A stretch of 57,370 nucleotides of DNA, taken from positions 1-57,370 of IMG/VR virus record IMGVR_UViG_3300042468_000162, one strand, 5' to 3'. This document shows, piece by piece, positions 1 to 57,370 of this stretch. A program made the translations under genes and the position numbers. Positions within the stretch are counted from its first letter, which is position 1. Every line of letters begins with the position of its first letter. The stretch is from a virus (lineage: Duplodnaviria; Caudoviricetes). Under the pieces are notes generated by a model. It was not told the DNA's origin. It ran no database searches and was given only the letters and a program-made list of their open reading frames with translations.

Positions 1-127
1 CAAGAGCCATTGAAGCCAAGCTGCGGGAGAAGAATCATGGATAGAGAAGCTATGCAGATGGCGCTAGAGGCTTTGGTGGAAATCAACAAGTTGAGTATTG
101 GTGAAAACGCCATCTGCCTGCCAGCGG
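1..127. repeat. Exact terminal direct repeat, copy 1 (circular assembly overlap)
   Basis: 1-127 is identical to 57244-57370, and the ORF starting at 37/57280 reads through the junction. Confidence 0.95.
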
Positions 128-327
128 AGATCGATGGTGCAATGGACGCCCTGCGCCAAGCACTGGAGACAAAGCGTGAATGGGTGGGGCTGACGGCAGA
201 TGAAATCTGGAAATGCAACAAAGCAAAGAGTGGCAGTGCTGTGGAGTTTCACATTTGCTATGCACATCAGAACGTGTTGGATTTTGCGGAATCTATCGAA
301 GAAAAACTCAAGGAGAAGAACACATGA
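37..327 (+). CDS. Small modular hypothetical protein (REA/LRQAL/WVGLT/EKN family)
   Basis: ATG at 37 after GGGAGA; shares motif blocks with 542-949 and 56991-57287. Confidence 0.8.
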   Translation: MDREAMQMALEALVEINKLSIGENAICLPAEIDGAMDALRQALETKREWVGLTADEIWKCNKAKSGSAVEFHICYAHQNVLDFAESIEEKLKEKNT

Positions 328-545
328 GCAGAGAAGCTATGCAGATGGCGTGTGGTGCCATGAGCAAAAAAACAGGAGGGCCAGCGTTTCCAAGGACGCA
401 GTGGCCTAATGAAACTGGAATGACCCTGCGCGATTACTTTGCGGCAAAGGCAATGCAAGCACTGGTGCAGGGAAATTATTTTGATGTCACCGCGAAGCAG
501 GCTTACATGATGGCAGACGCCATGCTGAAAGCGAGGGAAGCATGA
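324..545 (+). CDS. Small conserved phage protein (GGPAFP/GMTLRDYFAAKAMQ type) with an MSREA leader
   Basis: ATGA overlap with the upstream stop; recognisable recurrent phage motif; alternative start at 360. Confidence 0.75.
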   Translation: MSREAMQMACGAMSKKTGGPAFPRTQWPNETGMTLRDYFAAKAMQALVQGNYFDVTAKQAYMMADAMLKAREA

Positions 546-949
546 GCAGAGAAGCTGTGAAACACATTAAGACTTGGCACGAACGGTGTGAAGAACACCC
601 CGATCATCAGGAGAGAATAATTAGCGAACGCATGATTCAGGCTCGGATGCAGGAAGAAATTGACGAACTCCGCCAAGCACTGGAGACAGAGCAAAAGCCT
701 GTGGCGTGGATGCACACAACTGGCACCGGGCATGTGTACTTTCGCAAAAAGCCACAGGACAAAGTCTATAGCCCGCAGCCTGTGTACACCGCACCACCAA
801 AAAAGCAATGGGTTGGGCTGACGGATGAGGAGATACAAGATTTGGGTTATCTGTCTGAAAAATTTGATGCGAGTAATTCTGAGTATTTTGATCGGTGGGG
901 TTTTGCCCGTGCCATTGAGCAAGCCTTGAAGGAGAAGAATCAGTGGTAA
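542..949 (+). CDS. Small modular hypothetical protein (REA/LRQAL/PVAW/WVGLT/EKN family)
   Basis: ATGA-coupled start; shared motif blocks. Confidence 0.8.
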   Translation: MSREAVKHIKTWHERCEEHPDHQERIISERMIQARMQEEIDELRQALETEQKPVAWMHTTGTGHVYFRKKPQDKVYSPQPVYTAPPKKQWVGLTDEEIQDLGYLSEKFDASNSEYFDRWGFARAIEQALKEKNQW

Positions 950-1000
950 ATATCGTAACAGGACTACGACTGAAAGAATCAAGTTAAAGGGGCGCAATCA

Positions 1001-1252
1001 ATGAGATCACGAGCCTATGAAGCATGGAGAGAGTACGAAGCCTATCAAGTACCCATGACTCCCGCAGGTGTTGAAGCTGCTAATGGCAGGATGAGAGTGT
1101 TTATAAAAGGATTTGAAGCAGGTATACGTGAAGCTGCTAATATCCTTAAAGAAAAACACGAAGAACAGACAACCGAGTTACACAACTACTATCTGGTATC
1201 ATCCAGATTAGTGAGGGAGTTGTATAAAGATGATTACGATACTGGACGTTGA
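1001..1252 (+). CDS. Hypothetical protein
   Basis: 83-aa ORF, purine-rich RBS, overlaps the polymerase start. Confidence 0.65.
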   Translation: MRSRAYEAWREYEAYQVPMTPAGVEAANGRMRVFIKGFEAGIREAANILKEKHEEQTTELHNYYLVSSRLVRELYKDDYDTGR

Positions 1253-3290
1253 GAACACAATCACAGTACGAGATGGAAAGAAACACTTAGATCCATTCGA
1301 GAAAGGTAATACTTTAGTCATGGTAGGTGTCAAGCACCTTGACCAAGAACCACAAGTCTATACCTTCGATCATTCGGAAGTGCAGGTAAATGTAGATAAG
1401 TACCGACATTATGTACAGGAAGCTCTCAATAAAACTACCTTACTTGTAGGGCACAATATATCTCATGATCTATTGTGGCTCTGGGAGTGTGGGTTTAAGT
1501 ACACAGGTAAAGTATTCGACACAATGTTAGGTGAATACATCTTACTGCGTGGTATAACTAACCCCCTTGACTTGGGATCAGTGGCAATGAGGCACAACTC
1601 CCCTGTCCAGAAACAAGATGTCATCAAAGATTATCTCAAACGTGGTATCTCAGTACGAGATATCCCCCATGCAACACTCTCGGAATACTTATGCCATGAT
1701 CTAGGTGCTACTGAATGGGTATACAAATCCATCCAGAACAAGCTACAACAGCCTGAATATGCGGGGCTAGTGGGTACTATGGATCTCACTAACGAAGTCA
1801 CTGTAGTGCTTGCTAGGATGTATCAGGCAGGGTTCAAGGTAGACATGGAAGCACTGGAACAAGTGAGACACCAGTTCATTACCGAGAAGTCTGACATTGA
1901 GAAGTATTTAAATGATCAGGTGCATAAGCTTATGGGTGACACACCGATCAATCTCAATAGTCCTGAGCAATTATCGTGGGTAGTTTATAGTAGGAAACCA
2001 TTAGACAAGTCTAGGTGGGTATCAGCTATCACACCTTACATGTCCGATGCAGATTTTAAAGTGGCAGTGAAACAGAACTTCGCTACCTTGTATAAAACAA
2101 AAGCTATACAGTGTAGTGATTGCTCTGGTGTAGGATCTATCTATAAAGTTAAAAAAGATGGTTCAGCATTCAAGAGGGCTACGAAATGCAATGCATGTAA
2201 TGGCTCAGGCTTTATCTATGAGCAGACGAAAGATGTCGCAGGACTCAAGTTCACAGCCCCCAATTCAAAGTGGGCATCAGCCAATGGTTTCGGTACATCA
2301 AAAGACAACCTTGAAATACTTGAAAGGGTAGCGGTATCAAAGCAAATGCATGAGGCATCTGAGTTTTTAAGTAAGCTCAGAAGACTGTCAGCCCTGGACA
2401 GTTACCTCAGCAATTTCGTAGATGGCATTGCAGCTTTCATAAAAGATGATGGCATGTTGCATGTGAGATTGAATCAGCACATCACTGCAACAGGCAGATT
2501 CAGTGGTTCCAATCCCAACATGCAAAACATGCCAAGAGGAAATACATTTCCTGTGAAGCGTGTATTTGTTTCACGTTGGGAAGGTGGGAAGATTATGGAA
2601 GCTGACTTTGCTCAACTAGAATTCAGGGTTGCAGCTTTCTTATCTCAAGATGAAACAGCAATCAAAGAAGTCAAAGAAGGATTTGATGTTCACTCGTACA
2701 CAGCAAAGGTTATTACGGAGGCAGGCCAAACAACATCTAGACAAACAGCTAAGACTCATACATTCGCACCCCTGTACGGAGCCACAGGATATGGAAGAAC
2801 ACCTGCAGAATCGGCGTACTACGAACACTTCATGGAGAAATATCAGGGAGTAGCCCAATGGCATAAGCAACTTGCAAGGCAGGTAGTTAGTTATGGGTAC
2901 ATTAAACTGCCCAGTGGCAGGGAGTTTGTATTCCCTAACACACAGCGTAAGAGAGATGGCACTGTAACAAACTTTACACAGATAAAGAATTATCCTGTGC
3001 AAGCATTTGCAACTGCAGATATAGTTCCATTAGCATTGGTAGAAATACATAAACGACTTGTGCATTATGAAAGTTGTGTGGTAAATTCTGTGCACGATTC
3101 GATTGTGATTGATGTACACCCAGATGAAATTGAGTATGTAGTACAAGTTATCGACGTAGTTCAAGCTGATCTTATCAATCTCATTAACAGGAGATGGTCG
3201 ATAGATTTCAATGTGCCACTTGCATTGGAAGCAAAGATAGGAAATAATTGGCTTGAACAAAAAGATGTTCCACAAACCACTTTAAATTAA
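1230..3290 (+). CDS. polA: Family A DNA polymerase (3'-5' exonuclease + DnaJ-like zinc finger + polymerase)
   Basis: ExoI LDVE, ExoII GHNISHD; TGRFS, motif A DFAQLEFR, motif B KTHTFAPLYG (Phe at the E. coli 762 position), NYPVQ, motif C VHDS; two CxxCxGxG repeats. Confidence 0.97.
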   Translation: MITILDVENTITVRDGKKHLDPFEKGNTLVMVGVKHLDQEPQVYTFDHSEVQVNVDKYRHYVQEALNKTTLLVGHNISHDLLWLWECGFKYTGKVFDTMLGEYILLRGITNPLDLGSVAMRHNSPVQKQDVIKDYLKRGISVRDIPHATLSEYLCHDLGATEWVYKSIQNKLQQPEYAGLVGTMDLTNEVTVVLARMYQAGFKVDMEALEQVRHQFITEKSDIEKYLNDQVHKLMGDTPINLNSPEQLSWVVYSRKPLDKSRWVSAITPYMSDADFKVAVKQNFATLYKTKAIQCSDCSGVGSIYKVKKDGSAFKRATKCNACNGSGFIYEQTKDVAGLKFTAPNSKWASANGFGTSKDNLEILERVAVSKQMHEASEFLSKLRRLSALDSYLSNFVDGIAAFIKDDGMLHVRLNQHITATGRFSGSNPNMQNMPRGNTFPVKRVFVSRWEGGKIMEADFAQLEFRVAAFLSQDETAIKEVKEGFDVHSYTAKVITEAGQTTSRQTAKTHTFAPLYGATGYGRTPAESAYYEHFMEKYQGVAQWHKQLARQVVSYGYIKLPSGREFVFPNTQRKRDGTVTNFTQIKNYPVQAFATADIVPLALVEIHKRLVHYESCVVNSVHDSIVIDVHPDEIEYVVQVIDVVQADLINLINRRWSIDFNVPLALEAKIGNNWLEQKDVPQTTLN

Positions 3291-3299
3291 GGAAATTAA

Positions 3300-4181
3300 A
3301 TGGGTACAAGTTTAACACTCGTAAACAATGGCAACTTCGCTGCCATGGCAGATGCTATGGGTATGTCAGTGGACATGAAGACTTCCAAGCAATCAAGCAA
3401 TCTGGCTCGCTTGAAGATTAGTCACAAGGCAGTGATGGGTGAAGAAGAGATCAAAGGCAAGATCAAGAAAGTAGAAGTTCTTGAAGCTGGCTTGTATGTT
3501 CTTAACTACAATGAAATAGATTACTACCTACAGAATCCTAGCATTCGTTTGTTTAATCAACGATTCATGTACAAGCGATTCGTAAAAGGTGAACCCAACA
3601 TTTATGTGAAGACAGTGATGGATAAAGATCTTAATGCAGATCTCAGGGATAACCAGGGTGGGTTTAATTGTGGTAAGCCTTCAGGTTGGATCAAGGATTA
3701 TAGTGCATTGCCTACAGAAATCAAGACACTGATGAAATCTATCAAGCGTGTACGTGTATTATTTGGTGAGATCTCAGCCAATGATGTATACACTGCAGAT
3801 GGTCAGTCCGTTATGATTGATAACAATATCCCATTCATTTGGGAGATTGACAATAAGGATGCATTTAAATCTGCAGGTGCAGTCATTGCTCTGTTTGCTA
3901 AGCAGAATCGTTTGCTACCTCAGCATTCGGTACACCTTGGTACAGAAGCTAATCCACTTCCTAATGGTGAGCAGTTCTTTACGCCCATATTTAATGTGGA
4001 CTTTGGTAATGTGCTTTCCTTAGAAGATAAGGATCAGGTAACCTTTGCTAACTTTAATGATTGGATCAGTAATTATAATGATTACATCATTAAGAAGTTT
4101 AATGAGGGGTCAGCTAAGAAAGAACAGGAGCGTGATGATACGCTTGTCGAAGAGTTTGTCGATGTGGACGTAGCTGCCTAA
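3300..4181 (+). CDS. Probable single-stranded DNA-binding protein
   Basis: Position between polymerase and nucleases, strong RBS (AAGGA), acidic C-terminal tail; function inferred. Confidence 0.5.
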   Translation: MGTSLTLVNNGNFAAMADAMGMSVDMKTSKQSSNLARLKISHKAVMGEEEIKGKIKKVEVLEAGLYVLNYNEIDYYLQNPSIRLFNQRFMYKRFVKGEPNIYVKTVMDKDLNADLRDNQGGFNCGKPSGWIKDYSALPTEIKTLMKSIKRVRVLFGEISANDVYTADGQSVMIDNNIPFIWEIDNKDAFKSAGAVIALFAKQNRLLPQHSVHLGTEANPLPNGEQFFTPIFNVDFGNVLSLEDKDQVTFANFNDWISNYNDYIIKKFNEGSAKKEQERDDTLVEEFVDVDVAA

Positions 4182-5053
4182 TGAACCATCCTGCTGAGCT
4201 TAAGGTACACCAGTACCTCTCCAATCTACGGTTTGGTGATAGTACGTTATCACCAGAAGTGATTGAACAGATTGTAGAGGACATACGTGCTGCCTTAACT
4301 CGGCAGTTTGTAGATAAGTTAGACAATGGATTTTCATTACGTATGTCTAACGTAGGCAGGGCGTATTGCCAATTGTGGTTCGATAAGAATGAGCCACATA
4401 AGGCAATACCATATAGTACTAACTTCGTCATGAACATGATGATAGGCGATATCATTGAAGCTATATTCAAGGGATTGCTTAAACAGACAGGGGTAGCATA
4501 CTCAGATGGAGAGAGGGTTACCCTTGATCTAGGTGAGTACAAGATTCACGGCACACCTGATATTGTTATGGACGGTAAGGTAGATGATATTAAGTCTGCC
4601 TCACCGTGGTCCTATGAGAATAAGTTTAAGTCTTTCCAATCTCTTGCTGATGGTGATTCCTTTGGATATCTAGCACAGCTAGCTGGTTACGCTAAAGCTA
4701 TGGGCATAGAGGCAGGAGGATGGTGGGTAGTTAATAAAGCTACAGGACAGTTTAAGTATGTACCTGCAGATGGTTTAAATGTTGATGTACATGCGGAGAA
4801 TATCAAAGCAATCGCCGCAGAACTTGAAGGGAATATATTTCGCAGGTGCTATGAGGCAGAGGAAGAAACATATTACAACAAGCCAACGGGTAACAAAGTC
4901 CTTGGCAAAGAGTGTCAGTGGTGCAGTTACAGGTACGCATGTTGGGAAGGTCTTGAAGAAAGACCATCACTTGTCTCAAGGGCAGAAAATCCCCCAACTG
5001 TCTCGTATGTCTTTATCAAGAAGAAAGAAAATGAAAGTAAAGACAATACATGA
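4181..5053 (+). CDS. PD-(D/E)xK / Cas4-like exonuclease
   Basis: GTPD...DDIKS, QLAGYA, C-terminal CQWCSYRYAC cluster plus an N-terminal Cys. Confidence 0.85.
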   Translation: MNHPAELKVHQYLSNLRFGDSTLSPEVIEQIVEDIRAALTRQFVDKLDNGFSLRMSNVGRAYCQLWFDKNEPHKAIPYSTNFVMNMMIGDIIEAIFKGLLKQTGVAYSDGERVTLDLGEYKIHGTPDIVMDGKVDDIKSASPWSYENKFKSFQSLADGDSFGYLAQLAGYAKAMGIEAGGWWVVNKATGQFKYVPADGLNVDVHAENIKAIAAELEGNIFRRCYEAEEETYYNKPTGNKVLGKECQWCSYRYACWEGLEERPSLVSRAENPPTVSYVFIKKKENESKDNT

Positions 5054-5507
5054 CACCCGTAAAGCCTGGGCTGTAGGCAAAAAGTATGGCTACAGAAGTG
5101 GGTTAGAAGTTAAAGTACAAGAGCATTTAAAAGAGAATGGTATACATGCTAAGTACGAACACATTAAGATCGAATGGGAAGATCTTATGTATAGGAAATA
5201 TACACCTGACTTCTTACTCCCCAATGGTGTTATAGTAGAAACTAAGGGTTTATTTACTTCACAAGATAGACGCAAGCATTTACTTATCAAGCAGCAACAC
5301 CCAATGCTTGATGTAAGGTTTGTATTTGAAAGGGCAGATAGGAAGCTAAGTAAAGTATCTAAGAGTACCTATGCATCCTGGTGTGAAAAGAATGGATTCC
5401 AGTATGCAGTTAAGTATGTCCCACTAGAATGGGCAGAAGAATCACCAAAGAGTTATTTTCCAGAGAAACTAATTATCTTTAAGGATAAAAAGCAAAATGA
5501 ATCCTGA
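5031..5507 (+). CDS. T7 endonuclease I-like Holliday junction resolvase
   Basis: RSGLE, YTPDF.LPNG, VETKG and R.KH motifs; start trimmed to ATG 5031. Confidence 0.92.
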   Translation: MKVKTIHDTRKAWAVGKKYGYRSGLEVKVQEHLKENGIHAKYEHIKIEWEDLMYRKYTPDFLLPNGVIVETKGLFTSQDRRKHLLIKQQHPMLDVRFVFERADRKLSKVSKSTYASWCEKNGFQYAVKYVPLEWAEESPKSYFPEKLIIFKDKKQNES

Positions 5508-5856
5508 TAATGTATTTAATGACGATGATGTAGCACTTGTACTAAGTCCTAACTTTGAGAAAGACGGTACATGGACAGGTACATTAGATCTTAATATTGC
5601 TATCATGCCTGTAGATAAAGGCTCAGAGGAATCAATAGGGGCTATTGAAGAACTCACTAACATGATGATCACATGCTTTCGTTTGATCACTGAAGATGAA
5701 GAGTTTCATCATCAAGTTATGAAAGCAATGATTGAATACGTAGATCGTGGAGAGTTACTGGATCAAGATAAGTTAGATGAAGTGGAGCAGATGATAGGTA
5801 CATCAGACAATGTGTATAAGCTTAGTGCTTGGACTAAGACTAGGGGGAATGCATAG
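5497..5856 (+). CDS. Hypothetical acidic protein
   Basis: 119-aa ORF packed in the operon. Confidence 0.75.
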   Translation: MNPDNVFNDDDVALVLSPNFEKDGTWTGTLDLNIAIMPVDKGSEESIGAIEELTNMMITCFRLITEDEEFHHQVMKAMIEYVDRGELLDQDKLDEVEQMIGTSDNVYKLSAWTKTRGNA

Positions 5857-6105
5857 ATGGATATGGTCAATAGCCCTGCCCATTACAACATGGGTAAATA
5901 TGAAACAATTGATATTATTGTAGATACATTAGGGACAGAAGGTGCTATTGCTTATTGCCGTGGTAATGTACTAAAGTACACCATCCGCATGATGCACAAA
6001 AGCAAGCCACTTGAGGACGCACGTAAAGCCCAGTGGTATCTGAATAAGACAATTGAATTGATGGGGGCATTTAAGCCCAATGAAATTACAGGGGCACTGA
6101 AGTAA
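5857..6105 (+). CDS. DUF3310 family protein (T7 gp1.7-like putative nucleotide kinase)
   Basis: VNSPAHY...GNVLKY..R...K..ED..KA.WYL pattern. Confidence 0.85.
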   Translation: MDMVNSPAHYNMGKYETIDIIVDTLGTEGAIAYCRGNVLKYTIRMMHKSKPLEDARKAQWYLNKTIELMGAFKPNEITGALK

Positions 6106-6329
6106 TGAAACAACTCAAGTTATTCGATGAGATTGAAGATCTAGAAGATAGCACTGCCTATGCAGATGTTAGCTTTGTGGTTACATTCGATAAGAAAGAA
6201 ATGCCAACTGTATACACAGATATACTGTACCTTGAAGATGAGATTAAGGATGCAATCATCAATGCCATGCATGACATAGGTGCTACAAAGACTGACGATA
6301 TCATCATTAATATTGAGGGCTTAGAATGA
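6105..6329 (+). CDS. Hypothetical acidic protein
   Basis: Translationally coupled at both ends. Confidence 0.7.
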   Translation: MKQLKLFDEIEDLEDSTAYADVSFVVTFDKKEMPTVYTDILYLEDEIKDAIINAMHDIGATKTDDIIINIEGLE

Positions 6330-7693
6330 AAGAATCATTAATGGACTATCACGGTATACAGATTGATATCTCCCGTGATTGGTTACTGTCAGAGCAAGCT
6401 ACGCAGTTACTACAAGACTACTACATGCTCCCCGGTGAGAGGAGTCCACAAGAAGCATATGCTCGTGCTGCGTTAGCTTACTGTGGTCACAACAAACCAT
6501 TTGCACAGCGTATCTATGACTATGCATCTAAGGGTTGGTTCATGTTTGCCAGCCCCGTACTTAGTAATGCACCACGTGTAGGTGAGTACTTTAAGGCTTT
6601 ACCTATCTCATGTTTTCTTACATACATAGGTGATAACCTGACTTCCCTTGTAGATCACAATGCAGAAGTTGCATGGCTATCAGTAAAAGGTGGAGGTGTA
6701 GGTGGGCATTGGTCAGATGTACGTGGTGTCAGTGATAAAGCACCAGGACCTATACCTTTTATGAAAGTTGTAGATAGTCAGATGACTGCATACAAACAAG
6801 GCAAGACACGGAAAGGTAGCTATGCTGCGTACTTGGATATTAGTCACCCTGACATTGTTGAGTTTATTAATTTTAAAGTACCCACTGGTGGTGACATCAA
6901 TAGAAAATGCTTCAATCTATTTAACGCAGTCAATGTCACTGACAAGTTTATGGAAGCAGTAGAGAAGGATCTTGAGTGGCACTTGATTGATCCTGCTAAT
7001 AAAGATGTACGTGGAACAATAAAAGCTAGGGATCTATGGCAACGTATCCTTGAAGCTAGATTTCGTACTGGCAGTCCCTATATCAACTTCATTGACGAAG
7101 CTAACAGGCAGCTTAATCCACAGCAGAAAGCATTAGGTTTAAAGGTACACGGTAGCAATCTATGCAACGAAATACACTTAGCTACAAGTGAAGATCGTAC
7201 TGCAGTATGTTGTCTATCTTCTGTGAACTTAGAGAAGTTTGATGAGTGGGTAGATACAGATATGGTCTATGACCTAACTGTTTTCTTAGACAATGTATTG
7301 CAAGCCTTTATCGATAATGCACCACGTGAGATCCATAAAGCTATCCGTAGTGCAGAGGCAGAGAGATCGTTAGGCTTAGGTGCTATGGGTTTCCATGGTT
7401 ATCTACAAAGCAAAGGTATCCCATTTGAAGGGCTGTCAGCTAAGATTGCAAACATTAGAATGTTCAAACATATCCAAGAGCAAGCAATTAAAGCTACAAA
7501 GTCTATGGCAATTACAAGGGGTAACTGCTTAGACGCAGACGAAGTATTAGAGGTAAAAACAACAGATGGCAATTTTATTTTAAGTAAGAATCACACAGTT
7601 CTTGCAAAAAGAAAAGAGCAAGATATAACTTTGCTAGTTAAAGACTTGCAAGAAGGAGATGAAATTGTTAATTTGCAAAGTGTGCAGTATTGA
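6326..7693 (+). CDS. nrdA: Class Ia ribonucleotide reductase alpha subunit, N-terminal fragment with a foreign C-terminal tail
   Basis: ISCF, GGGVG, HPDI, NLCNEI (thiyl Cys), VCCLSS, LGLGAMG; lacks the YY pair and C-terminal CxxC; no ATP cone. Confidence 0.95.
   Translation: MKESLMDYHGIQIDISRDWLLSEQATQLLQDYYMLPGERSPQEAYARAALAYCGHNKPFAQRIYDYASKGWFMFASPVLSNAPRVGEYFKALPISCFLTYIGDNLTSLVDHNAEVAWLSVKGGGVGGHWSDVRGVSDKAPGPIPFMKVVDSQMTAYKQGKTRKGSYAAYLDISHPDIVEFINFKVPTGGDINRKCFNLFNAVNVTDKFMEAVEKDLEWHLIDPANKDVRGTIKARDLWQRILEARFRTGSPYINFIDEANRQLNPQQKALGLKVHGSNLCNEIHLATSEDRTAVCCLSSVNLEKFDEWVDTDMVYDLTVFLDNVLQAFIDNAPREIHKAIRSAEAERSLGLGAMGFHGYLQSKGIPFEGLSAKIANIRMFKHIQEQAIKATKSMAITRGNCLDADEVLEVKTTDGNFILSKNHTVLAKRKEQDITLLVKDLQEGDEIVNLQSVQY
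7526..7693 (+). other. Intein/Hint-like N-segment fused to the NrdA N-fragment
   Basis: CLDADEVLEVKTTDG..LSKNHTVL..VKDLQEGDEIV resembles the intein N3/N4 pattern (TxxH; LxxGD). Confidence 0.6.
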
Positions 7694-8027
7694 AAAACAA
7701 TATATAGATTTTCCCATAGCTAGTGTTACTAAAACAGGGAGGGCCGGAGAATGTAAAGAATGCAAGTCAGCTCGCACAAAAAAACTTAGGTCGGAAAGAG
7801 AAACGCTGCTATATGAGATGCTTTTAAAGCAGTGTAATATATGTAAAATGACACACAAGACACCTTCGTTTTTTGACTTTCATCACGTTGATAAAAAAGA
7901 TAAACATAGAGAAGTAAAACAAATACTATGTGGAGCCATTTCAACACTTTTGAGTGAAGTTAAAAAATGTGTGATGTTATGCCCTAATTGCCACAGAGAA
8001 ACCCACATAAAAGAAGGATGGAAATGA
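7659..8027 (+). mobile_element. Free-standing HNH homing endonuclease gene inserted in nrdA
   Basis: CxxC pairs, DFHH, LCPNCHRETH; AT-rich; separates the two nrdA fragments. Confidence 0.9.
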
Positions 8028-8590
8028 AAGTCTTAAGCGTTGAAAAAGTGTTGACAAGAAATATGCATTTAATCGCAGTGGCACCCAATGCTAATAGTAG
8101 TATTATTTGTGGTTGCTCTGCTTCCATTGAGCCTATTAAGTCTAACGCATATGTGCATAGAACTCGTGCAGGATCGCATCTGGTCAAGAACGTCTACCTA
8201 CAAAAGATCCTATATTCCATGGGCAAGGATACGCAAGAGGTATGGCAATCGATCATCATGAACGAAGGCTCAATACAGCATTTAGACTTTATAGATAAAA
8301 CAACTAAAGATATCTACAAGACTGCTTTTGAGATTGACCAGACATGGGTCATTGAACATGCAGCAGATAGACAACAGTTCATATGCCAGGGACAGTCTCT
8401 GAATCTATTCTTCCCTGCAGGTAGCCCCAAGTCTTATGTTAATGCAGTACACTTACGAGCTTGGAAATCTAAACTCAAAGGCTTATACTATCTACGTACT
8501 AGCGCAGGTGTACAAGCTGATAAGATCGGTTTAAAGATCGAAAGGAATGCATTGCAAGATGCTGAAGAATGTCTTAGCTGTCATGGGTAA
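8024..8590 (+). CDS. nrdA: Class Ia ribonucleotide reductase alpha subunit, C-terminal fragment
   Basis: RNxHLIAVAPNANSS, SIEP, QGQSLN, GLYYLR, terminal CLSCHG; RBS AAGAAGGA and ATGA overlap with the HNH stop. Confidence 0.93.
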   Translation: MKVLSVEKVLTRNMHLIAVAPNANSSIICGCSASIEPIKSNAYVHRTRAGSHLVKNVYLQKILYSMGKDTQEVWQSIIMNEGSIQHLDFIDKTTKDIYKTAFEIDQTWVIEHAADRQQFICQGQSLNLFFPAGSPKSYVNAVHLRAWKSKLKGLYYLRTSAGVQADKIGLKIERNALQDAEECLSCHG

Positions 8591-9038
8591 ATCTTCTGAA
8601 GGTGGTAGTAAACGAAAACGATTCAGTAAAAGTTTGCATAGTGAGAATGATACACCCGCAAGGGCTGCAGCTATGCGGTACTGGAAAGCTTTAGGTTACA
8701 ATGTCTACGAGAACACTAACAATCATATACCTGATTTAACTATAGAGACAGAAAATGCAAGATTCTACAGTGAAGTTGAGGTTAAAAGGATATGGAAGGG
8801 AGAGGATTTTCAGTACGATACCCTACAAATACCTGAAAGGAAGCGAAAGTATACAGGACTTGATCTTCCGTGTACTTTCATGGTATTTAACAACGAACAG
8901 ACTCTCGTATTTCTCTGTGAGAGCAGCACACTTGTTACTTCCCCCATAGTAGAAGTGCCTAATAAGTTCGTACCTGAAGGGGAACTATTCTTTCAAGTCC
9001 CCATTAAACGTGTTAAATTAGCGAGGGTTCCAGTGTAA
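8583..9038 (+). CDS. Hypothetical protein, possible PD-(D/E)xK nuclease
   Basis: PDL...EVEVK motif; start at ATG 8583. Confidence 0.55.
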   Translation: MGKSSEGGSKRKRFSKSLHSENDTPARAAAMRYWKALGYNVYENTNNHIPDLTIETENARFYSEVEVKRIWKGEDFQYDTLQIPERKRKYTGLDLPCTFMVFNNEQTLVFLCESSTLVTSPIVEVPNKFVPEGELFFQVPIKRVKLARVPV

Positions 9039-9421
9039 TGAATAAAGATGCTATCATTAACCAGCTTGAAAGGATCTATGCTAACCTAGTGGCACTAGGA
9101 ACTTATTATTTCCATGAGCATTGTGAATACAATAGTAACTATGCAGCTACTGGAGATATTGATACTGTAGAATTTGGATTGTGGGATGCAGAATTACGGA
9201 TTAAAGAAGTTATTCAATTGTTAGAAGAGTCATATGGAGCAAGCAATGGATTCAGAGATGCCAGAGATTTTAATGACACGGAATCTTGGGAAACATCCAA
9301 GTGGACTTACGATGCAGGAATGGCTATGGCCTTTCAAGACTGCGGAACAGAGAAAGCTAGTAGCAAAGTATCACAAGAAGATTCAGAAGCAGCAGCGCAA
9401 GAAGCAATTAGACGATATTGA
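9038..9421 (+). CDS. Hypothetical protein
   Basis: TAATG-coupled start; 3' half overlaps the 9234-9437 ORF. Confidence 0.55.
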   Translation: MNKDAIINQLERIYANLVALGTYYFHEHCEYNSNYAATGDIDTVEFGLWDAELRIKEVIQLLEESYGASNGFRDARDFNDTESWETSKWTYDAGMAMAFQDCGTEKASSKVSQEDSEAAAQEAIRRY

Positions 9422-9437
9422 ACTTGCACCCTTTTAA
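9234..9437 (+). CDS. Hypothetical small basic protein
   Basis: Protein-like composition; stop lies just before the next RBS. Confidence 0.5.
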   Translation: MEQAMDSEMPEILMTRNLGKHPSGLTMQEWLWPFKTAEQRKLVAKYHKKIQKQQRKKQLDDIELAPF

Positions 9438-9454
9438 CTTAATAGGAGAAAACT

Positions 9455-9766
9455 ATGACTTACATTAAAGTAGACGATGAGATGGCAGATAAAATCTTAC
9501 GTGATGGATTAGTTGAAAGCTACTTCACAACGGAAGATATGATTGAAGCTGCCGAAACAAAGGAAGAAGCAGGTGAAAAACTTAAACCCTATCAGCAAGA
9601 AGACCTTGAGTACAATAGAAAATACCTTAAAGCACTCAAAAGAGTTATCGAACACTTTAGCGTCGGAGGAAACTTTAATGTCGAGGCTGAAAGACTTGAC
9701 TACTATGAAAGAAGTTATGACTCACCAGCCTACGTGCATGTCAAAGAAGACGAAGATGAAAACTAA
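9455..9766 (+). CDS. Hypothetical acidic protein
   Basis: Strong AGGAG RBS. Confidence 0.8.
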   Translation: MTYIKVDDEMADKILRDGLVESYFTTEDMIEAAETKEEAGEKLKPYQQEDLEYNRKYLKALKRVIEHFSVGGNFNVEAERLDYYERSYDSPAYVHVKEDEDEN

Positions 9767-10229
9767 TACATTGGAAAGTCCAGATAGGTTTGACTTAGAG
9801 CAATCTATCATGGCTGTGTGGGGCTTAGAGGACGATTTAGATGCTCTCTTTTGTTATCTTTATGATACAGCGGCAGATCCAGACACTGTAGCTAACGCTT
9901 TGCTTGGGGCAAAGGTACTACACACAGCCCGATGCACTAAGCTGTGGGACATCTTTACTAAGCTTAATCAAACTAAGCAGTTTGCCAATGTATCTTCAGA
10001 TACGGTAGATGAACGTGTCTCTGATTTAAAGGCACACATTGAAGAGTTAAGGCAAGACAATGCTAACTTGCTAGCTGCCTTACATGAAAGCTACGAGAAT
10101 TGTGAAAGCATTGTGAAGTATGAGGGTCTAGGGCCAGGACAATCACAGCAAGGTATGAGTCTTCGTGATCAACTTGCAAATGCTATTAGACTAAAGGCTA
10201 AGGAAGTAAGTGAGGAGTATCTTAAGTAA
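9756..10229 (+). CDS. Hypothetical coiled-coil protein
   Basis: Start trimmed to ATG 9756, which overlaps the upstream stop. Confidence 0.7.
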   Translation: MKTNTLESPDRFDLEQSIMAVWGLEDDLDALFCYLYDTAADPDTVANALLGAKVLHTARCTKLWDIFTKLNQTKQFANVSSDTVDERVSDLKAHIEELRQDNANLLAALHESYENCESIVKYEGLGPGQSQQGMSLRDQLANAIRLKAKEVSEEYLK

Positions 10230-10259
10230 TTGACATAGACAAATAGCTACATATAACTT
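10230..10259 (+). promoter_or_regulatory. Putative sigma70 promoter upstream of nrdB
   Basis: TTGACA at 10230, then TATAAC (16-nt spacer) or TAACTT (18-nt spacer). Confidence 0.55.
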
Positions 10260-10269
10260 TACTTCCCCT

Positions 10270-10296
10270 GGGCACTTTCATAGTGCCCTTTATTTT
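10270..10296 (+). terminator. Intrinsic terminator-like hairpin
   Basis: GGGCACT-ttcat-AGTGCCC followed by TTTATTTT. Confidence 0.65.
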
Positions 10297-10318
10297 CCCC
10301 TTTAACTTTGGAGTATCC

Positions 10319-11305
10319 ATGTCTGTAACAGCACCAAATACAACGTACAAACCCTTCACTTACCCATGGGCTATGGAGTATGCAGTTGAATCTGAAAAAG
10401 CTCACTGGGGGGAATGGGAAGCTAAGTTACAAGATGATGTAGCACAGTGGCAGAATGGCAAGTTGTCTGCCCAAGAAAAAAATCACATCACTCAAATCCT
10501 ACGATTGTTTACGCAGAGTGATGTAGCTGTAGGTACAAATTACTTAGAGCACTATGTACACAAATTTAAGAACAATGAAATCAGAGCTATGCTTACTAGC
10601 TTTGCTAATAGGGAGTTTGTTCATCAGCGTAGCTATGCCCTATTAAACGACACACTTGGATTACCAGAGGAAGAGTACTCAGCCTTCCTAGCATACAAGC
10701 AAATGCGTGATAAGATCGATTTCATGACACGAATAGATACCCATAGCCATGAAGGATTAGCGAAGGCTGTAGCTCGTTCTGTGATGAATGAGGGCATGTC
10801 TTTGTTTAGTGCCTTTGCCATGCTCTTAAATTATCAGAGATACGGTAAGATGAAGGGTATGTGTGAGATTGTTGAGTGGTCTATCCGTGATGAATCCATG
10901 CACTGTGAAGGTATGGTTAAACTGTTCAGGGAATTCTGTAAAGAGCATCCTCGTATTGTCACAGATGAATTTAAGAAAGATATCTATCAAATGTTCAGAG
11001 ATGGTGTAGCACTTGAGGATGCAGTCATTGATGGTGCATTTGAAATGGGTGGCATACAGGGCTTGACAGCAGATGATGTAAAAGGGTATATTCGCTACAT
11101 AGCAGATAGACGTTTAATTCAGCTAGGACTTAAGGGTAACTGGGGAGTTAAAACTAATCCGCTAGAGTGGCTTGATTGGATTGTTTCGGGTGACACACTG
11201 AAGAACTTCTTTGAGGGTGTAGTAACCGATTACAATGCAGCTGGTATGGTAGGTGATTGGGGATGGAAACACAATGAACCAGAGAAACACAAACTTGCAG
11301 CGTAA
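10319..11305 (+). CDS. nrdB: Class Ia ribonucleotide reductase beta subunit
   Basis: W...E, SDVAV, EFVHQRSY (Tyr radical), NEGMSLF, DESMH, NFFE; GGAG RBS before ATG 10319. Confidence 0.96.
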   Translation: MSVTAPNTTYKPFTYPWAMEYAVESEKAHWGEWEAKLQDDVAQWQNGKLSAQEKNHITQILRLFTQSDVAVGTNYLEHYVHKFKNNEIRAMLTSFANREFVHQRSYALLNDTLGLPEEEYSAFLAYKQMRDKIDFMTRIDTHSHEGLAKAVARSVMNEGMSLFSAFAMLLNYQRYGKMKGMCEIVEWSIRDESMHCEGMVKLFREFCKEHPRIVTDEFKKDIYQMFRDGVALEDAVIDGAFEMGGIQGLTADDVKGYIRYIADRRLIQLGLKGNWGVKTNPLEWLDWIVSGDTLKNFFEGVVTDYNAAGMVGDWGWKHNEPEKHKLAA

Positions 11306-11528
11306 TGATACACATTACAAGAAGGATCGTGTACCGCCTTTATCCATTCAATATGATAAAGGTAGGTATGCCTTCACTAGAGGGTGGATTGCTAACCCAT
11401 ACAGTGAAGATGATCCAGGGAAAGAATGGCAACGTAAAGAGTGGCAGCGAGGATTTGATGCTGCCTATTTTGATAACCTCAGTAAATTAAAGGATAAGCA
11501 TGGAACAGCAACAAACATTCACAATTAA
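11274..11528 (+). CDS. Small protein with an Rmf/CrpP-like motif
   Basis: G.YAF.RG...NPY......W.RGF pattern; start uncertain. Confidence 0.5.
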   Translation: MNQRNTNLQRNDTHYKKDRVPPLSIQYDKGRYAFTRGWIANPYSEDDPGKEWQRKEWQRGFDAAYFDNLSKLKDKHGTATNIHN

Positions 11529-11685
11529 TTTTACACCTGCAGGATTACAGGCAGTAGTCGATGTACTACGTAAGTTGCCTAATGAGTCTAATCTCTACCC
11601 ATTGCTCAAGGACATTGAGCAACAGGCAGTAAATCAAATGAAGAAAGAAGAAACTAAAGAGACTATCGAAGAGCCTCAAGCCTAG
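11500..11685 (+). CDS. Hypothetical protein, last gene of the plus arm
   Basis: AAGGA RBS; overlaps convergently with the 11663 ORF. Confidence 0.7.
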   Translation: MEQQQTFTINFTPAGLQAVVDVLRKLPNESNLYPLLKDIEQQAVNQMKKEETKETIEEPQA

Positions 11686-14600
11686 GGGCATATCGATACA
11701 CAGCTTTGTAATCTTTAGTATCCTCAATAGTCTTGCCATCATTGTCACGTTTATACATTTCATTGATGGCTAGACGCTTCTCTTGTGACAGGGCATTGTA
11801 GGCCATCTTGTCTACACGTTCCCTGTCTTCCTTAAGCATCTTACCTTGAACCTTAGCACGTGCAGGTGACATAGCATCTTGCATTGTATTTGCTAGGGCT
11901 ACTTTCTTCTCACGTTCAGTGGCACTATTGTATCTGTCACTGTTTATAAGTTTAGTTATTCTAGGTTCTACAAACTGTCTAGAAGCTTCAATGACTGCAC
12001 GATCATACACTTTATCCCCAGTAGATACAAAGAATCTGTATGGATCTACATTGAGTTTAGTGAACTCTTTCTCTATCTCATTGACACGTGGTACGACACG
12101 GAAGCCAGACAGTATGTTGAAGAATTCACCTGCCCGTACAGGCTCCTCCTCACGTAAGTAACGCATAGCTACAGGTAGCTCTTCTTTCAATCCTGGTAGT
12201 TTAGATTTAATGCGATTCATAGCTGTCTCAGACACAATGTCTTCGCCAGTGATTACATTAGGATCTCTAGCTAATTGTGATTCACGGTCCATTAAATCAA
12301 AGTAAGCAAAGAAAGGTTGTCCTGGCTGAATGAATCGACCTGCAAAGTCACCTAAGATCTGACCCATTGCTTTCTTAAACTTGTCAGCTTCTTTACCTTC
12401 ACCTGCCATAAGTTCAGGCAGGCTATCAAGAATAGTTTTCTGTGTACCTGCAGGCATCTTCATACCTGCTATAGCTTCCATAGCCTCTGATACTTTAGCA
12501 TCTTCAAACTTGCCTAGCTTCATCTTAGCTGCAAGATCACCTACAGCTAGCCATGGACCTGCGGGGAAGATAGCACGTACATCAACGGTACTGCCGTCCT
12601 CACCTTGTACGTTGTACCACTCCGTATCTTGATTCTCCATACGATATTTATAGGCTGCATACAAAGCTGCAGTGCCTACTGTACCTCTAGAGAACTTCTC
12701 TAATCCATCACGATATAAACGATTAGCACCTTCTTGATCAGTGAGAGCACGTTTACCTGCAGCTAAGATATCGGACATGCCAGATGCAGCACCGAAGGGA
12801 CTATACTTGTACTGGAATGCCATAGCATTAGTCATGAATCGTGGGAAGGTTACAAGTAAACTACCCCCAGGAAGATTCTCAAAGAAGCTTACAAACTTAC
12901 TAGCTACCCCCTCAGCCTGTGCTTCCATAGTAACCTGCCCCTTACGCTGGGGCTTTGGCATATACGAGAAGGTAGCCTTAAGTGCTTCATCCCCTGCATT
13001 CTTTAGAACATCAGGAGGTATAGTCTTATCATTGGCAATAAGATCGTACATATCAATGCCTACACGCCTAAGCTGTCTTTCTACACTAGAAGTAAATACA
13101 GCCTTACGAAATAGTGCATCTTGTGCTACGTTCAATGTATTAGCCACACGTGCAGCTTTACTTAAATTCTCATTGCCTGTTTCTTGTAAAGCACTAAATA
13201 TCTGTTTCTGTATAGCAGGGTTATCCGCTAGTAATTTATCTACAACTTCAGAAGTAAATCCAGTGTTTGTTAAATAGGCAGCAGTACCAAAGGCATCCTG
13301 TATAATACCTCTCATACCCTTAGTTAGATCACCTCGTTGGTATGTACCATCGGCAGCAGTCTTAAGTACTTTACCTGTCTCGTAGATAGTGCCCTCCAAG
13401 AGTCTGGATGCAGCATCTAAAGTAAGAGCACCCGTAGAGCCATAGATGTTCCTGACCGTAGTACCAATACTTGATACTACAAGTGCTTTAGATTCTTTCT
13501 CCAGACGTTTAATGGCATTACCAAACATGCCCATAGCGGATGTCATGTCTTCACTACGACCATACATCTGCTTTATTAATGCATCTGTCTCTGGATCTAA
13601 GTCACTTAATCTACCTAGTACACGAGCAAGTGAGCTGTATCCCTGCATCACATTGGCTGCATCACCTACAGTAGCCAAGGAAGCCTGGGCAAATTCAGCA
13701 GGGGTTACATTAGCTCTCTTCAGTGCAGCTTCTAATGTAATGTCATCAATCTTATCGGTAGCCATAAACAAATCACGTACTGCTTCACTGACTAGCTGCC
13801 CCTTCTTAGGACGGAAAGTAGGATCGGCAATCATGACGTACTTAGCTACATCAATAGCCCTACGATTAATGTCTGTACGTATCTGTGCTTGTGTTAGTTC
13901 TGTCTGGGGAGATAGCTCATCAAGTGTCTTTTTGCCTTCAAAGATATCAAACTGCTTTAAGATATCTTCCATCTCACGATCAAAAGCTTGTGTCACTTGC
14001 TGTGCAGCTTGGTTACCTGCAGGTGTACGCTTAGCTGCAAGTCTATCTTCTAGATCTTTCTTATATGTAGCAGGCTTACGTGCTACACCAGCAGCTTCAA
14101 AGCCACTGAATACTGAGCCTAATACACCTGCAAAGGCAGCTTCAGTGACATCTACAGGACCTTCCTTAGCCCCACTCTCAATCCTAATACGTTGCTGTAC
14201 AACATTAGACCCAGCAGATATAGGGGCTTCTACAGCAGCGGCAGTCATACCTGTACGCAGAGGAGTACCGAATACTTTCTTTAAGAATTGTCTAGCGGCT
14301 GCATACTTACCGAATGATCCAATGCCAAAGCCCGTATAGGTAAGAGGATCACTGGCAATGGACATGGCAGTTTCAGCATAAGGTCTTATACCTTCTTGTC
14401 CACCTTTACTTATAGCAAACGGTACACGATCCCACAAATCAATAGCTTTACCTGCCTTCTCTGCATCTGCAGGTTTAGCATTAGCAATCCAGTTTAGTTC
14501 AGGTACTGCATTGAGTGTTGTGTTATATTCAATCTTACGCATCTCAGTAGCAAACCGTTTAGCGTAATCTTCATTGGATTCATCTTTCTTCTGCTCACCT

Positions 14601-14932
14601 GCCTTGCCAAATCTAGCTGTCATATAATCTTTAATGACAGCAAAGTTCTCCGGCTTCTGGTACAAGTCAACAAAGTCTACTTTATTCTCACGTTCGTATC
14701 GTTCTATATCAGCACGATCTTCCCGCTGCTTAGCCATAATACCCTTTGTCATCTGTACAATTTTAGGTGCAGGTTTACCATACTCCTTAAATACAGACGA
14801 GGGCTTATAGTTAGCTAAGTCATTAGCAGTACCACTAACTTCTATCTTCGGTGTGCTATCCCATTTAATACCTTCATCTTTCTGGGGTACTACAGAAGGT
14901 ATAGGGTCCCACTTAATGTTTTCATCTGCCAT
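11663..14932 (-). CDS. Large putative internal virion (ejection) protein
   Basis: 1089 aa, helical and Ala-rich, distal end of the structural arm; function inferred from position. Confidence 0.65.
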   Translation of the reverse strand: MADENIKWDPIPSVVPQKDEGIKWDSTPKIEVSGTANDLANYKPSSVFKEYGKPAPKIVQMTKGIMAKQREDRADIERYERENKVDFVDLYQKPENFAVIKDYMTARFGKAGEQKKDESNEDYAKRFATEMRKIEYNTTLNAVPELNWIANAKPADAEKAGKAIDLWDRVPFAISKGGQEGIRPYAETAMSIASDPLTYTGFGIGSFGKYAAARQFLKKVFGTPLRTGMTAAAVEAPISAGSNVVQQRIRIESGAKEGPVDVTEAAFAGVLGSVFSGFEAAGVARKPATYKKDLEDRLAAKRTPAGNQAAQQVTQAFDREMEDILKQFDIFEGKKTLDELSPQTELTQAQIRTDINRRAIDVAKYVMIADPTFRPKKGQLVSEAVRDLFMATDKIDDITLEAALKRANVTPAEFAQASLATVGDAANVMQGYSSLARVLGRLSDLDPETDALIKQMYGRSEDMTSAMGMFGNAIKRLEKESKALVVSSIGTTVRNIYGSTGALTLDAASRLLEGTIYETGKVLKTAADGTYQRGDLTKGMRGIIQDAFGTAAYLTNTGFTSEVVDKLLADNPAIQKQIFSALQETGNENLSKAARVANTLNVAQDALFRKAVFTSSVERQLRRVGIDMYDLIANDKTIPPDVLKNAGDEALKATFSYMPKPQRKGQVTMEAQAEGVASKFVSFFENLPGGSLLVTFPRFMTNAMAFQYKYSPFGAASGMSDILAAGKRALTDQEGANRLYRDGLEKFSRGTVGTAALYAAYKYRMENQDTEWYNVQGEDGSTVDVRAIFPAGPWLAVGDLAAKMKLGKFEDAKVSEAMEAIAGMKMPAGTQKTILDSLPELMAGEGKEADKFKKAMGQILGDFAGRFIQPGQPFFAYFDLMDRESQLARDPNVITGEDIVSETAMNRIKSKLPGLKEELPVAMRYLREEEPVRAGEFFNILSGFRVVPRVNEIEKEFTKLNVDPYRFFVSTGDKVYDRAVIEASRQFVEPRITKLINSDRYNSATEREKKVALANTMQDAMSPARAKVQGKMLKEDRERVDKMAYNALSQEKRLAINEMYKRDNDGKTIEDTKDYKAVYRYAPRLEALR

Positions 14933-16245
14933 TACTGGATCTCACGAGTACCATCAGAGTATTCAATGACTTTCTTACCTTTATCTGGACCGGACTGTAC
15001 CGTACCTGTACGCACAACTGTCTTAGTCTTAGCACGTGCAGCAGATACACTAGAAGCAGCGGTAGGTGCAGGAGATGGAGGTGCTGATGATGGTGCTGCT
15101 TCACCTAATATGGGAACACCATTCTTGTCTGTCTTGATACCGAAAGAAGCTAGTGCCTCTCGCATACCTTGGGGAACACGACCCTGTGTATCGGATACAG
15201 TATCAAGTACCGATTTAATCTGTGTATTGACAGCCCCATTGAGGATACCACGAGCTTCAGGATCAATGCCCTTAACCAGCATACGACCATCTGCTGAATC
15301 CACAAACGTAGCTCCACCAAGTCTGTTCTCCACATTTGCAATAGCTGTACGTTCTGCATTCTTAAGAAGCCTAAAGAAGTCAGTACGAGTGGGTGCTTTA
15401 TCTTCACCTTTCTCTGGAGCTTTACCTAGGCTGGACAATTCAAGAATACGAGCATTAAGTTGTTTTTTCTTTGTTGGATCATCTGTATTAGCATATTCAA
15501 TTTTTAAATTATCGACAATGGCAGCAAATCTATCTGGCTTGTCTACCTTACCCAAATTCATATACGAGGATATCTCAGTAGCAAGTGCCTCTTTTGTCAC
15601 TGGATCTGTAGACATAGACCATGCATCTTTGAGTGCACGTAAATCCCTTTCAAATGTAGTGAGCTTTTCTTTCTCTGGTTTAGCTAGTGTCTCAAATTTA
15701 ATACGCCCACCTTCAGCAGGAGCCATTAAACCTTTAGGCTTAGTTGCCTCTTCTTCAGTAACACCTGCAGCTTTAAGGTATTTACTACGAACCTCTTCAC
15801 CTGCAGTTGAACGTAAACCAAATGCGGTACGATCTTGCATGGCAGGTAAATCAAGTCTGGGTATCCTACGGTCTGTCTCACCTGCAATGTACTCACTAGG
15901 ACTCATTACAGGGCCTGTAGCCTCTTGAATAAGCTCAGATGGCTTGTAGGTCTTACCTTGTTCTGTTTGTGCCTCTATGACCCCTTTAATGAGTGTATCA
16001 GCCTGTCCACTCTGCAACACAGTAGTGATTTGTGTATCTGTAATATCAGGCAATAAAGATTTTAATTGTTTAGCCTGGGTAGTAAGTTCTTCCTTACGTT
16101 TCTCAGCAATAGCTTCTGCACGTTTACGGGATTCGTACCAAGACTCCATAAGGATCTTATTATCCTCACGGATCTCTTTATCACGTTTATTGATTTCTTC
16201 TACAGCCTGAGTAGCAAACCCAGTAAAGAAAGATGCAAAGCTCAT
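14932..16245 (-). CDS. Putative internal virion protein
   Basis: 437 aa, coupled to both neighbours; N-terminal FxxGF followed by coiled coil. Confidence 0.6.
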   Translation of the reverse strand: MSFASFFTGFATQAVEEINKRDKEIREDNKILMESWYESRKRAEAIAEKRKEELTTQAKQLKSLLPDITDTQITTVLQSGQADTLIKGVIEAQTEQGKTYKPSELIQEATGPVMSPSEYIAGETDRRIPRLDLPAMQDRTAFGLRSTAGEEVRSKYLKAAGVTEEEATKPKGLMAPAEGGRIKFETLAKPEKEKLTTFERDLRALKDAWSMSTDPVTKEALATEISSYMNLGKVDKPDRFAAIVDNLKIEYANTDDPTKKKQLNARILELSSLGKAPEKGEDKAPTRTDFFRLLKNAERTAIANVENRLGGATFVDSADGRMLVKGIDPEARGILNGAVNTQIKSVLDTVSDTQGRVPQGMREALASFGIKTDKNGVPILGEAAPSSAPPSPAPTAASSVSAARAKTKTVVRTGTVQSGPDKGKKVIEYSDGTREIQ

Positions 16246-16739
16246 TACATGCTCCCCCTAGACATCAAACCCTGCTTAGGCATGGTAGTATTGATCATAG
16301 GTTCATTATAAGGTTCATAGGACTCTATATTTTGCATAGCATCTTTAACTACAGACCTAGCTACACTACGAGGTACACGTTTCTCTTTCTCTATATTCTT
16401 ATAGGATTCTACATATTCAGTGTCTGTTGCATCTGCTACGTACATTAATAGTTCACGAACAATAGGATTCACTAAGAATGCTACATCGAGCGTATGAATG
16501 CCATTCATGACACTAGAAGTAGTCACTATATCTGCCAATGTTTCAATGTCTATCTTTTCTTCAAGGGCAGTTATAATGTAATCAGATACTTCTTCGTCAA
16601 GTAATCTTTCTGTATAGTATTTAAATGCCTCTTCGACAGTGTTAAGTTGAGATGGATTTTCCCAGGGTACATTCCTAGGTTGACCTGTTAGTGACATGCC
16701 AGGGACAGCACCTTGTAGAAACTTAGTATCCATGATCAA
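16245..16739 (-). CDS. Hypothetical structural-module protein
   Basis: PGMSLT..P...PWE.P motif; coupled ORF. Confidence 0.7.
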   Translation of the reverse strand: MIMDTKFLQGAVPGMSLTGQPRNVPWENPSQLNTVEEAFKYYTERLLDEEVSDYIITALEEKIDIETLADIVTTSSVMNGIHTLDVAFLVNPIVRELLMYVADATDTEYVESYKNIEKEKRVPRSVARSVVKDAMQNIESYEPYNEPMINTTMPKQGLMSRGSM

Positions 16740-16961
16740 TTACTCCGCTACTTTGTCTTTAAGGGACATTCTCATCATACGTATGTCATGCACATAATCA
16801 GCAATACGCCCCATCATGTCATCATCTGTGGGCATGTCTTTGGTAGGTTTTACTGGTACACTTTTAGAGGTCTTAGCAAGTAAGCCTTTTCCTGTAGGTT
16901 TGCTATGGGAGTTCATACGCTCAGCTACAAGCTTTTCAATTTTAGTAATATATTTATTCAT
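16740..16961 (-). CDS. Hypothetical protein
   Basis: 73-aa ORF packed in the operon. Confidence 0.65.
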   Translation of the reverse strand: MNKYITKIEKLVAERMNSHSKPTGKGLLAKTSKSVPVKPTKDMPTDDDMMGRIADYVHDIRMMRMSLKDKVAE

Positions 16962-16964
16962 AGT

Positions 16965-19900
16965 TTAACCTGGGGGTGGCGTAGCAATGTTAATATCAAA
17001 ACTAGACAATTCTGATATTAAGTTATTAAAGGTCGTGTCATCAATACCTAATGTCTCTGCGGACAATTCATTTAAGCTTATAGTGTTAGATCCAGTTAAA
17101 GTGCCTGAAAACCCTTTAATAGCATTAGTAGCCCATGTAGCTATATCACCTGCAATGGTTGTCTTACCTAATATAGCTGCAGTTACAGCACCAGCAGCTT
17201 GGTATGCACCTGCAGTACGTTGAGCTTTAGCTGCCTCAATCATGCCTTCTTTTTGCAGAGAAGCGATAGCTAAACGATTCTCACGATCTAGGTCATTCTC
17301 ACCTGCAGTAAAAGCAAATTGCATATTGTCACGATATGCCTGCCATTGATTGTTGTACTCTGCCATGCTAACTGCTAAAGCATTCTGAGCATTAATTTCA
17401 TTAGCTCTATTCTGTGCAGCCGTATTAGCAGTGGCAATATTTCTTCTCCACTCTGCATTTGATTGATCTACAATAAGTCTGTTTTGTGCATTGAATTGAT
17501 CTCTCTGATTCATTTGAGATGCATTAAACTGACTAAATGCATTATCTTGTGACACATTAAACTGTGATAGGGCATTGCTTTGTGAAGCATTGAACTGATT
17601 AACTTGAACCTTTAACCCATCATAGAATTGTGTAACTTGATTCTCGGAAGTAGCATTAAACTGTGCAGCTGCATTTTCAGCAGCAGCATCTGAAAGCATA
17701 ACTTGTGTAAGTTGCTGTGTCTTAAAGATAGCCATTTGCTGCTGAGCATCTAGATTACGCATGTCCATAGCTAAGAAGGCTCTAGCATTCTCTACTGCAG
17801 CTTGCTGTCTATTATTAAGATTAGCCATATCCATAGCTGCAATCGTAGCTGCATTCTGCAGTGTAGTTGCTTGTGCAGCATTTAAGTTGGCTATACTTAG
17901 AGACTTCATAATCTCTGAGTTTTGTAATGCAGCTTGCTGTTGTGCAGTAAATGTCAGGTTATTAGCTTCAGCTAAACGAGCAGAGTTAATTACAGCTGCC
18001 TGTTGCCTATTATCTAAATTCTTCATTTGCAATGCAGCATCTATTTGTGCATTAGCAAGTGCAGTTTGTTGCTTGTTACTTAGATTCTGAAGATCAACTT
18101 GCAAAGCATTAGCACTATTAGCGAGTGCAGTCTGCTGAAGGTTGTTTAAGTTAATATTATTGACTTCTGCATAACGTGCAGCATTAGCTATAGCTGCTTG
18201 TTGTTGATTGCTTAGGTTTTGACCTTGCAATGCAGCTTTAATTTGAGCATTGGCAATGACAGCCTGTTGCTTATTACTAAGGTTCTGAGACTGTAAAGCA
18301 AAGGCATTGGCTGAGTTTTGCAACTCAACCTGTTGCTCAGCATTAAAGTTAGCAAGCATAACACCTTGTTGTGCAGCTGCATTAGCCAAGGATACTTGCT
18401 GTCTATTATTAAGATTAGCAAGTCCCATATTAGCAAATGTTTGTGCATCTTGTGCTGCAATAGGTAGTGCAGATTCCATAGCAGCTTGTAAGATAGCTGC
18501 ACTTGCCATGGAAGATCCACCTAAACCTCTAGCTGCCATAGCTGCATTAGCTGCACGAATAGCACCAGCAGCCCATGCAGGTGTACCATCATCAAAAGAC
18601 TTCATGAGCTGAGTCAATTGACCTTGTACAGTAGCATTAGCGTCTACATTACCTTGAATAAATTCAGCTAACGTACCATCACTAACAGAGAATTTGCTAA
18701 GCTTTTTGGCTACAGCTATAGCATCCGTAGCTAAACCTGAATCGACAATAGCTTCAGCATATGCCATATCTTCAGGTTTAATGGTAGCTGCAGTGACTAA
18801 CTCTTGAGTAGATACGGCACGAGTAGCTGCAGTAATAGTGGCTACAGTACCCATAGTAGCTGCAGTAGCAGTAACTGCAGTTTCATCTGTAGCTGCAGTG
18901 ATTGTTTCACCAGGGGCTACCGTACGAGTACCTGCAGTTAAAGTAGATACAGGAGCAGCAGTTAATGTAGCTGCAGTAGCACCACTAGATACAGTACCTG
19001 TTACAGCTGCAAGTGTTGTGCTTACGCTGCCTGTAATAGCAGATACTTTCTCTAACTCTTTAGTAAAAGCATCTTCTACAGTAGTTGCAGCCATTGTAAC
19101 AGCAGTACCAGTACCTACAGTGGCTACAGTTGTAGCACCTGAAACAGTTTTAGCTGTCACTGTAGTCAGTGAGGGTAGCGTAGAGACTGTCAATTCTTGA
19201 TTAGTATCTGTTGCTAGTGTTACAGCTGAAAGCGTTGTTATAGTAGGTTTAGATAAACCTGAGAATAGATTATCTACCACATTACTTGTACTCCTGGTTG
19301 TACCTGCCGTAGTTACGGTCGCTCGTGCTGTTGTTGCAGCTGTAGTTGTGTTAGCGAATAGCGTCGTTATAGGGGCTTTAGTCGTAGTCCCAGTTGTAGT
19401 AGCTACTGTAGTGGTTGGTACAGTTGTAATAGTCCCAGTAGTAGCCCTAGTAGTAGTTGGATTAGTTTCTACATCAAGCCTAGTATCCCCTGCACGAGTT
19501 GTAGTTGTAGGGGGCTGGGTAGTAGTAGTAGCCTGTGTAGTAGTAGCCTGTGTAGTAGTAGCTTGTGTAGTAGAAACCGATGCATATATCTCTGCATCAG
19601 AAAGCCCACTATTTACTCTTGAAGCAATTAAAAATCTAGGTAGACCTGTTTCACTAACTAGTCTGTCAATTCGTGCAGCTAGCTCATCAGCGGGTGCTAA
19701 TGTGACAGTAGCTTCAGTAACAAAAACAGGTTCGGTTGTAGGGGGTTGAGTTATTGGTGCACGGGTTGTAGGTGGTTGCGTTGTGGGAGCTTCAGTGACA
19801 GCAGGAGCTTCAGTGACAACAACAGGATCTGCCCTAAATGTTAGGTTAGATATTGCTCTATCTGCTTCATCTGCACTAAATCCAAACTTATTGACAAGTG

Positions 19901-20276
19901 CCCAATGAGCAGCCTCAGCCTTTGACGGTGACCCAATAAAACCATTCTCATACATCCACTGAGCCTCTGCAGATGTTACTGAGTTTGCTGCAGCTTGTAA
20001 TGCTGTTAAAGTATATGCACCACCACCAAAAGTAATCTCATCTGAAGACACACTATTAGCTGAACTATCTTCTTGTGTACGTCCTACTCTACCGCCTATA
20101 GCAAACTTCTTAACATCTCCACCACGTGCCATATATTTATCAGCAACTAGTCCATACTTCTGTGCCATTGCAGGATCAGATTGAAGGAACTCATCAAACA
20201 TAGACATAGGACCATCGTAGCCCATCTTACGTGCTACAATTTCCTTCTGTTTTGCTGTGAAGTTTTTACTTGGCAT
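16965..20276 (-). CDS. Putative virion protein with a Thr/Pro-rich N-half and Q/N/A-rich repeat C-half
   Basis: 1103 aa; TTQA/TQPPTT repeats; recurrent NLxNxQQ repeats typical of DNA pilot/ejection proteins. Confidence 0.7.
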   Translation of the reverse strand: MPSKNFTAKQKEIVARKMGYDGPMSMFDEFLQSDPAMAQKYGLVADKYMARGGDVKKFAIGGRVGRTQEDSSANSVSSDEITFGGGAYTLTALQAAANSVTSAEAQWMYENGFIGSPSKAEAAHWALVNKFGFSADEADRAISNLTFRADPVVVTEAPAVTEAPTTQPPTTRAPITQPPTTEPVFVTEATVTLAPADELAARIDRLVSETGLPRFLIASRVNSGLSDAEIYASVSTTQATTTQATTTQATTTTQPPTTTTRAGDTRLDVETNPTTTRATTGTITTVPTTTVATTTGTTTKAPITTLFANTTTAATTARATVTTAGTTRSTSNVVDNLFSGLSKPTITTLSAVTLATDTNQELTVSTLPSLTTVTAKTVSGATTVATVGTGTAVTMAATTVEDAFTKELEKVSAITGSVSTTLAAVTGTVSSGATAATLTAAPVSTLTAGTRTVAPGETITAATDETAVTATAATMGTVATITAATRAVSTQELVTAATIKPEDMAYAEAIVDSGLATDAIAVAKKLSKFSVSDGTLAEFIQGNVDANATVQGQLTQLMKSFDDGTPAWAAGAIRAANAAMAARGLGGSSMASAAILQAAMESALPIAAQDAQTFANMGLANLNNRQQVSLANAAAQQGVMLANFNAEQQVELQNSANAFALQSQNLSNKQQAVIANAQIKAALQGQNLSNQQQAAIANAARYAEVNNINLNNLQQTALANSANALQVDLQNLSNKQQTALANAQIDAALQMKNLDNRQQAAVINSARLAEANNLTFTAQQQAALQNSEIMKSLSIANLNAAQATTLQNAATIAAMDMANLNNRQQAAVENARAFLAMDMRNLDAQQQMAIFKTQQLTQVMLSDAAAENAAAQFNATSENQVTQFYDGLKVQVNQFNASQSNALSQFNVSQDNAFSQFNASQMNQRDQFNAQNRLIVDQSNAEWRRNIATANTAAQNRANEINAQNALAVSMAEYNNQWQAYRDNMQFAFTAGENDLDRENRLAIASLQKEGMIEAAKAQRTAGAYQAAGAVTAAILGKTTIAGDIATWATNAIKGFSGTLTGSNTISLNELSAETLGIDDTTFNNLISELSSFDINIATPPPG
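19519..19573. repeat. 15-bp tandem repeat encoding TTQAT
   Basis: gtagtagtagcctgt-type unit, about 3 copies. Confidence 0.8.
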
Positions 20277-20294
20277 ATCAGTGTTGTCCCTGCT

Positions 20295-20756
20295 TTATCG
20301 CATCAATAAGGATTCAGCTTCTCTACGTTTAACTAATCCTGGTAGTATCTTGCCACCACCTCTAACCCATCTCATAAGCTGTTCTCTTGCACCTTCCCAA
20401 TCTTGGGCATTTATCTTACGTCTAAGTGTACTTGTCTGTAATGCCCCAACACCTAGGTTATATGCAAAATCTACAATGGCATTAAACTTACGCCAATCCC
20501 TAGACTGCATAGCTAATGATATTAAGATAGGGCACTGTCTAATTACACCGGGAGCGTATGTGTGCATAAGCTCAAACAGTAGAAGCTGCCTTGCTTGAGG
20601 TTCTGTTATAGCTACATCTGTTAATTTAACCTTACGCCCATCTGCATAGTAAGTACTTCCATACCCAATAGTAGGAATACCTGCAGGACATAAATAAGGC
20701 TTAGATGAAAACCCCTCAAACCTACGACATAACTCAGCAGCAATATCTAATTGCAT
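20295..20756 (-). CDS. Endolysin, GH24 lysozyme
   Basis: FEGF...YLCPAGIPTIGYG, FAYNLG, LPGLVKRR.AE. Confidence 0.95.
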   Translation of the reverse strand: MQLDIAAELCRRFEGFSSKPYLCPAGIPTIGYGSTYYADGRKVKLTDVAITEPQARQLLLFELMHTYAPGVIRQCPILISLAMQSRDWRKFNAIVDFAYNLGVGALQTSTLRRKINAQDWEGAREQLMRWVRGGGKILPGLVKRREAESLLMR

Positions 20757-20767
20757 ATACTATTATA

Positions 20768-21262
20768 CTACAAACCACGCTTGGCAAGTGTTCTATCTAA
20801 GAACCAATAATTAAGTGTCCCGCTAACTAAGGCACTCATATCTGTAGTCATCATAGTCTTAAATACAATCTCTGCAGGTGCACCTGATAGCCAAGCATTC
20901 CATGCAAACCATACATGGATAAATGACCATATGAACAATACCCAATAAGTAACTACAGGTCTAACACTTGCAGACAAGGAAGCTGCCCATCCACCTGCAG
21001 CTTTAACCATTTCACTTTGTTGATTGATGGCAGCTTCAAATGCAGCCATAACACCTGTATCAATAGCAGCTTCACGCTGAGCACCTATTTCTGCTAGTTT
21101 TTGTGCACCACGCTGAGCTTCTAAATCACATTGCCTACTGAACATAAGTAGTTCATGATTTCTCTCATTCTTTTTATCAAGCCATTTTAAGACCTCAGGT
21201 GCAAGTCTGAATAGCCCACCAAAGATAGATCCTAATAGACCACCACTTAATATGTCTAACAT
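20768..21262 (-). CDS. Putative holin / membrane protein
   Basis: VRP motif, transmembrane segments, YWF..R; adjacent to the lysozyme. Confidence 0.6.
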   Translation of the reverse strand: MLDILSGGLLGSIFGGLFRLAPEVLKWLDKKNERNHELLMFSRQCDLEAQRGAQKLAEIGAQREAAIDTGVMAAFEAAINQQSEMVKAAGGWAASLSASVRPVVTYWVLFIWSFIHVWFAWNAWLSGAPAEIVFKTMMTTDMSALVSGTLNYWFLDRTLAKRGL

Positions 21263-21264
21263 AT

Positions 21265-21459
21265 CTAACTTTCTTCTTTATTAGCTTTTCTTCTAAATAT
21301 ACATTGAACTGTATCCGTTTCCCAGATACGAATAGCTGTCCATACAATAGTAAGTATGGCAGCTACAGCAGGTAATAGTTCAGCCAATGTACCTACAACT
21401 GTGATAATAGATATGGCATCACCTAATGTTTTTACTTGTTCATCAGCTTGCAATGCCAT
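21265..21459 (-). CDS. Small membrane protein of the lysis cassette
   Basis: Two hydrophobic segments and a basic C-terminus. Confidence 0.65.
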   Translation of the reverse strand: MALQADEQVKTLGDAISIITVVGTLAELLPAVAAILTIVWTAIRIWETDTVQCIFRRKANKEES

Positions 21460-21460
21460 A

Positions 21461-21631
21461 CTATTTACCTTTCTCTATTTCATTGACATGTTTCCAAAGT
21501 TCAGTGATTTGTTTATCATAGCCCTTCTCTAGATAATCGACACGAACTTTAATAGTTACTGCATACGCTGCAATAGCTACAACTGCTGCCCCTAGATACC
21601 ATAGCTTACCCAGTGTTTCTATGGCTTCCAT
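21461..21631 (-). CDS. Small membrane-anchored protein (56 aa, not in the ORF track)
   Basis: MEAIETLGKLWYLGAAVVAIAAYAVTIKVRVDYLEK...; fills the gap between neighbours. Confidence 0.7.
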   Translation of the reverse strand: MEAIETLGKLWYLGAAVVAIAAYAVTIKVRVDYLEKGYDKQITELWKHVNEIEKGK

Positions 21632-21637
21632 GGGTAA

Positions 21638-21976
21638 TTACACTGCAGATGCAGCCCAAGGTAGTGGTGGCGTAATCACCGGAGGATTGATCTGGTTATT
21701 GATATTGCTTTGCACCGCAGCTTCGGCGCTATCTTTATCCACGCCATTGGCCCATATCCAATTCAGCACTTCTTGCTGTGTCAGATTGGCGTAGGGGATG
21801 AAGCTAGCAGGGTCAGCAGGTGGTAGTGAGCAAGTGGAATAGACCGATGCTGTGTACGTCTTGCCATTGTCTACTTGCTCACCGTTACATGCCCAACCCA
21901 CTGTGATAACGGCTTCAGGTGGCGTGGCTGATGTGGTGGTTGTTTGCATCCATTGGATGATCCAGGTGGGGGCCAT
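21638..21976 (-). CDS. Tail-fibre-associated small protein
   Basis: FIPYANLTQQEVLNW...PLPW motif; directly follows the fibre gene. Confidence 0.7.
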   Translation of the reverse strand: MAPTWIIQWMQTTTTSATPPEAVITVGWACNGEQVDNGKTYTASVYSTCSLPPADPASFIPYANLTQQEVLNWIWANGVDKDSAEAAVQSNINNQINPPVITPPLPWAASAV

Positions 21977-21977
21977 G

Positions 21978-24521
21978 TTAGTTTCCTTCTAAAAGTGCCA
22001 CACGGGCGGTTAGGGATGTGATGAGGGCTTGCTGTTCTTGGATGGCTGCGGTCAGCGTGGCGACCAGGAAACTGGTGTCGATGCCTTGATATTGTGGGTT
22101 GCCTTCAGCATCCACAGCGTCTTTCTCGCCAGACACTGCTTGAGGACACACTTCAGCCAACTCGTGAGCAATGAAGCCTTCACCGTCAGAACCATCTACA
22201 TTCCACTTGTATGTGCAAGGCTTGAGCAATGCCACCTTAGCCAAAGCCCCTGTCATGGGTGTGATGGTGTTCTTCAGGCGGTAGTCGGAGGAAGTTACAT
22301 AGCTTGTAGATGATCCACTTGTATCGATAGTGCCAACAGTTCCGTTGCCATTGGTAAATGAAATAACACCTTGGTAAGTAGTCGTTATTGTGTTTGCCAA
22401 AGCAATACGGCCACCGGGTCCACTATTTCCAATCAAAGTCCCTGCAACGGATGAGGAGGGGCTACTCGTCGCCCCCACCAGCAAATCCCCCCCGCTGGTG
22501 ATACGGGCGCGTTCGGTGGTTCCACCGTTTCTGAAAATAAGGCTTTTACTTCCAAGGTTGCCTCTGTCTGCCGTGATGTAAAGCGTTCCATCAACATCGG
22601 CAAGTTCGGAATATCCGTTAGAACCACTATCCAAACGAAGCCCAGCGCCGCCTGCCAAATACGCATGCAGACGCGCCTGTGGACTCGTCGTCCCCACCCC
22701 CAAATTCCCACTCGCATCCAGCGTCATCGCCTGCGTGAAGGTGATAGCGTTTCCTGCTGTGCCGGAGCCTGCGGTGTGCCAAGAGTGAACGCCGTTTAAT
22801 TGCTGATACCTAGACGCAGCGTTGCTTGTTACATACTTCCATGTATCGGTTGCGGAGTAGTAAGCGTTAGCGTTAAAGGTTGTAAAACCGTAGTTGACAG
22901 TTTCAGTAAATATAGACCCGCCGCGACCAGAGCCGACATTAAGTCCAGTGCCTTCCACCCAAGCACTCGGCGTCACCCCAAGGCCGAGGTTGCCGGAGGT
23001 ATCCAAAACTAATCTAGTAACACCGTTGGTACTGTCACGAACAATAAATGAACCAACTGGGCCAAGACCTGCCGCAGCGCCGACAGTACCTATATTCCAA
23101 CTGTACCCGCCGGTGCTGGTGTTTACGATATTTACTAGCGTTGAACCGTTGGCGCTTGATTGAACCGCTAAAGGCTGACTAGGCGAACTCGTCCCAATCC
23201 CCAGGTTGCCGGAGGAGTCGAGGGTTGCCGAAAGACCTGCGGATGTCCCAAAAGAAAGCGTACTGCCGCGAATGCCAAATGGCACAACAGAAGAACGAGC
23301 GTCATTAAGCGCATCAATACCAACGCCGCCAACGACCGTGCCAAAAATTGCATCAGTCGTCCTAAATTCTGCATTCGCATTAGTTTGAACTTTTACAACC
23401 AGTTTGCTTGAAATTGAACTCGTCCCAATCCCCAGCCCTGTGCTGGTGAGGCGCATTTGTTCGGAAGCACCAAGCCAAATGTGCTCACCTGTTGAGGTAA
23501 TTAAATACCTGTCCTTAGCCGCCCCTGTGTCGTAAATAAAGAACTGTTGCGATTGAGCCGACTGACCGAATTGAAAGCCGGATGCGCCAGCGCCGTTATT
23601 GGTTAAGGTGATTTGCGTGTTACCAACCCCAGAAGGTCGGGAAATCTCAAGAACCCCACCCCCAACGCCAAGCGTGGTGCCGTTAAACGTCAGCGCACTA
23701 CCGCTTGTCGCCGCCTTGGAGCCGTTGAGGTACAGGACTCCGTTGGCAGTGCCACCAGAAAGTGTGACAGTAGAACTGGCAGATAGCGTAGTAAATGCAC
23801 CTGTAGAAGCTGAATTAGCACCAATGGCAGTACCATCAATAGCACCACTATCAATGTCAACTTTAGATATATCAACTTCGCCTGTGCCATTAGGAGTAAG
23901 GGCAATATTACCGTTAGCACCATCATAAATACGAATAACACCAGAGTTAGTACCTGCATTCGTATTGAATATCAGATCACCTGTGCCATTCGTTGTTACA
24001 GTAACATCTGTGTTACTATCTCCAACTTGTATGGTATCGGCAGTTAATATGACATCACCTGTACCATTGGGCACAAGGCTTATATTACCGTTCGTATCGG
24101 TTGAAGATATCGTATTACCATTGATATTGATGTTATCAATCTGGGCTTCTGTAACAGCTGAGTTAGTTCCCAGTGTAACACCATCAATTGTACCTGCATT
24201 GATATCTGCAGTATCAGCTACAAGTGCATCAATGTTAGCTGTACCATCAATATACAAATCTTTAAACTCAAAGCTGGAACTGCCTAAATCAACTGTATTA
24301 TCAGTCTTAGGTGTAATAGCTCCAGTGCTTATGACAAGATCTTGTGCAGGACCTATCTTGGTAATGGGTGCACCATTAGCTGCTGTACCATCGTGCGTAT
24401 GTCCCGTACTTGCATGGAATGCAGCTACAAGTGCATCAAATTCACCGTCTAAATCTGCAGCATTAATAACATTACCTGTGGCAATATTATTACTGGTATC
24501 ATTACGTGTATAGCCTGCCAT
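21978..24521 (-). CDS. Tail fibre with a C-terminal intramolecular chaperone (peptidase S74-like)
   Basis: N-terminal anchor (A.DLD.EF, GH.HDG), GNLG(I/V)GT repeats, TSSDYRLK cleavage motif, GFIAHEL, terminal coiled coil. Confidence 0.9.
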   Translation of the reverse strand: MAGYTRNDTSNNIATGNVINAADLDGEFDALVAAFHASTGHTHDGTAANGAPITKIGPAQDLVISTGAITPKTDNTVDLGSSSFEFKDLYIDGTANIDALVADTADINAGTIDGVTLGTNSAVTEAQIDNININGNTISSTDTNGNISLVPNGTGDVILTADTIQVGDSNTDVTVTTNGTGDLIFNTNAGTNSGVIRIYDGANGNIALTPNGTGEVDISKVDIDSGAIDGTAIGANSASTGAFTTLSASSTVTLSGGTANGVLYLNGSKAATSGSALTFNGTTLGVGGGVLEISRPSGVGNTQITLTNNGAGASGFQFGQSAQSQQFFIYDTGAAKDRYLITSTGEHIWLGASEQMRLTSTGLGIGTSSISSKLVVKVQTNANAEFRTTDAIFGTVVGGVGIDALNDARSSVVPFGIRGSTLSFGTSAGLSATLDSSGNLGIGTSSPSQPLAVQSSANGSTLVNIVNTSTGGYSWNIGTVGAAAGLGPVGSFIVRDSTNGVTRLVLDTSGNLGLGVTPSAWVEGTGLNVGSGRGGSIFTETVNYGFTTFNANAYYSATDTWKYVTSNAASRYQQLNGVHSWHTAGSGTAGNAITFTQAMTLDASGNLGVGTTSPQARLHAYLAGGAGLRLDSGSNGYSELADVDGTLYITADRGNLGSKSLIFRNGGTTERARITSGGDLLVGATSSPSSSVAGTLIGNSGPGGRIALANTITTTYQGVISFTNGNGTVGTIDTSGSSTSYVTSSDYRLKNTITPMTGALAKVALLKPCTYKWNVDGSDGEGFIAHELAEVCPQAVSGEKDAVDAEGNPQYQGIDTSFLVATLTAAIQEQQALITSLTARVALLEGN

Positions 24522-24534
24522 TTAAGTGTACCTC

Positions 24535-26511
24535 TTATCTTCGGTCAAAAGATGAATACTCTAGTACTGCTGCGTCGAGTGAAAACGGGGGGTCTGTGCC
24601 TATAGATTCAAATTGCAAAGAGACAGTAAATCCAGATCCTATAGTCTGTGTCGTAAATACTTTCTTTAATTTACTTCCAAATACAGATGTTCCGTATGTA
24701 GCTGTTACTGCACCATAGATAGCAACTGCACCTGCCACATTAGTTAGATTGATGTTCTCTGGTTGTATGATATTTTCTTCATCAAAATCAAACATCAAGT
24801 TCACTGAAATAGATACACCACCTTGTGGATCAATGTATAGTTTTAATTTATAAATTGATTTACGTAAACTAGGATCAGTGATAGGAACATAAGGTGTATA
24901 AAAGTAAGCTGTTATATCACCGCCATCAAAAGAGTTACCACTTTCCATCTTGTATACGTAGCCCGTATCATTGGAAAATATAATAGTCTCTGCTTTATTA
25001 CGATAGTTATAATCAGCTAAGTAAACTTTAATGCCACGTAATTCAGCCCAAGATACAGCGACATTGTTATCAACTTCGGTCTGTACACCTAAGATGCCTA
25101 CTGCATTTTCTGTAGATACATTAGTGTTGTACCCGAATATTCTATACTGTGACTTACTCTTAATAACTACAGATGCAAATGAAGTTGAAGTAGAGATCAT
25201 ATTAGTGACCTCTTTCTGTATAACTTTAGATACAACTGCTAATCCAAAATCTCCTACACGATCTGTAGCACTCAATAACCTGATACCATCTGGTCCAAGG
25301 AAAATAATGTCACTTCCATATTCTTGAATCGTATCAGTATCAATACAGCCTACATTCTCAGTGATAGGCTGCAGCACAAAGTCTGCAAGTGTATTGCCTA
25401 CAAGCCTTGTTATCTTACGTTGACTAAAGATAATAAGCTGTTCACGGAATACAATTAAACCTGTAATAGCACTTCCTACCGATATAATCCCTGCCCCATT
25501 AGCAGGTGTATAATCATTATCTGTATAGGGGGCAGTGAATATAAGCTTATCCCCCTTAGCTAAGAACAGATGATTCTTAAAGAAGACTACATGTTCCGCA
25601 CCAAAGGCATCTGCAGTTGCATTATTCTGTACTGTAAACGTCGTACCATCCCATGTCATGGGTGGATTCTGACCATCTACAATACATATTTTCTCTGTTG
25701 TAGCAATACGATACTTAGCATGTCTGGCTCTAGAACTATCGATTAAAGCTGCAGTTAGCCATGTAATTGCTGCATTGTCAGATGGGCTAGATGCAAGTGA
25801 AGGATTAATTGCTAAAGTAGCACCACCTGATGATACCGTTGCATCTGCAGTAACTGTGTATACTTTCTCTACACCTGCAATCGTAAATGTATCACCAGCT
25901 TGTGGTACTGAAGTTAACCCATCGACAACTAAACTAGAGCCAGTTTGACCCGCACCATTAACTAGTGTAGTGCCGTAGCTTGGGACATTGATCTGTGTCC
26001 ACGATGTACCCGTTGAATAATATATATTACTATTCTTAGCTGCAATGACTTTATTTTCCCATGCAGCAATGCCATGAATTGTACCTGTAGTAGTTGTAAA
26101 TGTAACTGCAGCTAAATCAGCAGGGCTAGAAGCAAGGCTAGAAGTCAGTGTCAGTGTAGCTCTTTTATTAGTAGAGTCATATGAGACACCTGCAGTTGCA
26201 ATTGTATATGTACCTGTAACACCTGCAATCGTTAGTTGATGTCCATCCGAAGGTGCTTTGTATATATTACCGACAACTAATGTCGTACCTGTTTGACCTG
26301 ATCCATGTACTTTAACTGCTGCATAAGAGGGGACTAAGGTACTTGAATACTTTTCATAGCCTAATATACGTTGATACCCGCCTTCTACAGAGGGTTCAAA
26401 GTTACGTAATACACGAGCTGAGCCTGGGAGTTTAATACCCTGTTGTAGTGGGGATAGATTAGTAACTAACCCACCTGCAAACTCAAAGGGATATGTAGCC
26501 CAACGATCCAT
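24535..26511 (-). CDS. Tail tubular/nozzle protein (T7 gp12 or P22 gp10-like)
   Basis: 658 aa, beta-rich; follows the adaptor gene in podovirus order. Confidence 0.7.
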   Translation of the reverse strand: MDRWATYPFEFAGGLVTNLSPLQQGIKLPGSARVLRNFEPSVEGGYQRILGYEKYSSTLVPSYAAVKVHGSGQTGTTLVVGNIYKAPSDGHQLTIAGVTGTYTIATAGVSYDSTNKRATLTLTSSLASSPADLAAVTFTTTTGTIHGIAAWENKVIAAKNSNIYYSTGTSWTQINVPSYGTTLVNGAGQTGSSLVVDGLTSVPQAGDTFTIAGVEKVYTVTADATVSSGGATLAINPSLASSPSDNAAITWLTAALIDSSRARHAKYRIATTEKICIVDGQNPPMTWDGTTFTVQNNATADAFGAEHVVFFKNHLFLAKGDKLIFTAPYTDNDYTPANGAGIISVGSAITGLIVFREQLIIFSQRKITRLVGNTLADFVLQPITENVGCIDTDTIQEYGSDIIFLGPDGIRLLSATDRVGDFGLAVVSKVIQKEVTNMISTSTSFASVVIKSKSQYRIFGYNTNVSTENAVGILGVQTEVDNNVAVSWAELRGIKVYLADYNYRNKAETIIFSNDTGYVYKMESGNSFDGGDITAYFYTPYVPITDPSLRKSIYKLKLYIDPQGGVSISVNLMFDFDEENIIQPENINLTNVAGAVAIYGAVTATYGTSVFGSKLKKVFTTQTIGSGFTVSLQFESIGTDPPFSLDAAVLEYSSFDRR

Positions 26512-27236
26512 CAGGAAGCCAGCCTTGGACCTGCTACATATCTGCGCTGCTGCTGTATCATTTTGCTACGAACATAATCATAGCGATTGATACAAATAAC
26601 CCGCATATTTTTAATGCCCTGCTCAAACTTCTGCTTAGATAGTGTGGCAGCTTGTTCATTACTTCTAAACATGTAAGTGTAATACATACCACCTTCAATG
26701 ATTACATGTTTAAATGTTTCAGGTATATCTGGCACATCATCATAATTTACAAGATCTACTGCATTCTTATAATACTCGTACACTAATGTATAAGCTTTAT
26801 CTGGACATGACACTAGACCAAATTCTAAACCAGGAGCACGAAATACATAAGTAGGAAGATCACGCACACTAGTATCACTAGTATATTCTTGATCTACATA
26901 CTGCTCCAAGTATTCTTCATAGGACATGATCTTAAGCTTTGAAGTATCATTATCCAGGGTACTATCTTCTTTAATCCTGAAGCTATCAAAATCAATAGTC
27001 TTTGCATCATTGGGGTAAGCATAACGTGTTTCACCTGCAGTCAATATAATCTCATCTCTGCAGTGATTAAAAGGCCATTCAAACTCTTCTTGGTTAATAT
27101 CTTGTATGGCATCATTAATTGCATCTTTAGCATGAGAGTAAAACCCTTTAGCTGATGCAAAGTTAGATGAAGTAAGTTCAACTTCATTAAACCTACGATT
27201 AATTGTATTAACTAAATCTAGATAGTTATATGCCAT
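26511..27236 (-). CDS. Tail tubular protein A / head-tail adaptor
   Basis: YLDLVN..., EWPFN, DVPDIPE.F..VI; size and position. Confidence 0.7.
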   Translation of the reverse strand: MAYNYLDLVNTINRRFNEVELTSSNFASAKGFYSHAKDAINDAIQDINQEEFEWPFNHCRDEIILTAGETRYAYPNDAKTIDFDSFRIKEDSTLDNDTSKLKIMSYEEYLEQYVDQEYTSDTSVRDLPTYVFRAPGLEFGLVSCPDKAYTLVYEYYKNAVDLVNYDDVPDIPETFKHVIIEGGMYYTYMFRSNEQAATLSKQKFEQGIKNMRVICINRYDYVRSKMIQQQRRYVAGPRLAS

Positions 27237-27553
27237 TACTGCTCCCTAATACGCAATCTAACAGAGCGTTCAGCAGTGCTACCTGTATTATCCGTAATAC
27301 TACAAAAGAAAGTATATTCTTTATTCAATGTACCTGAGCCTAGATTAATCGTAGCTACTGTGCTTGTATTAGTCTGTGATATATTTTGAATACCATCTAC
27401 AGTAGCACCCGCAGCTATCGTAGTTTTAGCTGTACTTGAAGTGCTTACAGACCATGTGACTGTTGAGATTGTTGCACCACCTAAGAATCTAGACCAGTCG
27501 ATACTGTAGTCTAGAATCTCATTAGGATCTTTGCTAGGCCAACTATATGCCAC
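27236..27553 (-). CDS. Small beta-rich virion protein
   Basis: KDPNEILDYSIDW motif; located in the structural module. Confidence 0.65.
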   Translation of the reverse strand: MAYSWPSKDPNEILDYSIDWSRFLGGATISTVTWSVSTSSTAKTTIAAGATVDGIQNISQTNTSTVATINLGSGTLNKEYTFFCSITDNTGSTAERSVRLRIREQ

Positions 27554-28524
27554 TATGCTACCCTCTCTTTTCGATCACCAGATGTACTACGTCTTTGTAC
27601 AGTTACAGATGTCTTAGGATAATCTGTGATGTAAACAATTCGTTTAGGACTTGCAGGTATTTTAATAGTTCTGTACGGGTTGTTAGAAAGCTCTACAGTT
27701 GTTGATTGAACTGCAGGTATGTAAACTAATCTATCTCTGCTATATAAATGTGCAACTGCTGCATAATCAAACTGTGTTGTCACTACAGTTACAGTACCCA
27801 CTGAACCTGTAGCACTTAAACCATTAAATGTAGGCTGGGCATTTTCAAATATAGATACAGTGCCAACTGAGCCTGTAGCATTTACACCTGTTACAGATAC
27901 AACTGCTTTAGCGAATACAGTTGTAGCACCAGCTTGACCTAAAGCATTTACACCAGTAGGTATAACAGAAGCTTTAGCTACTACAGTTACAGTGCCTGCT
28001 GCATTTGTTGCACTTACACCTGTTACAGGTACTCTATTAACAGTTACTTGTGTAGGTGTCCCTATTGATCCAGTGGCTTCATTACCAGTAACACTTACGT
28101 TACTATCACCAGATATAGAAGCTGTTGTTACTTGAGCAGTAGCAACTACACCTATGGCATTAACAGTAGCGTCTGCTGCAACAGTAGGCGCACTATTTGC
28201 ACCGGAGGCTGATACCCCTGTAACAGTATGACGTAGACCTAGACTAAAATTTAAACTATCATTAACAGCACCTGTGGCTGATACACCTGTAACAGCTACA
28301 TTGCTATCGCCACTTATTTGTCCAGGCCCTATGAGACCAACTGCACCTGTAGCTACAACGCCAATAACTACATGACTAGCGTCTGCTTCAATTACTACAC
28401 CACTATCTGTGGTACAAGTACCCTGTACCCCATCCGGTACTATAGATACATTAGAAACATCGTAATAAACACTACCATACGTTCCTATGCCATAGATAGC
28501 ACCAGAACGGGTAGATGTAGGCAT
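27553..28524 (-). CDS. Gly/Val/Thr-rich repeat fibre-like virion protein
   Basis: Repeated VTGVxATGxVG units. Confidence 0.7.
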   Translation of the reverse strand: MPTSTRSGAIYGIGTYGSVYYDVSNVSIVPDGVQGTCTTDSGVVIEADASHVVIGVVATGAVGLIGPGQISGDSNVAVTGVSATGAVNDSLNFSLGLRHTVTGVSASGANSAPTVAADATVNAIGVVATAQVTTASISGDSNVSVTGNEATGSIGTPTQVTVNRVPVTGVSATNAAGTVTVVAKASVIPTGVNALGQAGATTVFAKAVVSVTGVNATGSVGTVSIFENAQPTFNGLSATGSVGTVTVVTTQFDYAAVAHLYSRDRLVYIPAVQSTTVELSNNPYRTIKIPASPKRIVYITDYPKTSVTVQRRSTSGDRKERVA

Positions 28525-28536
28525 AGCTACACCCTA

Positions 28537-28980
28537 CTAAGCAATACGGATAATGGCATTAGACGCATCTGCCGCTGGAAACTGAATAACAAAATCTCCG
28601 TTAGTGGAAGTTTTATCTCCACCAAAAGCAAGAGCACATACGGCATTTGTAGTGCCAGACCCACCATCAGTCGTTGTGTTATAGATCAATGCACCATTTG
28701 CTGTAATCGTTGCAGAAGACCATGTAGTATCAGCAAAGTCACAAAAAGCAGTAGTACCACTGGTAGTAGGATCAATGTTAGTAAGTGCATTACCACCGGC
28801 AGTGTACCCAGTACCAGTGACTTCATTAGACGAGCTATAGTCAGTCGTACTAGCACCCAACGTAGCACTTGATGTGTATAGGGCAATTTTGAATGTATCA
28901 CCACTGGAGGCATTAAAATCATGTTTACCTTCCAGCAATTCTTTTTTAAAGGAGGTACACATTGCTGTTGTGATAGCCAT
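28537..28980 (-). CDS. Conserved putative virion structural protein
   Basis: SFKKELL, FKIALY, GYTAGG motifs. Confidence 0.7.
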   Translation of the reverse strand: MAITTAMCTSFKKELLEGKHDFNASSGDTFKIALYTSSATLGASTTDYSSSNEVTGTGYTAGGNALTNIDPTTSGTTAFCDFADTTWSSATITANGALIYNTTTDGGSGTTNAVCALAFGGDKTSTNGDFVIQFPAADASNAIIRIA

Positions 28981-29228
28981 TACTTTATCCTTGCAATAAG
29001 ATGTCTTTCATGGGATACAATTGCCTGTTGAATATAGTATTCAATAATCTTTTGTATATTATTTTTGTAAGCTAATGCTTGATCACGTATGGGACCTTCT
29101 GTTTTGTCACCTACATGAATGATTTTATCTGCAGCTAGTTTAGCCCAATCAGTCACTGCTAAAGGACCATTGCTAGATGCAACGACATTAACTGCACCCG
29201 GAGAAAGATTTGCTGTAAATGTAAACAT
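28980..29228 (-). CDS. Hypothetical protein
   Basis: Coupled to the next gene; start probably ATG 29228, downstream of the hairpin. Confidence 0.6.
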   Translation of the reverse strand: MFTFTANLSPGAVNVVASSNGPLAVTDWAKLAADKIIHVGDKTEGPIRDQALAYKNNIQKIIEYYIQQAIVSHERHLIARIK

Positions 29229-29230
29229 AT

Positions 29231-29264
29231 AGAAAGGGGGCAATGCCTTGTTAGACACTGCCCC
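29231..29264 (-). terminator. Terminator-like hairpin after the capsid genes
   Basis: Minus strand GGGGCAGTGTCT-aaca-AGGCATTGCCCC then CTTTCT (12-bp stem with G-U pairs). Confidence 0.6.
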
Positions 29265-29280
29265 TATAGTTAGTTAGCTA

Positions 29281-29766
29281 TTAAGCCAACTGATCACGAT
29301 CTACGTCAACGGGACCTACACGATCTGCGATGTTGCAAAGTAGTGCCCAAACACGGACCTTACCTGCAGAAATAGCAGTCGTAGAAGTTGCGATCAATAG
29401 ATCAATGGTATCTGCAGAACCACGAACAATGGGCTGATACGCTGCAGGTTGCGCTGCATAGCCAGTAGCTGAGCTATCTAGCACTGCACCATCAACAAAT
29501 GCGTCTGCATCAGCACCAGTGATGCCTAGATCGACAGTAACATCACCAGTGATGGTTGAAGTGACTTCATAACCAGCAGCAATGACGAGTGTCTCTGCTG
29601 GAACGTCAATGATTTCAATCACATCAGCAGCTGCAAGAGCACTGCCTTTGGTGGTAGTAGCCACTGCAAAGTCGAGTGTAGCTTCGACCATGTAGGGCAT
29701 ATTACGAATAGAACGTGCAGGATGAGTACCTGCTTGGATTCCTGGGGATACGTCAACGGTAGCCAT
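29281..29766 (-). CDS. Putative capsid decoration / minor capsid protein
   Basis: Follows the major capsid gene, GGAGG RBS, beta-rich. Confidence 0.6.
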   Translation of the reverse strand: MATVDVSPGIQAGTHPARSIRNMPYMVEATLDFAVATTTKGSALAAADVIEIIDVPAETLVIAAGYEVTSTITGDVTVDLGITGADADAFVDGAVLDSSATGYAAQPAAYQPIVRGSADTIDLLIATSTTAISAGKVRVWALLCNIADRVGPVDVDRDQLA

Positions 29767-29781
29767 TTATATTTCCTCCAA

Positions 29782-30852
29782 TTAAGCTGCGTTATATTTA
29801 GCGGTTACAATTGCTTCTGGCCTCAAAATTTTTCTGCCATACAAGTGCATACCACGTACAATGTCAGCAAAACTGTCAGGGTCACGATAGTTTTCAGTCT
29901 TGGTAATTTGCTGTGCAGTAGCAACAGCAGCTTCATGACCTGCTACAATAACACCGTAGTTGCTGTTCTGGTTAGCAGTACCTGTAGTACCTGGGCCAGT
30001 GCCAATCTTGGGAAGGTTGTTAGAAACATAAACACGGAAACCGTGAAGGTTGTTAATAACAAGACCATTTTGAAGACCAGAACCACCAAAGTCACTGTTC
30101 AATAGGCGACTATCTTCGTCTTTAAGCAATTCAATAAAGACGGGATCGACAACCAACCAACGACCTGTGGTATCAACAAACTGCTGATCTAGCAAACGAC
30201 CCATACGTGCAATAACCATTAAAGGTGATGCAGTTGCAGTGGGAAGTGCAGTTGCGCCAGGAAGACGAGCAGCAAGAGGAATGGAATGATCACCTGCAGA
30301 TGCAGTGGTAATATTACCAAAGCTATCTTTACGGAGCTTCATCGAAGTAAGCAATTCATCTGAACCTGCAGTTGAAACAGCCTTAGTGCCAGGAGCAGTT
30401 GTACGTGCAGTGTCAGCATTGACATGCTTAGCTGATTGATAGAAGCCTGCAAGGTAGCCAAGAACGTCTTGATCATACTGGTCACGCAAGCGATATGCTG
30501 CACGATCAGATGCCATAGACATGAAGTTTACATGACTGTGAGCAGCTTCAATGTCATCAATCTTAAATGCAAAGTAGTTTGCTTGATCAACGACAAGGGT
30601 GAAGTCTTCGTCATCAAGATCTTGTGCCGTGATTTGTGTGCCACGAGCATAAGATTGAACAGAAACTTCAGGCTCTTTGATGATCTTAACCGAATCACCC
30701 ATGTTAGCGATCTCACCGAAGTAGTCGCTGTTAGTGATATCTTCTACGGTTGAAGATTTACGGAATGCAAGTTGTACCTGTTTGCTGTAAATGACAGCTG
30801 AGAAATTGCCATTTGGCAGGTTGTTGTAATTCGGGGCTTTAGGAAAAGCCAT
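29782..30852 (-). CDS. Major capsid protein
   Basis: 356 aa; F...IYS, GDSVKI, DIVRGMHLYG.K.LRP; AGGAGG RBS; downstream of the scaffold gene. Confidence 0.9.
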   Translation of the reverse strand: MAFPKAPNYNNLPNGNFSAVIYSKQVQLAFRKSSTVEDITNSDYFGEIANMGDSVKIIKEPEVSVQSYARGTQITAQDLDDEDFTLVVDQANYFAFKIDDIEAAHSHVNFMSMASDRAAYRLRDQYDQDVLGYLAGFYQSAKHVNADTARTTAPGTKAVSTAGSDELLTSMKLRKDSFGNITTASAGDHSIPLAARLPGATALPTATASPLMVIARMGRLLDQQFVDTTGRWLVVDPVFIELLKDEDSRLLNSDFGGSGLQNGLVINNLHGFRVYVSNNLPKIGTGPGTTGTANQNSNYGVIVAGHEAAVATAQQITKTENYRDPDSFADIVRGMHLYGRKILRPEAIVTAKYNAA

Positions 30853-30936
30853 GATTTATCCTCCTAAGATAAATGAATAAGTATATAAATACGCTTAAAC
30901 ATTCACTACAGAGGCTGTCAATATTGAGTGCGAAAG

Positions 30937-31485
30937 TTATCGGGTCAATATATTTTCAGGTAAGTCTGATAGTCTATTGTTTTGCGCCACAAGATGACAC
31001 AAAGAAATGAACACATGTTCTGTATATTCTTGTTTCATCTTATTGATAGCAGCACAGACTAATTGGATATTATCCTTGTGATAGCCTTTACTACTATCGA
31101 TTCGGTCTAGGCTTATCGTATTAAACTGGTTGGCTACGGCTACTAGCGGCAGTTTTGTATAAGCACAAAGACCTTGCTGCACTTCAAAAACATCTAGTAA
31201 GTCTTCATTGACTAAACTAAATTCTTTATTTCGATTCTTTGCTTTAGTGCAAAGATTCTTTAACCTTGAATCTATATCTCTAGTATATTTTGGTATGTAA
31301 CTTTTTCGGGCTACAGACACTCTCTTTTTTATCGTGTTTTCATTTTTCAAGTAGTACTCGTGTCCAACAATGCAAGCACATGGCTTACATATACCACGAA
31401 CCCCAAACTTCTTATGTTTATCTTTATGAAACTCTGTCAGTGGCTTTTCAATGCCACACTTACGGCAACACTTTACCTGTTCCAT
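30937..31485 (-). mobile_element. Free-standing HNH-like endonuclease between scaffold and capsid
   Basis: N-terminal CxxC zinc ribbon; QQGLCAYT, SLDRIDSSKGY..DNIQLVC...N.MK. Confidence 0.88.
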
Positions 31486-31567
31486 TTTATCTCCGACAAG
31501 AAAATGGGCTAGCTAATGTGTCGGCATTAGCAGGGGAGCTACCCTCTTCGCCCGTTACTTTGCTCTT

Positions 31568-31596
31568 GTTATATTGACTTAATTTAAATTTGTCAA
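31568..31596 (-). promoter_or_regulatory. Putative sigma70 promoter for the HNH/capsid genes
   Basis: Minus strand TTGACA-N17-TATAAC. Confidence 0.65.
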
Positions 31597-31608
31597 GTTA
31601 CTATGATA

Positions 31609-32475
31609 CTAACGTGCGTGACCTGACTTATCATACACAAATTTACCAGAACGTATAGCAGCAATAATGAGATCTTGTTTCTTCTCATACTCAGCTGCTG
31701 ACATGCGCTCTACATCAGATTCATAAAATACGTCATTGTTTCTTTCACTAGGCTGTGATCGTTTAGAACCCATCACTGAACGTGCAGCATCCTTATATGT
31801 ATCCTTCTTACGACTACCTGCAATGCCCATATCAGCTTTGTACAGATCAATAGCACGTGCAGCTGAAATAGCGTCTGTTTCGTTGTCGTATAAAGCTTGT
31901 TGCACCCACTTGGGCTGCTTATCTACCCACTCATGGAATTCATCCTGCTCTCTGATTTCATCAAAGTCGGGATGTAACTTCATAAGCTGTGCTTCAGCTT
32001 TCTTCTTTTCAGCTTCCTCTGCCATCTGATTAATCTTATGAACACGGGATTCAAGTTCAGCAGACTGTTCTCGTGCTTTTTTAATGGCAATAGTTTCAAC
32101 AATCTTTGCTACGTCTGGATACTCACTAACCCATGCCTCTAATTCTTCTTCACTTTTGGGTAGCTTAATCTGTTCTTTTGTAGATGATTCTAGTTGTGCC
32201 TGTAGTTCATCGATCTTCTTTTGTAGATCTAGTTGTTGTTTTTGTGAGTGTCTACGTAGATCGCCATAACGCTTTTTAAAGCTACGTTCCTCTGCACTTT
32301 CAGGTACAACACCGTCATCATCTTCTGCATCTTCAGATTCAATATTTTTCTTATTATCTGAAGTATCAAGCATCTGCTTTAACTCTTCTTCTTCTTGTTT
32401 TATTTTTTCATGATTTGCATTACGTTTAATGAAACCTGCTACTTTTACGTGTTCAATTTGTTGTTGCTCAGACAT
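31609..32475 (-). CDS. Capsid scaffolding protein
   Basis: Acidic coiled coil, FKKRYGDLRRH, HPDF; upstream of the capsid gene. Confidence 0.8.
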   Translation of the reverse strand: MSEQQQIEHVKVAGFIKRNANHEKIKQEEEELKQMLDTSDNKKNIESEDAEDDDGVVPESAEERSFKKRYGDLRRHSQKQQLDLQKKIDELQAQLESSTKEQIKLPKSEEELEAWVSEYPDVAKIVETIAIKKAREQSAELESRVHKINQMAEEAEKKKAEAQLMKLHPDFDEIREQDEFHEWVDKQPKWVQQALYDNETDAISAARAIDLYKADMGIAGSRKKDTYKDAARSVMGSKRSQPSERNNDVFYESDVERMSAAEYEKKQDLIIAAIRSGKFVYDKSGHAR

Positions 32476-32598
32476 ACTTACCTCTTTAGTTGGGGGCTGT
32501 TACATCAGGTGGCCCAAAGGCTATTATTTAAAATAGCCCATAATGAAGGGTTATTGTTATTGAAAGCTACACCCTTCTATAGCTAACTATCTATTATA

Positions 32599-34389
32599 TC
32601 ATCCACCACCGGGAGTAGTCAATGCTCGTGTTACAATGGTAGGCATATACATTTGTAAAGCTTTAGCTGGATCTAAATTTTTCATACTAGCATTAATGGC
32701 AACATTAGATGCCATCTTTGTAATACTGCCGATACGACGTATCGTGTCCGTGTTTACCGTACCACTTAATCCTTTCATTACATTTGCTGCTGCTATTTCT
32801 GAAACACCCGTAGATATAAGGGTGTCCTTAAAAGATGTTAAGAAATCACTCAAATCCCCGCCTTGTACTACTTTAATAACTCCACTACCTATAGAGTTAG
32901 CAAATATACTAGACACTTGAGCCGGTTTTAAATTTACGGCACTTGCAATAGAATTTACAGTATCTGCACCTAATATAGCATTTGTAATATCGCCAGCATT
33001 AGCATTAATAGCACCAGTAGCTGCACCACTCAATACAGCTTTTTTAACATCACCACCAACTGCTGCAGCACTGATTCCATTTACTGTAGCACCTATAATC
33101 GCAGATCCAACCGTTTGTGCTCCAACTGCACCAGCACCTAAAACAAACTCACCTACCGCAGTGGACCATCCAGCTGTAAATGGAGCTGCAGCCATAGCAG
33201 CAAATTGAACAAATGTACCTGCCGTTTTAGCATCTGGGTGCTCCCCAGTGTAGAAGCTAGCCTTTCCTACAGGTACAAGTTTATCGTCTATTTCTTTATA
33301 GACTTGTGTCATGCGCTCCCTGTTATCGCCGCCCGTCTTTCCTGATATTTGATAGTAAATACCATCAGGCTGTTCTATCTTTTGTACTGCAGTTGTTTTA
33401 TGATTAAGCACATCATACATAAAAGAAGAACCGGGTTTATCTTTAGCTGCGTCTGTCTGTAGCCACGCTCTGTATGGATTAACCCAGTAAGCATCATTTT
33501 GTACAGTCTCCATAATAGGAACACCGTCAGTGTCTACCCCTGTCTGTACTTCACTTGTGCCGAAATCTTTTAAGTCTTTAAAGGGGTTGTCCAATATCAT
33601 ACCAGGACCCCATGCTCTATTCTTAGCTTTATTTTCTGGTGCGTACTTAGTTGAATCTTTCTCTGCCAATGAAAGCAGGTACCTATTCATATCCGTATCT
33701 ACATCTAGTCCCGCATAAGTGGGGTCCATAGTAACTAAAGGCTGCTGTGTCACAGTACCTGTAATTGTAGATGCTTTACCGAATTGCCCGGGTTGACGTA
33801 TTGAACTGAGTAAAGGCTGCGCTTCACTGGGATCTCTGTATACACCACCTTTACTTACAACTTTACTTGTTTGTGTAAAACCTTCAGGTATGTCCAGTTG
33901 AGGTGTATCACCCATAAAGGGTATATAGATATCACGCTCACCTTCTTTACCGAAGCGACGCATTTGATAAGCCATGGAGGGGACAGCACCGCCGCTTTGA
34001 AATCTTAGCTGCCCCTCCTCAGACTTTTTTGATTGATTCTCTACCTCTTCAATAATGTCATCAATCTCTGTTTCAAATTCGCCAGTATCTTCCTCAGTTG
34101 CCTCATCTGCATTCCCCATCTGTCCCATAGCGTCCATCTTAGCTAATCCATTTTTAGCTGCCTGACGCATTTGCATAAGTCTTTCTAGCCCAATAAAACG
34201 TACTACATCTGCAGGAAATACAAACTCACCTTCACTAAGCTGTGCAGGTATATCGTCACGCACTTCTTTTTTCAGTGAGCCTACGGGTACTTCATTACCA
34301 CTTACTGTATCGACAGTGCCACCTTCTTGCATCATGCCACCGTCTTGAAAAAGACGTTGCATTTGTTTTTTAGATTTACTCTTGGGCAT
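32599..34389 (-). CDS. Putative virion protein
   Basis: RDDIPAQLSEGEFVFPADVVR motif; Gly/Ala-rich hydrophobic C-terminus; start uncertain (34398, 34389 or 34362). Confidence 0.65.
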   Translation of the reverse strand: MPKSKSKKQMQRLFQDGGMMQEGGTVDTVSGNEVPVGSLKKEVRDDIPAQLSEGEFVFPADVVRFIGLERLMQMRQAAKNGLAKMDAMGQMGNADEATEEDTGEFETEIDDIIEEVENQSKKSEEGQLRFQSGGAVPSMAYQMRRFGKEGERDIYIPFMGDTPQLDIPEGFTQTSKVVSKGGVYRDPSEAQPLLSSIRQPGQFGKASTITGTVTQQPLVTMDPTYAGLDVDTDMNRYLLSLAEKDSTKYAPENKAKNRAWGPGMILDNPFKDLKDFGTSEVQTGVDTDGVPIMETVQNDAYWVNPYRAWLQTDAAKDKPGSSFMYDVLNHKTTAVQKIEQPDGIYYQISGKTGGDNRERMTQVYKEIDDKLVPVGKASFYTGEHPDAKTAGTFVQFAAMAAAPFTAGWSTAVGEFVLGAGAVGAQTVGSAIIGATVNGISAAAVGGDVKKAVLSGAATGAINANAGDITNAILGADTVNSIASAVNLKPAQVSSIFANSIGSGVIKVVQGGDLSDFLTSFKDTLISTGVSEIAAANVMKGLSGTVNTDTIRRIGSITKMASNVAINASMKNLDPAKALQMYMPTIVTRALTTPGGG

Positions 34390-34609
34390 TGATTTCATCT
34401 CTTAGCCTTTTCATTTTCATAAGAGCATCAAGTGCCCCTTGTGCTTTATACAGATCTACTGGATCTTTAGCCTGCTCTAGGATCTTGTAGTATCCCCTAG
34501 CTCTAGTCTCCAATACACCTGTAAATGCATCCCATACCATCTGGGTATTAAATACACTCTTAAGCCTGTTGAGGTGTTGGTGGTGCTGCTGGTCTGATTG
34601 ATTGGACAT
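34376..34609 (-). CDS. Small conserved protein after the portal gene
   Basis: LYKAQG motif; overlaps the portal 3' end. Confidence 0.6.
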   Translation of the reverse strand: MSNQSDQQHHQHLNRLKSVFNTQMVWDAFTGVLETRARGYYKILEQAKDPVDLYKAQGALDALMKMKRLRDEINAQE

Positions 34610-36668
34610 TACCTGTAAACCCTTGTTCTCCTGGGACGGGAGCTTGTCCTATCCCAATATTGCCACCACCTGTTCCTGCTGTATCTGCTACTCCCGGTAC
34701 TGCAGGTGCTCCAGATGCAGCAGGTTGTGCAGCAGGTTGTTGTGGCTGTATTATTGCTGCCTGTCTAGCAGCTTCTTCTAAACTATTAGTTACCTTATCT
34801 GGATCAAGATCCATGGACTTAGCAATCTCACGGATGATGTAAGGGAACTTAGCAAATGGCATTAATGCAGGTGAGCTTGCAATCTGTAAAAACTGCATTA
34901 AGCGTTGACTACGTACTTCATTTGCCATAAGGCTTTCAGTACCACGTGCTTTAACTTCTAAGTCACCACGTGCCTCTGGATCAAAGTCAAACTGCATATT
35001 AAAACTAAAGAATGCCTCACCCATGGGGCGTAGTAAATAATCATCGACATTCTTAATAACAGTCTTAATAGATCCCGTTGCAGCATTCATTAACATGCTA
35101 ATGCCACTAGCTGTCCTACCTACACCAGCTACACCTGTCTGACCGTGTGCAAATGAAGGGAACCCAGTAGACTCATCTGCAAGTACACGTGCTTTATCAA
35201 ACAATTGTAAATTCTCGTTAGATACATTGGGAAACTTAGTACCAAAGATAGCCTGTCCCGGTGCTCCGCCCTGTCTACGAAACACCTTACCTGGGTATAT
35301 TTGTAAATCCTGCCCAGGTACAAGATTAGTTTCATCTACTTCAAACACAAGATTACCGGATAGTACTGCATTATCTACAGCTAATCTCATAAATCCATTC
35401 ATCAGAGTCTGCGTATCATCCATGTTTTCACCGATACCAATACCGAAGAACGAATAAGGATTCAATTCATAAGGCACTGCATAGTATGGGATACGTGCAG
35501 GTTTAAATGGATTAAGTACCATGCGAATGACACGATTATTACATAGCCACACATTAGCCTGTAGCTCATCAACACCATCTAGTTCTGCTGGTATCTTTAC
35601 ACCATTGTCTTTAAGCATATCGCTATCAACAGTTCCCCAGAACTCTAGTACTTCAAATCGATTGACACCATGATCCGTTTGATAGTCATTGAGATCATCT
35701 TCCCAATATTCTTTAGTGTATGACTCACCTTCAGCAATAACGTCATCTATGACTTTTTTACGGAAGTAGGGACGCTTCTTTAAAGCACGTAACTGTGATC
35801 TACTAAGCTTGTGCCTTTCTACGACATAGCTAGCTTCTTCCATGTTAGCTGCATCTGGATCAGGATAAAAATTCCACACACTGACATGTGAAGTAGAGGG
35901 TACAGTTTTAATAGTGGGCTTATAGTCTCCAGATTCTTCCCAGCTAGGGTATTCTTTATCTAGAGCAAAGGGACCCTTCATGATCCCTGTACCAAACAAA
36001 GACATTTCAAATGCTGTAGACCTTAACTGCTTACTTGCCTTGCTTTCGTCCAGTTGATCTTTAATCTTCTTTTCCATCTTCTTAGCAGCTACCATAGCGG
36101 GGCTGAACGTAACAGAAGTTGGGGTAGTACCTGCACCTAGCTTAAGGTTTTTAATGCCGCCTAGAGCTGATTTAAGGGGTCCTAAGAGCCTATCTAAACT
36201 GTAGGCAGTTGAACCTGGGGGGAGCTTTTTACCATCACCTGCAAAGCCATAGATAGCTTCACCTGCAACTGGGGCTTGATTGGCTTTAGCTGGATCAAAG
36301 TGGACATCTTCAGCTACACCCTCTGGCAATACAGTGGGTTCAACAGAGATAGGGAATGAGTTGTTAGAAAACAATACCTCAGTGATAGCTCCATATGCAG
36401 CTAAAACTTTAGTCTTGGTTACCTTAATAAATACACGGCTCTTTTCATCTTCACGGAATTGGACATCGGGTCCATAAATACCACGATAATTACGATAGGC
36501 TCTTAGCCACCTTTCTTCATCGTACCTTCTTGCAGTTTTAGCACGATTGAATTTGCCTCTAACAAGTTCAATAATAGGCTTTGTAACCTCGTCTTCCTTA
36601 TTGAAAGATGGAGTGTCTTCTAAGCTTACCGTCGTAGATTCAGTGTAATCCGTTTTATCTTGGGCCAT
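34560..36668 (-). CDS. Portal protein
   Basis: About 700 aa directly after TerL; GTGIMKG, FYPDP, FFGIG, RTASGISML. Confidence 0.88.
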   Translation of the reverse strand: MAQDKTDYTESTTVSLEDTPSFNKEDEVTKPIIELVRGKFNRAKTARRYDEERWLRAYRNYRGIYGPDVQFREDEKSRVFIKVTKTKVLAAYGAITEVLFSNNSFPISVEPTVLPEGVAEDVHFDPAKANQAPVAGEAIYGFAGDGKKLPPGSTAYSLDRLLGPLKSALGGIKNLKLGAGTTPTSVTFSPAMVAAKKMEKKIKDQLDESKASKQLRSTAFEMSLFGTGIMKGPFALDKEYPSWEESGDYKPTIKTVPSTSHVSVWNFYPDPDAANMEEASYVVERHKLSRSQLRALKKRPYFRKKVIDDVIAEGESYTKEYWEDDLNDYQTDHGVNRFEVLEFWGTVDSDMLKDNGVKIPAELDGVDELQANVWLCNNRVIRMVLNPFKPARIPYYAVPYELNPYSFFGIGIGENMDDTQTLMNGFMRLAVDNAVLSGNLVFEVDETNLVPGQDLQIYPGKVFRRQGGAPGQAIFGTKFPNVSNENLQLFDKARVLADESTGFPSFAHGQTGVAGVGRTASGISMLMNAATGSIKTVIKNVDDYLLRPMGEAFFSFNMQFDFDPEARGDLEVKARGTESLMANEVRSQRLMQFLQIASSPALMPFAKFPYIIREIAKSMDLDPDKVTNSLEEAARQAAIIQPQQPAAQPAASGAPAVPGVADTAGTGGGNIGIGQAPVPGEQGFTGNVQSIRPAAPPTPQQA

Positions 36669-36669
36669 A

Positions 36670-38280
36670 TTAGTATCCAAAAGTGCGGTCAGCTACACTC
36701 ATACCGCTACGCTGATGTGCGGGATCATAATCCCATAAACTGCTTCTAGGTCTGCTCATAACACCATATCGTAGTGCATCGTATAAGTGATCTTCAGACT
36801 TTGTATTAATATCTTCAGGGTTTGATTTATCAAGGGGTATAACAGGAAGCTGTGCAATCAGGTTTGTACAGTTGTCCATAATCACAAGTCTAGGCTCTTC
36901 AGTAAAATCATCCAGCTGCAAGCGTCTATGTATCTCATTTTTACCTGCTACACGAGAACCTGCACTACGATCTGCTGGCCTCCACCTACAACCCTCGGCT
37001 ATCATCTGCTCAGCCAATGAAGGACCAGTATCACCCCTACGATGCCAACAGGAAGAATCAAGAACACCATAGCGGATCTGTCCATCTTCTTGTTCAATAT
37101 TCAATATCATCTTGGCAAGGTCTTTAGCTAGTATTTTACTAACGTACAATTCCCTATAAACGACAAGTTGTTCCGCTGGAGTCACTGCAAACCACAATAC
37201 TGCTGAGTAAGAACCGTATCCATAGTCACATGCCCTGAATCTAGCCCAGTTACTGGGTATTTTTTCATGTTTAATGACATGAATGCGCCTGTTGAACTCT
37301 GGAAATGCAGCACCTTCGGCTACATCCCAGTTCCCTTCCAGCAATTGTTTACGTTGGTGTTCAGGGAGTGACAAAAGCATAGTCTCATAGTCACCACCTT
37401 CAGCAAGATAGGGGTTATCTGAGAGCATAGCAGGTATAAACCTGCGTTTAAACAAAGGTTGACCCTCTTTACTGTGACCTTTTGGGTACGAAAGTGTGTC
37501 ACCTGTCTCTATGTCGGTAGCCCAGAACGCCCTACCAGCAGGACTAGGGTCAATAAACATCTTTTTAACCCACACATGACCTGGACCACCTGGGTTTGTA
37601 GTAGCTCTCATGTAGGTAGGTAGATCTGGTGCGGTACTCCGCAAGCGAGAACGCATGTAATTCCATGCAAATGGAGTTGACCACTGCGTCAATTCATCAA
37701 AACCTACCCAACTAAACGAGAGTCCCTGATACCTCAGTACATCCTCATCACGATCCAAGTAAGAAAACCACAGTCTTGCTCCACTTGGTGCCTGCCACTG
37801 CATCTTTCTCTCGGACCATTTGATCCCAGGATAGATTCTTGGGTACAATTCCTGACTTTTCCAAATCAGTTCCCTTAATTCTTCTGTTGTATGTCGCAAT
37901 AGTAGCCCACTAAACTGTGGATGTCCCATATATCGCATGGGATCTGCCAACATTGCATATGATTTACCTCCACCTGCAGCCCCACCATACAGTACTTCAC
38001 GCTCACTTGCAGCTAAAAAGAAGGACTGTGGTCCTGCGTTGGGCTTAAATATTACATTATTATCCTGTTGTACTTTCTGTATGAGTACTTCTTGCCTTTG
38101 TATCTCCTCCTTGTTTAAAGTCTGGATCGAGATGTCTGGCACTTTCGACGATTCTTTTGGCTTGGTTGTAGATTTTTGTACCTTTTTTGTCTTCGTACTT
38201 TTCCGCAAGCTCAAGGGCTTCTTTGTACCTTCTGGCCCATGACCTAAGTAAGCTAATTTTGGCTCTTCTTTGTCGCTCAT
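36670..38280 (-). CDS. Terminase large subunit
   Basis: YGGAAGGGKS (Walker A), FDELT (Walker B), ATTNPGG, CDYG, EDHLYDALRY. Confidence 0.95.
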   Translation of the reverse strand: MSDKEEPKLAYLGHGPEGTKKPLSLRKSTKTKKVQKSTTKPKESSKVPDISIQTLNKEEIQRQEVLIQKVQQDNNVIFKPNAGPQSFFLAASEREVLYGGAAGGGKSYAMLADPMRYMGHPQFSGLLLRHTTEELRELIWKSQELYPRIYPGIKWSERKMQWQAPSGARLWFSYLDRDEDVLRYQGLSFSWVGFDELTQWSTPFAWNYMRSRLRSTAPDLPTYMRATTNPGGPGHVWVKKMFIDPSPAGRAFWATDIETGDTLSYPKGHSKEGQPLFKRRFIPAMLSDNPYLAEGGDYETMLLSLPEHQRKQLLEGNWDVAEGAAFPEFNRRIHVIKHEKIPSNWARFRACDYGYGSYSAVLWFAVTPAEQLVVYRELYVSKILAKDLAKMILNIEQEDGQIRYGVLDSSCWHRRGDTGPSLAEQMIAEGCRWRPADRSAGSRVAGKNEIHRRLQLDDFTEEPRLVIMDNCTNLIAQLPVIPLDKSNPEDINTKSEDHLYDALRYGVMSRPRSSLWDYDPAHQRSGMSVADRTFGY

Positions 38281-38587
38281 TCTTTACACGATGCAATAAA
38301 CCGACATGACTTATATACCTTCCAGTGACTTTTGTTAGCCATGCAGCTACATTACGAGAGGCATATTGTTTTAAATACTTCTTAGCTTTCTCTAATGCTT
38401 CTAATTCATGGGGTATTGGTATTAATAACAGCTTAGATTCTTCAGAAAACTTATATCCAAACGGAGGTTTAACGAGCATTACTGTTACGGGTATGGGTAC
38501 GTATTCCCCTGTTTCCGCTGCATCTTTAGGCTGAGGCAATAGCCATTTACCTGCAGCCTTTCTTAATGGCAATACACTGTCTGGCAT
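38060..38587 (-). CDS. Hypothetical protein, possibly DNA-binding
   Basis: PFGY motif and an HTH-like segment; 3' end overlaps TerL. Confidence 0.6.
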   Translation of the reverse strand: MPDSVLPLRKAAGKWLLPQPKDAAETGEYVPIPVTVMLVKPPFGYKFSEESKLLLIPIPHELEALEKAKKYLKQYASRNVAAWLTKVTGRYISHVGLLHRVKNERQRRAKISLLRSWARRYKEALELAEKYEDKKGTKIYNQAKRIVESARHLDPDFKQGGDTKARSTHTESTTG

Positions 38588-38589
38588 AG

Positions 38590-38964
38590 TTACTCATCAT
38601 CTTGAGAAGTATCTTTAGGGGGTAAAATCATTAAGCCGTTATTTGTTTCAATCTGCATCTTTTCTGTCTTAGCTAAGCCTACACGATCTAGCAAGTCTTT
38701 AGCTGCACTTAGTTTGTCCCTGATGCCTAACTCTGTAGGATCTACCATACCGTCTACAAGTGACATAGCTGCACGGGGTGCATTACGTGCCATAAAGATT
38801 TGTGTAGCTTCTAGTATTTCTTCTTTAAGACCTTTAATGATATCACGAGTGTAGTATGTAGGTGAATACCCTGCTAGTACTTTAGCACGATTAACATCTC
38901 CCCCTGCCTCATCAAATAAGACATCAAGAAACTTTTGTTGTAGTTCAGTTAATTGTCTTGCCAT
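38590..38964 (-). CDS. Putative terminase small subunit
   Basis: LTELQQKFL...A..LAGYS HTH-like start, AAKDLLDRVG, ILPPK tail. Confidence 0.7.
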   Translation of the reverse strand: MARQLTELQQKFLDVLFDEAGGDVNRAKVLAGYSPTYYTRDIIKGLKEEILEATQIFMARNAPRAAMSLVDGMVDPTELGIRDKLSAAKDLLDRVGLAKTEKMQIETNNGLMILPPKDTSQDDE

Positions 38965-38966
38965 AA

Positions 38967-39365
38967 TTAATCCCTGTAAGGTCGAACCTTCTTAGCAATA
39001 GCCTTTGGTTGGCTTACAAATTGTTTACCCTGCTTTGTACCTTCTCGTTTAGCTTTAGTTGTAGCTGCGTATTCTGCAGGTGATAGGGCCTCTCTAGCTT
39101 TCTTTGGTAAGTATCTTTCACCTGTAGCTTGTGGACCTTGTGTGGAAGGTTTACCTGACTTAGTTCCCCAATCTTCTTTAGTCCACTTACTGAGACTCTT
39201 TTGGGCTTTAGTCTTTTCTCCTGTATACCCACCGCCTTTATCTTTGTAAATCTTACCTGCTAACTGTGCTTTCCTAGCTGACCATTGACCTGCGCTTCCA
39301 CCTTTAGTACTGGCTTTTACTTGGGCCACTACTCTGTCCCATAATTTTTCATTTGATCTAGGCAT
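38967..39365 (-). CDS. Conserved basic phage protein
   Basis: GQWSARKAQ, GGGY, TGERYLP motifs. Confidence 0.8.
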   Translation of the reverse strand: MPRSNEKLWDRVVAQVKASTKGGSAGQWSARKAQLAGKIYKDKGGGYTGEKTKAQKSLSKWTKEDWGTKSGKPSTQGPQATGERYLPKKAREALSPAEYAATTKAKREGTKQGKQFVSQPKAIAKKVRPYRD

Positions 39366-39846
39366 AAGTGCTTACCTTTTTGCACAAGTTAACAAATTCA
39401 ATGAGAGACAAATCCTGTTTACAATTATTAACTTCCCAGGTAGTTAACACTACATTAGTTTTTACATACCCCTTACTTGAATCTATTCTATCTACAGACA
39501 AAGTTTTTTTACTTCCTGCAGACACTTCTAAATCATCACCTGTGTACTTACATTTTCCGTTTTGCTGCGTATACAGCTCAATTAAAAAATAAAAATCAAA
39601 ATCTAACTCTAATGATTTTTGACGTACCCTTCGTTGCAAATAAGAAAATATTCTTTTGCAGGCTCTTTCTAGAGTTGTTGGGCCTTTTCTATAGACTTTA
39701 TTTCTTTCATTGTTACAGTCTTTACAATAAGACATGTATCCTGTTTTTTGATTTTTATTTGCTGTAAATTCCGTTATACTTTTACTTTGTTTGCACGTGC
39801 TACAAGCCTTAGCCTTTTCCCATAGCTTTTCGTTAGTGCGTCCCAT
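39358..39846 (-). mobile_element. Free-standing HNH-like endonuclease, paralogous to 30937-31485
   Basis: CSTC/CKDC, QQNGKCKYT, SVDRIDSSKGY..TNV; AT-rich. Confidence 0.88.
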
Positions 39847-39854
39847 TTATTTAC

Positions 39855-40211
39855 TTATGCTCTATTAGCTGGATCAAAGTATTCTTCTACAGTGACTGTA
39901 GCACTCATAGTCGATCCAGACTCCGGTGTAATGCGTAATTTATCACCGCCATTTAAAACTAAATAACTATCCGATAACTGTAAATAACCGTAAGCACTTA
40001 GTATATATCCACCTAAAATAAAATACCATGTAGATGTCGAAGTGTCGTACCATTCAATTGTTAAATTTTTATTCCCACCCGTAGCATTAGTTACAAATAG
40101 CAAAACTACATGAGCTGTCCAATTAGAAGGACACTCATAAATTGTATTAGCTGAACCTGCAGTTAAGTTAGTACCTATACTGCGGGATTTATAACCATCA
40201 TTGATTGGCAT
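39855..40211 (-). CDS. Small beta-rich putative virion protein
   Basis: TIYECP...LFVTN...LVL..GD.L pattern. Confidence 0.7.
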   Translation of the reverse strand: MPINDGYKSRSIGTNLTAGSANTIYECPSNWTAHVVLLFVTNATGGNKNLTIEWYDTSTSTWYFILGGYILSAYGYLQLSDSYLVLNGGDKLRITPESGSTMSATVTVEEYFDPANRA

Positions 40212-40366
40212 TATTTCTTCTTCATACTACGAGCTTGACTAAGAGCAATGGCAATAGCTTGTTTAGGGTTCTTTACTACCGGACCCTTCTTGCCAGAGTG
40301 TAGGGTTCCTTCTTTGAATTCACCCATAACCTTCTTCACTTTCTTTTGCTCTTTAGTCATTTTCAT
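40211..40366 (-). CDS. Small basic protein (DUF6496-like; not in the ORF track)
   Basis: KVMGEFKEGTLHSG...KQAIAIALS. Confidence 0.75.
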   Translation of the reverse strand: MKMTKEQKKVKKVMGEFKEGTLHSGKKGPVVKNPKQAIAIALSQARSMKKK

Positions 40367-40388
40367 AATATGCTCGCTTTGCTGCGCT

Positions 40389-40550
40389 TCATTTTGCTTT
40401 CTTTACTTTAGCTACTTTAGGCATAGCCACTGCAATCATGATAGATGGGGTTTTAACTTTCCCCATACCACCTTTAGCATACTTACCTTTAAGACATTTA
40501 CCTGCCTTGTTGCATTTGGCAGGTGTAGGACAGTTAGGGCAAGCTTTCAT
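40389..40550 (-). CDS. Small basic Cys-rich protein (53 aa; not in the ORF track)
   Basis: MKACPNCPTPAKCNKAGKC..YAKGGM...; fills the gap between neighbours. Confidence 0.7.
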   Translation of the reverse strand: MKACPNCPTPAKCNKAGKCLKGKYAKGGMGKVKTPSIMIAVAMPKVAKVKKAK

Positions 40551-40551
40551 A

Positions 40552-41007
40552 TTACTTCTTAGCTTTCTGTGCAGGTTTCATGGAAGCACCACAATTAGCC
40601 ATACCACCTTTGTTTAGCATCTTAGGTTTAGCTGCAGATGCATAACCACCACCCATCATCTTTTTCTTAGCTGGCTTCTTGACCATACCACCCTTTTTGT
40701 ATCCTAGGCTTTCCTGTAGTTCTTTCTTTTCTCTCTCTGTAAGCCCACGCTCTTTCATGACACGTGACATACCTTCTGGCTTCTCTGAACCACCTTCACG
40801 AATACGCTGACTCATAAGCTGATCTAAACGTCTTTCTTCACGTGCAGTAAGCTCACTGGACTTCTCTTTCTTTTTAAGTGCAGCTAGCTCTTCTGCAAGG
40901 TTAGGATCAACATCCATTGATTCACGAGCCATGCGACGCTCACCTGCCTTCAGTGCTTTAGCTTCTGATGGGGACAACATCTTACTTACTCTACCGAAAC
41001 CTGCCAT
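40552..41007 (-). CDS. Basic hypothetical protein
   Basis: AGGAG RBS; several xxKGGM motifs. Confidence 0.75.
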   Translation of the reverse strand: MAGFGRVSKMLSPSEAKALKAGERRMARESMDVDPNLAEELAALKKKEKSSELTAREERRLDQLMSQRIREGGSEKPEGMSRVMKERGLTEREKKELQESLGYKKGGMVKKPAKKKMMGGGYASAAKPKMLNKGGMANCGASMKPAQKAKK

Positions 41008-41057
41008 TTAAGTTCTCCTAGGAAATTAAGATACTGCTAATATTTTTTATACTACGA

Positions 41058-41396
41058 TTACTTACCAAACTTTAATTTTTGTGACTTAGGGGGTTCCTTC
41101 TTAGATCCACTGGGACCTGCCCACAATCGTTTATCTGCCCAATATGCAGCGGATAATTTACCTTTAGCTATGTTCTTACCGTGCCTAGCCTTAAAGTTTT
41201 TACGAGCTTCTTCACTGTAATTGTGACCCATTGACGAATCACCGTAATGGATCAGCTTAACTGTGTCACCCTCTTTAGCTACTACCATCTCTTTCTTTCC
41301 TGGCTTATTAGACTTCTTAGGTTGGTTGTAGCCAGTAAACCCCAGCTTTTTATATCGTTCCGGTAGTGCTCGCTTCGCTGCGCTCTTTTTGTCCAC
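41058..41396 (-). CDS. Conserved basic phage protein
   Basis: GYNQPK, KLIHYG, F.ARH, LSAAYWA motifs; start uncertain. Confidence 0.75.
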   Translation of the reverse strand: MDKKSAAKRALPERYKKLGFTGYNQPKKSNKPGKKEMVVAKEGDTVKLIHYGDSSMGHNYSEEARKNFKARHGKNIAKGKLSAAYWADKRLWAGPSGSKKEPPKSQKLKFGK

Positions 41397-41407
41397 TTAC
41401 ACCCCTT

Positions 41408-41653
41408 TCACCTATTACCCTTATATCTGTGATCACTCTTAAGTATTCTACCCTCAGACCACCCTTCTGCCTTCATTGCTGTTTCTACCTGTTGCAATGG
41501 AAATCTTATACCTGTGCGTTTCTCTAAAGCTGCACGAACATAGAATACATCGCTATGGGGTATATGCACTTGATCTAACTTATCACGATAGACTGCATTA
41601 ATGAAGTCGTTGAATAAGTGATTTTCTCTTAGGTATATTTTCTTTTTCTTCAT
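41408..41653 (-). CDS. Hypothetical protein, first gene of the minus arm
   Basis: GAGGA RBS; 81 aa. Confidence 0.7.
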   Translation of the reverse strand: MKKKKIYLRENHLFNDFINAVYRDKLDQVHIPHSDVFYVRAALEKRTGIRFPLQQVETAMKAEGWSEGRILKSDHRYKGNR

Positions 41654-41809
41654 ACGTCAATAGCAATCCTCGCTCCCTTATTCGCTTTGCTCATTGCAGT
41701 CGCTGCGGAAGGGTACAGATAAGAGGCTACTGAAAATCGAGCACAGATAGTATTGTATAGTTTTATTGTCTCAGACCCGAAGTTTCATGCTCATTTATAG
41801 TGAGCACTT

Positions 41810-42030
41810 AAATGTTACTTAAGTACTTACTATAAGTGTATTATACAGTAATATTATATTTATTACAAGTACATAGTATCTTAAGTTGTATATTGTAAGT
41901 GTATATATTCTAGTAATATTGTATCTATTACTTTTAAGTTGTATATAGTAAGTGATTTATATACGAAGTATGTATATATATTTAACTATGTATTGTAAGT
42001 GTATATATATATATAAGTGATTTAAGTGTT
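41810..42030. repeat. Very AT-rich tract with repeated TAAGTG(T/A) units
   Basis: TAAGTG recurs near 41833, 41896, 41948, 41996, 42014 and 42023; TTAAGTTGTATAT occurs twice. Confidence 0.7.
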
Positions 42031-42324
42031 ACACTTATATGTATCACTTTCAGTGAGGGCTGTTACCCTATGGTATATGTGTTTGGTTGTAGTTGTCAAG
42101 TTATTTGTGTCTCAGACCCAATATCTATGCACTTCTGTAACATCTACACCACATTCATTATCGATAATCTCACTTACTCTAGGCATCTTAATCGATACTA
42201 GTCATTACTGTACATTCATCCAGTATTCATTCTCTTAACCCTATGTGCCTGTATACATATACAGTATTTCATAGCCAGTTGCCTATTTTTTGTGCACATG
42301 TGTAGTGTACATGTATATAAATAC

Positions 42325-42410
42325 AAACGAGAGTGATTCTCATTTAGAGTGTGTGTGTATGTTAGTGTGTACTAACATAAGTAATTGATATATGAGAACT
42401 ATTCTTATTT
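42325..42410. promoter_or_regulatory. Two Fur-box-like palindromes
   Basis: AAACGAGAGT-G-ATTCTCATTT (42325-42345) and ATATGAGAAC-T-ATTCTTATTT (42390-42410). Confidence 0.5.
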
Positions 42411-42580
42411 AGAGTGAAAATACCTGATCTGTGTAAGAAGCCATATACAGTAGCGCCCCACCCCACCCTGGCCCACGCCCGCCCATGCTCGTGATCACCC
42501 GTGTGTATGCGCCTACGATCACGTGCGATGTAATGTCATCATGCATGGGCTATGATATACACGTTCTATAATGCATTTAA

Positions 42581-42593
42581 AATCAAGTACTTA
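42581..42593 (+). promoter_or_regulatory. IHF consensus site
   Basis: AATCAAGTACTTA matches WATCAANNNNTTR; a second, inverted match lies at 42378-42390. Confidence 0.45.
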
Positions 42594-42711
42594 GATGTAT
42601 CATTAAACTGTTACGATGTCAGTTAGTCACAAAAAAGTGCATATCGAAAGTGATGATTTTTAGAGCAGTTCAAGGGTGGTCAAGGCGGTGCATCATTTTC
42701 AATGATCCCAC

Positions 42712-42727
42712 TGTCGAACATTCGACA
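42712..42727. promoter_or_regulatory. Palindromic operator/UAS-like site TGTCGAA-N2-TTCGACA
   Basis: Perfect 7-2-7 inverted repeat; further copies at 43562, 44007 and (partial) 44824. Confidence 0.75.
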
Positions 42728-42818
42728 CTAACCATATCCCCCATTGCCAATGTCCAACATCGACCGTATATCAGCTCAAACCTACCATTCGTCGGCTGAA
42801 ATCGACCGTCTGTCGAAG

Positions 42819-42835
42819 TTGGCATGGCAATTGCA
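42819..42835 (+). promoter_or_regulatory. Putative sigma54 (-24/-12) promoter
   Basis: TTGGCATGGCAATTGCA, GG-N10-GC; intergenic and oriented toward the early arm. Confidence 0.55.
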
Positions 42836-42858
42836 ATAGGTCACCGGCTTTGGACACT

Positions 42859-42954
42859 TTACTCTCAGAGGTTTATGGGGACATGTATTTATCCCCTCAC
42901 TGAAAGTGAAGGGGAAATAAATACTGTCCCCTGTTTATAAACCTCAGAGAGTAA
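42859..42954 (+). other. 96-nt imperfect inverted repeat / long hairpin in the early leader
   Basis: TTACTCTC.GAGGTTTAT.GGGGACA.GTATTTAT.CCCC.TCACT-gaa- followed by the complementary arm. Confidence 0.9.
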
Positions 42955-42965
42955 GGAGTAGGAAA

Positions 42966-43739
42966 ATGGCACAATCGAACCTAGCAGTTATCAGCGACAA
43001 TGGCATGTTCAACGTCAAATCGGCAGTCAAGAACGCTACATTGCCGAAGGCAAAACCACCCATCAACGATGCAGTCATGTACAATGCCGAAGGCATCCTG
43101 CTCACAACGACAACGTATCAAGGCAATAGCCTTGGAGAAGCAATTGATGCTCAGGCTAAAGCCTACAAATCGATCAAGAAACAACAGAAAGCAGCTTTAG
43201 AAAAGCTGAAGGGTATCGGTGATGTCCTTAACTACGTTAGGTCGCTGTTCAAATCCGATGTGCTATTCGGTCAGTTTTTAATGAAAACTGAATTGTCCAT
43301 CATGTCAAGGCAAGATCGTTCCGATGCCATGTGGTTAGCGGACAATTGGAATGAAATCCAATTGCAAATGAAAAAGTTGGATATATCCTCTAGCTCTGCT
43401 AGCTATCTTCGCCAAGCAATCAGAAAAGCTACTGCTACTGTGCAGGAAAGCAAAGCTTCACCTGTGGTAGCAGTTGCTACTGTCGAACCCCAAGTCAAGC
43501 CTACTGCTACCACACAGGAAAGCAAAGCTTCACCTGTGGTAGAAAAGCCAGTTGCTGCTACTGTCGAACATTCGACACTAAAGCCTACTGTGCAGGAAAG
43601 CGAAGCTTCACCTGTGGTAGATACCCTTGAGATCATCGTAGATGATGCTGAAGCTTTCGCTGATTCAGTAGCTAGGGTAGCGAAAGCCGAAGGCTTAGAC
43701 TTGAATGCAATCATCGAAGCTTTGCTTAAGCGTATTTGA
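42966..43739 (+). CDS. First early gene, hypothetical protein with C-terminal repeats
   Basis: AAGGAG RBS; QES(K/E)ASPVV three times. Confidence 0.85.
   Translation: MAQSNLAVISDNGMFNVKSAVKNATLPKAKPPINDAVMYNAEGILLTTTTYQGNSLGEAIDAQAKAYKSIKKQQKAALEKLKGIGDVLNYVRSLFKSDVLFGQFLMKTELSIMSRQDRSDAMWLADNWNEIQLQMKKLDISSSSASYLRQAIRKATATVQESKASPVVAVATVEPQVKPTATTQESKASPVVEKPVAATVEHSTLKPTVQESEASPVVDTLEIIVDDAEAFADSVARVAKAEGLDLNAIIEALLKRI
43435..43620 (+). repeat. Three copies of CAGGAAAGC(A/G)AAGCTTCACCTGTGGTAG
   Basis: Copies end at 43470, 43542 and 43620. Confidence 0.9.
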
Positions 43740-43748
43740 TAGCCTTAC

Positions 43749-43768
43749 AAGGGGCTTAAATGCCCCTT
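43749..43768 (+). terminator. Hairpin after the first early gene
   Basis: AAGGGGC-ttaaat-GCCCCTT. Confidence 0.55.
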
Positions 43769-43802
43769 AAATCGATTTTCTTTCATAACCTAGGGGTAAC
43801 CT

Positions 43803-43895
43803 ATGCACGACAATGATTTTCTCGTTATGGCAGGCATGATCGTAATCTTACAAGCCTTGATTGCACTCATGGCCTTCGGCATCATCACGCTGTAA
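43803..43895 (+). CDS. 30-aa single-transmembrane peptide (not in the ORF track)
   Basis: MHDNDFLVMAGMIVILQALIALMAFGIITL; AGGGGT RBS. Confidence 0.55.
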   Translation: MHDNDFLVMAGMIVILQALIALMAFGIITL

Positions 43896-44052
43896 TGACG
43901 ATGCACAGGAAAGCTGCCGTTCATCTGGCACTGTCTACCGTCTGTCGGTTTTTACTTAACTTTTCGTTTTCTTGACCGTTAACCTAGTTGCAAGCCAAGC
44001 TTCTACCGTCGAATGTTCGACACTAAAACTCACCTGAAAGGATACACACACC

Positions 44053-44757
44053 ATGGAACTACTTTCACTAGACACTAACAGCAAGCTTGCCGAAACCAAT
44101 GCCAAGCAAAACGATTACATGTTCGTAGGCTTATCGATGATGCCTAACGACAGGCTATGCCCAGGTGCAAAGGCTGCAGGGTGCATGGATGTATGCCTGA
44201 AATCTGCAGGTATGGGTAAGTTTTCCAATGTGGCACAGGCAAGGCAAGCCAAGTCTAACTTTTTCATGACTAATCGTGAAGCTTTCATGGCTCAATTGGT
44301 CAAGGAAATGAAGTCTAGGGTTCGCACTGCCACTAAAAAGGGTAAGACATTGGCAGTAAGACTTAACGTCTTATCTGATGTGCAGTGGGAGGATATACCT
44401 GTAACCCTTGATGGCACACACTATGACAACATCATGGAAGCTTTCCCCATGGTGCAGTTTTACGACTACACCAAGATTGCAGCAAGATTCCGTAAGGTAT
44501 TGCCTAGCAATTATGATCTGACCTTTTCGTACTCAGCCTCACCCAAGTACAAGAGTCAGGTTACATCTGCACTTGCCCATAGGGGTACGAAGATGGCAGT
44601 GGTATTTGCAGGTGAGTTTCCCCTAACTTTCATGGGTCGTAAGGTTATCGACGGTGATGCTCAAGATGCCCGTTTCTTGGACGCTCAGGGTGTAATCGTA
44701 GGCTTGAAGGCTAAGGGTAAGGCTAAGACTGTGCAAAACGATTTCATTGTGCATTAA
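44053..44757 (+). CDS. Gp88-like protein
   Basis: CPGAKAAGCMDVC, RLNVLSD, FYDYTK, NYDLTFS, DGD..D.RF.D. Confidence 0.8.
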   Translation: MELLSLDTNSKLAETNAKQNDYMFVGLSMMPNDRLCPGAKAAGCMDVCLKSAGMGKFSNVAQARQAKSNFFMTNREAFMAQLVKEMKSRVRTATKKGKTLAVRLNVLSDVQWEDIPVTLDGTHYDNIMEAFPMVQFYDYTKIAARFRKVLPSNYDLTFSYSASPKYKSQVTSALAHRGTKMAVVFAGEFPLTFMGRKVIDGDAQDARFLDAQGVIVGLKAKGKAKTVQNDFIVH

Positions 44758-44774
44758 TCCTAGGCATACACATT

Positions 44775-44823
44775 GGGGGCTTTGCCCCCTAATTCTAGTG
44801 TCTTGGAATCTTCGATTCCTTTT
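44775..44823 (+). terminator. Tandem hairpins after the gp88-like gene
   Basis: GGGGGC-ttt-GCCCCC, then GGAATC-ttc-GATTCC-TTTT. Confidence 0.5.
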
Positions 44824-44855
44824 GAATGTTCGACAGTAACAATGAAGGTTTAATT

Positions 44856-45029
44856 ATGAATCCCGATACCCGTGATCTTATCGCCCAACTTATCCAGTAC
44901 ATATTAGACAATGAAGAAAGTCACTATGAAATGGTGTTAGACACTTTTGGCCCTGACTCAGAGCAAGTGCGATCACATGCCTATACATTGGCATGGGATA
45001 TTGCTACTGAGTTGGAAATAACCCTTTAA
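44856..45029 (+). CDS. Hypothetical protein
   Basis: GAAGGT RBS before ATG 44856. Confidence 0.6.
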   Translation: MNPDTRDLIAQLIQYILDNEESHYEMVLDTFGPDSEQVRSHAYTLAWDIATELEITL

Positions 45030-45045
45030 TCTGGAGTCCATTACC

Positions 45046-45231
45046 ATGAAACTAGTTAAAGATCTCAAGCAAGGTGAGTATTTCAAGCGTAATGCTGCAT
45101 CTAAAACTGTCTACTGCCGTGGTCAGTACATGCGTGAGTCAAAGAGGTATGCAGCACAGAGGTTCGATGATATATGCATGTTTATATATCTAAAGCCTGA
45201 TACACCTGTATTTGTAGATTTTGAATTTTAA
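45046..45231 (+). CDS. Hypothetical protein
   Basis: GGAG RBS. Confidence 0.7.
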   Translation: MKLVKDLKQGEYFKRNAASKTVYCRGQYMRESKRYAAQRFDDICMFIYLKPDTPVFVDFEF

Positions 45232-45248
45232 TTGAGGGTATCGCTACC

Positions 45249-45617
45249 ATGGAATACGTGACATTAAAAGTATCGGAATTATCGGGTGCTGCCCTTGATT
45301 GGGCAGTGGCGAAGTGTGAGGGGCGGCAAGAGCCGGAAGTGGTGAACAACTTTGCCGTGGCTTGGTACACATGGCCCAACACCCACTATTCAACCGACTG
45401 GGCACAAGGTGGCCCGATCATTGAGCGAGAGGGTATATCCATCCGTTACAGCGAAAAAGATGCCCGTGGGGCGTGGTATGCCGTTCTCGGCCCAAACAGA
45501 TTCCTAAGCCCAGATCATGAAGGTTCAGGCCCAACCCCACTAATCGCAGCCATGCGCTGCTACGTAGCCAGCAAGCTTGGCGATGATGTAGACGTCCCTT
45601 TACCACTTATCGGCTAG
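45249..45617 (+). CDS. DUF2591/NinX-like phage protein
   Basis: LDWAVAKCEG, YSTDWAQGGPIIERE, GPTPLIAAMRCYVASKLG. Confidence 0.8.
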   Translation: MEYVTLKVSELSGAALDWAVAKCEGRQEPEVVNNFAVAWYTWPNTHYSTDWAQGGPIIEREGISIRYSEKDARGAWYAVLGPNRFLSPDHEGSGPTPLIAAMRCYVASKLGDDVDVPLPLIG

Positions 45618-45716
45618 AACCTGCCACCCGTCGGAAATGACTTAACTTTCCACTGCCATCGACCGTTAGTTTATATACGCAAGACAATTCGACACACTTT
45701 CACTGGAGCACTGAAC

Positions 45717-45944
45717 ATGGAAATCCACTTCACCCTAAAGCAAACCTACGGAAAGGCACGTGCAGTACCCTTGTGCCCAAATGCCCTGACCTTTGCAGAC
45801 ATTGCAGGTACAAGCACACTGACCTTGCGTACATTGCAGAATGTGGAAGCACTAGGATACAGGCTCATGTGTGGTGTCAAGCATGTACCTGTACCCATGG
45901 TGCAAATGACTTCCGACCAACTCAAAGAGGCAGGGGTAGAATAA
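45717..45944 (+). CDS. Hypothetical protein
   Basis: GGAG RBS; A.IAGT.TLT motif. Confidence 0.7.
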   Translation: MEIHFTLKQTYGKARAVPLCPNALTFADIAGTSTLTLRTLQNVEALGYRLMCGVKHVPVPMVQMTSDQLKEAGVE

Positions 45945-46159
45945 TGTTAGATGCACAGATTGTAGGTTACTTGCTGTCTTACCGTGTCAATGGGTCAGGC
46001 AATGTATGGATGCTCAGATTCGACACTGAAGCACAGGCACAGGCCCATATCAAGCGAGTAGGGTTAGATGTACCCATGTATCAATGCGTAGTGAATCCGA
46101 TTGTCGAGATGACTACCGTCGAGGAACCGAAGGGACTACCTATGTGGCGTAGACGTTAA
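45944..46159 (+). CDS. Hypothetical protein
   Basis: TAATG-coupled start at 45944. Confidence 0.6.
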   Translation: MLDAQIVGYLLSYRVNGSGNVWMLRFDTEAQAQAHIKRVGLDVPMYQCVVNPIVEMTTVEEPKGLPMWRRR

Positions 46160-46165
46160 GGAGAT

Positions 46166-46552
46166 ATGCACATGCGAGTATTTGTTTATTACAACCTGCA
46201 CAAACACATGTGGTCAGTGAAGGCACTGGAAGGTGTAAACAAGGGCAGGGTTATTACACACACTCGACACTTAGCCCTCATGGATTGCACTTTCAAGGTG
46301 TCTGAGGCAGGTAGGCAGAGGGTTCTACGTGAGAGGCGTAAGAACGTACATGCAGGGATAATAGGCACAGCACCCAAGTCCATCTTAACGGCTATCAAGT
46401 CGGACTACATGGTAGGTGATGGTGTACCCGTTACCTACAACCCTTACAAGTATGATTCGTTTGTGTCCAAGCTAGATGACACACGGAAGATTAAGCAAGC
46501 CAAGATTGTGACACTTTTTGATCGTGCAGTAACCGCATTTGCAATAGCTTAA
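46166..46552 (+). CDS. Conserved hypothetical phage protein
   Basis: VYYNLHK..WSV, GRQRVL.E.RKNVHA, YNPY. Confidence 0.8.
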   Translation: MHMRVFVYYNLHKHMWSVKALEGVNKGRVITHTRHLALMDCTFKVSEAGRQRVLRERRKNVHAGIIGTAPKSILTAIKSDYMVGDGVPVTYNPYKYDSFVSKLDDTRKIKQAKIVTLFDRAVTAFAIA

Positions 46553-46569
46553 CCAGAGGAGCAGTGACC

Positions 46570-46875
46570 ATGCAGTATGAACTTCTAAATCTAGCCGAAG
46601 CTAGGCAATTGTTCACACACTACATCTTCAGGGATGAGGAGGGTGAGTACTACTTAGCTGACCATAGCATCCGTAACCTGCATGATCCTGCAAGTACAGA
46701 TGACGGTCTGCTGAGGGTAGACTTCAGTGAACCTGCAAAGGTAGACAATCGTATGGGTAACGTACACATCACAGTGACACAGAATGGCTTGAGGAAATGC
46801 AACCTAGTCACTTCGTTGTATGTAGCCCGTGAATTAGGCATGATCGATTACACATCCGTAACCACCAAGGAGTAG
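46570..46875 (+). CDS. Hypothetical protein
   Basis: GAGGAG RBS; start at 46564 (GTG) or 46570. Confidence 0.65.
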   Translation: MQYELLNLAEARQLFTHYIFRDEEGEYYLADHSIRNLHDPASTDDGLLRVDFSEPAKVDNRMGNVHITVTQNGLRKCNLVTSLYVARELGMIDYTSVTTKE

Positions 46876-46880
46876 ACATC

Positions 46881-47330
46881 ATGGGTTTAGATATGTACTT
46901 GAAGGCAAAGAAGTTTTATTACGATGAAGCTGAAGGCAATGCAATCATCAAGCTAGCTTTGCCTGAGAATCACCCGTTCAAGAAGCTACGCTCAGTAGAT
47001 GTATGCATTGATATTGGGTACTGGCGTAAGGCTAATGAGATTCACAACTGGTTTGTGACTAACGTACAGGACGGGGAGGACAATTGCAGGGAGTACTACG
47101 TAGCCCCTAAGCATATCGAGGAGTTGCTTGCAACTGTCCGTGAGGTACTTGATAACCCCAAGCTAGCTGAGAACATGCTACCTACACAAGGCGGATTCTT
47201 TTTTGGTTCCACTGAGTATGATGAGTACTACTTCAGTGAGCTAAGGCATACAGAAGAGATGCTAGCCAATGTGCTTAGCTTTGTGAAGGACAACCCAGGC
47301 TATCATTTGTACTATCAATCATCATGGTAA
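46881..47330 (+). CDS. Conserved hypothetical phage protein
   Basis: MGLDMYL, YWRKAN.IH.WF, GFFFGS, Y.SSW. Confidence 0.85.
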   Translation: MGLDMYLKAKKFYYDEAEGNAIIKLALPENHPFKKLRSVDVCIDIGYWRKANEIHNWFVTNVQDGEDNCREYYVAPKHIEELLATVREVLDNPKLAENMLPTQGGFFFGSTEYDEYYFSELRHTEEMLANVLSFVKDNPGYHLYYQSSW

Positions 47331-47551
47331 TGCGTATGTTTTCCAGATACCTTGACGCTGTAAATTTCTGTAGGTACAATTCAGTCAGTCCTGCACACAT
47401 CCAACGTACAGGGCATGGACTGAATCGCAAATGGCACATTAACATGGAGCAAACACAATGGGATACTATGAAAAACGCACTAAGTTCCTCGGTTTACCCA
47501 TCATTATCCGTAAAAGAGCGAAGAAGAGCAGAGGATTTTCTGTTCTCATAG
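47324..47551 (+). CDS. Hypothetical protein
   Basis: Overlaps the upstream stop. Confidence 0.4.
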   Translation: MVMRMFSRYLDAVNFCRYNSVSPAHIQRTGHGLNRKWHINMEQTQWDTMKNALSSSVYPSLSVKERRRAEDFLFS

Positions 47552-47661
47552 CCGATCCCACTACAGACTTCAACGCTATCCACATGGGTAAGCTTTCATT
47601 GTACTGGCACAGATTCACACCCGTTAAAGGAGTCTATCGCACTTGGTCACCGAAATCGTAA
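47458..47661 (+). CDS. Hypothetical basic protein
   Basis: GGAG RBS. Confidence 0.65.
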   Translation: MGYYEKRTKFLGLPIIIRKRAKKSRGFSVLIADPTTDFNAIHMGKLSLYWHRFTPVKGVYRTWSPKS

Positions 47662-48086
47662 TCGACAATCATCCCCATGCCCGTAGCTACACTAAGTATG
47701 GGGGTGCTTGTGACATCAAGGAACATGATTGGGTACACAGCAATGTTGTATTCCAGGCTAACCCAATCACCTATCAACCCATCATGGAGGCATTCAAAAC
47801 CAGTGAGCCATTCAAACTACTAGCTTGGAACCCAGTGATCGATTGCCCTACCAAGACAATCACTCGCTGGTACATGCAAGAATCACCTGTACCACTACAT
47901 GAAGGTGAGGCACTGTGGCTATCGTTTGAATCCATTAACAAACCACCATTCAGTTTCCTGCAATACCTATGTGACAAGTACCACATACCGATTGAAGTAA
48001 ACAGCATTTATCCGTACCAGATTTACCAAAAACGCATCCATTTACAACCGTTCGTAAACTCACAACCGTTATTAACAAGGAACTAG
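47643..48086 (+). CDS. Hypothetical protein
   Basis: AAGGAG upstream of a TTG start. Confidence 0.55.
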   Translation: MVTEIVIDNHPHARSYTKYGGACDIKEHDWVHSNVVFQANPITYQPIMEAFKTSEPFKLLAWNPVIDCPTKTITRWYMQESPVPLHEGEALWLSFESINKPPFSFLQYLCDKYHIPIEVNSIYPYQIYQKRIHLQPFVNSQPLLTRN

Positions 48087-48087
48087 C

Positions 48088-48957
48088 ATGAACGCAACAC
48101 TCGACACCGTACTTCCCGCACTTCCACAGATCCTTGACTTCGATCCAGTGCGTGAGCCTCAGATCCGTAATGGTGTAGCTATCCGTAACCAGTACTGGGT
48201 AGTCAATCCTAACACAGACACCGTTATTGGTAACGGTAAGTCCATTCACAATCCCCAGAACTTCAGCAAGGTATGGGACAGTTTCCGTGAGGGGTTACTG
48301 CACTCAGGTCTGGATACGTCCGAGGCCGAGGTCAAGTTCAATGTCATCAAGGAAGGTGCAGCCATGGAAGCACAGATCGTACTGAAGCGTTACCAGTACG
48401 AACAAGTGCTTGGTGAACCTGCCAAGATGACCATGAGTTTCCGTGACTCACATGACCAGTCAATCCGTAGGCAGATCAGGGCTATGATCTATCGCCTAGC
48501 TTGCCTGAACGGTATGATTGCACCACGTGAGGCAGTTGGTATTGTACAGAAGCACACTACTTACAGTGATCCAGATACCGTAGGTAAGATTGCTTCCAAG
48601 TTCCCTGACCAATTGCTGAAAGATGCACAGGTCATGCGCTTGATGCAGGGTGTCAAGGTTCAACGTGCAGATGCCATTGATTTCCTTGAGCGTAACGTAG
48701 CTACCTATCCAACCAAGACAGGTACGAAGGTTAACAAGAAGTGGTTAGATCGTATCGTAGGTATTCACGATAGCTACAATATCCTAGGTGAGAATAGTTA
48801 TCATTTGTACAATACTCTCACTCACATCAGTACTCACGTGGAATCACGCACTGCTGATGTAGCTACCAAGCGTATCCGTATCGAGCAGGACATCGAGTCT
48901 GTGATTCGTGGTGAAGAGTTCCAGACTAGGTTTATGCCTGAATTGCTAGCTGCATAG
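48088..48957 (+). CDS. DUF932 family protein
   Basis: DSHDQS...RLACLNGM...KHT, LYNTLT. Confidence 0.85.
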   Translation: MNATLDTVLPALPQILDFDPVREPQIRNGVAIRNQYWVVNPNTDTVIGNGKSIHNPQNFSKVWDSFREGLLHSGLDTSEAEVKFNVIKEGAAMEAQIVLKRYQYEQVLGEPAKMTMSFRDSHDQSIRRQIRAMIYRLACLNGMIAPREAVGIVQKHTTYSDPDTVGKIASKFPDQLLKDAQVMRLMQGVKVQRADAIDFLERNVATYPTKTGTKVNKKWLDRIVGIHDSYNILGENSYHLYNTLTHISTHVESRTADVATKRIRIEQDIESVIRGEEFQTRFMPELLAA

Positions 48958-48967
48958 GAGAGTAGAC

Positions 48968-49117
48968 ATGAAGACGGGACATAGGCGTAGTCGTAACCCA
49001 GTAGCAAAGGACTTACGTACACCTAAGTACCGTCTTCGTGTACTCAAGGATAAGCGTAAGCAGTTGCAAGAAAAGCTTATTAAAAAGGAGATTGAAGATG
49101 CTAAGCAGGATGTTTGA
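48968..49117 (+). CDS. Small basic protein (49 aa; not in the ORF track)
   Basis: MKTGHRRSRNPVAKDLRTPKYRLRVLKDKR...; AGGAG RBS. Confidence 0.7.
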   Translation: MKTGHRRSRNPVAKDLRTPKYRLRVLKDKRKQLQEKLIKKEIEDAKQDV

Positions 49118-49355
49118 TTTTATATTCTCATCCATGCAGGTAATATTAGTTGCCTCATGTATCTGTCTCATTGTCTTTTTCTTAATTGAAGCTGACAATA
49201 AGAATGTATCCGAACGTGTAGCACGTAATCTGTGTAAGCCTACGGAGGGACACTTGGTACGTGAACTAAATGATCGGGGTGATTACTTTTGTTACTCACG
49301 AAACAAAGATGGTAAGACATTCAATAGGGTTGTATTAAATACAGGAGAAAATTAA
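49098..49355 (+). CDS. Membrane-anchored hypothetical protein
   Basis: AAGGAG RBS; N-terminal transmembrane segment. Confidence 0.65.
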   Translation: MLSRMFDFIFSSMQVILVASCICLIVFFLIEADNKNVSERVARNLCKPTEGHLVRELNDRGDYFCYSRNKDGKTFNRVVLNTGEN

Positions 49356-49750
49356 TGGCTGAAGTAGCGAGTATTGTAGAGCATGAAGATGGCAGTGTTA
49401 CCCTGACCTTGGACATGACAAGTGAGGAGACATCTACCTTACTTTCATGGGCACTGAAGGAAGCAATTAACAATGCGATTAAGATGGACAAAGAGTACCA
49501 ATGGAGTGCTACACAGAAGGATAGCAAAAGCATTGTGAGATACAGACAAGGATCTGCACATTGGGAAGATGATGATCACATATCTGTGTATGCATTAGAT
49601 CATCCCAAGTATGGTGAAGGTATCACAAGAACTTCCACTGTACTACGTGTTAGAGCCACTGCCTTTGGTGGCATTTATGAAACAAGGAATTCTATCTATG
49701 TCCCAGATCAATACACCCCAAAGCACACCAACACCAACGATGAAGCATAA
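49355..49750 (+). CDS. Hypothetical protein
   Basis: AGGAG RBS; E.EDGS, DHP..G, RTS.V and ETRNSIY motifs. Confidence 0.7.
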   Translation: MAEVASIVEHEDGSVTLTLDMTSEETSTLLSWALKEAINNAIKMDKEYQWSATQKDSKSIVRYRQGSAHWEDDDHISVYALDHPKYGEGITRTSTVLRVRATAFGGIYETRNSIYVPDQYTPKHTNTNDEA

Positions 49751-50207
49751 TTACCTGTCCGTAGCATACCGATTTGGACAGACTAATAACCACTGGTACG
49801 TAGTTTACTTAGGTGATGACCAAGCGAAGGCTATGGCATTAGCTGAGGATGAAGTAGCAGAACGTGGTGGTAAGTACGGTGTAGCTACCTTTAAAGTACC
49901 CGATACACATGTACCTGAAGTGTCTTATAAAACCATGCTTTGCTACTTCCCATCTGCAGCCAATGAACGTGTGCCCTATCATACCTACAGGTACGATGAA
50001 CTCATGGATATGGGTATGATCCTAGAGGATTACATGCAAGGACATGTGTACAGGATTGAAGAGACTAATCCACAGACACCTGCATTTGTGGAGAAGGTAG
50101 GCATTGAACCCGATGCAATTGTAGTCAAGGAAGCTACTCGTAGGAAGGAGAAGTACGCTATGCTTACCCAGGCACAGATACAAAGGCTTGCTATCTACAC
50201 TGACTAA
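49740..50207 (+). CDS. Hypothetical protein
   Basis: Start trimmed to ATG 49740, which overlaps the upstream stop. Confidence 0.65.
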   Translation: MKHNYLSVAYRFGQTNNHWYVVYLGDDQAKAMALAEDEVAERGGKYGVATFKVPDTHVPEVSYKTMLCYFPSAANERVPYHTYRYDELMDMGMILEDYMQGHVYRIEETNPQTPAFVEKVGIEPDAIVVKEATRRKEKYAMLTQAQIQRLAIYTD

Positions 50208-50215
50208 TCATTATT

Positions 50216-51202
50216 GTGAACAATAAACTATTCATTAGCATTGCTAGCTATAATGATCCTTTGTTGTGGTTTACGGTGAAAGATGCCTACGATAAAGCTA
50301 CACACAAAGACCAGTTAGTCTTTGGTATCTTTGATCAATCGCCGTATCCACAGCATGTAAGATTGAATAAGCTACCTTTCCACAAGCAGATCAAGTATGT
50401 ACACATACATACTATGGATGCTAGGGGTGCATGTTGGGCTAGAGCAGTGACACAAACACTGCTAGCAGATGAAAGGTACTTCATGCAGATAGATTCACAT
50501 ACGTGGTTTGAGCGAGGGTGGGATGACTTTTGCATACGTATGCTACATGCACCTGTCGTTAAGAATCTTAAGCGTGTGTACACTTCCTACCCACGTGCCT
50601 TTGAGTTTAAGGATAAGATACCTGTATCTGTAGCACAGTCGAGTGATCTCATTCATATCTTTCCCAAGGAAGGTGTGACACTTAAAGATAACACACCTGC
50701 TATTGAGTTTGCTTCCGCATTCCATAGTATTAAAGACAACATACTTGCACACCACATAGCAGGTGGTTTTATATTTAGCTTCAGTCAGTTCGCCCGTGAA
50801 GTACCCTATGATCCTAACCTATACTTTTTAGGTGAAGAGCAGACACTTGCAGTGAGGGCATGGACACACGGTTGGGATCTTATACACCCACCCTATGTGC
50901 CTTTGTATCACTACTATGGAAGAGAGACAGAGGCTAGACACTGGACTGATGGAGAGAATGAACAACGCACTGTGCCCTGGTGGGAGTTTGCAAAACAAGC
51001 TGATCAACGTATGGCAGATATGCTTTATCACGGAAAGGATTTAGGTGCATATGGTCTAGGTACAGTAAGAACACTAGCTGACTTCGCATTGTTTTGTGGT
51101 ATTGATTATGAGGCAAAGACCATAGACTTTGAGAAAGCTAAAAATATTAATAAGGTGTATGTCATACCGCAGTTTTATAAGGAACCTATTGATGAAAGTT
51201 AA
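50216..51202 (+). CDS. GT-A fold glycosyltransferase, GT60 / Skp1-hydroxyproline GlcNAc-transferase-like
   Basis: FISIASY.D, ARGACWAR, QIDSH (DxH), EVPYDP.LYF.GEE, WTHGWD, YGLGTVRTL. Confidence 0.85.
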   Translation: MNNKLFISIASYNDPLLWFTVKDAYDKATHKDQLVFGIFDQSPYPQHVRLNKLPFHKQIKYVHIHTMDARGACWARAVTQTLLADERYFMQIDSHTWFERGWDDFCIRMLHAPVVKNLKRVYTSYPRAFEFKDKIPVSVAQSSDLIHIFPKEGVTLKDNTPAIEFASAFHSIKDNILAHHIAGGFIFSFSQFAREVPYDPNLYFLGEEQTLAVRAWTHGWDLIHPPYVPLYHYYGRETEARHWTDGENEQRTVPWWEFAKQADQRMADMLYHGKDLGAYGLGTVRTLADFALFCGIDYEAKTIDFEKAKNINKVYVIPQFYKEPIDES

Positions 51203-51863
51203 ATTGATTTCGTATACATATGTAAACACAGGAGCATTTGTAGATGACGATGGCGTTTATACAGGACATCCCCAAACGATTAAGGAATTGGTTGCGTACT
51301 GCGCTCGTGTCTCGAATCCATCCAATCAATTCAACAGCAGAACCGCAGACAAACTACTGGAGTACCTCATTGAACATAAGCACTGGTCGCCTTTCGAGAT
51401 GGTCAACCTCTGCCTTGAAATCACTACCACCAGAGACATTGCAAGGCAGATCCTCAGACATAGATCCTTTAGCTTCCAAGAGTTTAGCCAACGATATGCT
51501 GACCCAACTAAAGAACTCGCATTTGTACTTAGAGAAGCAAGGCTACAAGACAAATCTAACCGACAGAATTCTATTGAAACTAATGACAAAAGATTGCAAG
51601 AAGTCTGGGAGTACCACCAACTCGCAGTGAAACATGCAGCATTGGATGCCTACAACTGGGCTATCAAGCATGGGTTAGCTAAGGAAGTTGCAAGGTCTGT
51701 GTTACCCGAAGGCATGATGGAATCTAGGATGTATATGAACGGTACATTGCGTAGTTGGTTACATTACCTAGACCTACGCACTAAGAATGGTACACAGAAA
51801 GAGCATGTAGAGGTAGCACTGGCATGTGCAGAGGCTATTGCTAGTGTCTTTCACTTGGAGTGA
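51192..51863 (+). CDS. thyX: FAD-dependent thymidylate synthase
   Basis: HWSPFE, RHRSFSFQEFSQRY, AR.VLP, LRSW; start at ATG 51192. Confidence 0.96.
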   Translation: MKVKLISYTYVNTGAFVDDDGVYTGHPQTIKELVAYCARVSNPSNQFNSRTADKLLEYLIEHKHWSPFEMVNLCLEITTTRDIARQILRHRSFSFQEFSQRYADPTKELAFVLREARLQDKSNRQNSIETNDKRLQEVWEYHQLAVKHAALDAYNWAIKHGLAKEVARSVLPEGMMESRMYMNGTLRSWLHYLDLRTKNGTQKEHVEVALACAEAIASVFHLE

Positions 51864-51872
51864 GGAGTTAAT

Positions 51873-52064
51873 ATGAACACAGATGACTTCGTTCGTATCG
51901 CTAGGTACACCCATGTGGGATCTATCTATGCCAATAAATCCCTTGTAGATTTTGCTGAAGCAATTGCCTATGAAGCTAGTGAAGATAGGCTAACTAATTG
52001 CATCAATGTATTGGAGAAGTATGGCATGAAGAAAGCTGCAGATATATTAAGAGGTGAAGGATGA
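51873..52064 (+). CDS. Hypothetical protein
   Basis: GAGGAG RBS. Confidence 0.7.
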   Translation: MNTDDFVRIARYTHVGSIYANKSLVDFAEAIAYEASEDRLTNCINVLEKYGMKKAADILRGEG

Positions 52065-52393
52065 ACAGAGAAGACATCATCCGCATGGCTAGGGAGGCTG
52101 GATTAGCTTACGGATCTGACGAAAAGCCATTAAGTTCTGTAACACGCTTCGCTGCCCTCATTGCTGCTGCCGAGCGTGAAAAAGTTGCCGCATGGATGAT
52201 GCGACAAGGCTACGCAACCGGCCACGGCGACACCGTGGAGGACTTGCTGAAAGAGCTTGAGTGGCAAATTGAAGAGCGCATAAGAAACGAGCGTGAGGCC
52301 GTGATAGCCATCGTGAACGACAACTCAGATAGCGATGGGGTGTGCTGCACAGATGATCTACTTGTTGCCATACGAGCAAGGGGAAACATATGA
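52061..52393 (+). CDS. Small modular protein (IIRMAREAG/EREA/IRARG family)
   Basis: ATGA-coupled; recurrent phage motif blocks. Confidence 0.75.
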   Translation: MNREDIIRMAREAGLAYGSDEKPLSSVTRFAALIAAAEREKVAAWMMRQGYATGHGDTVEDLLKELEWQIEERIRNEREAVIAIVNDNSDSDGVCCTDDLLVAIRARGNI

Positions 52394-52890
52394 ACATATA
52401 TCCATTCGCAGGGGAAATCAAAATGATTAAGGCAATTAAAGACGGGCAGGAAGTGGTTGAGTGGCAGCGGGTTGATCTTACCTACCACGCTGACGGGAAT
52501 GTGGGTATCGGCACTCCACCGGATGCGTCTGCGCCGCTGGTGATGGGTGAGCCTGTTGAGCGTATACGTTTCATAATGAGCAATCAAGAACCAGAAGCGC
52601 ATGTGTTCGCTCATCCAACAACCGAATGGGCACGAGTTGACAAAGACTTAAACGTCACCCATCTCGACATGGAGTTATGCGCTAAAGGCCCGCAGAATGT
52701 TTATACAGCCCTGGCACTTGCTATCTGGAACAAGGCGATTGCACAAGAGCGTGAGGCGTGTGCGAAGGTGTGTGAGGATATTCCTTTGCCAAAAGATTCA
52801 GAAGCATTGACGCATCTGCCAACGATTGAGAGATGCGCCGCCGCCATACGAGCAAGGGGCGAAGCCGAGTACGGAAGGGGTGAAGGATGA
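52390..52890 (+). CDS. Modular protein ending in EREACAKVC...CAAAIRARG
   Basis: ATGA-coupled; shares its C-terminal block with the previous gene. Confidence 0.7.
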   Translation: MNIYPFAGEIKMIKAIKDGQEVVEWQRVDLTYHADGNVGIGTPPDASAPLVMGEPVERIRFIMSNQEPEAHVFAHPTTEWARVDKDLNVTHLDMELCAKGPQNVYTALALAIWNKAIAQEREACAKVCEDIPLPKDSEALTHLPTIERCAAAIRARGEAEYGRGEG

Positions 52891-53192
52891 ACCACACTCA
52901 AATCATACAAGCTGTAACTGCCACACCATTAACTGCTATCGATCTACAAAAGAAGTTTAAAGTACCACATGCCCGTGTAGTAGCTGTATTACAGTACATG
53001 CGTAAGCAAAACATGGTCATTGCAGTTAAGGTAGGTACTAAGTGGGCATGGACAGTGCCCGACTATGTACCCGAAGAAGCTGTCATTACGCAGCCTGAGT
53101 CTAAGAAAGAACGTATGAAGTTCCTATCAACTGTATTCAACAATTGGGGTAGGCAATCACATGAGGCAAGCCAAACGAACACGGATAGCTGA
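52887..53192 (+). CDS. Putative winged-helix DNA-binding protein
   Basis: PLTAIDL...V..VL..M..wing pattern; directly upstream of the recombinase. Confidence 0.5.
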   Translation: MNHTQIIQAVTATPLTAIDLQKKFKVPHARVVAVLQYMRKQNMVIAVKVGTKWAWTVPDYVPEEAVITQPESKKERMKFLSTVFNNWGRQSHEASQTNTDS

Positions 53193-54081
53193 TGCAGTAG
53201 AGCAGTACTACAAGTCACTTGAGTACCGATCACTCTCTCCACAAGCACAGAAAGATTATCGGTACTGTCTTAACACTTTCTTACAGACACCTCTCATGGG
53301 CAGGAAGGTAGAGGTTATGTACCTACAAACACTTACTACACCCTTAGCCCAACGTGCATACAACACTTGGGCTGAGAGAGGTGTACCTTTTGCTAATCAC
53401 ACCATGTCAGCTGCCTCTGTAGTATTCAATCATGCCATACGTCTGGGATACTGTGAGATAAATCCCTTCAGCAAGGTACTTAGAAGGCCCCACAAGCCAC
53501 GCAAAGTAGTCTGGACTAGGGAGGATATCACCCGCTTCCTAAACGTGGCTTATAGCTCGTTTAATACCCGTTCTGTGGGATTGATAGTTCAGATGGCATA
53601 CGAGTGGTGTCAGAGACTTGGGGATATGTCCAATCTTAAGTGGACTAACTACAATTTTGATACTAAAGTACTATCACTTGAGCAGTCAAAGCGTAGGGCT
53701 AGGGTAGAGTTACCTACAACGGAGGAGTTACATGAGATGTTAGTGCAGCAGAAGCAGGAAGTAGGCACAGATTATGTAGCTCCTCAGTGCCATAGCAATA
53801 GGATCTTTAACAAGCCTTACGATAAGTTTCAATTGGCACTCGTGGCAAGGAAAGTGATACGTAAGGCAGGGTTACCTGAAGAGCTACAGATTATGGATAT
53901 GAGAAGGACAGGCACGATGGAGATGGTCGATGCAGGTGTTTCGTTACCACAAATCATGTCAGTGACAGGACATGTAAGTCCTGGTTCAGTAACCCCTTAC
54001 ATGAAGAACACTTTGACAAGTGCTAAAAATGCTGCTAAGCTTCGCTTCACCAACACGGACAGTGTACATTTAAATGATTAA
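53161..54081 (+). CDS. Tyrosine recombinase / integrase
   Basis: NPF, QRLGD (Arg I), QSK, DMRRT (Arg II), TGH, PY (catalytic Tyr). Confidence 0.9.
   Translation: MRQAKRTRIADAVEQYYKSLEYRSLSPQAQKDYRYCLNTFLQTPLMGRKVEVMYLQTLTTPLAQRAYNTWAERGVPFANHTMSAASVVFNHAIRLGYCEINPFSKVLRRPHKPRKVVWTREDITRFLNVAYSSFNTRSVGLIVQMAYEWCQRLGDMSNLKWTNYNFDTKVLSLEQSKRRARVELPTTEELHEMLVQQKQEVGTDYVAPQCHSNRIFNKPYDKFQLALVARKVIRKAGLPEELQIMDMRRTGTMEMVDAGVSLPQIMSVTGHVSPGSVTPYMKNTLTSAKNAAKLRFTNTDSVHLND
54013..54041 (+). promoter_or_regulatory. Putative sigma70 promoter for primase/helicase within the integrase 3' end
   Basis: TTGACA-N17-TAAGCT. Confidence 0.55.
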
Positions 54082-54910
54082 TATAAAAGACTATGTATCT
54101 AATTTAGATTTATACATAGGTCAAACATATAGAAGTACATGTCCAGTGTGTAGTAGAAAGAATACATTTACAGTTACTAATGATAACGGTACACTTGTAT
54201 GGAATTGTTATGCTAATAGCTGTACATTGAGAGGTAAGTTAGGTGTAGGTTTACGTGTAGAAGATATACGTAAACTTATACATGGCAGTAAAGATAAAGA
54301 AGATATACCCTTTGTACTACCTGAATGGATCGTTAAAGACCATGAACACATTCAAACATTTCGTAGGCAGAACTGTATCCCCGACACCGTGGAACTACGC
54401 TTCGATATCCGAGATAGTCGAATTGTATTTACAGTCATGGACAGAGGTAAGATGGTTGATGCTGTCGGAAGACATTATTCCCCAGAGGGGGGTGGAAGGA
54501 TCTTTAATGCACCATCTGTTCGCCGTACCCCGAAGTGGAAAAGGTATGGCAATTCTCGCAGAGCGTACACTTGCGGGGAAAGTTCTACAATTATCCTCGT
54601 TGAAGACTGTGTTTCAGCTACCCAAGCATTGCACTTTCAATGCACAGGATTCGCTATCATGGGGACAGCCTTACTTAGGGAACACATTGAGCAACTACAA
54701 GGTTACTCACGTGTCATAGTGGCACTTGACCCCGATGCAATGGCTAAGACTGTTGCATACACCAGAGAACTCAAGTCACATGGCATTGACGCATATGCAT
54801 TGAAGCTGTATGATGACTTGAAATATCGCCAACCCCAGGACATGCAACGTGTCCACTCATTGATTGAGAGTAAAGATGGAACATGCCTTACTGAAGAGCC
54901 TACTCGATAA
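54074..54910 (+). CDS. DNA primase (zinc finger + TOPRIM)
   Basis: CPVC...CYANSC, LVED..SA, MGT, ALDPDA. Confidence 0.9.
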   Translation: MINIKDYVSNLDLYIGQTYRSTCPVCSRKNTFTVTNDNGTLVWNCYANSCTLRGKLGVGLRVEDIRKLIHGSKDKEDIPFVLPEWIVKDHEHIQTFRRQNCIPDTVELRFDIRDSRIVFTVMDRGKMVDAVGRHYSPEGGGRIFNAPSVRRTPKWKRYGNSRRAYTCGESSTIILVEDCVSATQALHFQCTGFAIMGTALLREHIEQLQGYSRVIVALDPDAMAKTVAYTRELKSHGIDAYALKLYDDLKYRQPQDMQRVHSLIESKDGTCLTEEPTR

Positions 54911-56102
54911 AGATTTCTACGATGAAACACGAGGGGCTAAGTGTCCCGACAAGATCTTTAGCAAGGATCTACGCAAGATAAAACAACTCATTGACAGTGC
55001 CATGGAAGAGTACCAACGGGACATAACTCCAGAGGAACTAGAGGCTCTGTACTTCACCGAGAATCCCACACTTACAACGGCACAGAAACATGCCATGCAT
55101 CTTGAGTTTAAAAAGATACATGGAAGTTCTGCCATGGGTGCAGATGTAGCACAGAAAATAATCAGTAACCTGTTCAGACAGCTAGTAGGTGAGGAGGTAG
55201 CTAACCTAGGATTCCAGTATGTGAATGGTGAACAGAGCACCATGGAACCACTGAGGCAGATCCTTGATAACTATCAGGATGATTTCACCCCACAGATAAG
55301 AGTTAATTACGTAGACAATAGCATTGATAACCTGTTACAAAAGGCAGCTAGCAATACCAAGTGGAGATTCAACATACCTTCATTGTTTAATTCAGTGCAA
55401 GGCTTAGACAACGGTATGCTGTTTGTGATCGGTGCTAGATCTAACGTGGGTAAGTCAAGCTTTCACAGTACCTTATGTGCCTCACCCCATGGATGGGCAT
55501 CACAAGAAGCACGTATACTAGTCTTGTGCAATGAGGAGAAACCAGAGCGAGTGGCTAGCAGGTACATGACAGCAGCTACAGGTATGACCATGACACAGAT
55601 AGCTGCTGACAAGGCACAGGCACACAGGCTTTATGATCCCATAAAAGATAATATAAAGTTTGTAGATGCTACAGGTAAGACCATGCGATGGGCAGAGTCA
55701 GTGATCAAGACACACAAGCCTGACATTGTAGTGCTTGACATTGGATCTAAGTTCGCTGAAGATGGTGCATCTACTCAAGATCCTGCAGTACTTAAAGCCA
55801 ATGCAGTGTATGCAAGAAACATTGGGAAGATGTACGGTTGCCTTGTAGTTTATTGCACACAGTTATCTGCTGAGGCTGAAGGTAAGATCGTTCTATCTCA
55901 AGCCATGATCGAAGGTAGTAAGACAGGACTTGCAGGAGAGAGTGACCTAATGATTTTAATTGCACGTAATCCTCCATTGCAGGACTCTACAGATGGAGAT
56001 GATGGGCAGAGGCACTTGAACATTGTAAAGAATAAGATCAATGGTATACACCGAATCATCCATGCAGAGTTTGATTATTCCACTGGAGTGTACTTCTCAT
56101 GA
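54876..56102 (+). CDS. DnaB-like (SF4) replicative helicase
   Basis: ARSNVGKS (Walker A), NEE, VVLD, TQLS, IVKNK; start at ATG 54876. Confidence 0.93.
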   Translation: MEHALLKSLLDKDFYDETRGAKCPDKIFSKDLRKIKQLIDSAMEEYQRDITPEELEALYFTENPTLTTAQKHAMHLEFKKIHGSSAMGADVAQKIISNLFRQLVGEEVANLGFQYVNGEQSTMEPLRQILDNYQDDFTPQIRVNYVDNSIDNLLQKAASNTKWRFNIPSLFNSVQGLDNGMLFVIGARSNVGKSSFHSTLCASPHGWASQEARILVLCNEEKPERVASRYMTAATGMTMTQIAADKAQAHRLYDPIKDNIKFVDATGKTMRWAESVIKTHKPDIVVLDIGSKFAEDGASTQDPAVLKANAVYARNIGKMYGCLVVYCTQLSAEAEGKIVLSQAMIEGSKTGLAGESDLMILIARNPPLQDSTDGDDGQRHLNIVKNKINGIHRIIHAEFDYSTGVYFS

Positions 56103-56329
56103 ATAAAAGTATTGAAAATCAGGCAAGGTGGTATGCAATCAAGGTATTGCTAGGGTATCTAGTGCCTATTGTATTGTTTGGTATCTTTGCCTACATAGAT
56201 GCAAAGCTACTTTTGATAGCCCTAACTGCAGTGTTTGTAGGATTTATATGTGCAGGTATTTATCGTGATTACTACAACGAGAAGCTAGAGGAGTTAAAGA
56301 ATGAACACAAGAATCAAGGAACTTGCTGA
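56099..56329 (+). CDS. Two-transmembrane membrane protein
   Basis: Two hydrophobic segments; ATGA-coupled. Confidence 0.7.
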   Translation: MNKSIENQARWYAIKVLLGYLVPIVLFGIFAYIDAKLLLIALTAVFVGFICAGIYRDYYNEKLEELKNEHKNQGTC

Positions 56330-56507
56330 ACAGGCTGGATTTCAATACATCAAAGATGAAGGTATCGGCTGGGCGGGGAATCATAATGCTAGTTTGCCAA
56401 AGTTTGCCGAGTTGATTGCTGCTGAAGTTATCAGCAAGGCTGAAGATTATGGTCTTGGATGTGATGCTGTCGAGCAATTGAAAGAAGATTTCGGAGTTGA
56501 AGAATGA
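56301..56507 (+). CDS. Small protein (RIKELAEQAG/KFAELI/FGVE family)
   Basis: GAGGAG RBS; recurrent phage motif. Confidence 0.75.
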   Translation: MNTRIKELAEQAGFQYIKDEGIGWAGNHNASLPKFAELIAAEVISKAEDYGLGCDAVEQLKEDFGVEE

Positions 56508-56710
56508 CTGTAGATACTTACACACGAAAAGCCAAGTTCACTGAACTTAAACCGTACGATACATTTGCTAGTGCAGATGACTTTATGGAAGTCTGTGAGT
56601 GGCACAATGGTGAAGGGTTTGATGTCACCATAAACAATCGTGTTGTTTCATTCACTTTGGGACAGTGGGAATGCCTACAAGTGTTGGTGAATTACAAGGA
56701 GTCAGTTTAA
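56504..56710 (+). CDS. Hypothetical protein
   Basis: EV.EW.NGEGFDV motif; ATGA-coupled. Confidence 0.7.
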   Translation: MTVDTYTRKAKFTELKPYDTFASADDFMEVCEWHNGEGFDVTINNRVVSFTLGQWECLQVLVNYKESV

Positions 56711-56712
56711 TC

Positions 56713-56994
56713 ATGAGTGGTGATCACAACATGTATCAAAAAACTAAGTCATACCTTGATGATTTTGAGTGTCCAAGGTGTGGTCATTGCTGCCAAGCTG
56801 AGGCGAATAAAGAAATGAAACCAAAATTTATGCAATTACTTGAGCGGTGCATTGTTAACGGCGTGATACTTGGTCACAACCAAGCATACAAGTACAACCC
56901 TATACCTGAGCGTTACGAAATAAATCAAGCCATCTGCAATGAAGTAATGAATGAAATCCATGAGTGGTTTGATTTTGATGAGGGTAAAGCATGA
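56713..56994 (+). CDS. Hypothetical protein
   Basis: AAGGAG upstream of ATG 56713; CPRCGHCC motif. Confidence 0.6.
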   Translation: MSGDHNMYQKTKSYLDDFECPRCGHCCQAEANKEMKPKFMQLLERCIVNGVILGHNQAYKYNPIPERYEINQAICNEVMNEIHEWFDFDEGKA

Positions 56995-57287
56995 GCAGAG
57001 AAGCTATGAAGCAGGCGCTTGAGGCGCTGGAGAGTGATCCAACAAGTCTTGCTTGGCTTATTAACAAAAAGCAAGCCATCACTGCCCTTCGCCAAGCACT
57101 TGTTGATGCTGACGACACATCGCAAGAACGTGTCGATGAAACGGTGAAATGTAAACATGAATGGGTTGGTCTGACGGATGAGGAAATAAACAGCGTTCGT
57201 CATAACCGAGATTGGACTGCGGATTGGACTGATACGACTTTTGCAAGAGCCATTGAAGCCAAGCTGCGGGAGAAGAATCATGGATAG
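56991..57287 (+). CDS. Small modular hypothetical protein (REA/LRQAL/WVGLT/EKN family)
   Basis: ATGA-coupled; motif blocks shared with 37-327 and 542-949. Confidence 0.8.
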   Translation: MSREAMKQALEALESDPTSLAWLINKKQAITALRQALVDADDTSQERVDETVKCKHEWVGLTDEEINSVRHNRDWTADWTDTTFARAIEAKLREKNHG

Positions 57288-57370
57288 AGAAGCTATGCAG
57301 ATGGCGCTAGAGGCTTTGGTGGAAATCAACAAGTTGAGTATTGGTGAAAACGCCATCTGCCTGCCAGCGG
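57244..57370. repeat. Exact terminal direct repeat, copy 2
   Basis: Identical to 1-127. Confidence 0.95.

Follow-up and report, generated by a model that had tools for sequence, protein, structure and literature searches.

An HNH cassette with intein-derived edges in a phage nrdA gene and the probable non-spliced two-chain alpha subunit it leaves

Aeromonas phage Aeh1, whose nrdA-a / mobE / nrdA-b arrangement is said to have been described by Friedrich in 2007, holds to our knowledge the single studied ribonucleotide reductase (RNR) that is rebuilt from endonuclease-split pieces without splicing. The tails of its NrdA pieces serve the dimerisation of heterodimers, not a/b binding, and the authors found no origin for these essential tails and only speculated that they are intein remnants (Crona 2011, PMC3045599). 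The fractured genes of Dassa 2009 run as N-extein plus N-intein, endonuclease gene, and C-intein plus C-extein (PMC2677866), a layout that the present locus resembles; capture between split-intein halves pairs an anionic IntN with a cationic IntC (PMC11766414, PMC2677866). Here we describe a locus in the window (the whole stretch of 57,370 nucleotides of viral DNA that was analysed) in which a cassette with intein-derived edges interrupts nrdA and which, we think it likely, encodes a non-spliced alpha subunit of two non-covalently associated chains.

The divided nrdA gene and its HNH insert

An nrdA split into two genes around an HNH gene had been predicted from the sequence, and ORF calling agrees, giving an N piece at 6326-7693 (455 aa) and a C piece at 8024-8590 (188 aa) with the HNH gene between them (Table 1). 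The two pieces share a frame; the longest C ORF opens at TTG 7988, with ATG codons at 8018 and 8024. In Pfam, N matches Ribonuc_red_lgC over profile positions 2-336 of 523 (E 5.5e-73) in addition to Ribonuc_red_lgN, and C matches positions 378-523 of the former (E 1.6e-38). On the NCBIfam profile of the short-form class I RNR alpha subunit, NF006577 (604 positions; cut-off for a single chain 620 bits), N covers positions 10-416 and C positions 418-603, with 520.8 and 228.2 bits, respectively, and full coverage is reached only by both chains jointly. Since together they span positions 10-603 of 604, no conserved part of NrdA is missing, and the pieces are intact, as is nrdB with its matches to Ribonuc_red_sm and NF007186; the original prediction had said so of all three. 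It also holds for the distribution of motifs, with PISCF, SNLCNEI and TAVCCL read in the translation of N, and GLYYLRT (the YY pair) and a terminal CLSC (the CxxC) in that of C.

Alignment with 76 whole relatives places the cut in the RG...RN linker: all 76 align up to the end of the N core, and the sole replacement is that of a linker of 10-12 residues. The nearest solved chains to the split NrdA are 6dqw and 6dqx, and megablast of 6326-8590 against GenBank phages gave no match. The predicted separate ribosome-binding site of C and its coupling to the HNH stop were likewise found, the ATG at 8024-8026 overlapping the TGA at 8025-8027 (ATGA) with the Shine-Dalgarno sequence (SD) GAAGGA 5 nt upstream, an arrangement kept in a diverged split locus, L089.

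Table 1. Features of the split nrdA locus in window coordinates
Feature	Position	Strand	Description
nrdA-N core	6326..7522	+	residues 1-399, ending ...TRG; ISCF, NLCNEI and VCCL cysteine motifs
Exchanged segment	7414..8086	+	cassette with co-converted nrdA flanks, from comparison with L006 and L005
Linker NCLDADEVLEV	7523..7555	+	residues 400-410; NrdA-derived sequence passes into intein-derived
C-terminal tail of N	7556..7693	+	residues 411-455 and stop codon; split-N-intein homology, predicted Hint-like
RNA hairpin, conserved	7599..7658	+	9-bp stem, 7599-7607 pairing with 7646-7654
HNH homing-endonuclease gene, free-standing	7659/7665..8027	+	122 aa from ATG 7659; frame differs from nrdA
C start region	8013..8056	+	SD GAAGGA 8013-8018, ATG 8024, 11-aa head MKVLSVEKVLT
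nrdA-C core	8057..8590	+	RNMHLIAVAPNANSS through terminal CLSC; YY pair, C-terminal cysteine pair
39-nt block	8060..8098	+	identical in window and L089, with synonymous sites otherwise saturated
nrdB	10283..11305	+	340 aa, intact; Ribonuc_red_sm E 6.7e-71; NF007186 381.8 bits, cut-off 237

The product of the inserted gene matches phrog_2255, 'HNH endonuclease' (E 5.3e-23), and its CPNCHRE..H stretch matches McrA (6ghc, E 0.0088); in the HNH alignment (A5) the DFHH, N and H columns do not vary, and Pfam gave no match to an HNH model above cut-off. Its true start is probably TTG 7665, because L089 has ACG at the position of ATG 7659 and AAGGAG, 6 nt and TTG are conserved. The hairpin stem adjoins the HNH SD GGAG (7655-7658), and within the hairpin lie a -35-like TTGCAA (7602-7607), a variable spacer of 16 nt and a -10-like TATAAC (7624-7629), an element defined by its conservation pattern and passed over by the sigma-70 scanner because this demands T as the last base of the second hexamer. 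The conserved expression signals of the HNH gene thus lie within the coding region of the N tail, and the hairpin with its promoter-like element may control HNH expression. Fusion of N to HNH by frameshifting and ribosomal bypassing of the insert were considered and set aside, the 35-nt overlap having no slippery site and the gap exceeding 330 nt.

Relatives of the HNH gene are found in other settings. Four copies of the family (L051, L053, L064 and L091; 38-44% identity to the window HNH) sit in the spacer between nrdA and nrdB, and six more distant relatives (L090-L095, L091 among them) are all free-standing and intergenic, none of these six lying within a true split intein. A metagenome scan with the HNH alignment gave at least 596 pattern matches; those listed include L098, a twin of L089 at 99.97% identity, and L099, an HNH locus without relationship to it.

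Intein remnants at the junctions

The 45-aa tail of N and the 11-aa head of C are both missing from the 76 uninterrupted relatives. Their split-intein origin is new, and the tail can be compared with two fractured genes, L104 and L105, with split inteins and a free-standing endonuclease of the type described by Dassa (a type that includes NrdA-1 to NrdA-7; PMC2677866). The tail is identical to the N-intein of L104 at 22 of 48 residues (46%; BLASTP E 2e-9), within a region that matches Pfam Intein_splicing above cut-off (E 9.4e-13), and to that of L105 at 19 of 44 (43%; E 8e-7); these pairwise E-values are optimistic because both loci were found with a pattern containing LQEGDE, the tblastn values among 149 candidate stretches being 1e-7 and 2e-5. 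LQEGDEI is invariant in all five aligned sequences. The preceding linker resembles the native linker of the NrdA of Vibrio phage Vp_R1, and its residues from D405 on can be aligned with the L104 N-intein as well.

Structural comparison points the same way. An AF2 model of the tail alone (pLDDT 78) has five strands in a Hint-like beta domain, and when it was compared by VIA-align with 48,161 chains, ranks 1-26 were taken up by domains of the intein, Hint or BIL kind alone (Z 4.7-2.8), matches that are weak one by one (Z below 5, Foldseek E at least 0.87). In the ESM Atlas the nearest named clusters carry Intein_splicing, Hint_2 and PT-HINT. Rank 27 of the VIA-align comparison, 8yo3_C (Z 2.7), may be a weak structural echo of the T4 topoisomerase 39/60 tails.

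Several searches returned little: Pfam at E up to 10 had no match for tail or head, nor had PHROGs for the 45-aa tail alone; with the preceding NrdA helix included, PHROGs matched phrog_579, of unknown function (E 1.2e-4). PDB sequence searches with the tail and its three-sequence profile gave chance-level rows only, and a homologous-protein search with residues 396-455 among near-length proteins gave none at E up to 1. A profile search of 1.84 billion representative proteins yielded seven matches at E up to 0.001, among them P0001, a real relative and the third tail variant; P0002 and P0007 were rejected as low-complexity repeat proteins. For three of the other four, 5-8 matched stretches are listed; for P0004 there are none.

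Taken by descent, the tail is the distal half of a split N-intein, as its sequence and predicted fold indicate, and the C head of about 10 residues, in window and L089, resembles the first strand of phage C-inteins (MKVLSVEKVLT in the window). The distal tail is acidic in both lineages (net charge -3, pI 4.1) and the head basic (+1 or +3), as in the charges of split-intein capture.

It might be supposed that tail and head still work as a split intein of unusually small size and join N to C by protein trans-splicing. The homology of the tail to real N-inteins, the likeness of the head to C-intein starts, the frame shared by N and C, and the SKNH of the window, which we take to be similar to intein block B, would suit this idea. 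What is left, however, is only about 51 + 10 residues against 106-119 + 35-38 in the inteins of the relatives. Homologous sequence begins only at residue 55 of the L104 N-intein or 67 of the L105 one, so that some 55-66 residues are missing, and of the 35-38 residues of a C-intein about 10 remain; neither blocks A, F and G nor the splice-junction residues have survived, and the C-intein part that bears the penultimate His and terminal Asn is gone. Intact inteins end in THN before C and SHN before T in L104 and L105, but the head ends in VLT (window) or VLK (L089) before RN, with no terminal Asn; as the residue ahead of RN is T in one and K in the other, a conserved +1 nucleophile is lacking as well. 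Two of the three tail variants (L089 and P0001) have lost the block-B His, C401 also occurs in the native linker of the uninterrupted Vp_R1 NrdA, and Pfam detected no intein in N or C. Flanking Hint halves were thus found only as the distal N-intein part and the first C-intein strand; a full N-intein with Cys/Ser1 and a His-Asn end with Cys, Ser or Thr at +1 were absent. To judge from the residues retained, the remnants are unable to splice, and ligation of the chains is very improbable.

We give as little credence to a second possibility, that the insert is an HNH-carrying self-splicing intron whose removal yields an uninterrupted nrdA message. Group I introns with HNH ORFs are frequent in phage RNR genes, and ribozyme cores broken by an ORF can escape covariance models, and both facts would favour it. 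So would the precedent of ICP1 phages, in which genes interrupted by HNH endonucleases are spliced as RNA (PMC10448857). Against it, Rfam cmscan of 5800-9200 at E up to 10 found no group I or group II intron, in line with the earlier view of an insert with no obvious room for a group I ribozyme core; the sole match was HDV-like, on the minus strand and at chance level (E 3.8; 18 bits, gathering score 44). An intron would have only about 100 nt before the HNH ORF and 27 nt after it, both coding conserved intein-homologous peptide, and the C start brings a conserved SD of its own and an ATG coupled to the HNH stop. Neither of two RNA-labelled runs, X16 (probably DNA) and X18, covered 7542-8073. 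On balance, nrdA is probably spliced in vivo neither as RNA nor as protein.

Cassette mobility and selection on the pieces

Among 80 related viral loci, nrdA is uninterrupted in 76, ends before the junction in three and is split like the window in one, so that the split allele accounts for 1 of the 77 with the junction on the contig. The cassette moves as a unit, because the window equals the intact allele of L006 outside 7414-8086 (no mismatches over 6506-7413 and 8087-8590, all differences falling in 7414-8086) and matches the split relative L005 inside it, with two mismatches within 7455-8157 and about 10% divergence elsewhere. The comparison makes the cassette demonstrably mobile, at the level of sequence, between near-identical phages; gain by homing and loss by reverse exchange both fit the mosaic of window and L006. 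It is also AT-rich (GC 0.337, flanks 0.41-0.42). An independent lake DNA run (X2) contains a 778-nt contig identical to the split allele over 7339-8116 and another that joins 7522 to 8087, the intact allele, so that both occur in one run. DNA pattern scans found only the two already known split contigs among viral contigs and no match among genome contigs. The phage with the split nrdA is a freshwater one.

L089, found through its HNH gene, is a third, diverged split locus with the cassette at the same codon. The 39-nt block that it shares unchanged with the window, in which eight consecutive codons differ from those of intact alleles, could be the target of the endonuclease or a region that gives immunity. 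Between window and L089, pN and pS are 0.195 and 0.78 for the N core, 0.14 and 0.82 for the C core, and 0.21 and 0.87 for HNH. The tail frame has no stops in either lineage, the other two frames having 3-4. For tail residues 411-444, pN is 0.32 and pS 0.41, and in the distal half synonymous sites are conserved as well, which fits the nucleic-acid signals of the HNH gene as well as a protein role.

These figures bear on whether the split nrdA is simply dead, a gene inactivated by a selfish cassette in phages that use the host RNR, its pieces intact only through recency. The intact window nrdA is no proof of function, because the insertion is too recent for decay: its flanks are identical to those of the intact allele, and no decay would be visible yet. 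The rarity of the split allele, and a tail pN/pS not clearly below 1, would also fit. We nevertheless regard inactivation as unlikely. The cassette has diverged to 67% amino-acid identity in HNH, on backbones of only about 76% DNA identity, and both lineages keep an open tail frame of the same length to within 2 aa, the SD-ATGA start of C and intact N and C cores. Moreover, nrdA is kept in all 76 uninterrupted relatives and nrdB wherever the contig reaches that far, and the split allele is present in lake DNA runs of several studies, from 2020 to 2024.

A probable two-chain alpha subunit among known fractured genes

The reading we prefer is that of two chains joined without splicing. A modelled complex of N and C reached an ipSAE of 0.93 in three of three runs, the best of three controls reaching 0.00; the mark applied is passed by 58 of 80 solved complexes and 2 of 110 mismatched pairs, a rough guide here, with our own alignments. 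The runs share at least 92% of their contacts, with partner pLDDT of at least 82, and the modelled interface includes tail residues 407-415, 418, 427, 438-439, 441-447 and 450 and head residues 1-22. The pass may only reflect likeness to solved NrdA, because NrdA was solved as one chain.

We propose that a mobile cassette, made up of the last 45 or so residues of a split N-intein, the HNH gene and the first 10 or so C-intein residues with a ribosome-binding site and ATG, has homed into nrdA, a class I gene of the short form, at its RG...RN linker. Two separately translated chains would result, N with the three catalytic cysteines and C with the substrate-phosphate loop, the YY radical-transfer pair and the redox CxxC, and would assemble non-covalently into a working alpha with NrdB, as Aeh1 NrdA-a and NrdA-b do. 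Such a two-chain NrdA would be enzymatically active, and we hold this reading as a whole to be probable. The acidic distal tail and basic head probably still pair and help to hold or orient the chains, and so may act as a clamp, though this simple role may be wrong because the Aeh1 tails serve dimerisation of heterodimers. More tentatively, and with rather more doubt than confidence, we suggest a portable gene-fracturing cassette, in which an HNH gene flanked by non-splicing IntN and IntC capture remnants would bring its own non-covalent clamp. If so, a single homing event would convert an essential gene, intact until then, into one that encodes a working enzyme of two chains, the cassette would be a missing link between genes fractured by split inteins and Aeh1-type tails, and tail and head would be a natural, minimal (about 45 + 10 aa), intein-derived heterodimerising tag.

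The locus seems to be an independent second case after Aeh1 of an RNR apparently rebuilt without splicing, and allows a direct test of the intein-remnant speculation, with intein-derived tails, catalytic parts gone and near-isogenic alleles, intact and split, present together in the same lakes. Selfish endonucleases may have here a general way of breaking essential genes that the host genome survives, and split pieces of this sort should not be annotated as pseudogenes. Protein engineering may also gain a small natural protein-association module.

T4 mobE (PMC3045599) and the four spacer copies of the present family are likewise HNH genes beside RNR genes, but they leave nrdA whole. The split of T4 topoisomerase 39/60 by mobA is alike in that a homing-endonuclease insertion split an essential enzyme into pieces with tail-like extensions (PMC3045599), and differs in enzyme, in endonuclease and in the T4 tails having no known intein homology. 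With the fractured genes of Dassa 2009 the window shares a hairpin upstream of the endonuclease start and an acidic N and basic C part (PMC2677866). Unlike them, it retains only the intein segments that adjoin the endonuclease, the catalytic blocks and junction residues being gone; its endonuclease is HNH and theirs GIY-YIG or Vsr-like, and their NrdA inteins lie just N-terminal of the thiyl cysteine, away from the window site (PMC2677866).

Aeh1 is the closest parallel (Crona 2011, PMC3045599): a free-standing HNH gene divides a class I nrdA into two genes that are translated separately, the downstream piece overlaps the end of the HNH gene, the insert is AT-rich, HNH relatives normally lie between nrdA and nrdB, and splicing by intron or intein is absent in Aeh1 and probably in the window. 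The Aeh1 cut lies between the equivalents of C439 and C462 and that of the window about 150 residues downstream, for which reason all three cysteines stand on N. This different site, in the RG...RN linker, together with an HNH protein that has no BLASTP similarity to Aeh1 MobE, argues for an independent event, and the predicted independence of the fracture stands. Holoenzyme activity has been shown for Aeh1 only. The charge polarity is reversed, with a basic a-tail and an acidic b-tail in Aeh1 (PMC3045599), and the window tails are of split-intein origin whereas those of Aeh1 were without a database match. Lastly, in the phages of the window, in contrast to Aeh1, movement of the cassette between near-identical genomes can be seen.

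The divided reductase locus

The window is a complete viral record of 57,370 bp with direct terminal repeats, occurring in sequencing runs from lake and other freshwater samples. That its nrdA is split into two genes by an HNH endonuclease gene, with the catalytic residues divided between the pieces, as in the original prediction, is confirmed by motifs and profile coverage: the N-terminal fragment (N) holds ISCF, NLCNEI and VCCL, whose three cysteines are the equivalents of E. coli C225, C439 and C462 (named as in an excerpt of PMC3045599), while the C-terminal fragment (C) holds the YY pair and the terminal CLSC. By Pfam and NCBIfam, N and C are exactly complementary NrdA pieces, covering positions 10-416 and 418-603, respectively, of the 604-position family NF006577. 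C also has the predicted ribosome-binding site of its own (GAAGGA) and an ATG that overlaps the HNH stop (ATGA). The closest solved structures, 6dqw and 6dqx, are short alpha chains of class Id enzymes. A 163-aa ORF at 8547-9038, without match in Pfam and PHROG searches, overlaps the end of C by 44 nt and has a homologue in the same place (3847-4362) in L089, a diverged split locus. At the assigned GTG start of nrdB lies a terminator-like hairpin (10270-10288; seven pairs, then a T-rich run), and the true start may be a few codons downstream.

Features of the split nrdA locus in the window and of two fractured genes in IMG/VR contigs
Feature	Location	Strand	Description
nrdA N fragment	6326-7693	+	455-aa ORF
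HNH gene	7659-8027	+	ORF, frame differs from nrdA
nrdA C fragment	ATG 8024 to 8590	+	188 aa, frame that of N
nrdB	10283-11305	+	after three or four small ORFs
TTCTTGCAA	7599-7607		conserved DNA block, window vs L089
GATATAAC	7622-7629		conserved DNA block, window vs L089
TTGCAAGAAGGAGA	7646-7659		conserved DNA block, window vs L089
L104 fractured gene	2506-5137		clamp-loader N part + 119-aa N-intein; TnsA-like endonuclease gene; 38-aa C-intein ending THN/C + clamp-loader C part
L105 fractured gene	1513-3946		class II RNR-like N part + ~106-aa N-intein; 35-aa C-intein ending SHN/T + C part

Around the split nrdA, Rfam returned no intron family at E<=10, and the HNH ORF is flanked by only ~100 nt upstream and 27 nt downstream, both translated, which bears out the view that the insert is fully coding, without obvious room for a group I core. 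Among the best 80 related IMG/VR loci, nrdA is uninterrupted in 76 and split in one (L005), and three loci end before the junction. Alignment with uninterrupted NrdAs, a check proposed at the outset, places the change in a 10-12-residue linker between ...RG and RN..., replaced in the window by NCLDADEVLEV plus a 45-aa tail (residues 411-455) on the N side and by an 11-aa head (MKVLSVEKVLT) on the C side, with a net insertion of 504 nt. The uninterrupted homologue of Methylophilales phage Melnitz (L001; MZ577098, 2450-4273), annotated as a "vitamin B12-dependent" reductase, aligns end to end with the window's class I-type alpha, YY pair included, and ~470 nt downstream a "hypothetical protein" matches the window NrdB at 59% identity; the annotated name seems to be an error.

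Using the HNH protein as query retrieved L089, whose HNH (67% identical) is inserted at the same codon of an nrdA backbone with ~76% DNA identity to the window; its tail length is within 2 aa of the window's, and the SD-ATGA start of C is shared. Metagenome contig L098 is its twin, and P0001, one further tail variant, came out of a profile search covering 1.84 billion representative proteins. Between window and L089, both nrdA cores and HNH are under strong purifying selection (pN 0.14-0.21 vs saturated pS 0.78-0.87).

Split-intein remnants at the break

AlphaFold2 models the tail as a five-stranded beta domain, both within N (pLDDT 67-82 over residues 411-450) and alone (mean pLDDT 78). Foldseek with this model gave no match at E<=0.001, inteins taking 10 of the first 15 ranks, and VIA-align, run on 48,161 chains, stayed below Z 5 throughout, ranks 1-26 all being intein, Hint or BIL domains (Z 4.7-2.8), with contiguous matches at roughly residues 45-120 of inteins; Intein_splicing, Hint_2 or PT-HINT also appear in the named ESM Atlas clusters nearest to the tail. 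Rank 27, the first non-intein match, is the central domain of phage T4 topoisomerase II (8yo3_C, residues 480-543, Z 2.7), too weak to interpret; according to an excerpt of PMC3045599, this topoisomerase is the second classic case of an enzyme split by an endonuclease gene and bearing tail-like extensions.

Searching with the three tail variants led to two IMG/VR contigs, L104 and L105, whose ATPase and RNR-like genes, respectively, are bona fide split-intein fractured genes (Table); in L105 an endonuclease gene is absent between the inteins. The tail is 46% identical to the distal half of the L104 N-intein (22/48, E 2e-9), over a stretch within the Pfam Intein_splicing region, and 43% identical to that of L105 (19/44, E 8e-7), E-values that are optimistic because both loci were selected by a pattern containing LQEGDE; tblastn itself, with 149 candidate stretches, scored them at 1e-7 and 2e-5. 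The motif LQEGDEI is unchanged across the five sequences, and both N-inteins end in DLQEGDEI as the nrdA tail does, with nearly the same nucleotides, AAGGAG included. On the other side, the L089 head VKGIRNV resembles the first strand of C-inteins (IKHIRSV, IKSIRKL), and the window head MKVLSVEKV the C-intein start MKIKSIRKL. The tails and heads are split-intein remnants.

The tail lacks the first 54-66 N-intein residues, N-terminal splice block included, and the head the last 25-27 C-intein residues, His-Asn end included; the +1 nucleophile is not conserved (T in the window, K in L089), and the His of SKNH, which resembles intein block B, is lost in L089 and P0001. With all catalytic intein parts missing, protein splicing of N and C is, on sequence grounds, very unlikely. 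What survives corresponds to the stretches on either side of the endonuclease gene in fractured-gene loci, which could have travelled as its immediate flanks when that gene moved; brief similarities at each junction (DEV left, T-[KR]-N right) faintly hint at microhomology. The alternative to such carry-over is decay of an intein in situ at the nrdA site.

Mobility and expression of the cassette

Compared with L006, an intact-allele relative, the window has no mismatches over 6506-7413 and 8087-8590, all differences being confined to 7414-8086, whereas the split-allele relative L005 diverges by ~10% across the locus but shows two mismatches within 7455-8157. The window is therefore an L006-like genome with an L005-like cassette and short co-converted flanks, a mosaic that is the footprint expected of homing; taken alone, it may also fit the opposite event, in which the cassette was lost. 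With a GC of 0.337 vs 0.41-0.42 in the flanks, the cassette is AT-rich. One independent lake DNA run yielded a contig identical over 7339-8116 and a second joining 7522 to 8087 (the intact allele), whose sequence is also read by loose ends in two further runs; thus, the same water holds near-isogenic alleles of both kinds, split and intact. A second recombination boundary lies at 6326-6505, where 24 of the first 180 nrdA nt differ from L006, followed by none over the next 900 nt.

HNH homologues (33-47% identical) are free-standing in the nrdA-nrdB spacer of four loci (L051, L053, L064, L091; 38-44% identical), directly after a DNA polymerase gene in L090, and between primase-helicase and DNA polymerase genes in L095, a placement that mirrors the history of mobE in T4 and Aeromonas phage Aeh1 as told in an excerpt of PMC3045599. 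A second nuclease gene in the window (39358-39846, minus strand), located ~1 kb away from the gene for the large terminase (36670-38280), is of the endonuclease VII/His-Me finger kind (phrog_1035, E 1.8e-31); the N-terminal zinc ribbon of this nuclease shows weak similarity to the one in the nrdA HNH (E 0.0025).

Three DNA blocks within the tail-coding region are conserved between window and L089 (Table), with a variable 16 nt between TTGCAA and TATAAC. The first and third pair as a stem of 9 bp running up to the HNH Shine-Dalgarno site, with minimum free energies of -14.3 kcal/mol (z -2.07) for the window and -19.5 kcal/mol (z -3.56) for L089. Excerpts of PMC2677866 and PMC3045599 describe hairpin-plus-promoter control of mobE and fractured-locus endonuclease genes, and by likeness of these tail-internal signals we infer that the HNH gene might be so controlled. 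Further downstream, a 39-nt block (8060-8098) is identical in window and L089, with eight consecutive codons that differ from intact alleles, and could serve as the endonuclease's target or as an immunity region.

A putative two-chain enzyme compared with Aeh1

Modelled together, N and C reached an ipSAE of 0.93 in three runs (best control 0.00), with contact agreement of at least 92% and partner pLDDT of at least 82, a pass that may show only likeness to known structures, NrdA having been solved as one chain; 58 of 80 solved complexes pass the ipSAE mark, as do 2 of 110 mismatched pairs, counts that are rough here, where own alignments were used. The modelled interface includes tail residues 407-415, 418, 427, 438-447 and 450, and head residues 1-22. 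Both lineages have an acidic distal tail (net -3, pI 4.1) and a basic head (+1 or +3), matching the anionic-IntN/cationic-IntC recognition of split inteins in excerpts of PMC11766414 and PMC2677866. N and C would form a non-spliced two-chain alpha subunit, as originally proposed and as the sequences support, and the intein remnants may aid the chains in meeting or staying together. Two DNA sequences do not suffice to demonstrate selection on the tail at the protein level: over residues 411-444, pN/pS is 0.32/0.41, and in the distal half synonymous sites are conserved too.

In Aeh1, excerpts of PMC3045599 report, the tails are essential (~2000-fold activity loss on deletion) and act in dimerisation of heterodimers, not in a/b binding. 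Aeh1 nrdA is cut right after GNLCIEIALPT, ahead of the C462-equivalent cysteine and ~150 residues upstream of the window's break, and BLASTP shows no similarity between its MobE (237 aa) and the window HNH; given the other cut site and unrelated endonuclease, the fracture is independent, as had been claimed. The kind of split is already known from Aeh1, of which the window is an independent variant; what it adds are a traceable split-intein origin for the tails, a whole gene-splitting unit that is naturally mobile, and its reappearance in two or more phage lineages that have diverged.

Follow-up and report, generated by a model that had tools for sequence, protein, structure and literature searches.

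The window analysed here is a stretch of 57,370 nucleotides of viral DNA (Duplodnaviria; Caudoviricetes; IMG/VR record IMGVR_UViG_3300042468_000162), and all positions refer to it. [quoted passage not shown] The three genes are as follows.

6326..7693, + strand: nrdA-N, the N-terminal two thirds of the class I RNR large subunit plus a tail, 455 aa (Pfam PF02867, E 5.5e-73; PF00317, E 2.9e-11)
7659..8027, + strand: predicted HNH homing endonuclease gene, free-standing, encoding 122 aa (120 aa if translation begins at the TTG; phrog_2255 "HNH endonuclease", E 5.3e-23); its stop overlaps the nrdA-C start (ATGGAAATGA)
8018..8590, + strand: nrdA-C, the C-terminal third of the RNR large subunit (PF02867, E 1.6e-38, profile positions 378-523)

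NrdA-N ends in ...TRGNCLDADEVLEVKTTDGNFILSKNHTVLAKRKEQDITLLVKDLQEGDEIVNLQSVQY*, with Cys401 at 7526-7528, while NrdA-C starts with MKVLSVEKVLTRNM at 8024 or with MEMKV... at 8018. The barrel and all-alpha domains of a class I RNR large subunit were found over both halves (PF02867, PF00317), and the RNR motifs SNLCNEI, AVCCLSS, APNANSS, GLYYLRT and CLSCHG can be read across them. Judged by motif and in E. coli numbering, we take NrdA-N to contain the equivalents of Cys225, Asn437/Cys439/Glu441 and Cys462, and NrdA-C presumably carries the APNANSS loop, the GLYYLRT tyrosines and the C-terminal CLSCHG. The Pfam model Ribonuc_red_lgC covers NrdA-N residues 95-401 (profile positions 2-336) and NrdA-C residues 11-157 (profile positions 378-523), so the last ~54 residues of NrdA-N and the first 10 of NrdA-C fall outside the RNR model. 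Both halves share one frame, the insert measures 510 nt (170 codons), and nrdB lies downstream at 10283-11305. The tail and head sequences were located exactly where a first-pass annotation of this DNA had placed them. Its text did not name the 122-aa ORF (7659-8027) that lies between the halves in another frame.

At the two junctions, native and added residues can be told apart.

7526..7543, + strand: native NrdA loop residues C401-E406 (CLDADE); uninterrupted relatives have GSCPDAQE or GECPDA here
7544..7690, + strand: N-tail, V407-Y455, probably intein-derived; predicted to form five beta strands, with a net charge of about -3; its counterpart in a split N-intein is the C-terminal half (degenerate block B region to the last strand)
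8024..8056, + strand: N-terminal head of NrdA-C, MKVLSVEKVLT, 11 aa; each of the five known types is basic, and the native RN follows at 8057-8062

The loop of uninterrupted relatives reads RGSCPDAQEVGEVARN in Vp_R1 and RGE.PD..G.G.RN over 69 loop sequences, and the RN of NrdA-C is part of it. The suspicion voiced in the first-pass annotation, that RGxCxDA and RN look native, is borne out by these loops. As "RGNCLDAD(E)" and "RN" belong to the native loop of NrdA, no intein block A is present; reading CLDADE as a block A with the A-to-B region deleted was mistaken, and the remnant starts just before block B.

In this lineage the cassette as a whole is mobile and was inserted recently. Only L005 bears it among 80 IMG/VR relatives, and the nrdA cores of the others lie 12-30 nt apart where both are present. 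An empty-site allele (L006) shows 0 mismatches to the window over 6500-7413 and 8087-9716, and the differences are confined to two tracts that flank the insert.

7414..7528, + strand: upstream co-conversion tract of about 115 nt, holding all 23 mismatches to L006 found between 6500 and 7528
8057..8086, + strand: downstream co-conversion tract of 30 nt, with 13 mismatches to L006, then 0 up to 9716

The family match, together with the empty site and the co-converted flanks, identifies the gene as that of a homing endonuclease of the HNH type, with predicted cleavage activity. A DNA run from a lake metagenome (X2) contains both forms, one contig spanning 7339-8116 with 0 differences and another jumping from 7522 to 8087. 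Runs X9-X17 gave 0.52-0.60 of sampled words, a share that the empty-site allele would explain, yet X10, the one examined, contained the cassette, and these shares are not used as evidence. In the RNA run X18 only contigs 90-95% alike were found, over conserved nrdA parts (7296-7478, 8395-8571), and GenBank phages yielded no near-identical DNA. The same cassette sits at the same site in diverged backgrounds, namely L086, L097 and L098 (HNH protein 67% identical) and the fragment P0001, and also in the C-fragments P0034, P0035 and P0037.

A recent insertion raises the question of whether the split nrdA is a dead gene, inactivated by the endonuclease insertion, with the RNR of the host or other genes serving the phage instead. 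Outside the tracts the window is 100% identical to the empty-site allele and decay would not yet be visible, but the same split, with intact frames on both sides, recurs among diverged copies that represent at least five head types and three tail types. Within the cassette lie the stop codon that closes NrdA-N in frame and the start codon of NrdA-C, which overlaps the HNH stop. The halves differ from those of L086 mostly synonymously (pN 0.14-0.19 against pS about 0.8), nrdB follows further along the DNA, and the split enzyme of Aeh1 is described as fully active (PMC3045599). A dead gene is thus very unlikely.

The elements of protein splicing are missing. No block A with Cys or Ser1 stands at the N-extein junction, the block B Thr-x-x-His is replaced by S-K-N-H, and blocks F and G, a terminal (H)N and a +1 Cys, Ser or Thr are lacking, as the head has 11 residues and Asn13 is followed by Met. 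Canonical splicing is excluded because Cys1, the conserved block B His, blocks F/G and the +1 nucleophile are all absent. The first-pass annotation had likewise judged the tails unable to splice (no block F, and Met instead of a +1 Cys/Ser/Thr), and in this it was right; the histidine of the "TxxH" that it read in the tail is not conserved, as S-K-N-H in the window gives way to Q in L086 and K in P0001. Since every splicing element is missing, the halves would remain separate polypeptides.

Rejoining by another route, whether non-canonical protein trans-splicing, splicing of a group I intron RNA with the HNH ORF inside, or translational bypass, is highly improbable. The common frame of NrdA-N and NrdA-C across the 510-nt (170-codon) insert would permit it, and phage nrd genes are described as commonly containing HNH-bearing group I introns (PMC3653736). 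Against this stand the lack of blocks A, F and G and of a +1 nucleophile, the Met after Asn13, and the native origin of Cys401 and RN. A search of 7200-8400 returned 0 Rfam families at E<=1, and an intron core would have only about 112 nt 5' and 30 nt 3' of the ORF. The in-frame path is interrupted by stops, and the sole joined form is in a DNA run and bears the variants of the empty-site allele. The anatomy, mobility and absence of splicing reported for this locus can be regarded as practically certain.

The origin of the N-tail was examined by sequence comparison. Its frame is open over 48 codons (P about 0.008 from base composition), whereas the other two frames contain 4-5 stops across the tail, both in the window and in the diverged copy L086. 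In BLASTP, the N-tail matches residues 165-212 of P0008 with 22 of 48 positions identical (46% over 48 aa; pairwise E 2e-9), a similarity that is partly pre-selected because the scan that found L099 demanded the word LQEGDE. P0008, from a fractured clamp-loader gene (L099), is a true N-intein (Pfam Intein_splicing, E 9.8e-13), and 3' of it follow an endonuclease-like ORF and the C-intein P0010, which ends ...ILTHN|C. N-tail and P0008 have KDLQEGDEIV in common, with 5 synonymous positions differing in the DNA. When three tails were aligned with 24 N-inteins by hhalign, a probability of 89.6% and a score of 34.6 were obtained (shuffles 10.1 +/- 2.0, 0 of 200 reaching the score), V407 aligning with about residue 57 of the N-intein family. 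Once the DLQEGDEIV segment is removed, the score falls to 14.2 against 9.1 +/- 1.9 for shuffles (2 of 200), in unchanged register, so that the support for N-intein likeness without the LQEGDE-bearing segment is about p 0.01.

Predicted structures point the same way. AlphaFold2 (AF2) gave five strands for the tail both alone and inside NrdA-N, one of five tail models reaching pLDDT 71.7 and the other four 48-52. The top 8 Foldseek matches of the predicted tail were all inteins (best probability 0.96, TMq 0.57, E 0.49); no match had E<=0.001, and structural Z stayed below 5. In VIA, 34 of the 36 entries listed were inteins or Hint proteins (Z 2.4-4.6), their aligned ranges beginning at chain residues 33-101 (305 in the own numbering of two hedgehog entries) and never at residue 1. 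The nearest named clusters in the ESM Atlas, a language-model search, were Intein_splicing, Hint_2 and PT-HINT.

Other searches with this tail, which has ~48 of the roughly 130 or more residues of a Hint domain, were negative. No Hint model matched it in hmmscan against Pfam (E<=1), a six-frame search of the window with PF14890, PF13403 and PF07591 gave no match at E<=10, and PHROGs gave none. PDB sequences returned only coiled-coil noise (E 0.3-0.8), and tblastn in phage genomes returned a single match at E 9. Among proteins of 250-797 aa, tail residues 401-455 drew 39 candidates and 0 at E<=10, in a collection that may not contain such proteins, the L086-type protein being unrecovered too. 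A two-tail profile (A3) searched against 1.84 billion representatives gave 7 matches at E<=0.001, with P0001 as the sole relative; P0003-P0005 and P0007 are long, with multiple matched stretches. P0002 and P0006 were rejected as tail relatives on inspection, being long repetitive proteins.

The first-pass annotation had likened the tail to a segment of the Hint fold. From block B onward it does resemble the split N-intein family, in BLASTP and hhalign and weakly in Foldseek and VIA; the comparison with Hint folds came out divided, with the hhalign probability and the nearest Foldseek matches in favour, and the Foldseek E of 0.49 and the silent Pfam Hint models against. An intein origin of the N-tail is considered probable, since the lines of evidence agree, each being weak or pre-selected. 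A scan of IMG/VR for the intein family returned 19 loci, and in the 9 examined the inteins are complete, either split or contiguous, and sit in genes for terminase, in helicase-like genes or in others; with all 9 outside nrdA, no full-length ancestor at the nrdA site was found among them.

The head of NrdA-C looks like the first strand of a C-intein and, at 11 aa, is too short for a statistical test. A C-intein regular expression run over the fetched loci matched only L099, L111 and L115-L117, the flanks of the remaining loci being too short. In every type seen, the N-tails are acidic and the heads basic.

The codons of the tail also hold signals that may belong to the HNH gene.

7599..7654, + strand: candidate regulatory hairpin with 9-bp arms at 7599-7607 (TTCTTGCAA) and 7646-7654 (TTGCAAGAA)
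7655..7667, + strand: HNH translation start region, with GGAG at 7655-7658, ATG at 7659 and TTG at 7665; the tail frame reads G-D-E-I-V here

The arms flank a conserved block (7620-7638) with TATAAC at 7624-7629, and the 3' arm abuts the Shine-Dalgarno sequence. As L086 has ACG in place of the ATG, the TTG, 6 nt past GGAG, is the start common to both. The hairpin shows no covariation because its arms are invariant in both cassette types, and its fold z-score (-1.23) is not significant. The pair TTGCAA-16-TATAAC was not listed by a sigma-70 scan that requires T at the last position, and is a promoter-like candidate only. In terms of the tail, the hairpin with the promoter-like block falls in the codons VLAKR...DITLLV...LQE, and the Shine-Dalgarno sequence and start codon in those for EGDEIV. 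The "LxxGD" that the first-pass annotation took for a Hint motif does lie within the intein-like stretch, but its EGD codons also form the Shine-Dalgarno sequence of the HNH gene. In comparison with the L086-type copy, the first 18 tail codons have pS 0.74 and pN 0.53, and the next 21 have pS 0.32 and pN 0.15; in the HNH gene and the cores of nrdA, synonymous change has reached saturation (pS 0.77-0.85). Conservation in the later 21 codons is at the nucleotide level and fits regulatory signals of the endonuclease; constraint on the tail as protein is weak or confounded.

These data bear on a reading in which the tails are passengers: the N-tail frame would be open and conserved only for the hairpin, promoter-like block, ribosome-binding site and start of the endonuclease, and the native interface alone would assemble the halves. 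In a variant, translation must reach the HNH start and so keeps the tail frame open. The low pS of the later tail half against the saturated genes, the GGAG and start codon inside tail codons, the invariant hairpin arms and a pN/pS of about 0.7 in the first half of the tail all agree with it. Hydrophobic positions are nevertheless kept in the diverged first half of the tail (V/F/L, V/I/V, F/L/L and L/V/L in the three types), and the opposite charges of tail and head recur in all types seen.

The interface between the halves was modelled with ESMFold2. The complex scored an ipSAE of 0.94 against 0.47 for the best control, a mark that 58 of 80 solved complexes but just 2 of 110 mismatched pairs attained, and runs agreed in at least 86% of contacts with partner pLDDT of at least 82; such a pass would be expected anyway for halves of a protein with solved relatives. 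The predicted interface includes NrdA-N residues 403-415, 418, 427, 438-439 and 441-447 and NrdA-C residues 1-22. Its tail and head residues speak against mere passengers, while nearly all of its ~390-400 contacts are native RNR contacts, as the passenger reading would have it. Experiments on Aeh1 cut both ways, for the heterodimer forms without the tails and activity requires them, according to PMC3045599. On the whole, passengers are considered rather unlikely.

The explanation slightly favoured here is an HNH cassette carrying splicing-dead split-intein stubs, with the halves rebuilt non-covalently. The cassette would have entered a variable surface loop of nrdA, ~10 codons 5' of the conserved APNANSS strand, producing two genes, and would have brought, flanking the HNH gene on both sides, the endonuclease-proximal stubs left over from an earlier split intein. 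The N-side stub would be the last ~48 N-intein residues, fused in frame to NrdA-N after ...DADE, and the C-side stub the first ~10 C-intein residues, fused to NrdA-C before RN. The reductase would be reassembled non-covalently from two polypeptides, with the tail DNA doubling as ribosome-binding site, start codon and hairpin of the endonuclease. [quoted passage not shown] For such a docking role of tail and head the chances are judged to be even. The "clasp" of the first-pass annotation need not be what the tails do, since those of Aeh1 are unneeded for heterodimer formation (PMC3045599). That the stubs form a natural, portable, splicing-dead "half-Hint" docking pair borne by a homing endonuclease cassette is put forward tentatively, at somewhat below even chances.

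The RNR of Aeh1, made from "genes in pieces" (nrdA-a / mobE / nrdA-b), was reportedly described by Friedrich in 2007. The tails of the split Aeh1 NrdA were found to be essential, and it was speculated that they could be degenerate split intein remnants (Crona et al., 2011; PMC3045599). As in Aeh1, a class Ia nrdA is split here by a free-standing HNH endonuclease gene that overlaps the beginning of the second half, the two halves carry oppositely charged non-native tails, active-site and radical-path residues are shared out over two polypeptides, and a hairpin is proposed near the ribosome-binding site of the endonuclease. By the description in PMC3045599, the Aeh1 split falls between the equivalents of Cys439 and Cys462, whereas the split here lies about 110 residues past the Cys462 equivalent. 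The N-side tail is basic in Aeh1 but acidic here, as in most split inteins, and has detectable sequence and fold similarity to N-inteins, of which none is reported for Aeh1 in the available text of PMC3045599. The cassette here can be shown to spread from one nrdA allele to another at a single site; function has been measured for the Aeh1 enzyme, while this locus is known from sequence and predicted structure.

The fractured genes of Dassa et al. (Dassa et al., 2009; PMC2677866) are described as an N-half whose end is intein-like, an endonuclease gene and a C-half whose start is intein-like. Here too a free-standing endonuclease gene separates two gene halves, and complete split-intein halves on both gene ends are not found. 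The N-tail can be aligned to the final part of such N-inteins, a live example being the clamp-loader gene of L099, and hairpins and promoter-like elements 5' of the endonuclease start are described there too (PMC2677866). According to the same source, the inteins of those genes are complete, with Cys1 and HN|C/S/T, and trans-splicing is predicted for them; in NrdA they are inserted immediately before the thiyl-radical Cys, on its N-terminal side, and their endonucleases are GIY-YIG or Vsr-like; here 48 + 11 residues are left, without a catalytic residue, and the endonuclease is HNH.

These features agree with the place that the first-pass annotation gave the locus, between split-intein fractured genes and the Aeh1 type. 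Its description as an undescribed system stands in part: the proposal of degenerate split-intein tails was already made for Aeh1 by Crona et al. (PMC3045599), while the N-intein likeness of a tail is not reported in the available text of that paper. A word search of open-access literature found a natural splicing-dead split-intein tail only in Crona et al. (2011), which does not prove absence elsewhere. The locus provides sequence evidence for the degenerate split intein, one of the two guesses on tail origin in the available text of that paper, and brings together a comparison set of an empty-site allele identical outside the tracts, diverged cassette copies and intact split inteins of a related family.

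If the stubs still pair, a selfish endonuclease gene would render its own insertion harmless without splicing chemistry, and protein engineers would have a very small natural heterodimerising pair (~48 + 11 aa). If the docking pair is true, an essential gene could be fractured in a loop lacking Cys, Ser or Thr for splicing, opening new insertion sites to endonucleases, and the locus would be the missing link that joins split-intein fractured genes to tailed gene fragments of the Aeh1 type. If the stubs do not pair, it would be a natural case of an essential enzyme tolerating backbone scission in a loop, and also of a coding sequence that serves at the same time as regulatory region for the gene after it.

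HNH genes of the same family (38-44% identity) are also found immediately downstream of nrdA in L051, L064 and L088, in L088 between nrdA and nrdB. These differ from the window in being intergenic, and their nrdA is uninterrupted and has no tails.

The phage genome is complete (57,370 bp, with terminal repeats), and its nrdA gene is split around an endonuclease gene. The sequence quoted in the first-pass annotation was found exactly where it had been placed. The parts of the locus are as follows.

6326-7693, plus strand: NrdA-N, 455 aa, with Pfam RNR all-alpha and barrel domains over residues 21-401
7544-7690, plus strand: foreign N-tail, V407-Y455 of NrdA-N
7659-8027, plus strand: HNH endonuclease ORF, in a different frame from the nrdA halves (PHROG 2255 'HNH endonuclease', E 5.3e-23)
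8018/8024-8590, plus strand: NrdA-C, 188-190 aa, the remainder of the barrel (Pfam profile positions 378-523)
8024-8056, plus strand: foreign head, M1-T11 of NrdA-C

The stop of the HNH gene overlaps the NrdA-C start (ATGGAAATGA). The ORF matched 328 phage records by tblastn, and many among the matches listed are annotated as HNH endonuclease. The insertion takes the place of about five native loop residues. In an alignment with 69 loop sequences recovered from fetched loci, the usual loop of uninterrupted NrdA relatives reads RG-E-x-P-D-x-x-G-x-G-x-RN-x-HL, and some of these relatives carry Cys and DA at the equivalent places (phage Vp_R1, RGSCPDAQEVGEVARN; locus L084, KGECPDAKGYGVRN). Since uninterrupted relatives share the Cys, DA and RN places, the stretch 'RGNCLDAD(E)' that closes the N core and the 'RN' that opens the C core belong to NrdA, as the first-pass annotation had cautioned. 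Its 'block A' reading is wrong for the same reason, and the loop Cys, a native residue, is ruled out as an intein Cys1.

Judged from the motifs present, there is no canonical protein-splicing route at the split nrdA. Block A and Cys1 are absent from the tail and head, the block B His position is H, Q or K across three tail types, and the head has neither blocks F/G nor a terminal Asn of intein origin. The residue after the native RN in NrdA-C is Met. The earlier suggestion that these tails appear unable to splice is supported. An RNA-splicing route is unsupported: an Rfam search of 7200-8400 returned no family at E<=1, and the parts of the insert outside ORFs amount to about 112 and 30 nt.

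The N-tail itself is likely intein-derived. AlphaFold2 predicts five strands for it in both settings: alone, the best model has pLDDT 71.7 and the remaining four 48-52, and within NrdA-N the tail has pLDDT 60-73. The top eight Foldseek matches of the tail model were all inteins (best probability 0.96, TMq 0.57, E 0.49; no match at E<=0.001). Using VIA-align, 34 of 36 entries were inteins or Hint proteins (Z 2.4-4.6); no aligned range began at residue 1 of a chain, the starts falling at residues 33-101 (residue 305 as the hedgehog entries are numbered). The nearest named ESM Atlas clusters were Intein_splicing, Hint_2 and PT-HINT, with scores of 0.79-0.90 that serve as leads only. Searches with generic models and against PDB were negative: the tail had no Pfam match at E<=1 and no match in a PDB sequence search, and Intein_splicing, Hint_2 and PT-HINT, run against all six frames, gave nothing at E<=10.

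Metagenomes were scanned with an alignment of the three tails, the word LQEGDE being required; this led to L099, an 88.9-kb contig (the same contig as L100) with a textbook fractured clamp-loader gene (gp44/RFC-like) at 2509-5140. The structural and ESM Atlas evidence is independent of this locus, which comprises three parts.

N-half: N-extein ending ...LLDE, then the 119-aa N-intein P0008 starting CLEENE... (Pfam Intein_splicing E 9.8e-13, residues 130-213)
Middle ORF: 414 aa, zinc fingers and a TnsA-like endonuclease N-terminal domain (Pfam E 4.4e-7)
C-half: 38-aa C-intein MKRVKIKHIRSVGTKNVRNLTVTNNHNFLTKNGILTHN, ending HN, followed by CDR... (HN/C junction)

Window residues D405-Q451 match P0008 residues 165-212, a segment extending from the strand preceding block B through the end of the Hint part, with 22 of 48 positions identical (pairwise E 2e-9). 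Both contain KDLQEGDEIV, for which their codons differ at five synonymous positions; this makes it a protein-level match rather than a recent transfer of DNA. Because the scan had required LQEGDE, further tests were carried out. N-inteins of the P0008 family occur in at least 23 further proteins, most of which also have clamp-loader (AAA/Rad17) domains. When the three tails were aligned by hhalign with these 24 N-inteins (P0008 and 23 others), the probability was 89.6% and the score 34.6, against 10.1 +/- 2.0 for column shuffles (0 of 200 reached it); without the DLQEGDEIV... segment the score was 14.2 against 9.1 +/- 1.9 (2 of 200), in unchanged register. The Hint resemblance proposed in the first-pass annotation was therefore largely right for the N-tail, given the P0008 match, the hhalign result and the intein folds, and wrong as to 'block A'. 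The heads look like C-intein starts over 10-11 residues only (KVRKIKEHL in fragment P0035 and IVKGIRNV in locus L086, compared with VKIKHIRSV in L099). Complete split or contiguous inteins were also seen in terminase-like and helicase-like phage genes (L108, L110-L115, L118), where the ORFs between intein halves vary (HNH-like, methyltransferase-like, zinc-finger); the L114 intein is a contiguous mini-intein form of the one split in L111, L113 and L115.

The intein-like pieces retained at nrdA are exactly those adjoining the endonuclease gene. A unit made of the 3' end of an N-intein gene, the endonuclease gene and the 5' end of a C-intein gene may have been transferred to the nrdA loop from a fractured gene, and a single illegitimate copying event could yield the whole anatomy. 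An intein decaying in situ would have to undergo two independent in-frame deletions where it meets the exteins, in a loop that provides no +1 nucleophile. The same kind of event as this transfer was proposed for phage Aeh1 by Crona et al. (PMC3045599). No donor locus was found in the intein-family scan and the loci inspected from it.

Allele comparisons indicate that the insertion is a mobile unit of recent arrival and that the cassette is actively homing. Tail and HNH gene occur in one of 80 IMG/VR loci encoding relatives (L005, 97% identical); in the others with both NrdA cores present, the cores lie 12-30 nt apart. The empty-site allele L006 has no mismatches to the window over 6500-7413 and 8087-9716, and has 23 in 7414-7528 and 13 in 8057-8086. 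This pattern is the signature of endonuclease-driven homing, in which flanking exon would have been co-converted from a diverged donor. In the lake-water DNA run X2, one contig covers 7339-8116 with no differences from the window and a second, with variant flank, goes from 7522 straight to 8087; split and uninterrupted alleles thus coexist in one sample, and as X2 was sequenced from DNA, what appears joined is an uninterrupted gene rather than the result of splicing. All or most of window 7000-8600 is present in 17 runs (X1-X17) from about 15 studies of 2017-2025, labelled as lake-water, freshwater or subsurface metagenomes; contigs of X2, X7 and X10 were aligned to the window, and the source sample may be among the 17. 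L006 shows a second divergence patch at the nrdA 5' end (6340-6499; 24 mismatches in about 160 nt, then 914 identical bases), with mismatches extending upstream to about 6070, which looks like another recombination boundary.

The cassette also sits at the same site in a diverged nrdA background (L086, L097, L098), with an HNH gene 67% identical to that of the window, a tail ending ...CPDADEFLYIDTDTETLLVNKSQKVLAKRAGKDITLLVNQLQEGDEIVNLYHM before the stop, and the head MEMIVKGIRNVLK before RN. Fragment P0001 has a third tail type. Basic heads precede RN in the C-fragments P0034 (MKVLSIKKLLK) and P0035 (MEMKVRKIKEHLK), and RRN in P0037 (MEMKVKSINR). Seven of 25 candidate proteins were examined by sequence: four start with a head, and the remaining three come from uninterrupted genes in which an internal Met was called as the start, a reading that also fits the query coverage (68-70%) of the other 18.

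A docking function of tail and head is plausible. The first tail half diverges freely, yet hydrophobic positions persist through replacements, and every N-tail is acidic and every head basic, which is the charge arrangement reported for the 'capture' step in split-intein assembly (PMC11766414, citing Shah 2013); together these features argue weakly for a protein role of the tail. The ESMFold2 complex of NrdA-N and NrdA-C gave an ipSAE of 0.94 against 0.47 for the best control (own alignments), a pass expected for halves of a family with solved structures and indicating likeness, not binding; that ipSAE mark was attained by 58 of 80 solved complexes and by 2 of 110 mismatched pairs. Runs share at least 86% of contacts, with partner pLDDT of at least 82. 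The predicted interface, a residue list rather than pairs, takes in C residues 1-22 together with N residues 403-415, 418, 427, 438-439 and 441-447; packing of the head against the final strands of the tail would fit this list.

Compared with L086, nrdA and the HNH gene of the window have reached saturation at synonymous sites (pS 0.77-0.85), whereas pS is only 0.46 in the tail (0.74 in its first 18 codons, 0.32 in the next 21). Three nucleotide blocks are nearly invariant between the two.

7597-7611: block 1, AGTTCTTGCAAAAAG
7620-7638: block 2, AAGATATAACTTTGCTAGT
From 7646: block 3, TTGCAAGAAGGAGAYGAAATTGTTAAYTTG

Given this nucleotide-level conservation, the conserved VLAKR...DITLLV...LQEGDEIV cannot be attributed to protein selection alone. 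Arms at 7599-7607 (block 1) and 7646-7654 (block 3) could pair as a 9-bp stem adjoining GGAG (7655-7658). The ATG at 7659 directly abuts GGAG and is replaced by ACG in L086, which leaves TTG at 7665 as the HNH start that the two have in common. This layout recalls the hairpin and late-promoter arrangement of mobE, as outlined in PMC3045599 and PMC2677866, making a regulatory hairpin or promoter upstream of the HNH gene a candidate. The arms never vary among copies and so give no covariation, the predicted fold does no better than shuffled sequences (z -1.23), and a promoter scan did not list the TTGCAA-16-TATAAC pair.

The architecture is that of Aeh1, whose tails were shown to be essential (PMC3045599), but the split site differs, and the tails here seem to go back to a split intein, a source that Crona et al. 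only hypothesised. New relative to the literature would be this combination of an Aeh1-like architecture at another site, apparent split-intein tails and an apparently homing cassette. Remoter HNH relatives (33-47% identical) are free-standing genes. In L051, L064 and L088 a relative (38-44% identical) lies directly downstream of intact nrdA, and in L088 (1110-4231) between nrdA and nrdB (nrdB assigned by eye), mirroring where mobE lies in T-even phages (PMC3045599). A 163-aa ORF (8547-9038) overlaps the end of nrdA-C and also neighbours it in L086 (3847-4362) and L096. Pfam gives this ORF no match at E<=1 and PHROG only weak ones, and from a PD...E-V-K-like motif seen by eye (PDLTIET...SEVEVKR) it could be a PD-(D/E)xK nuclease.
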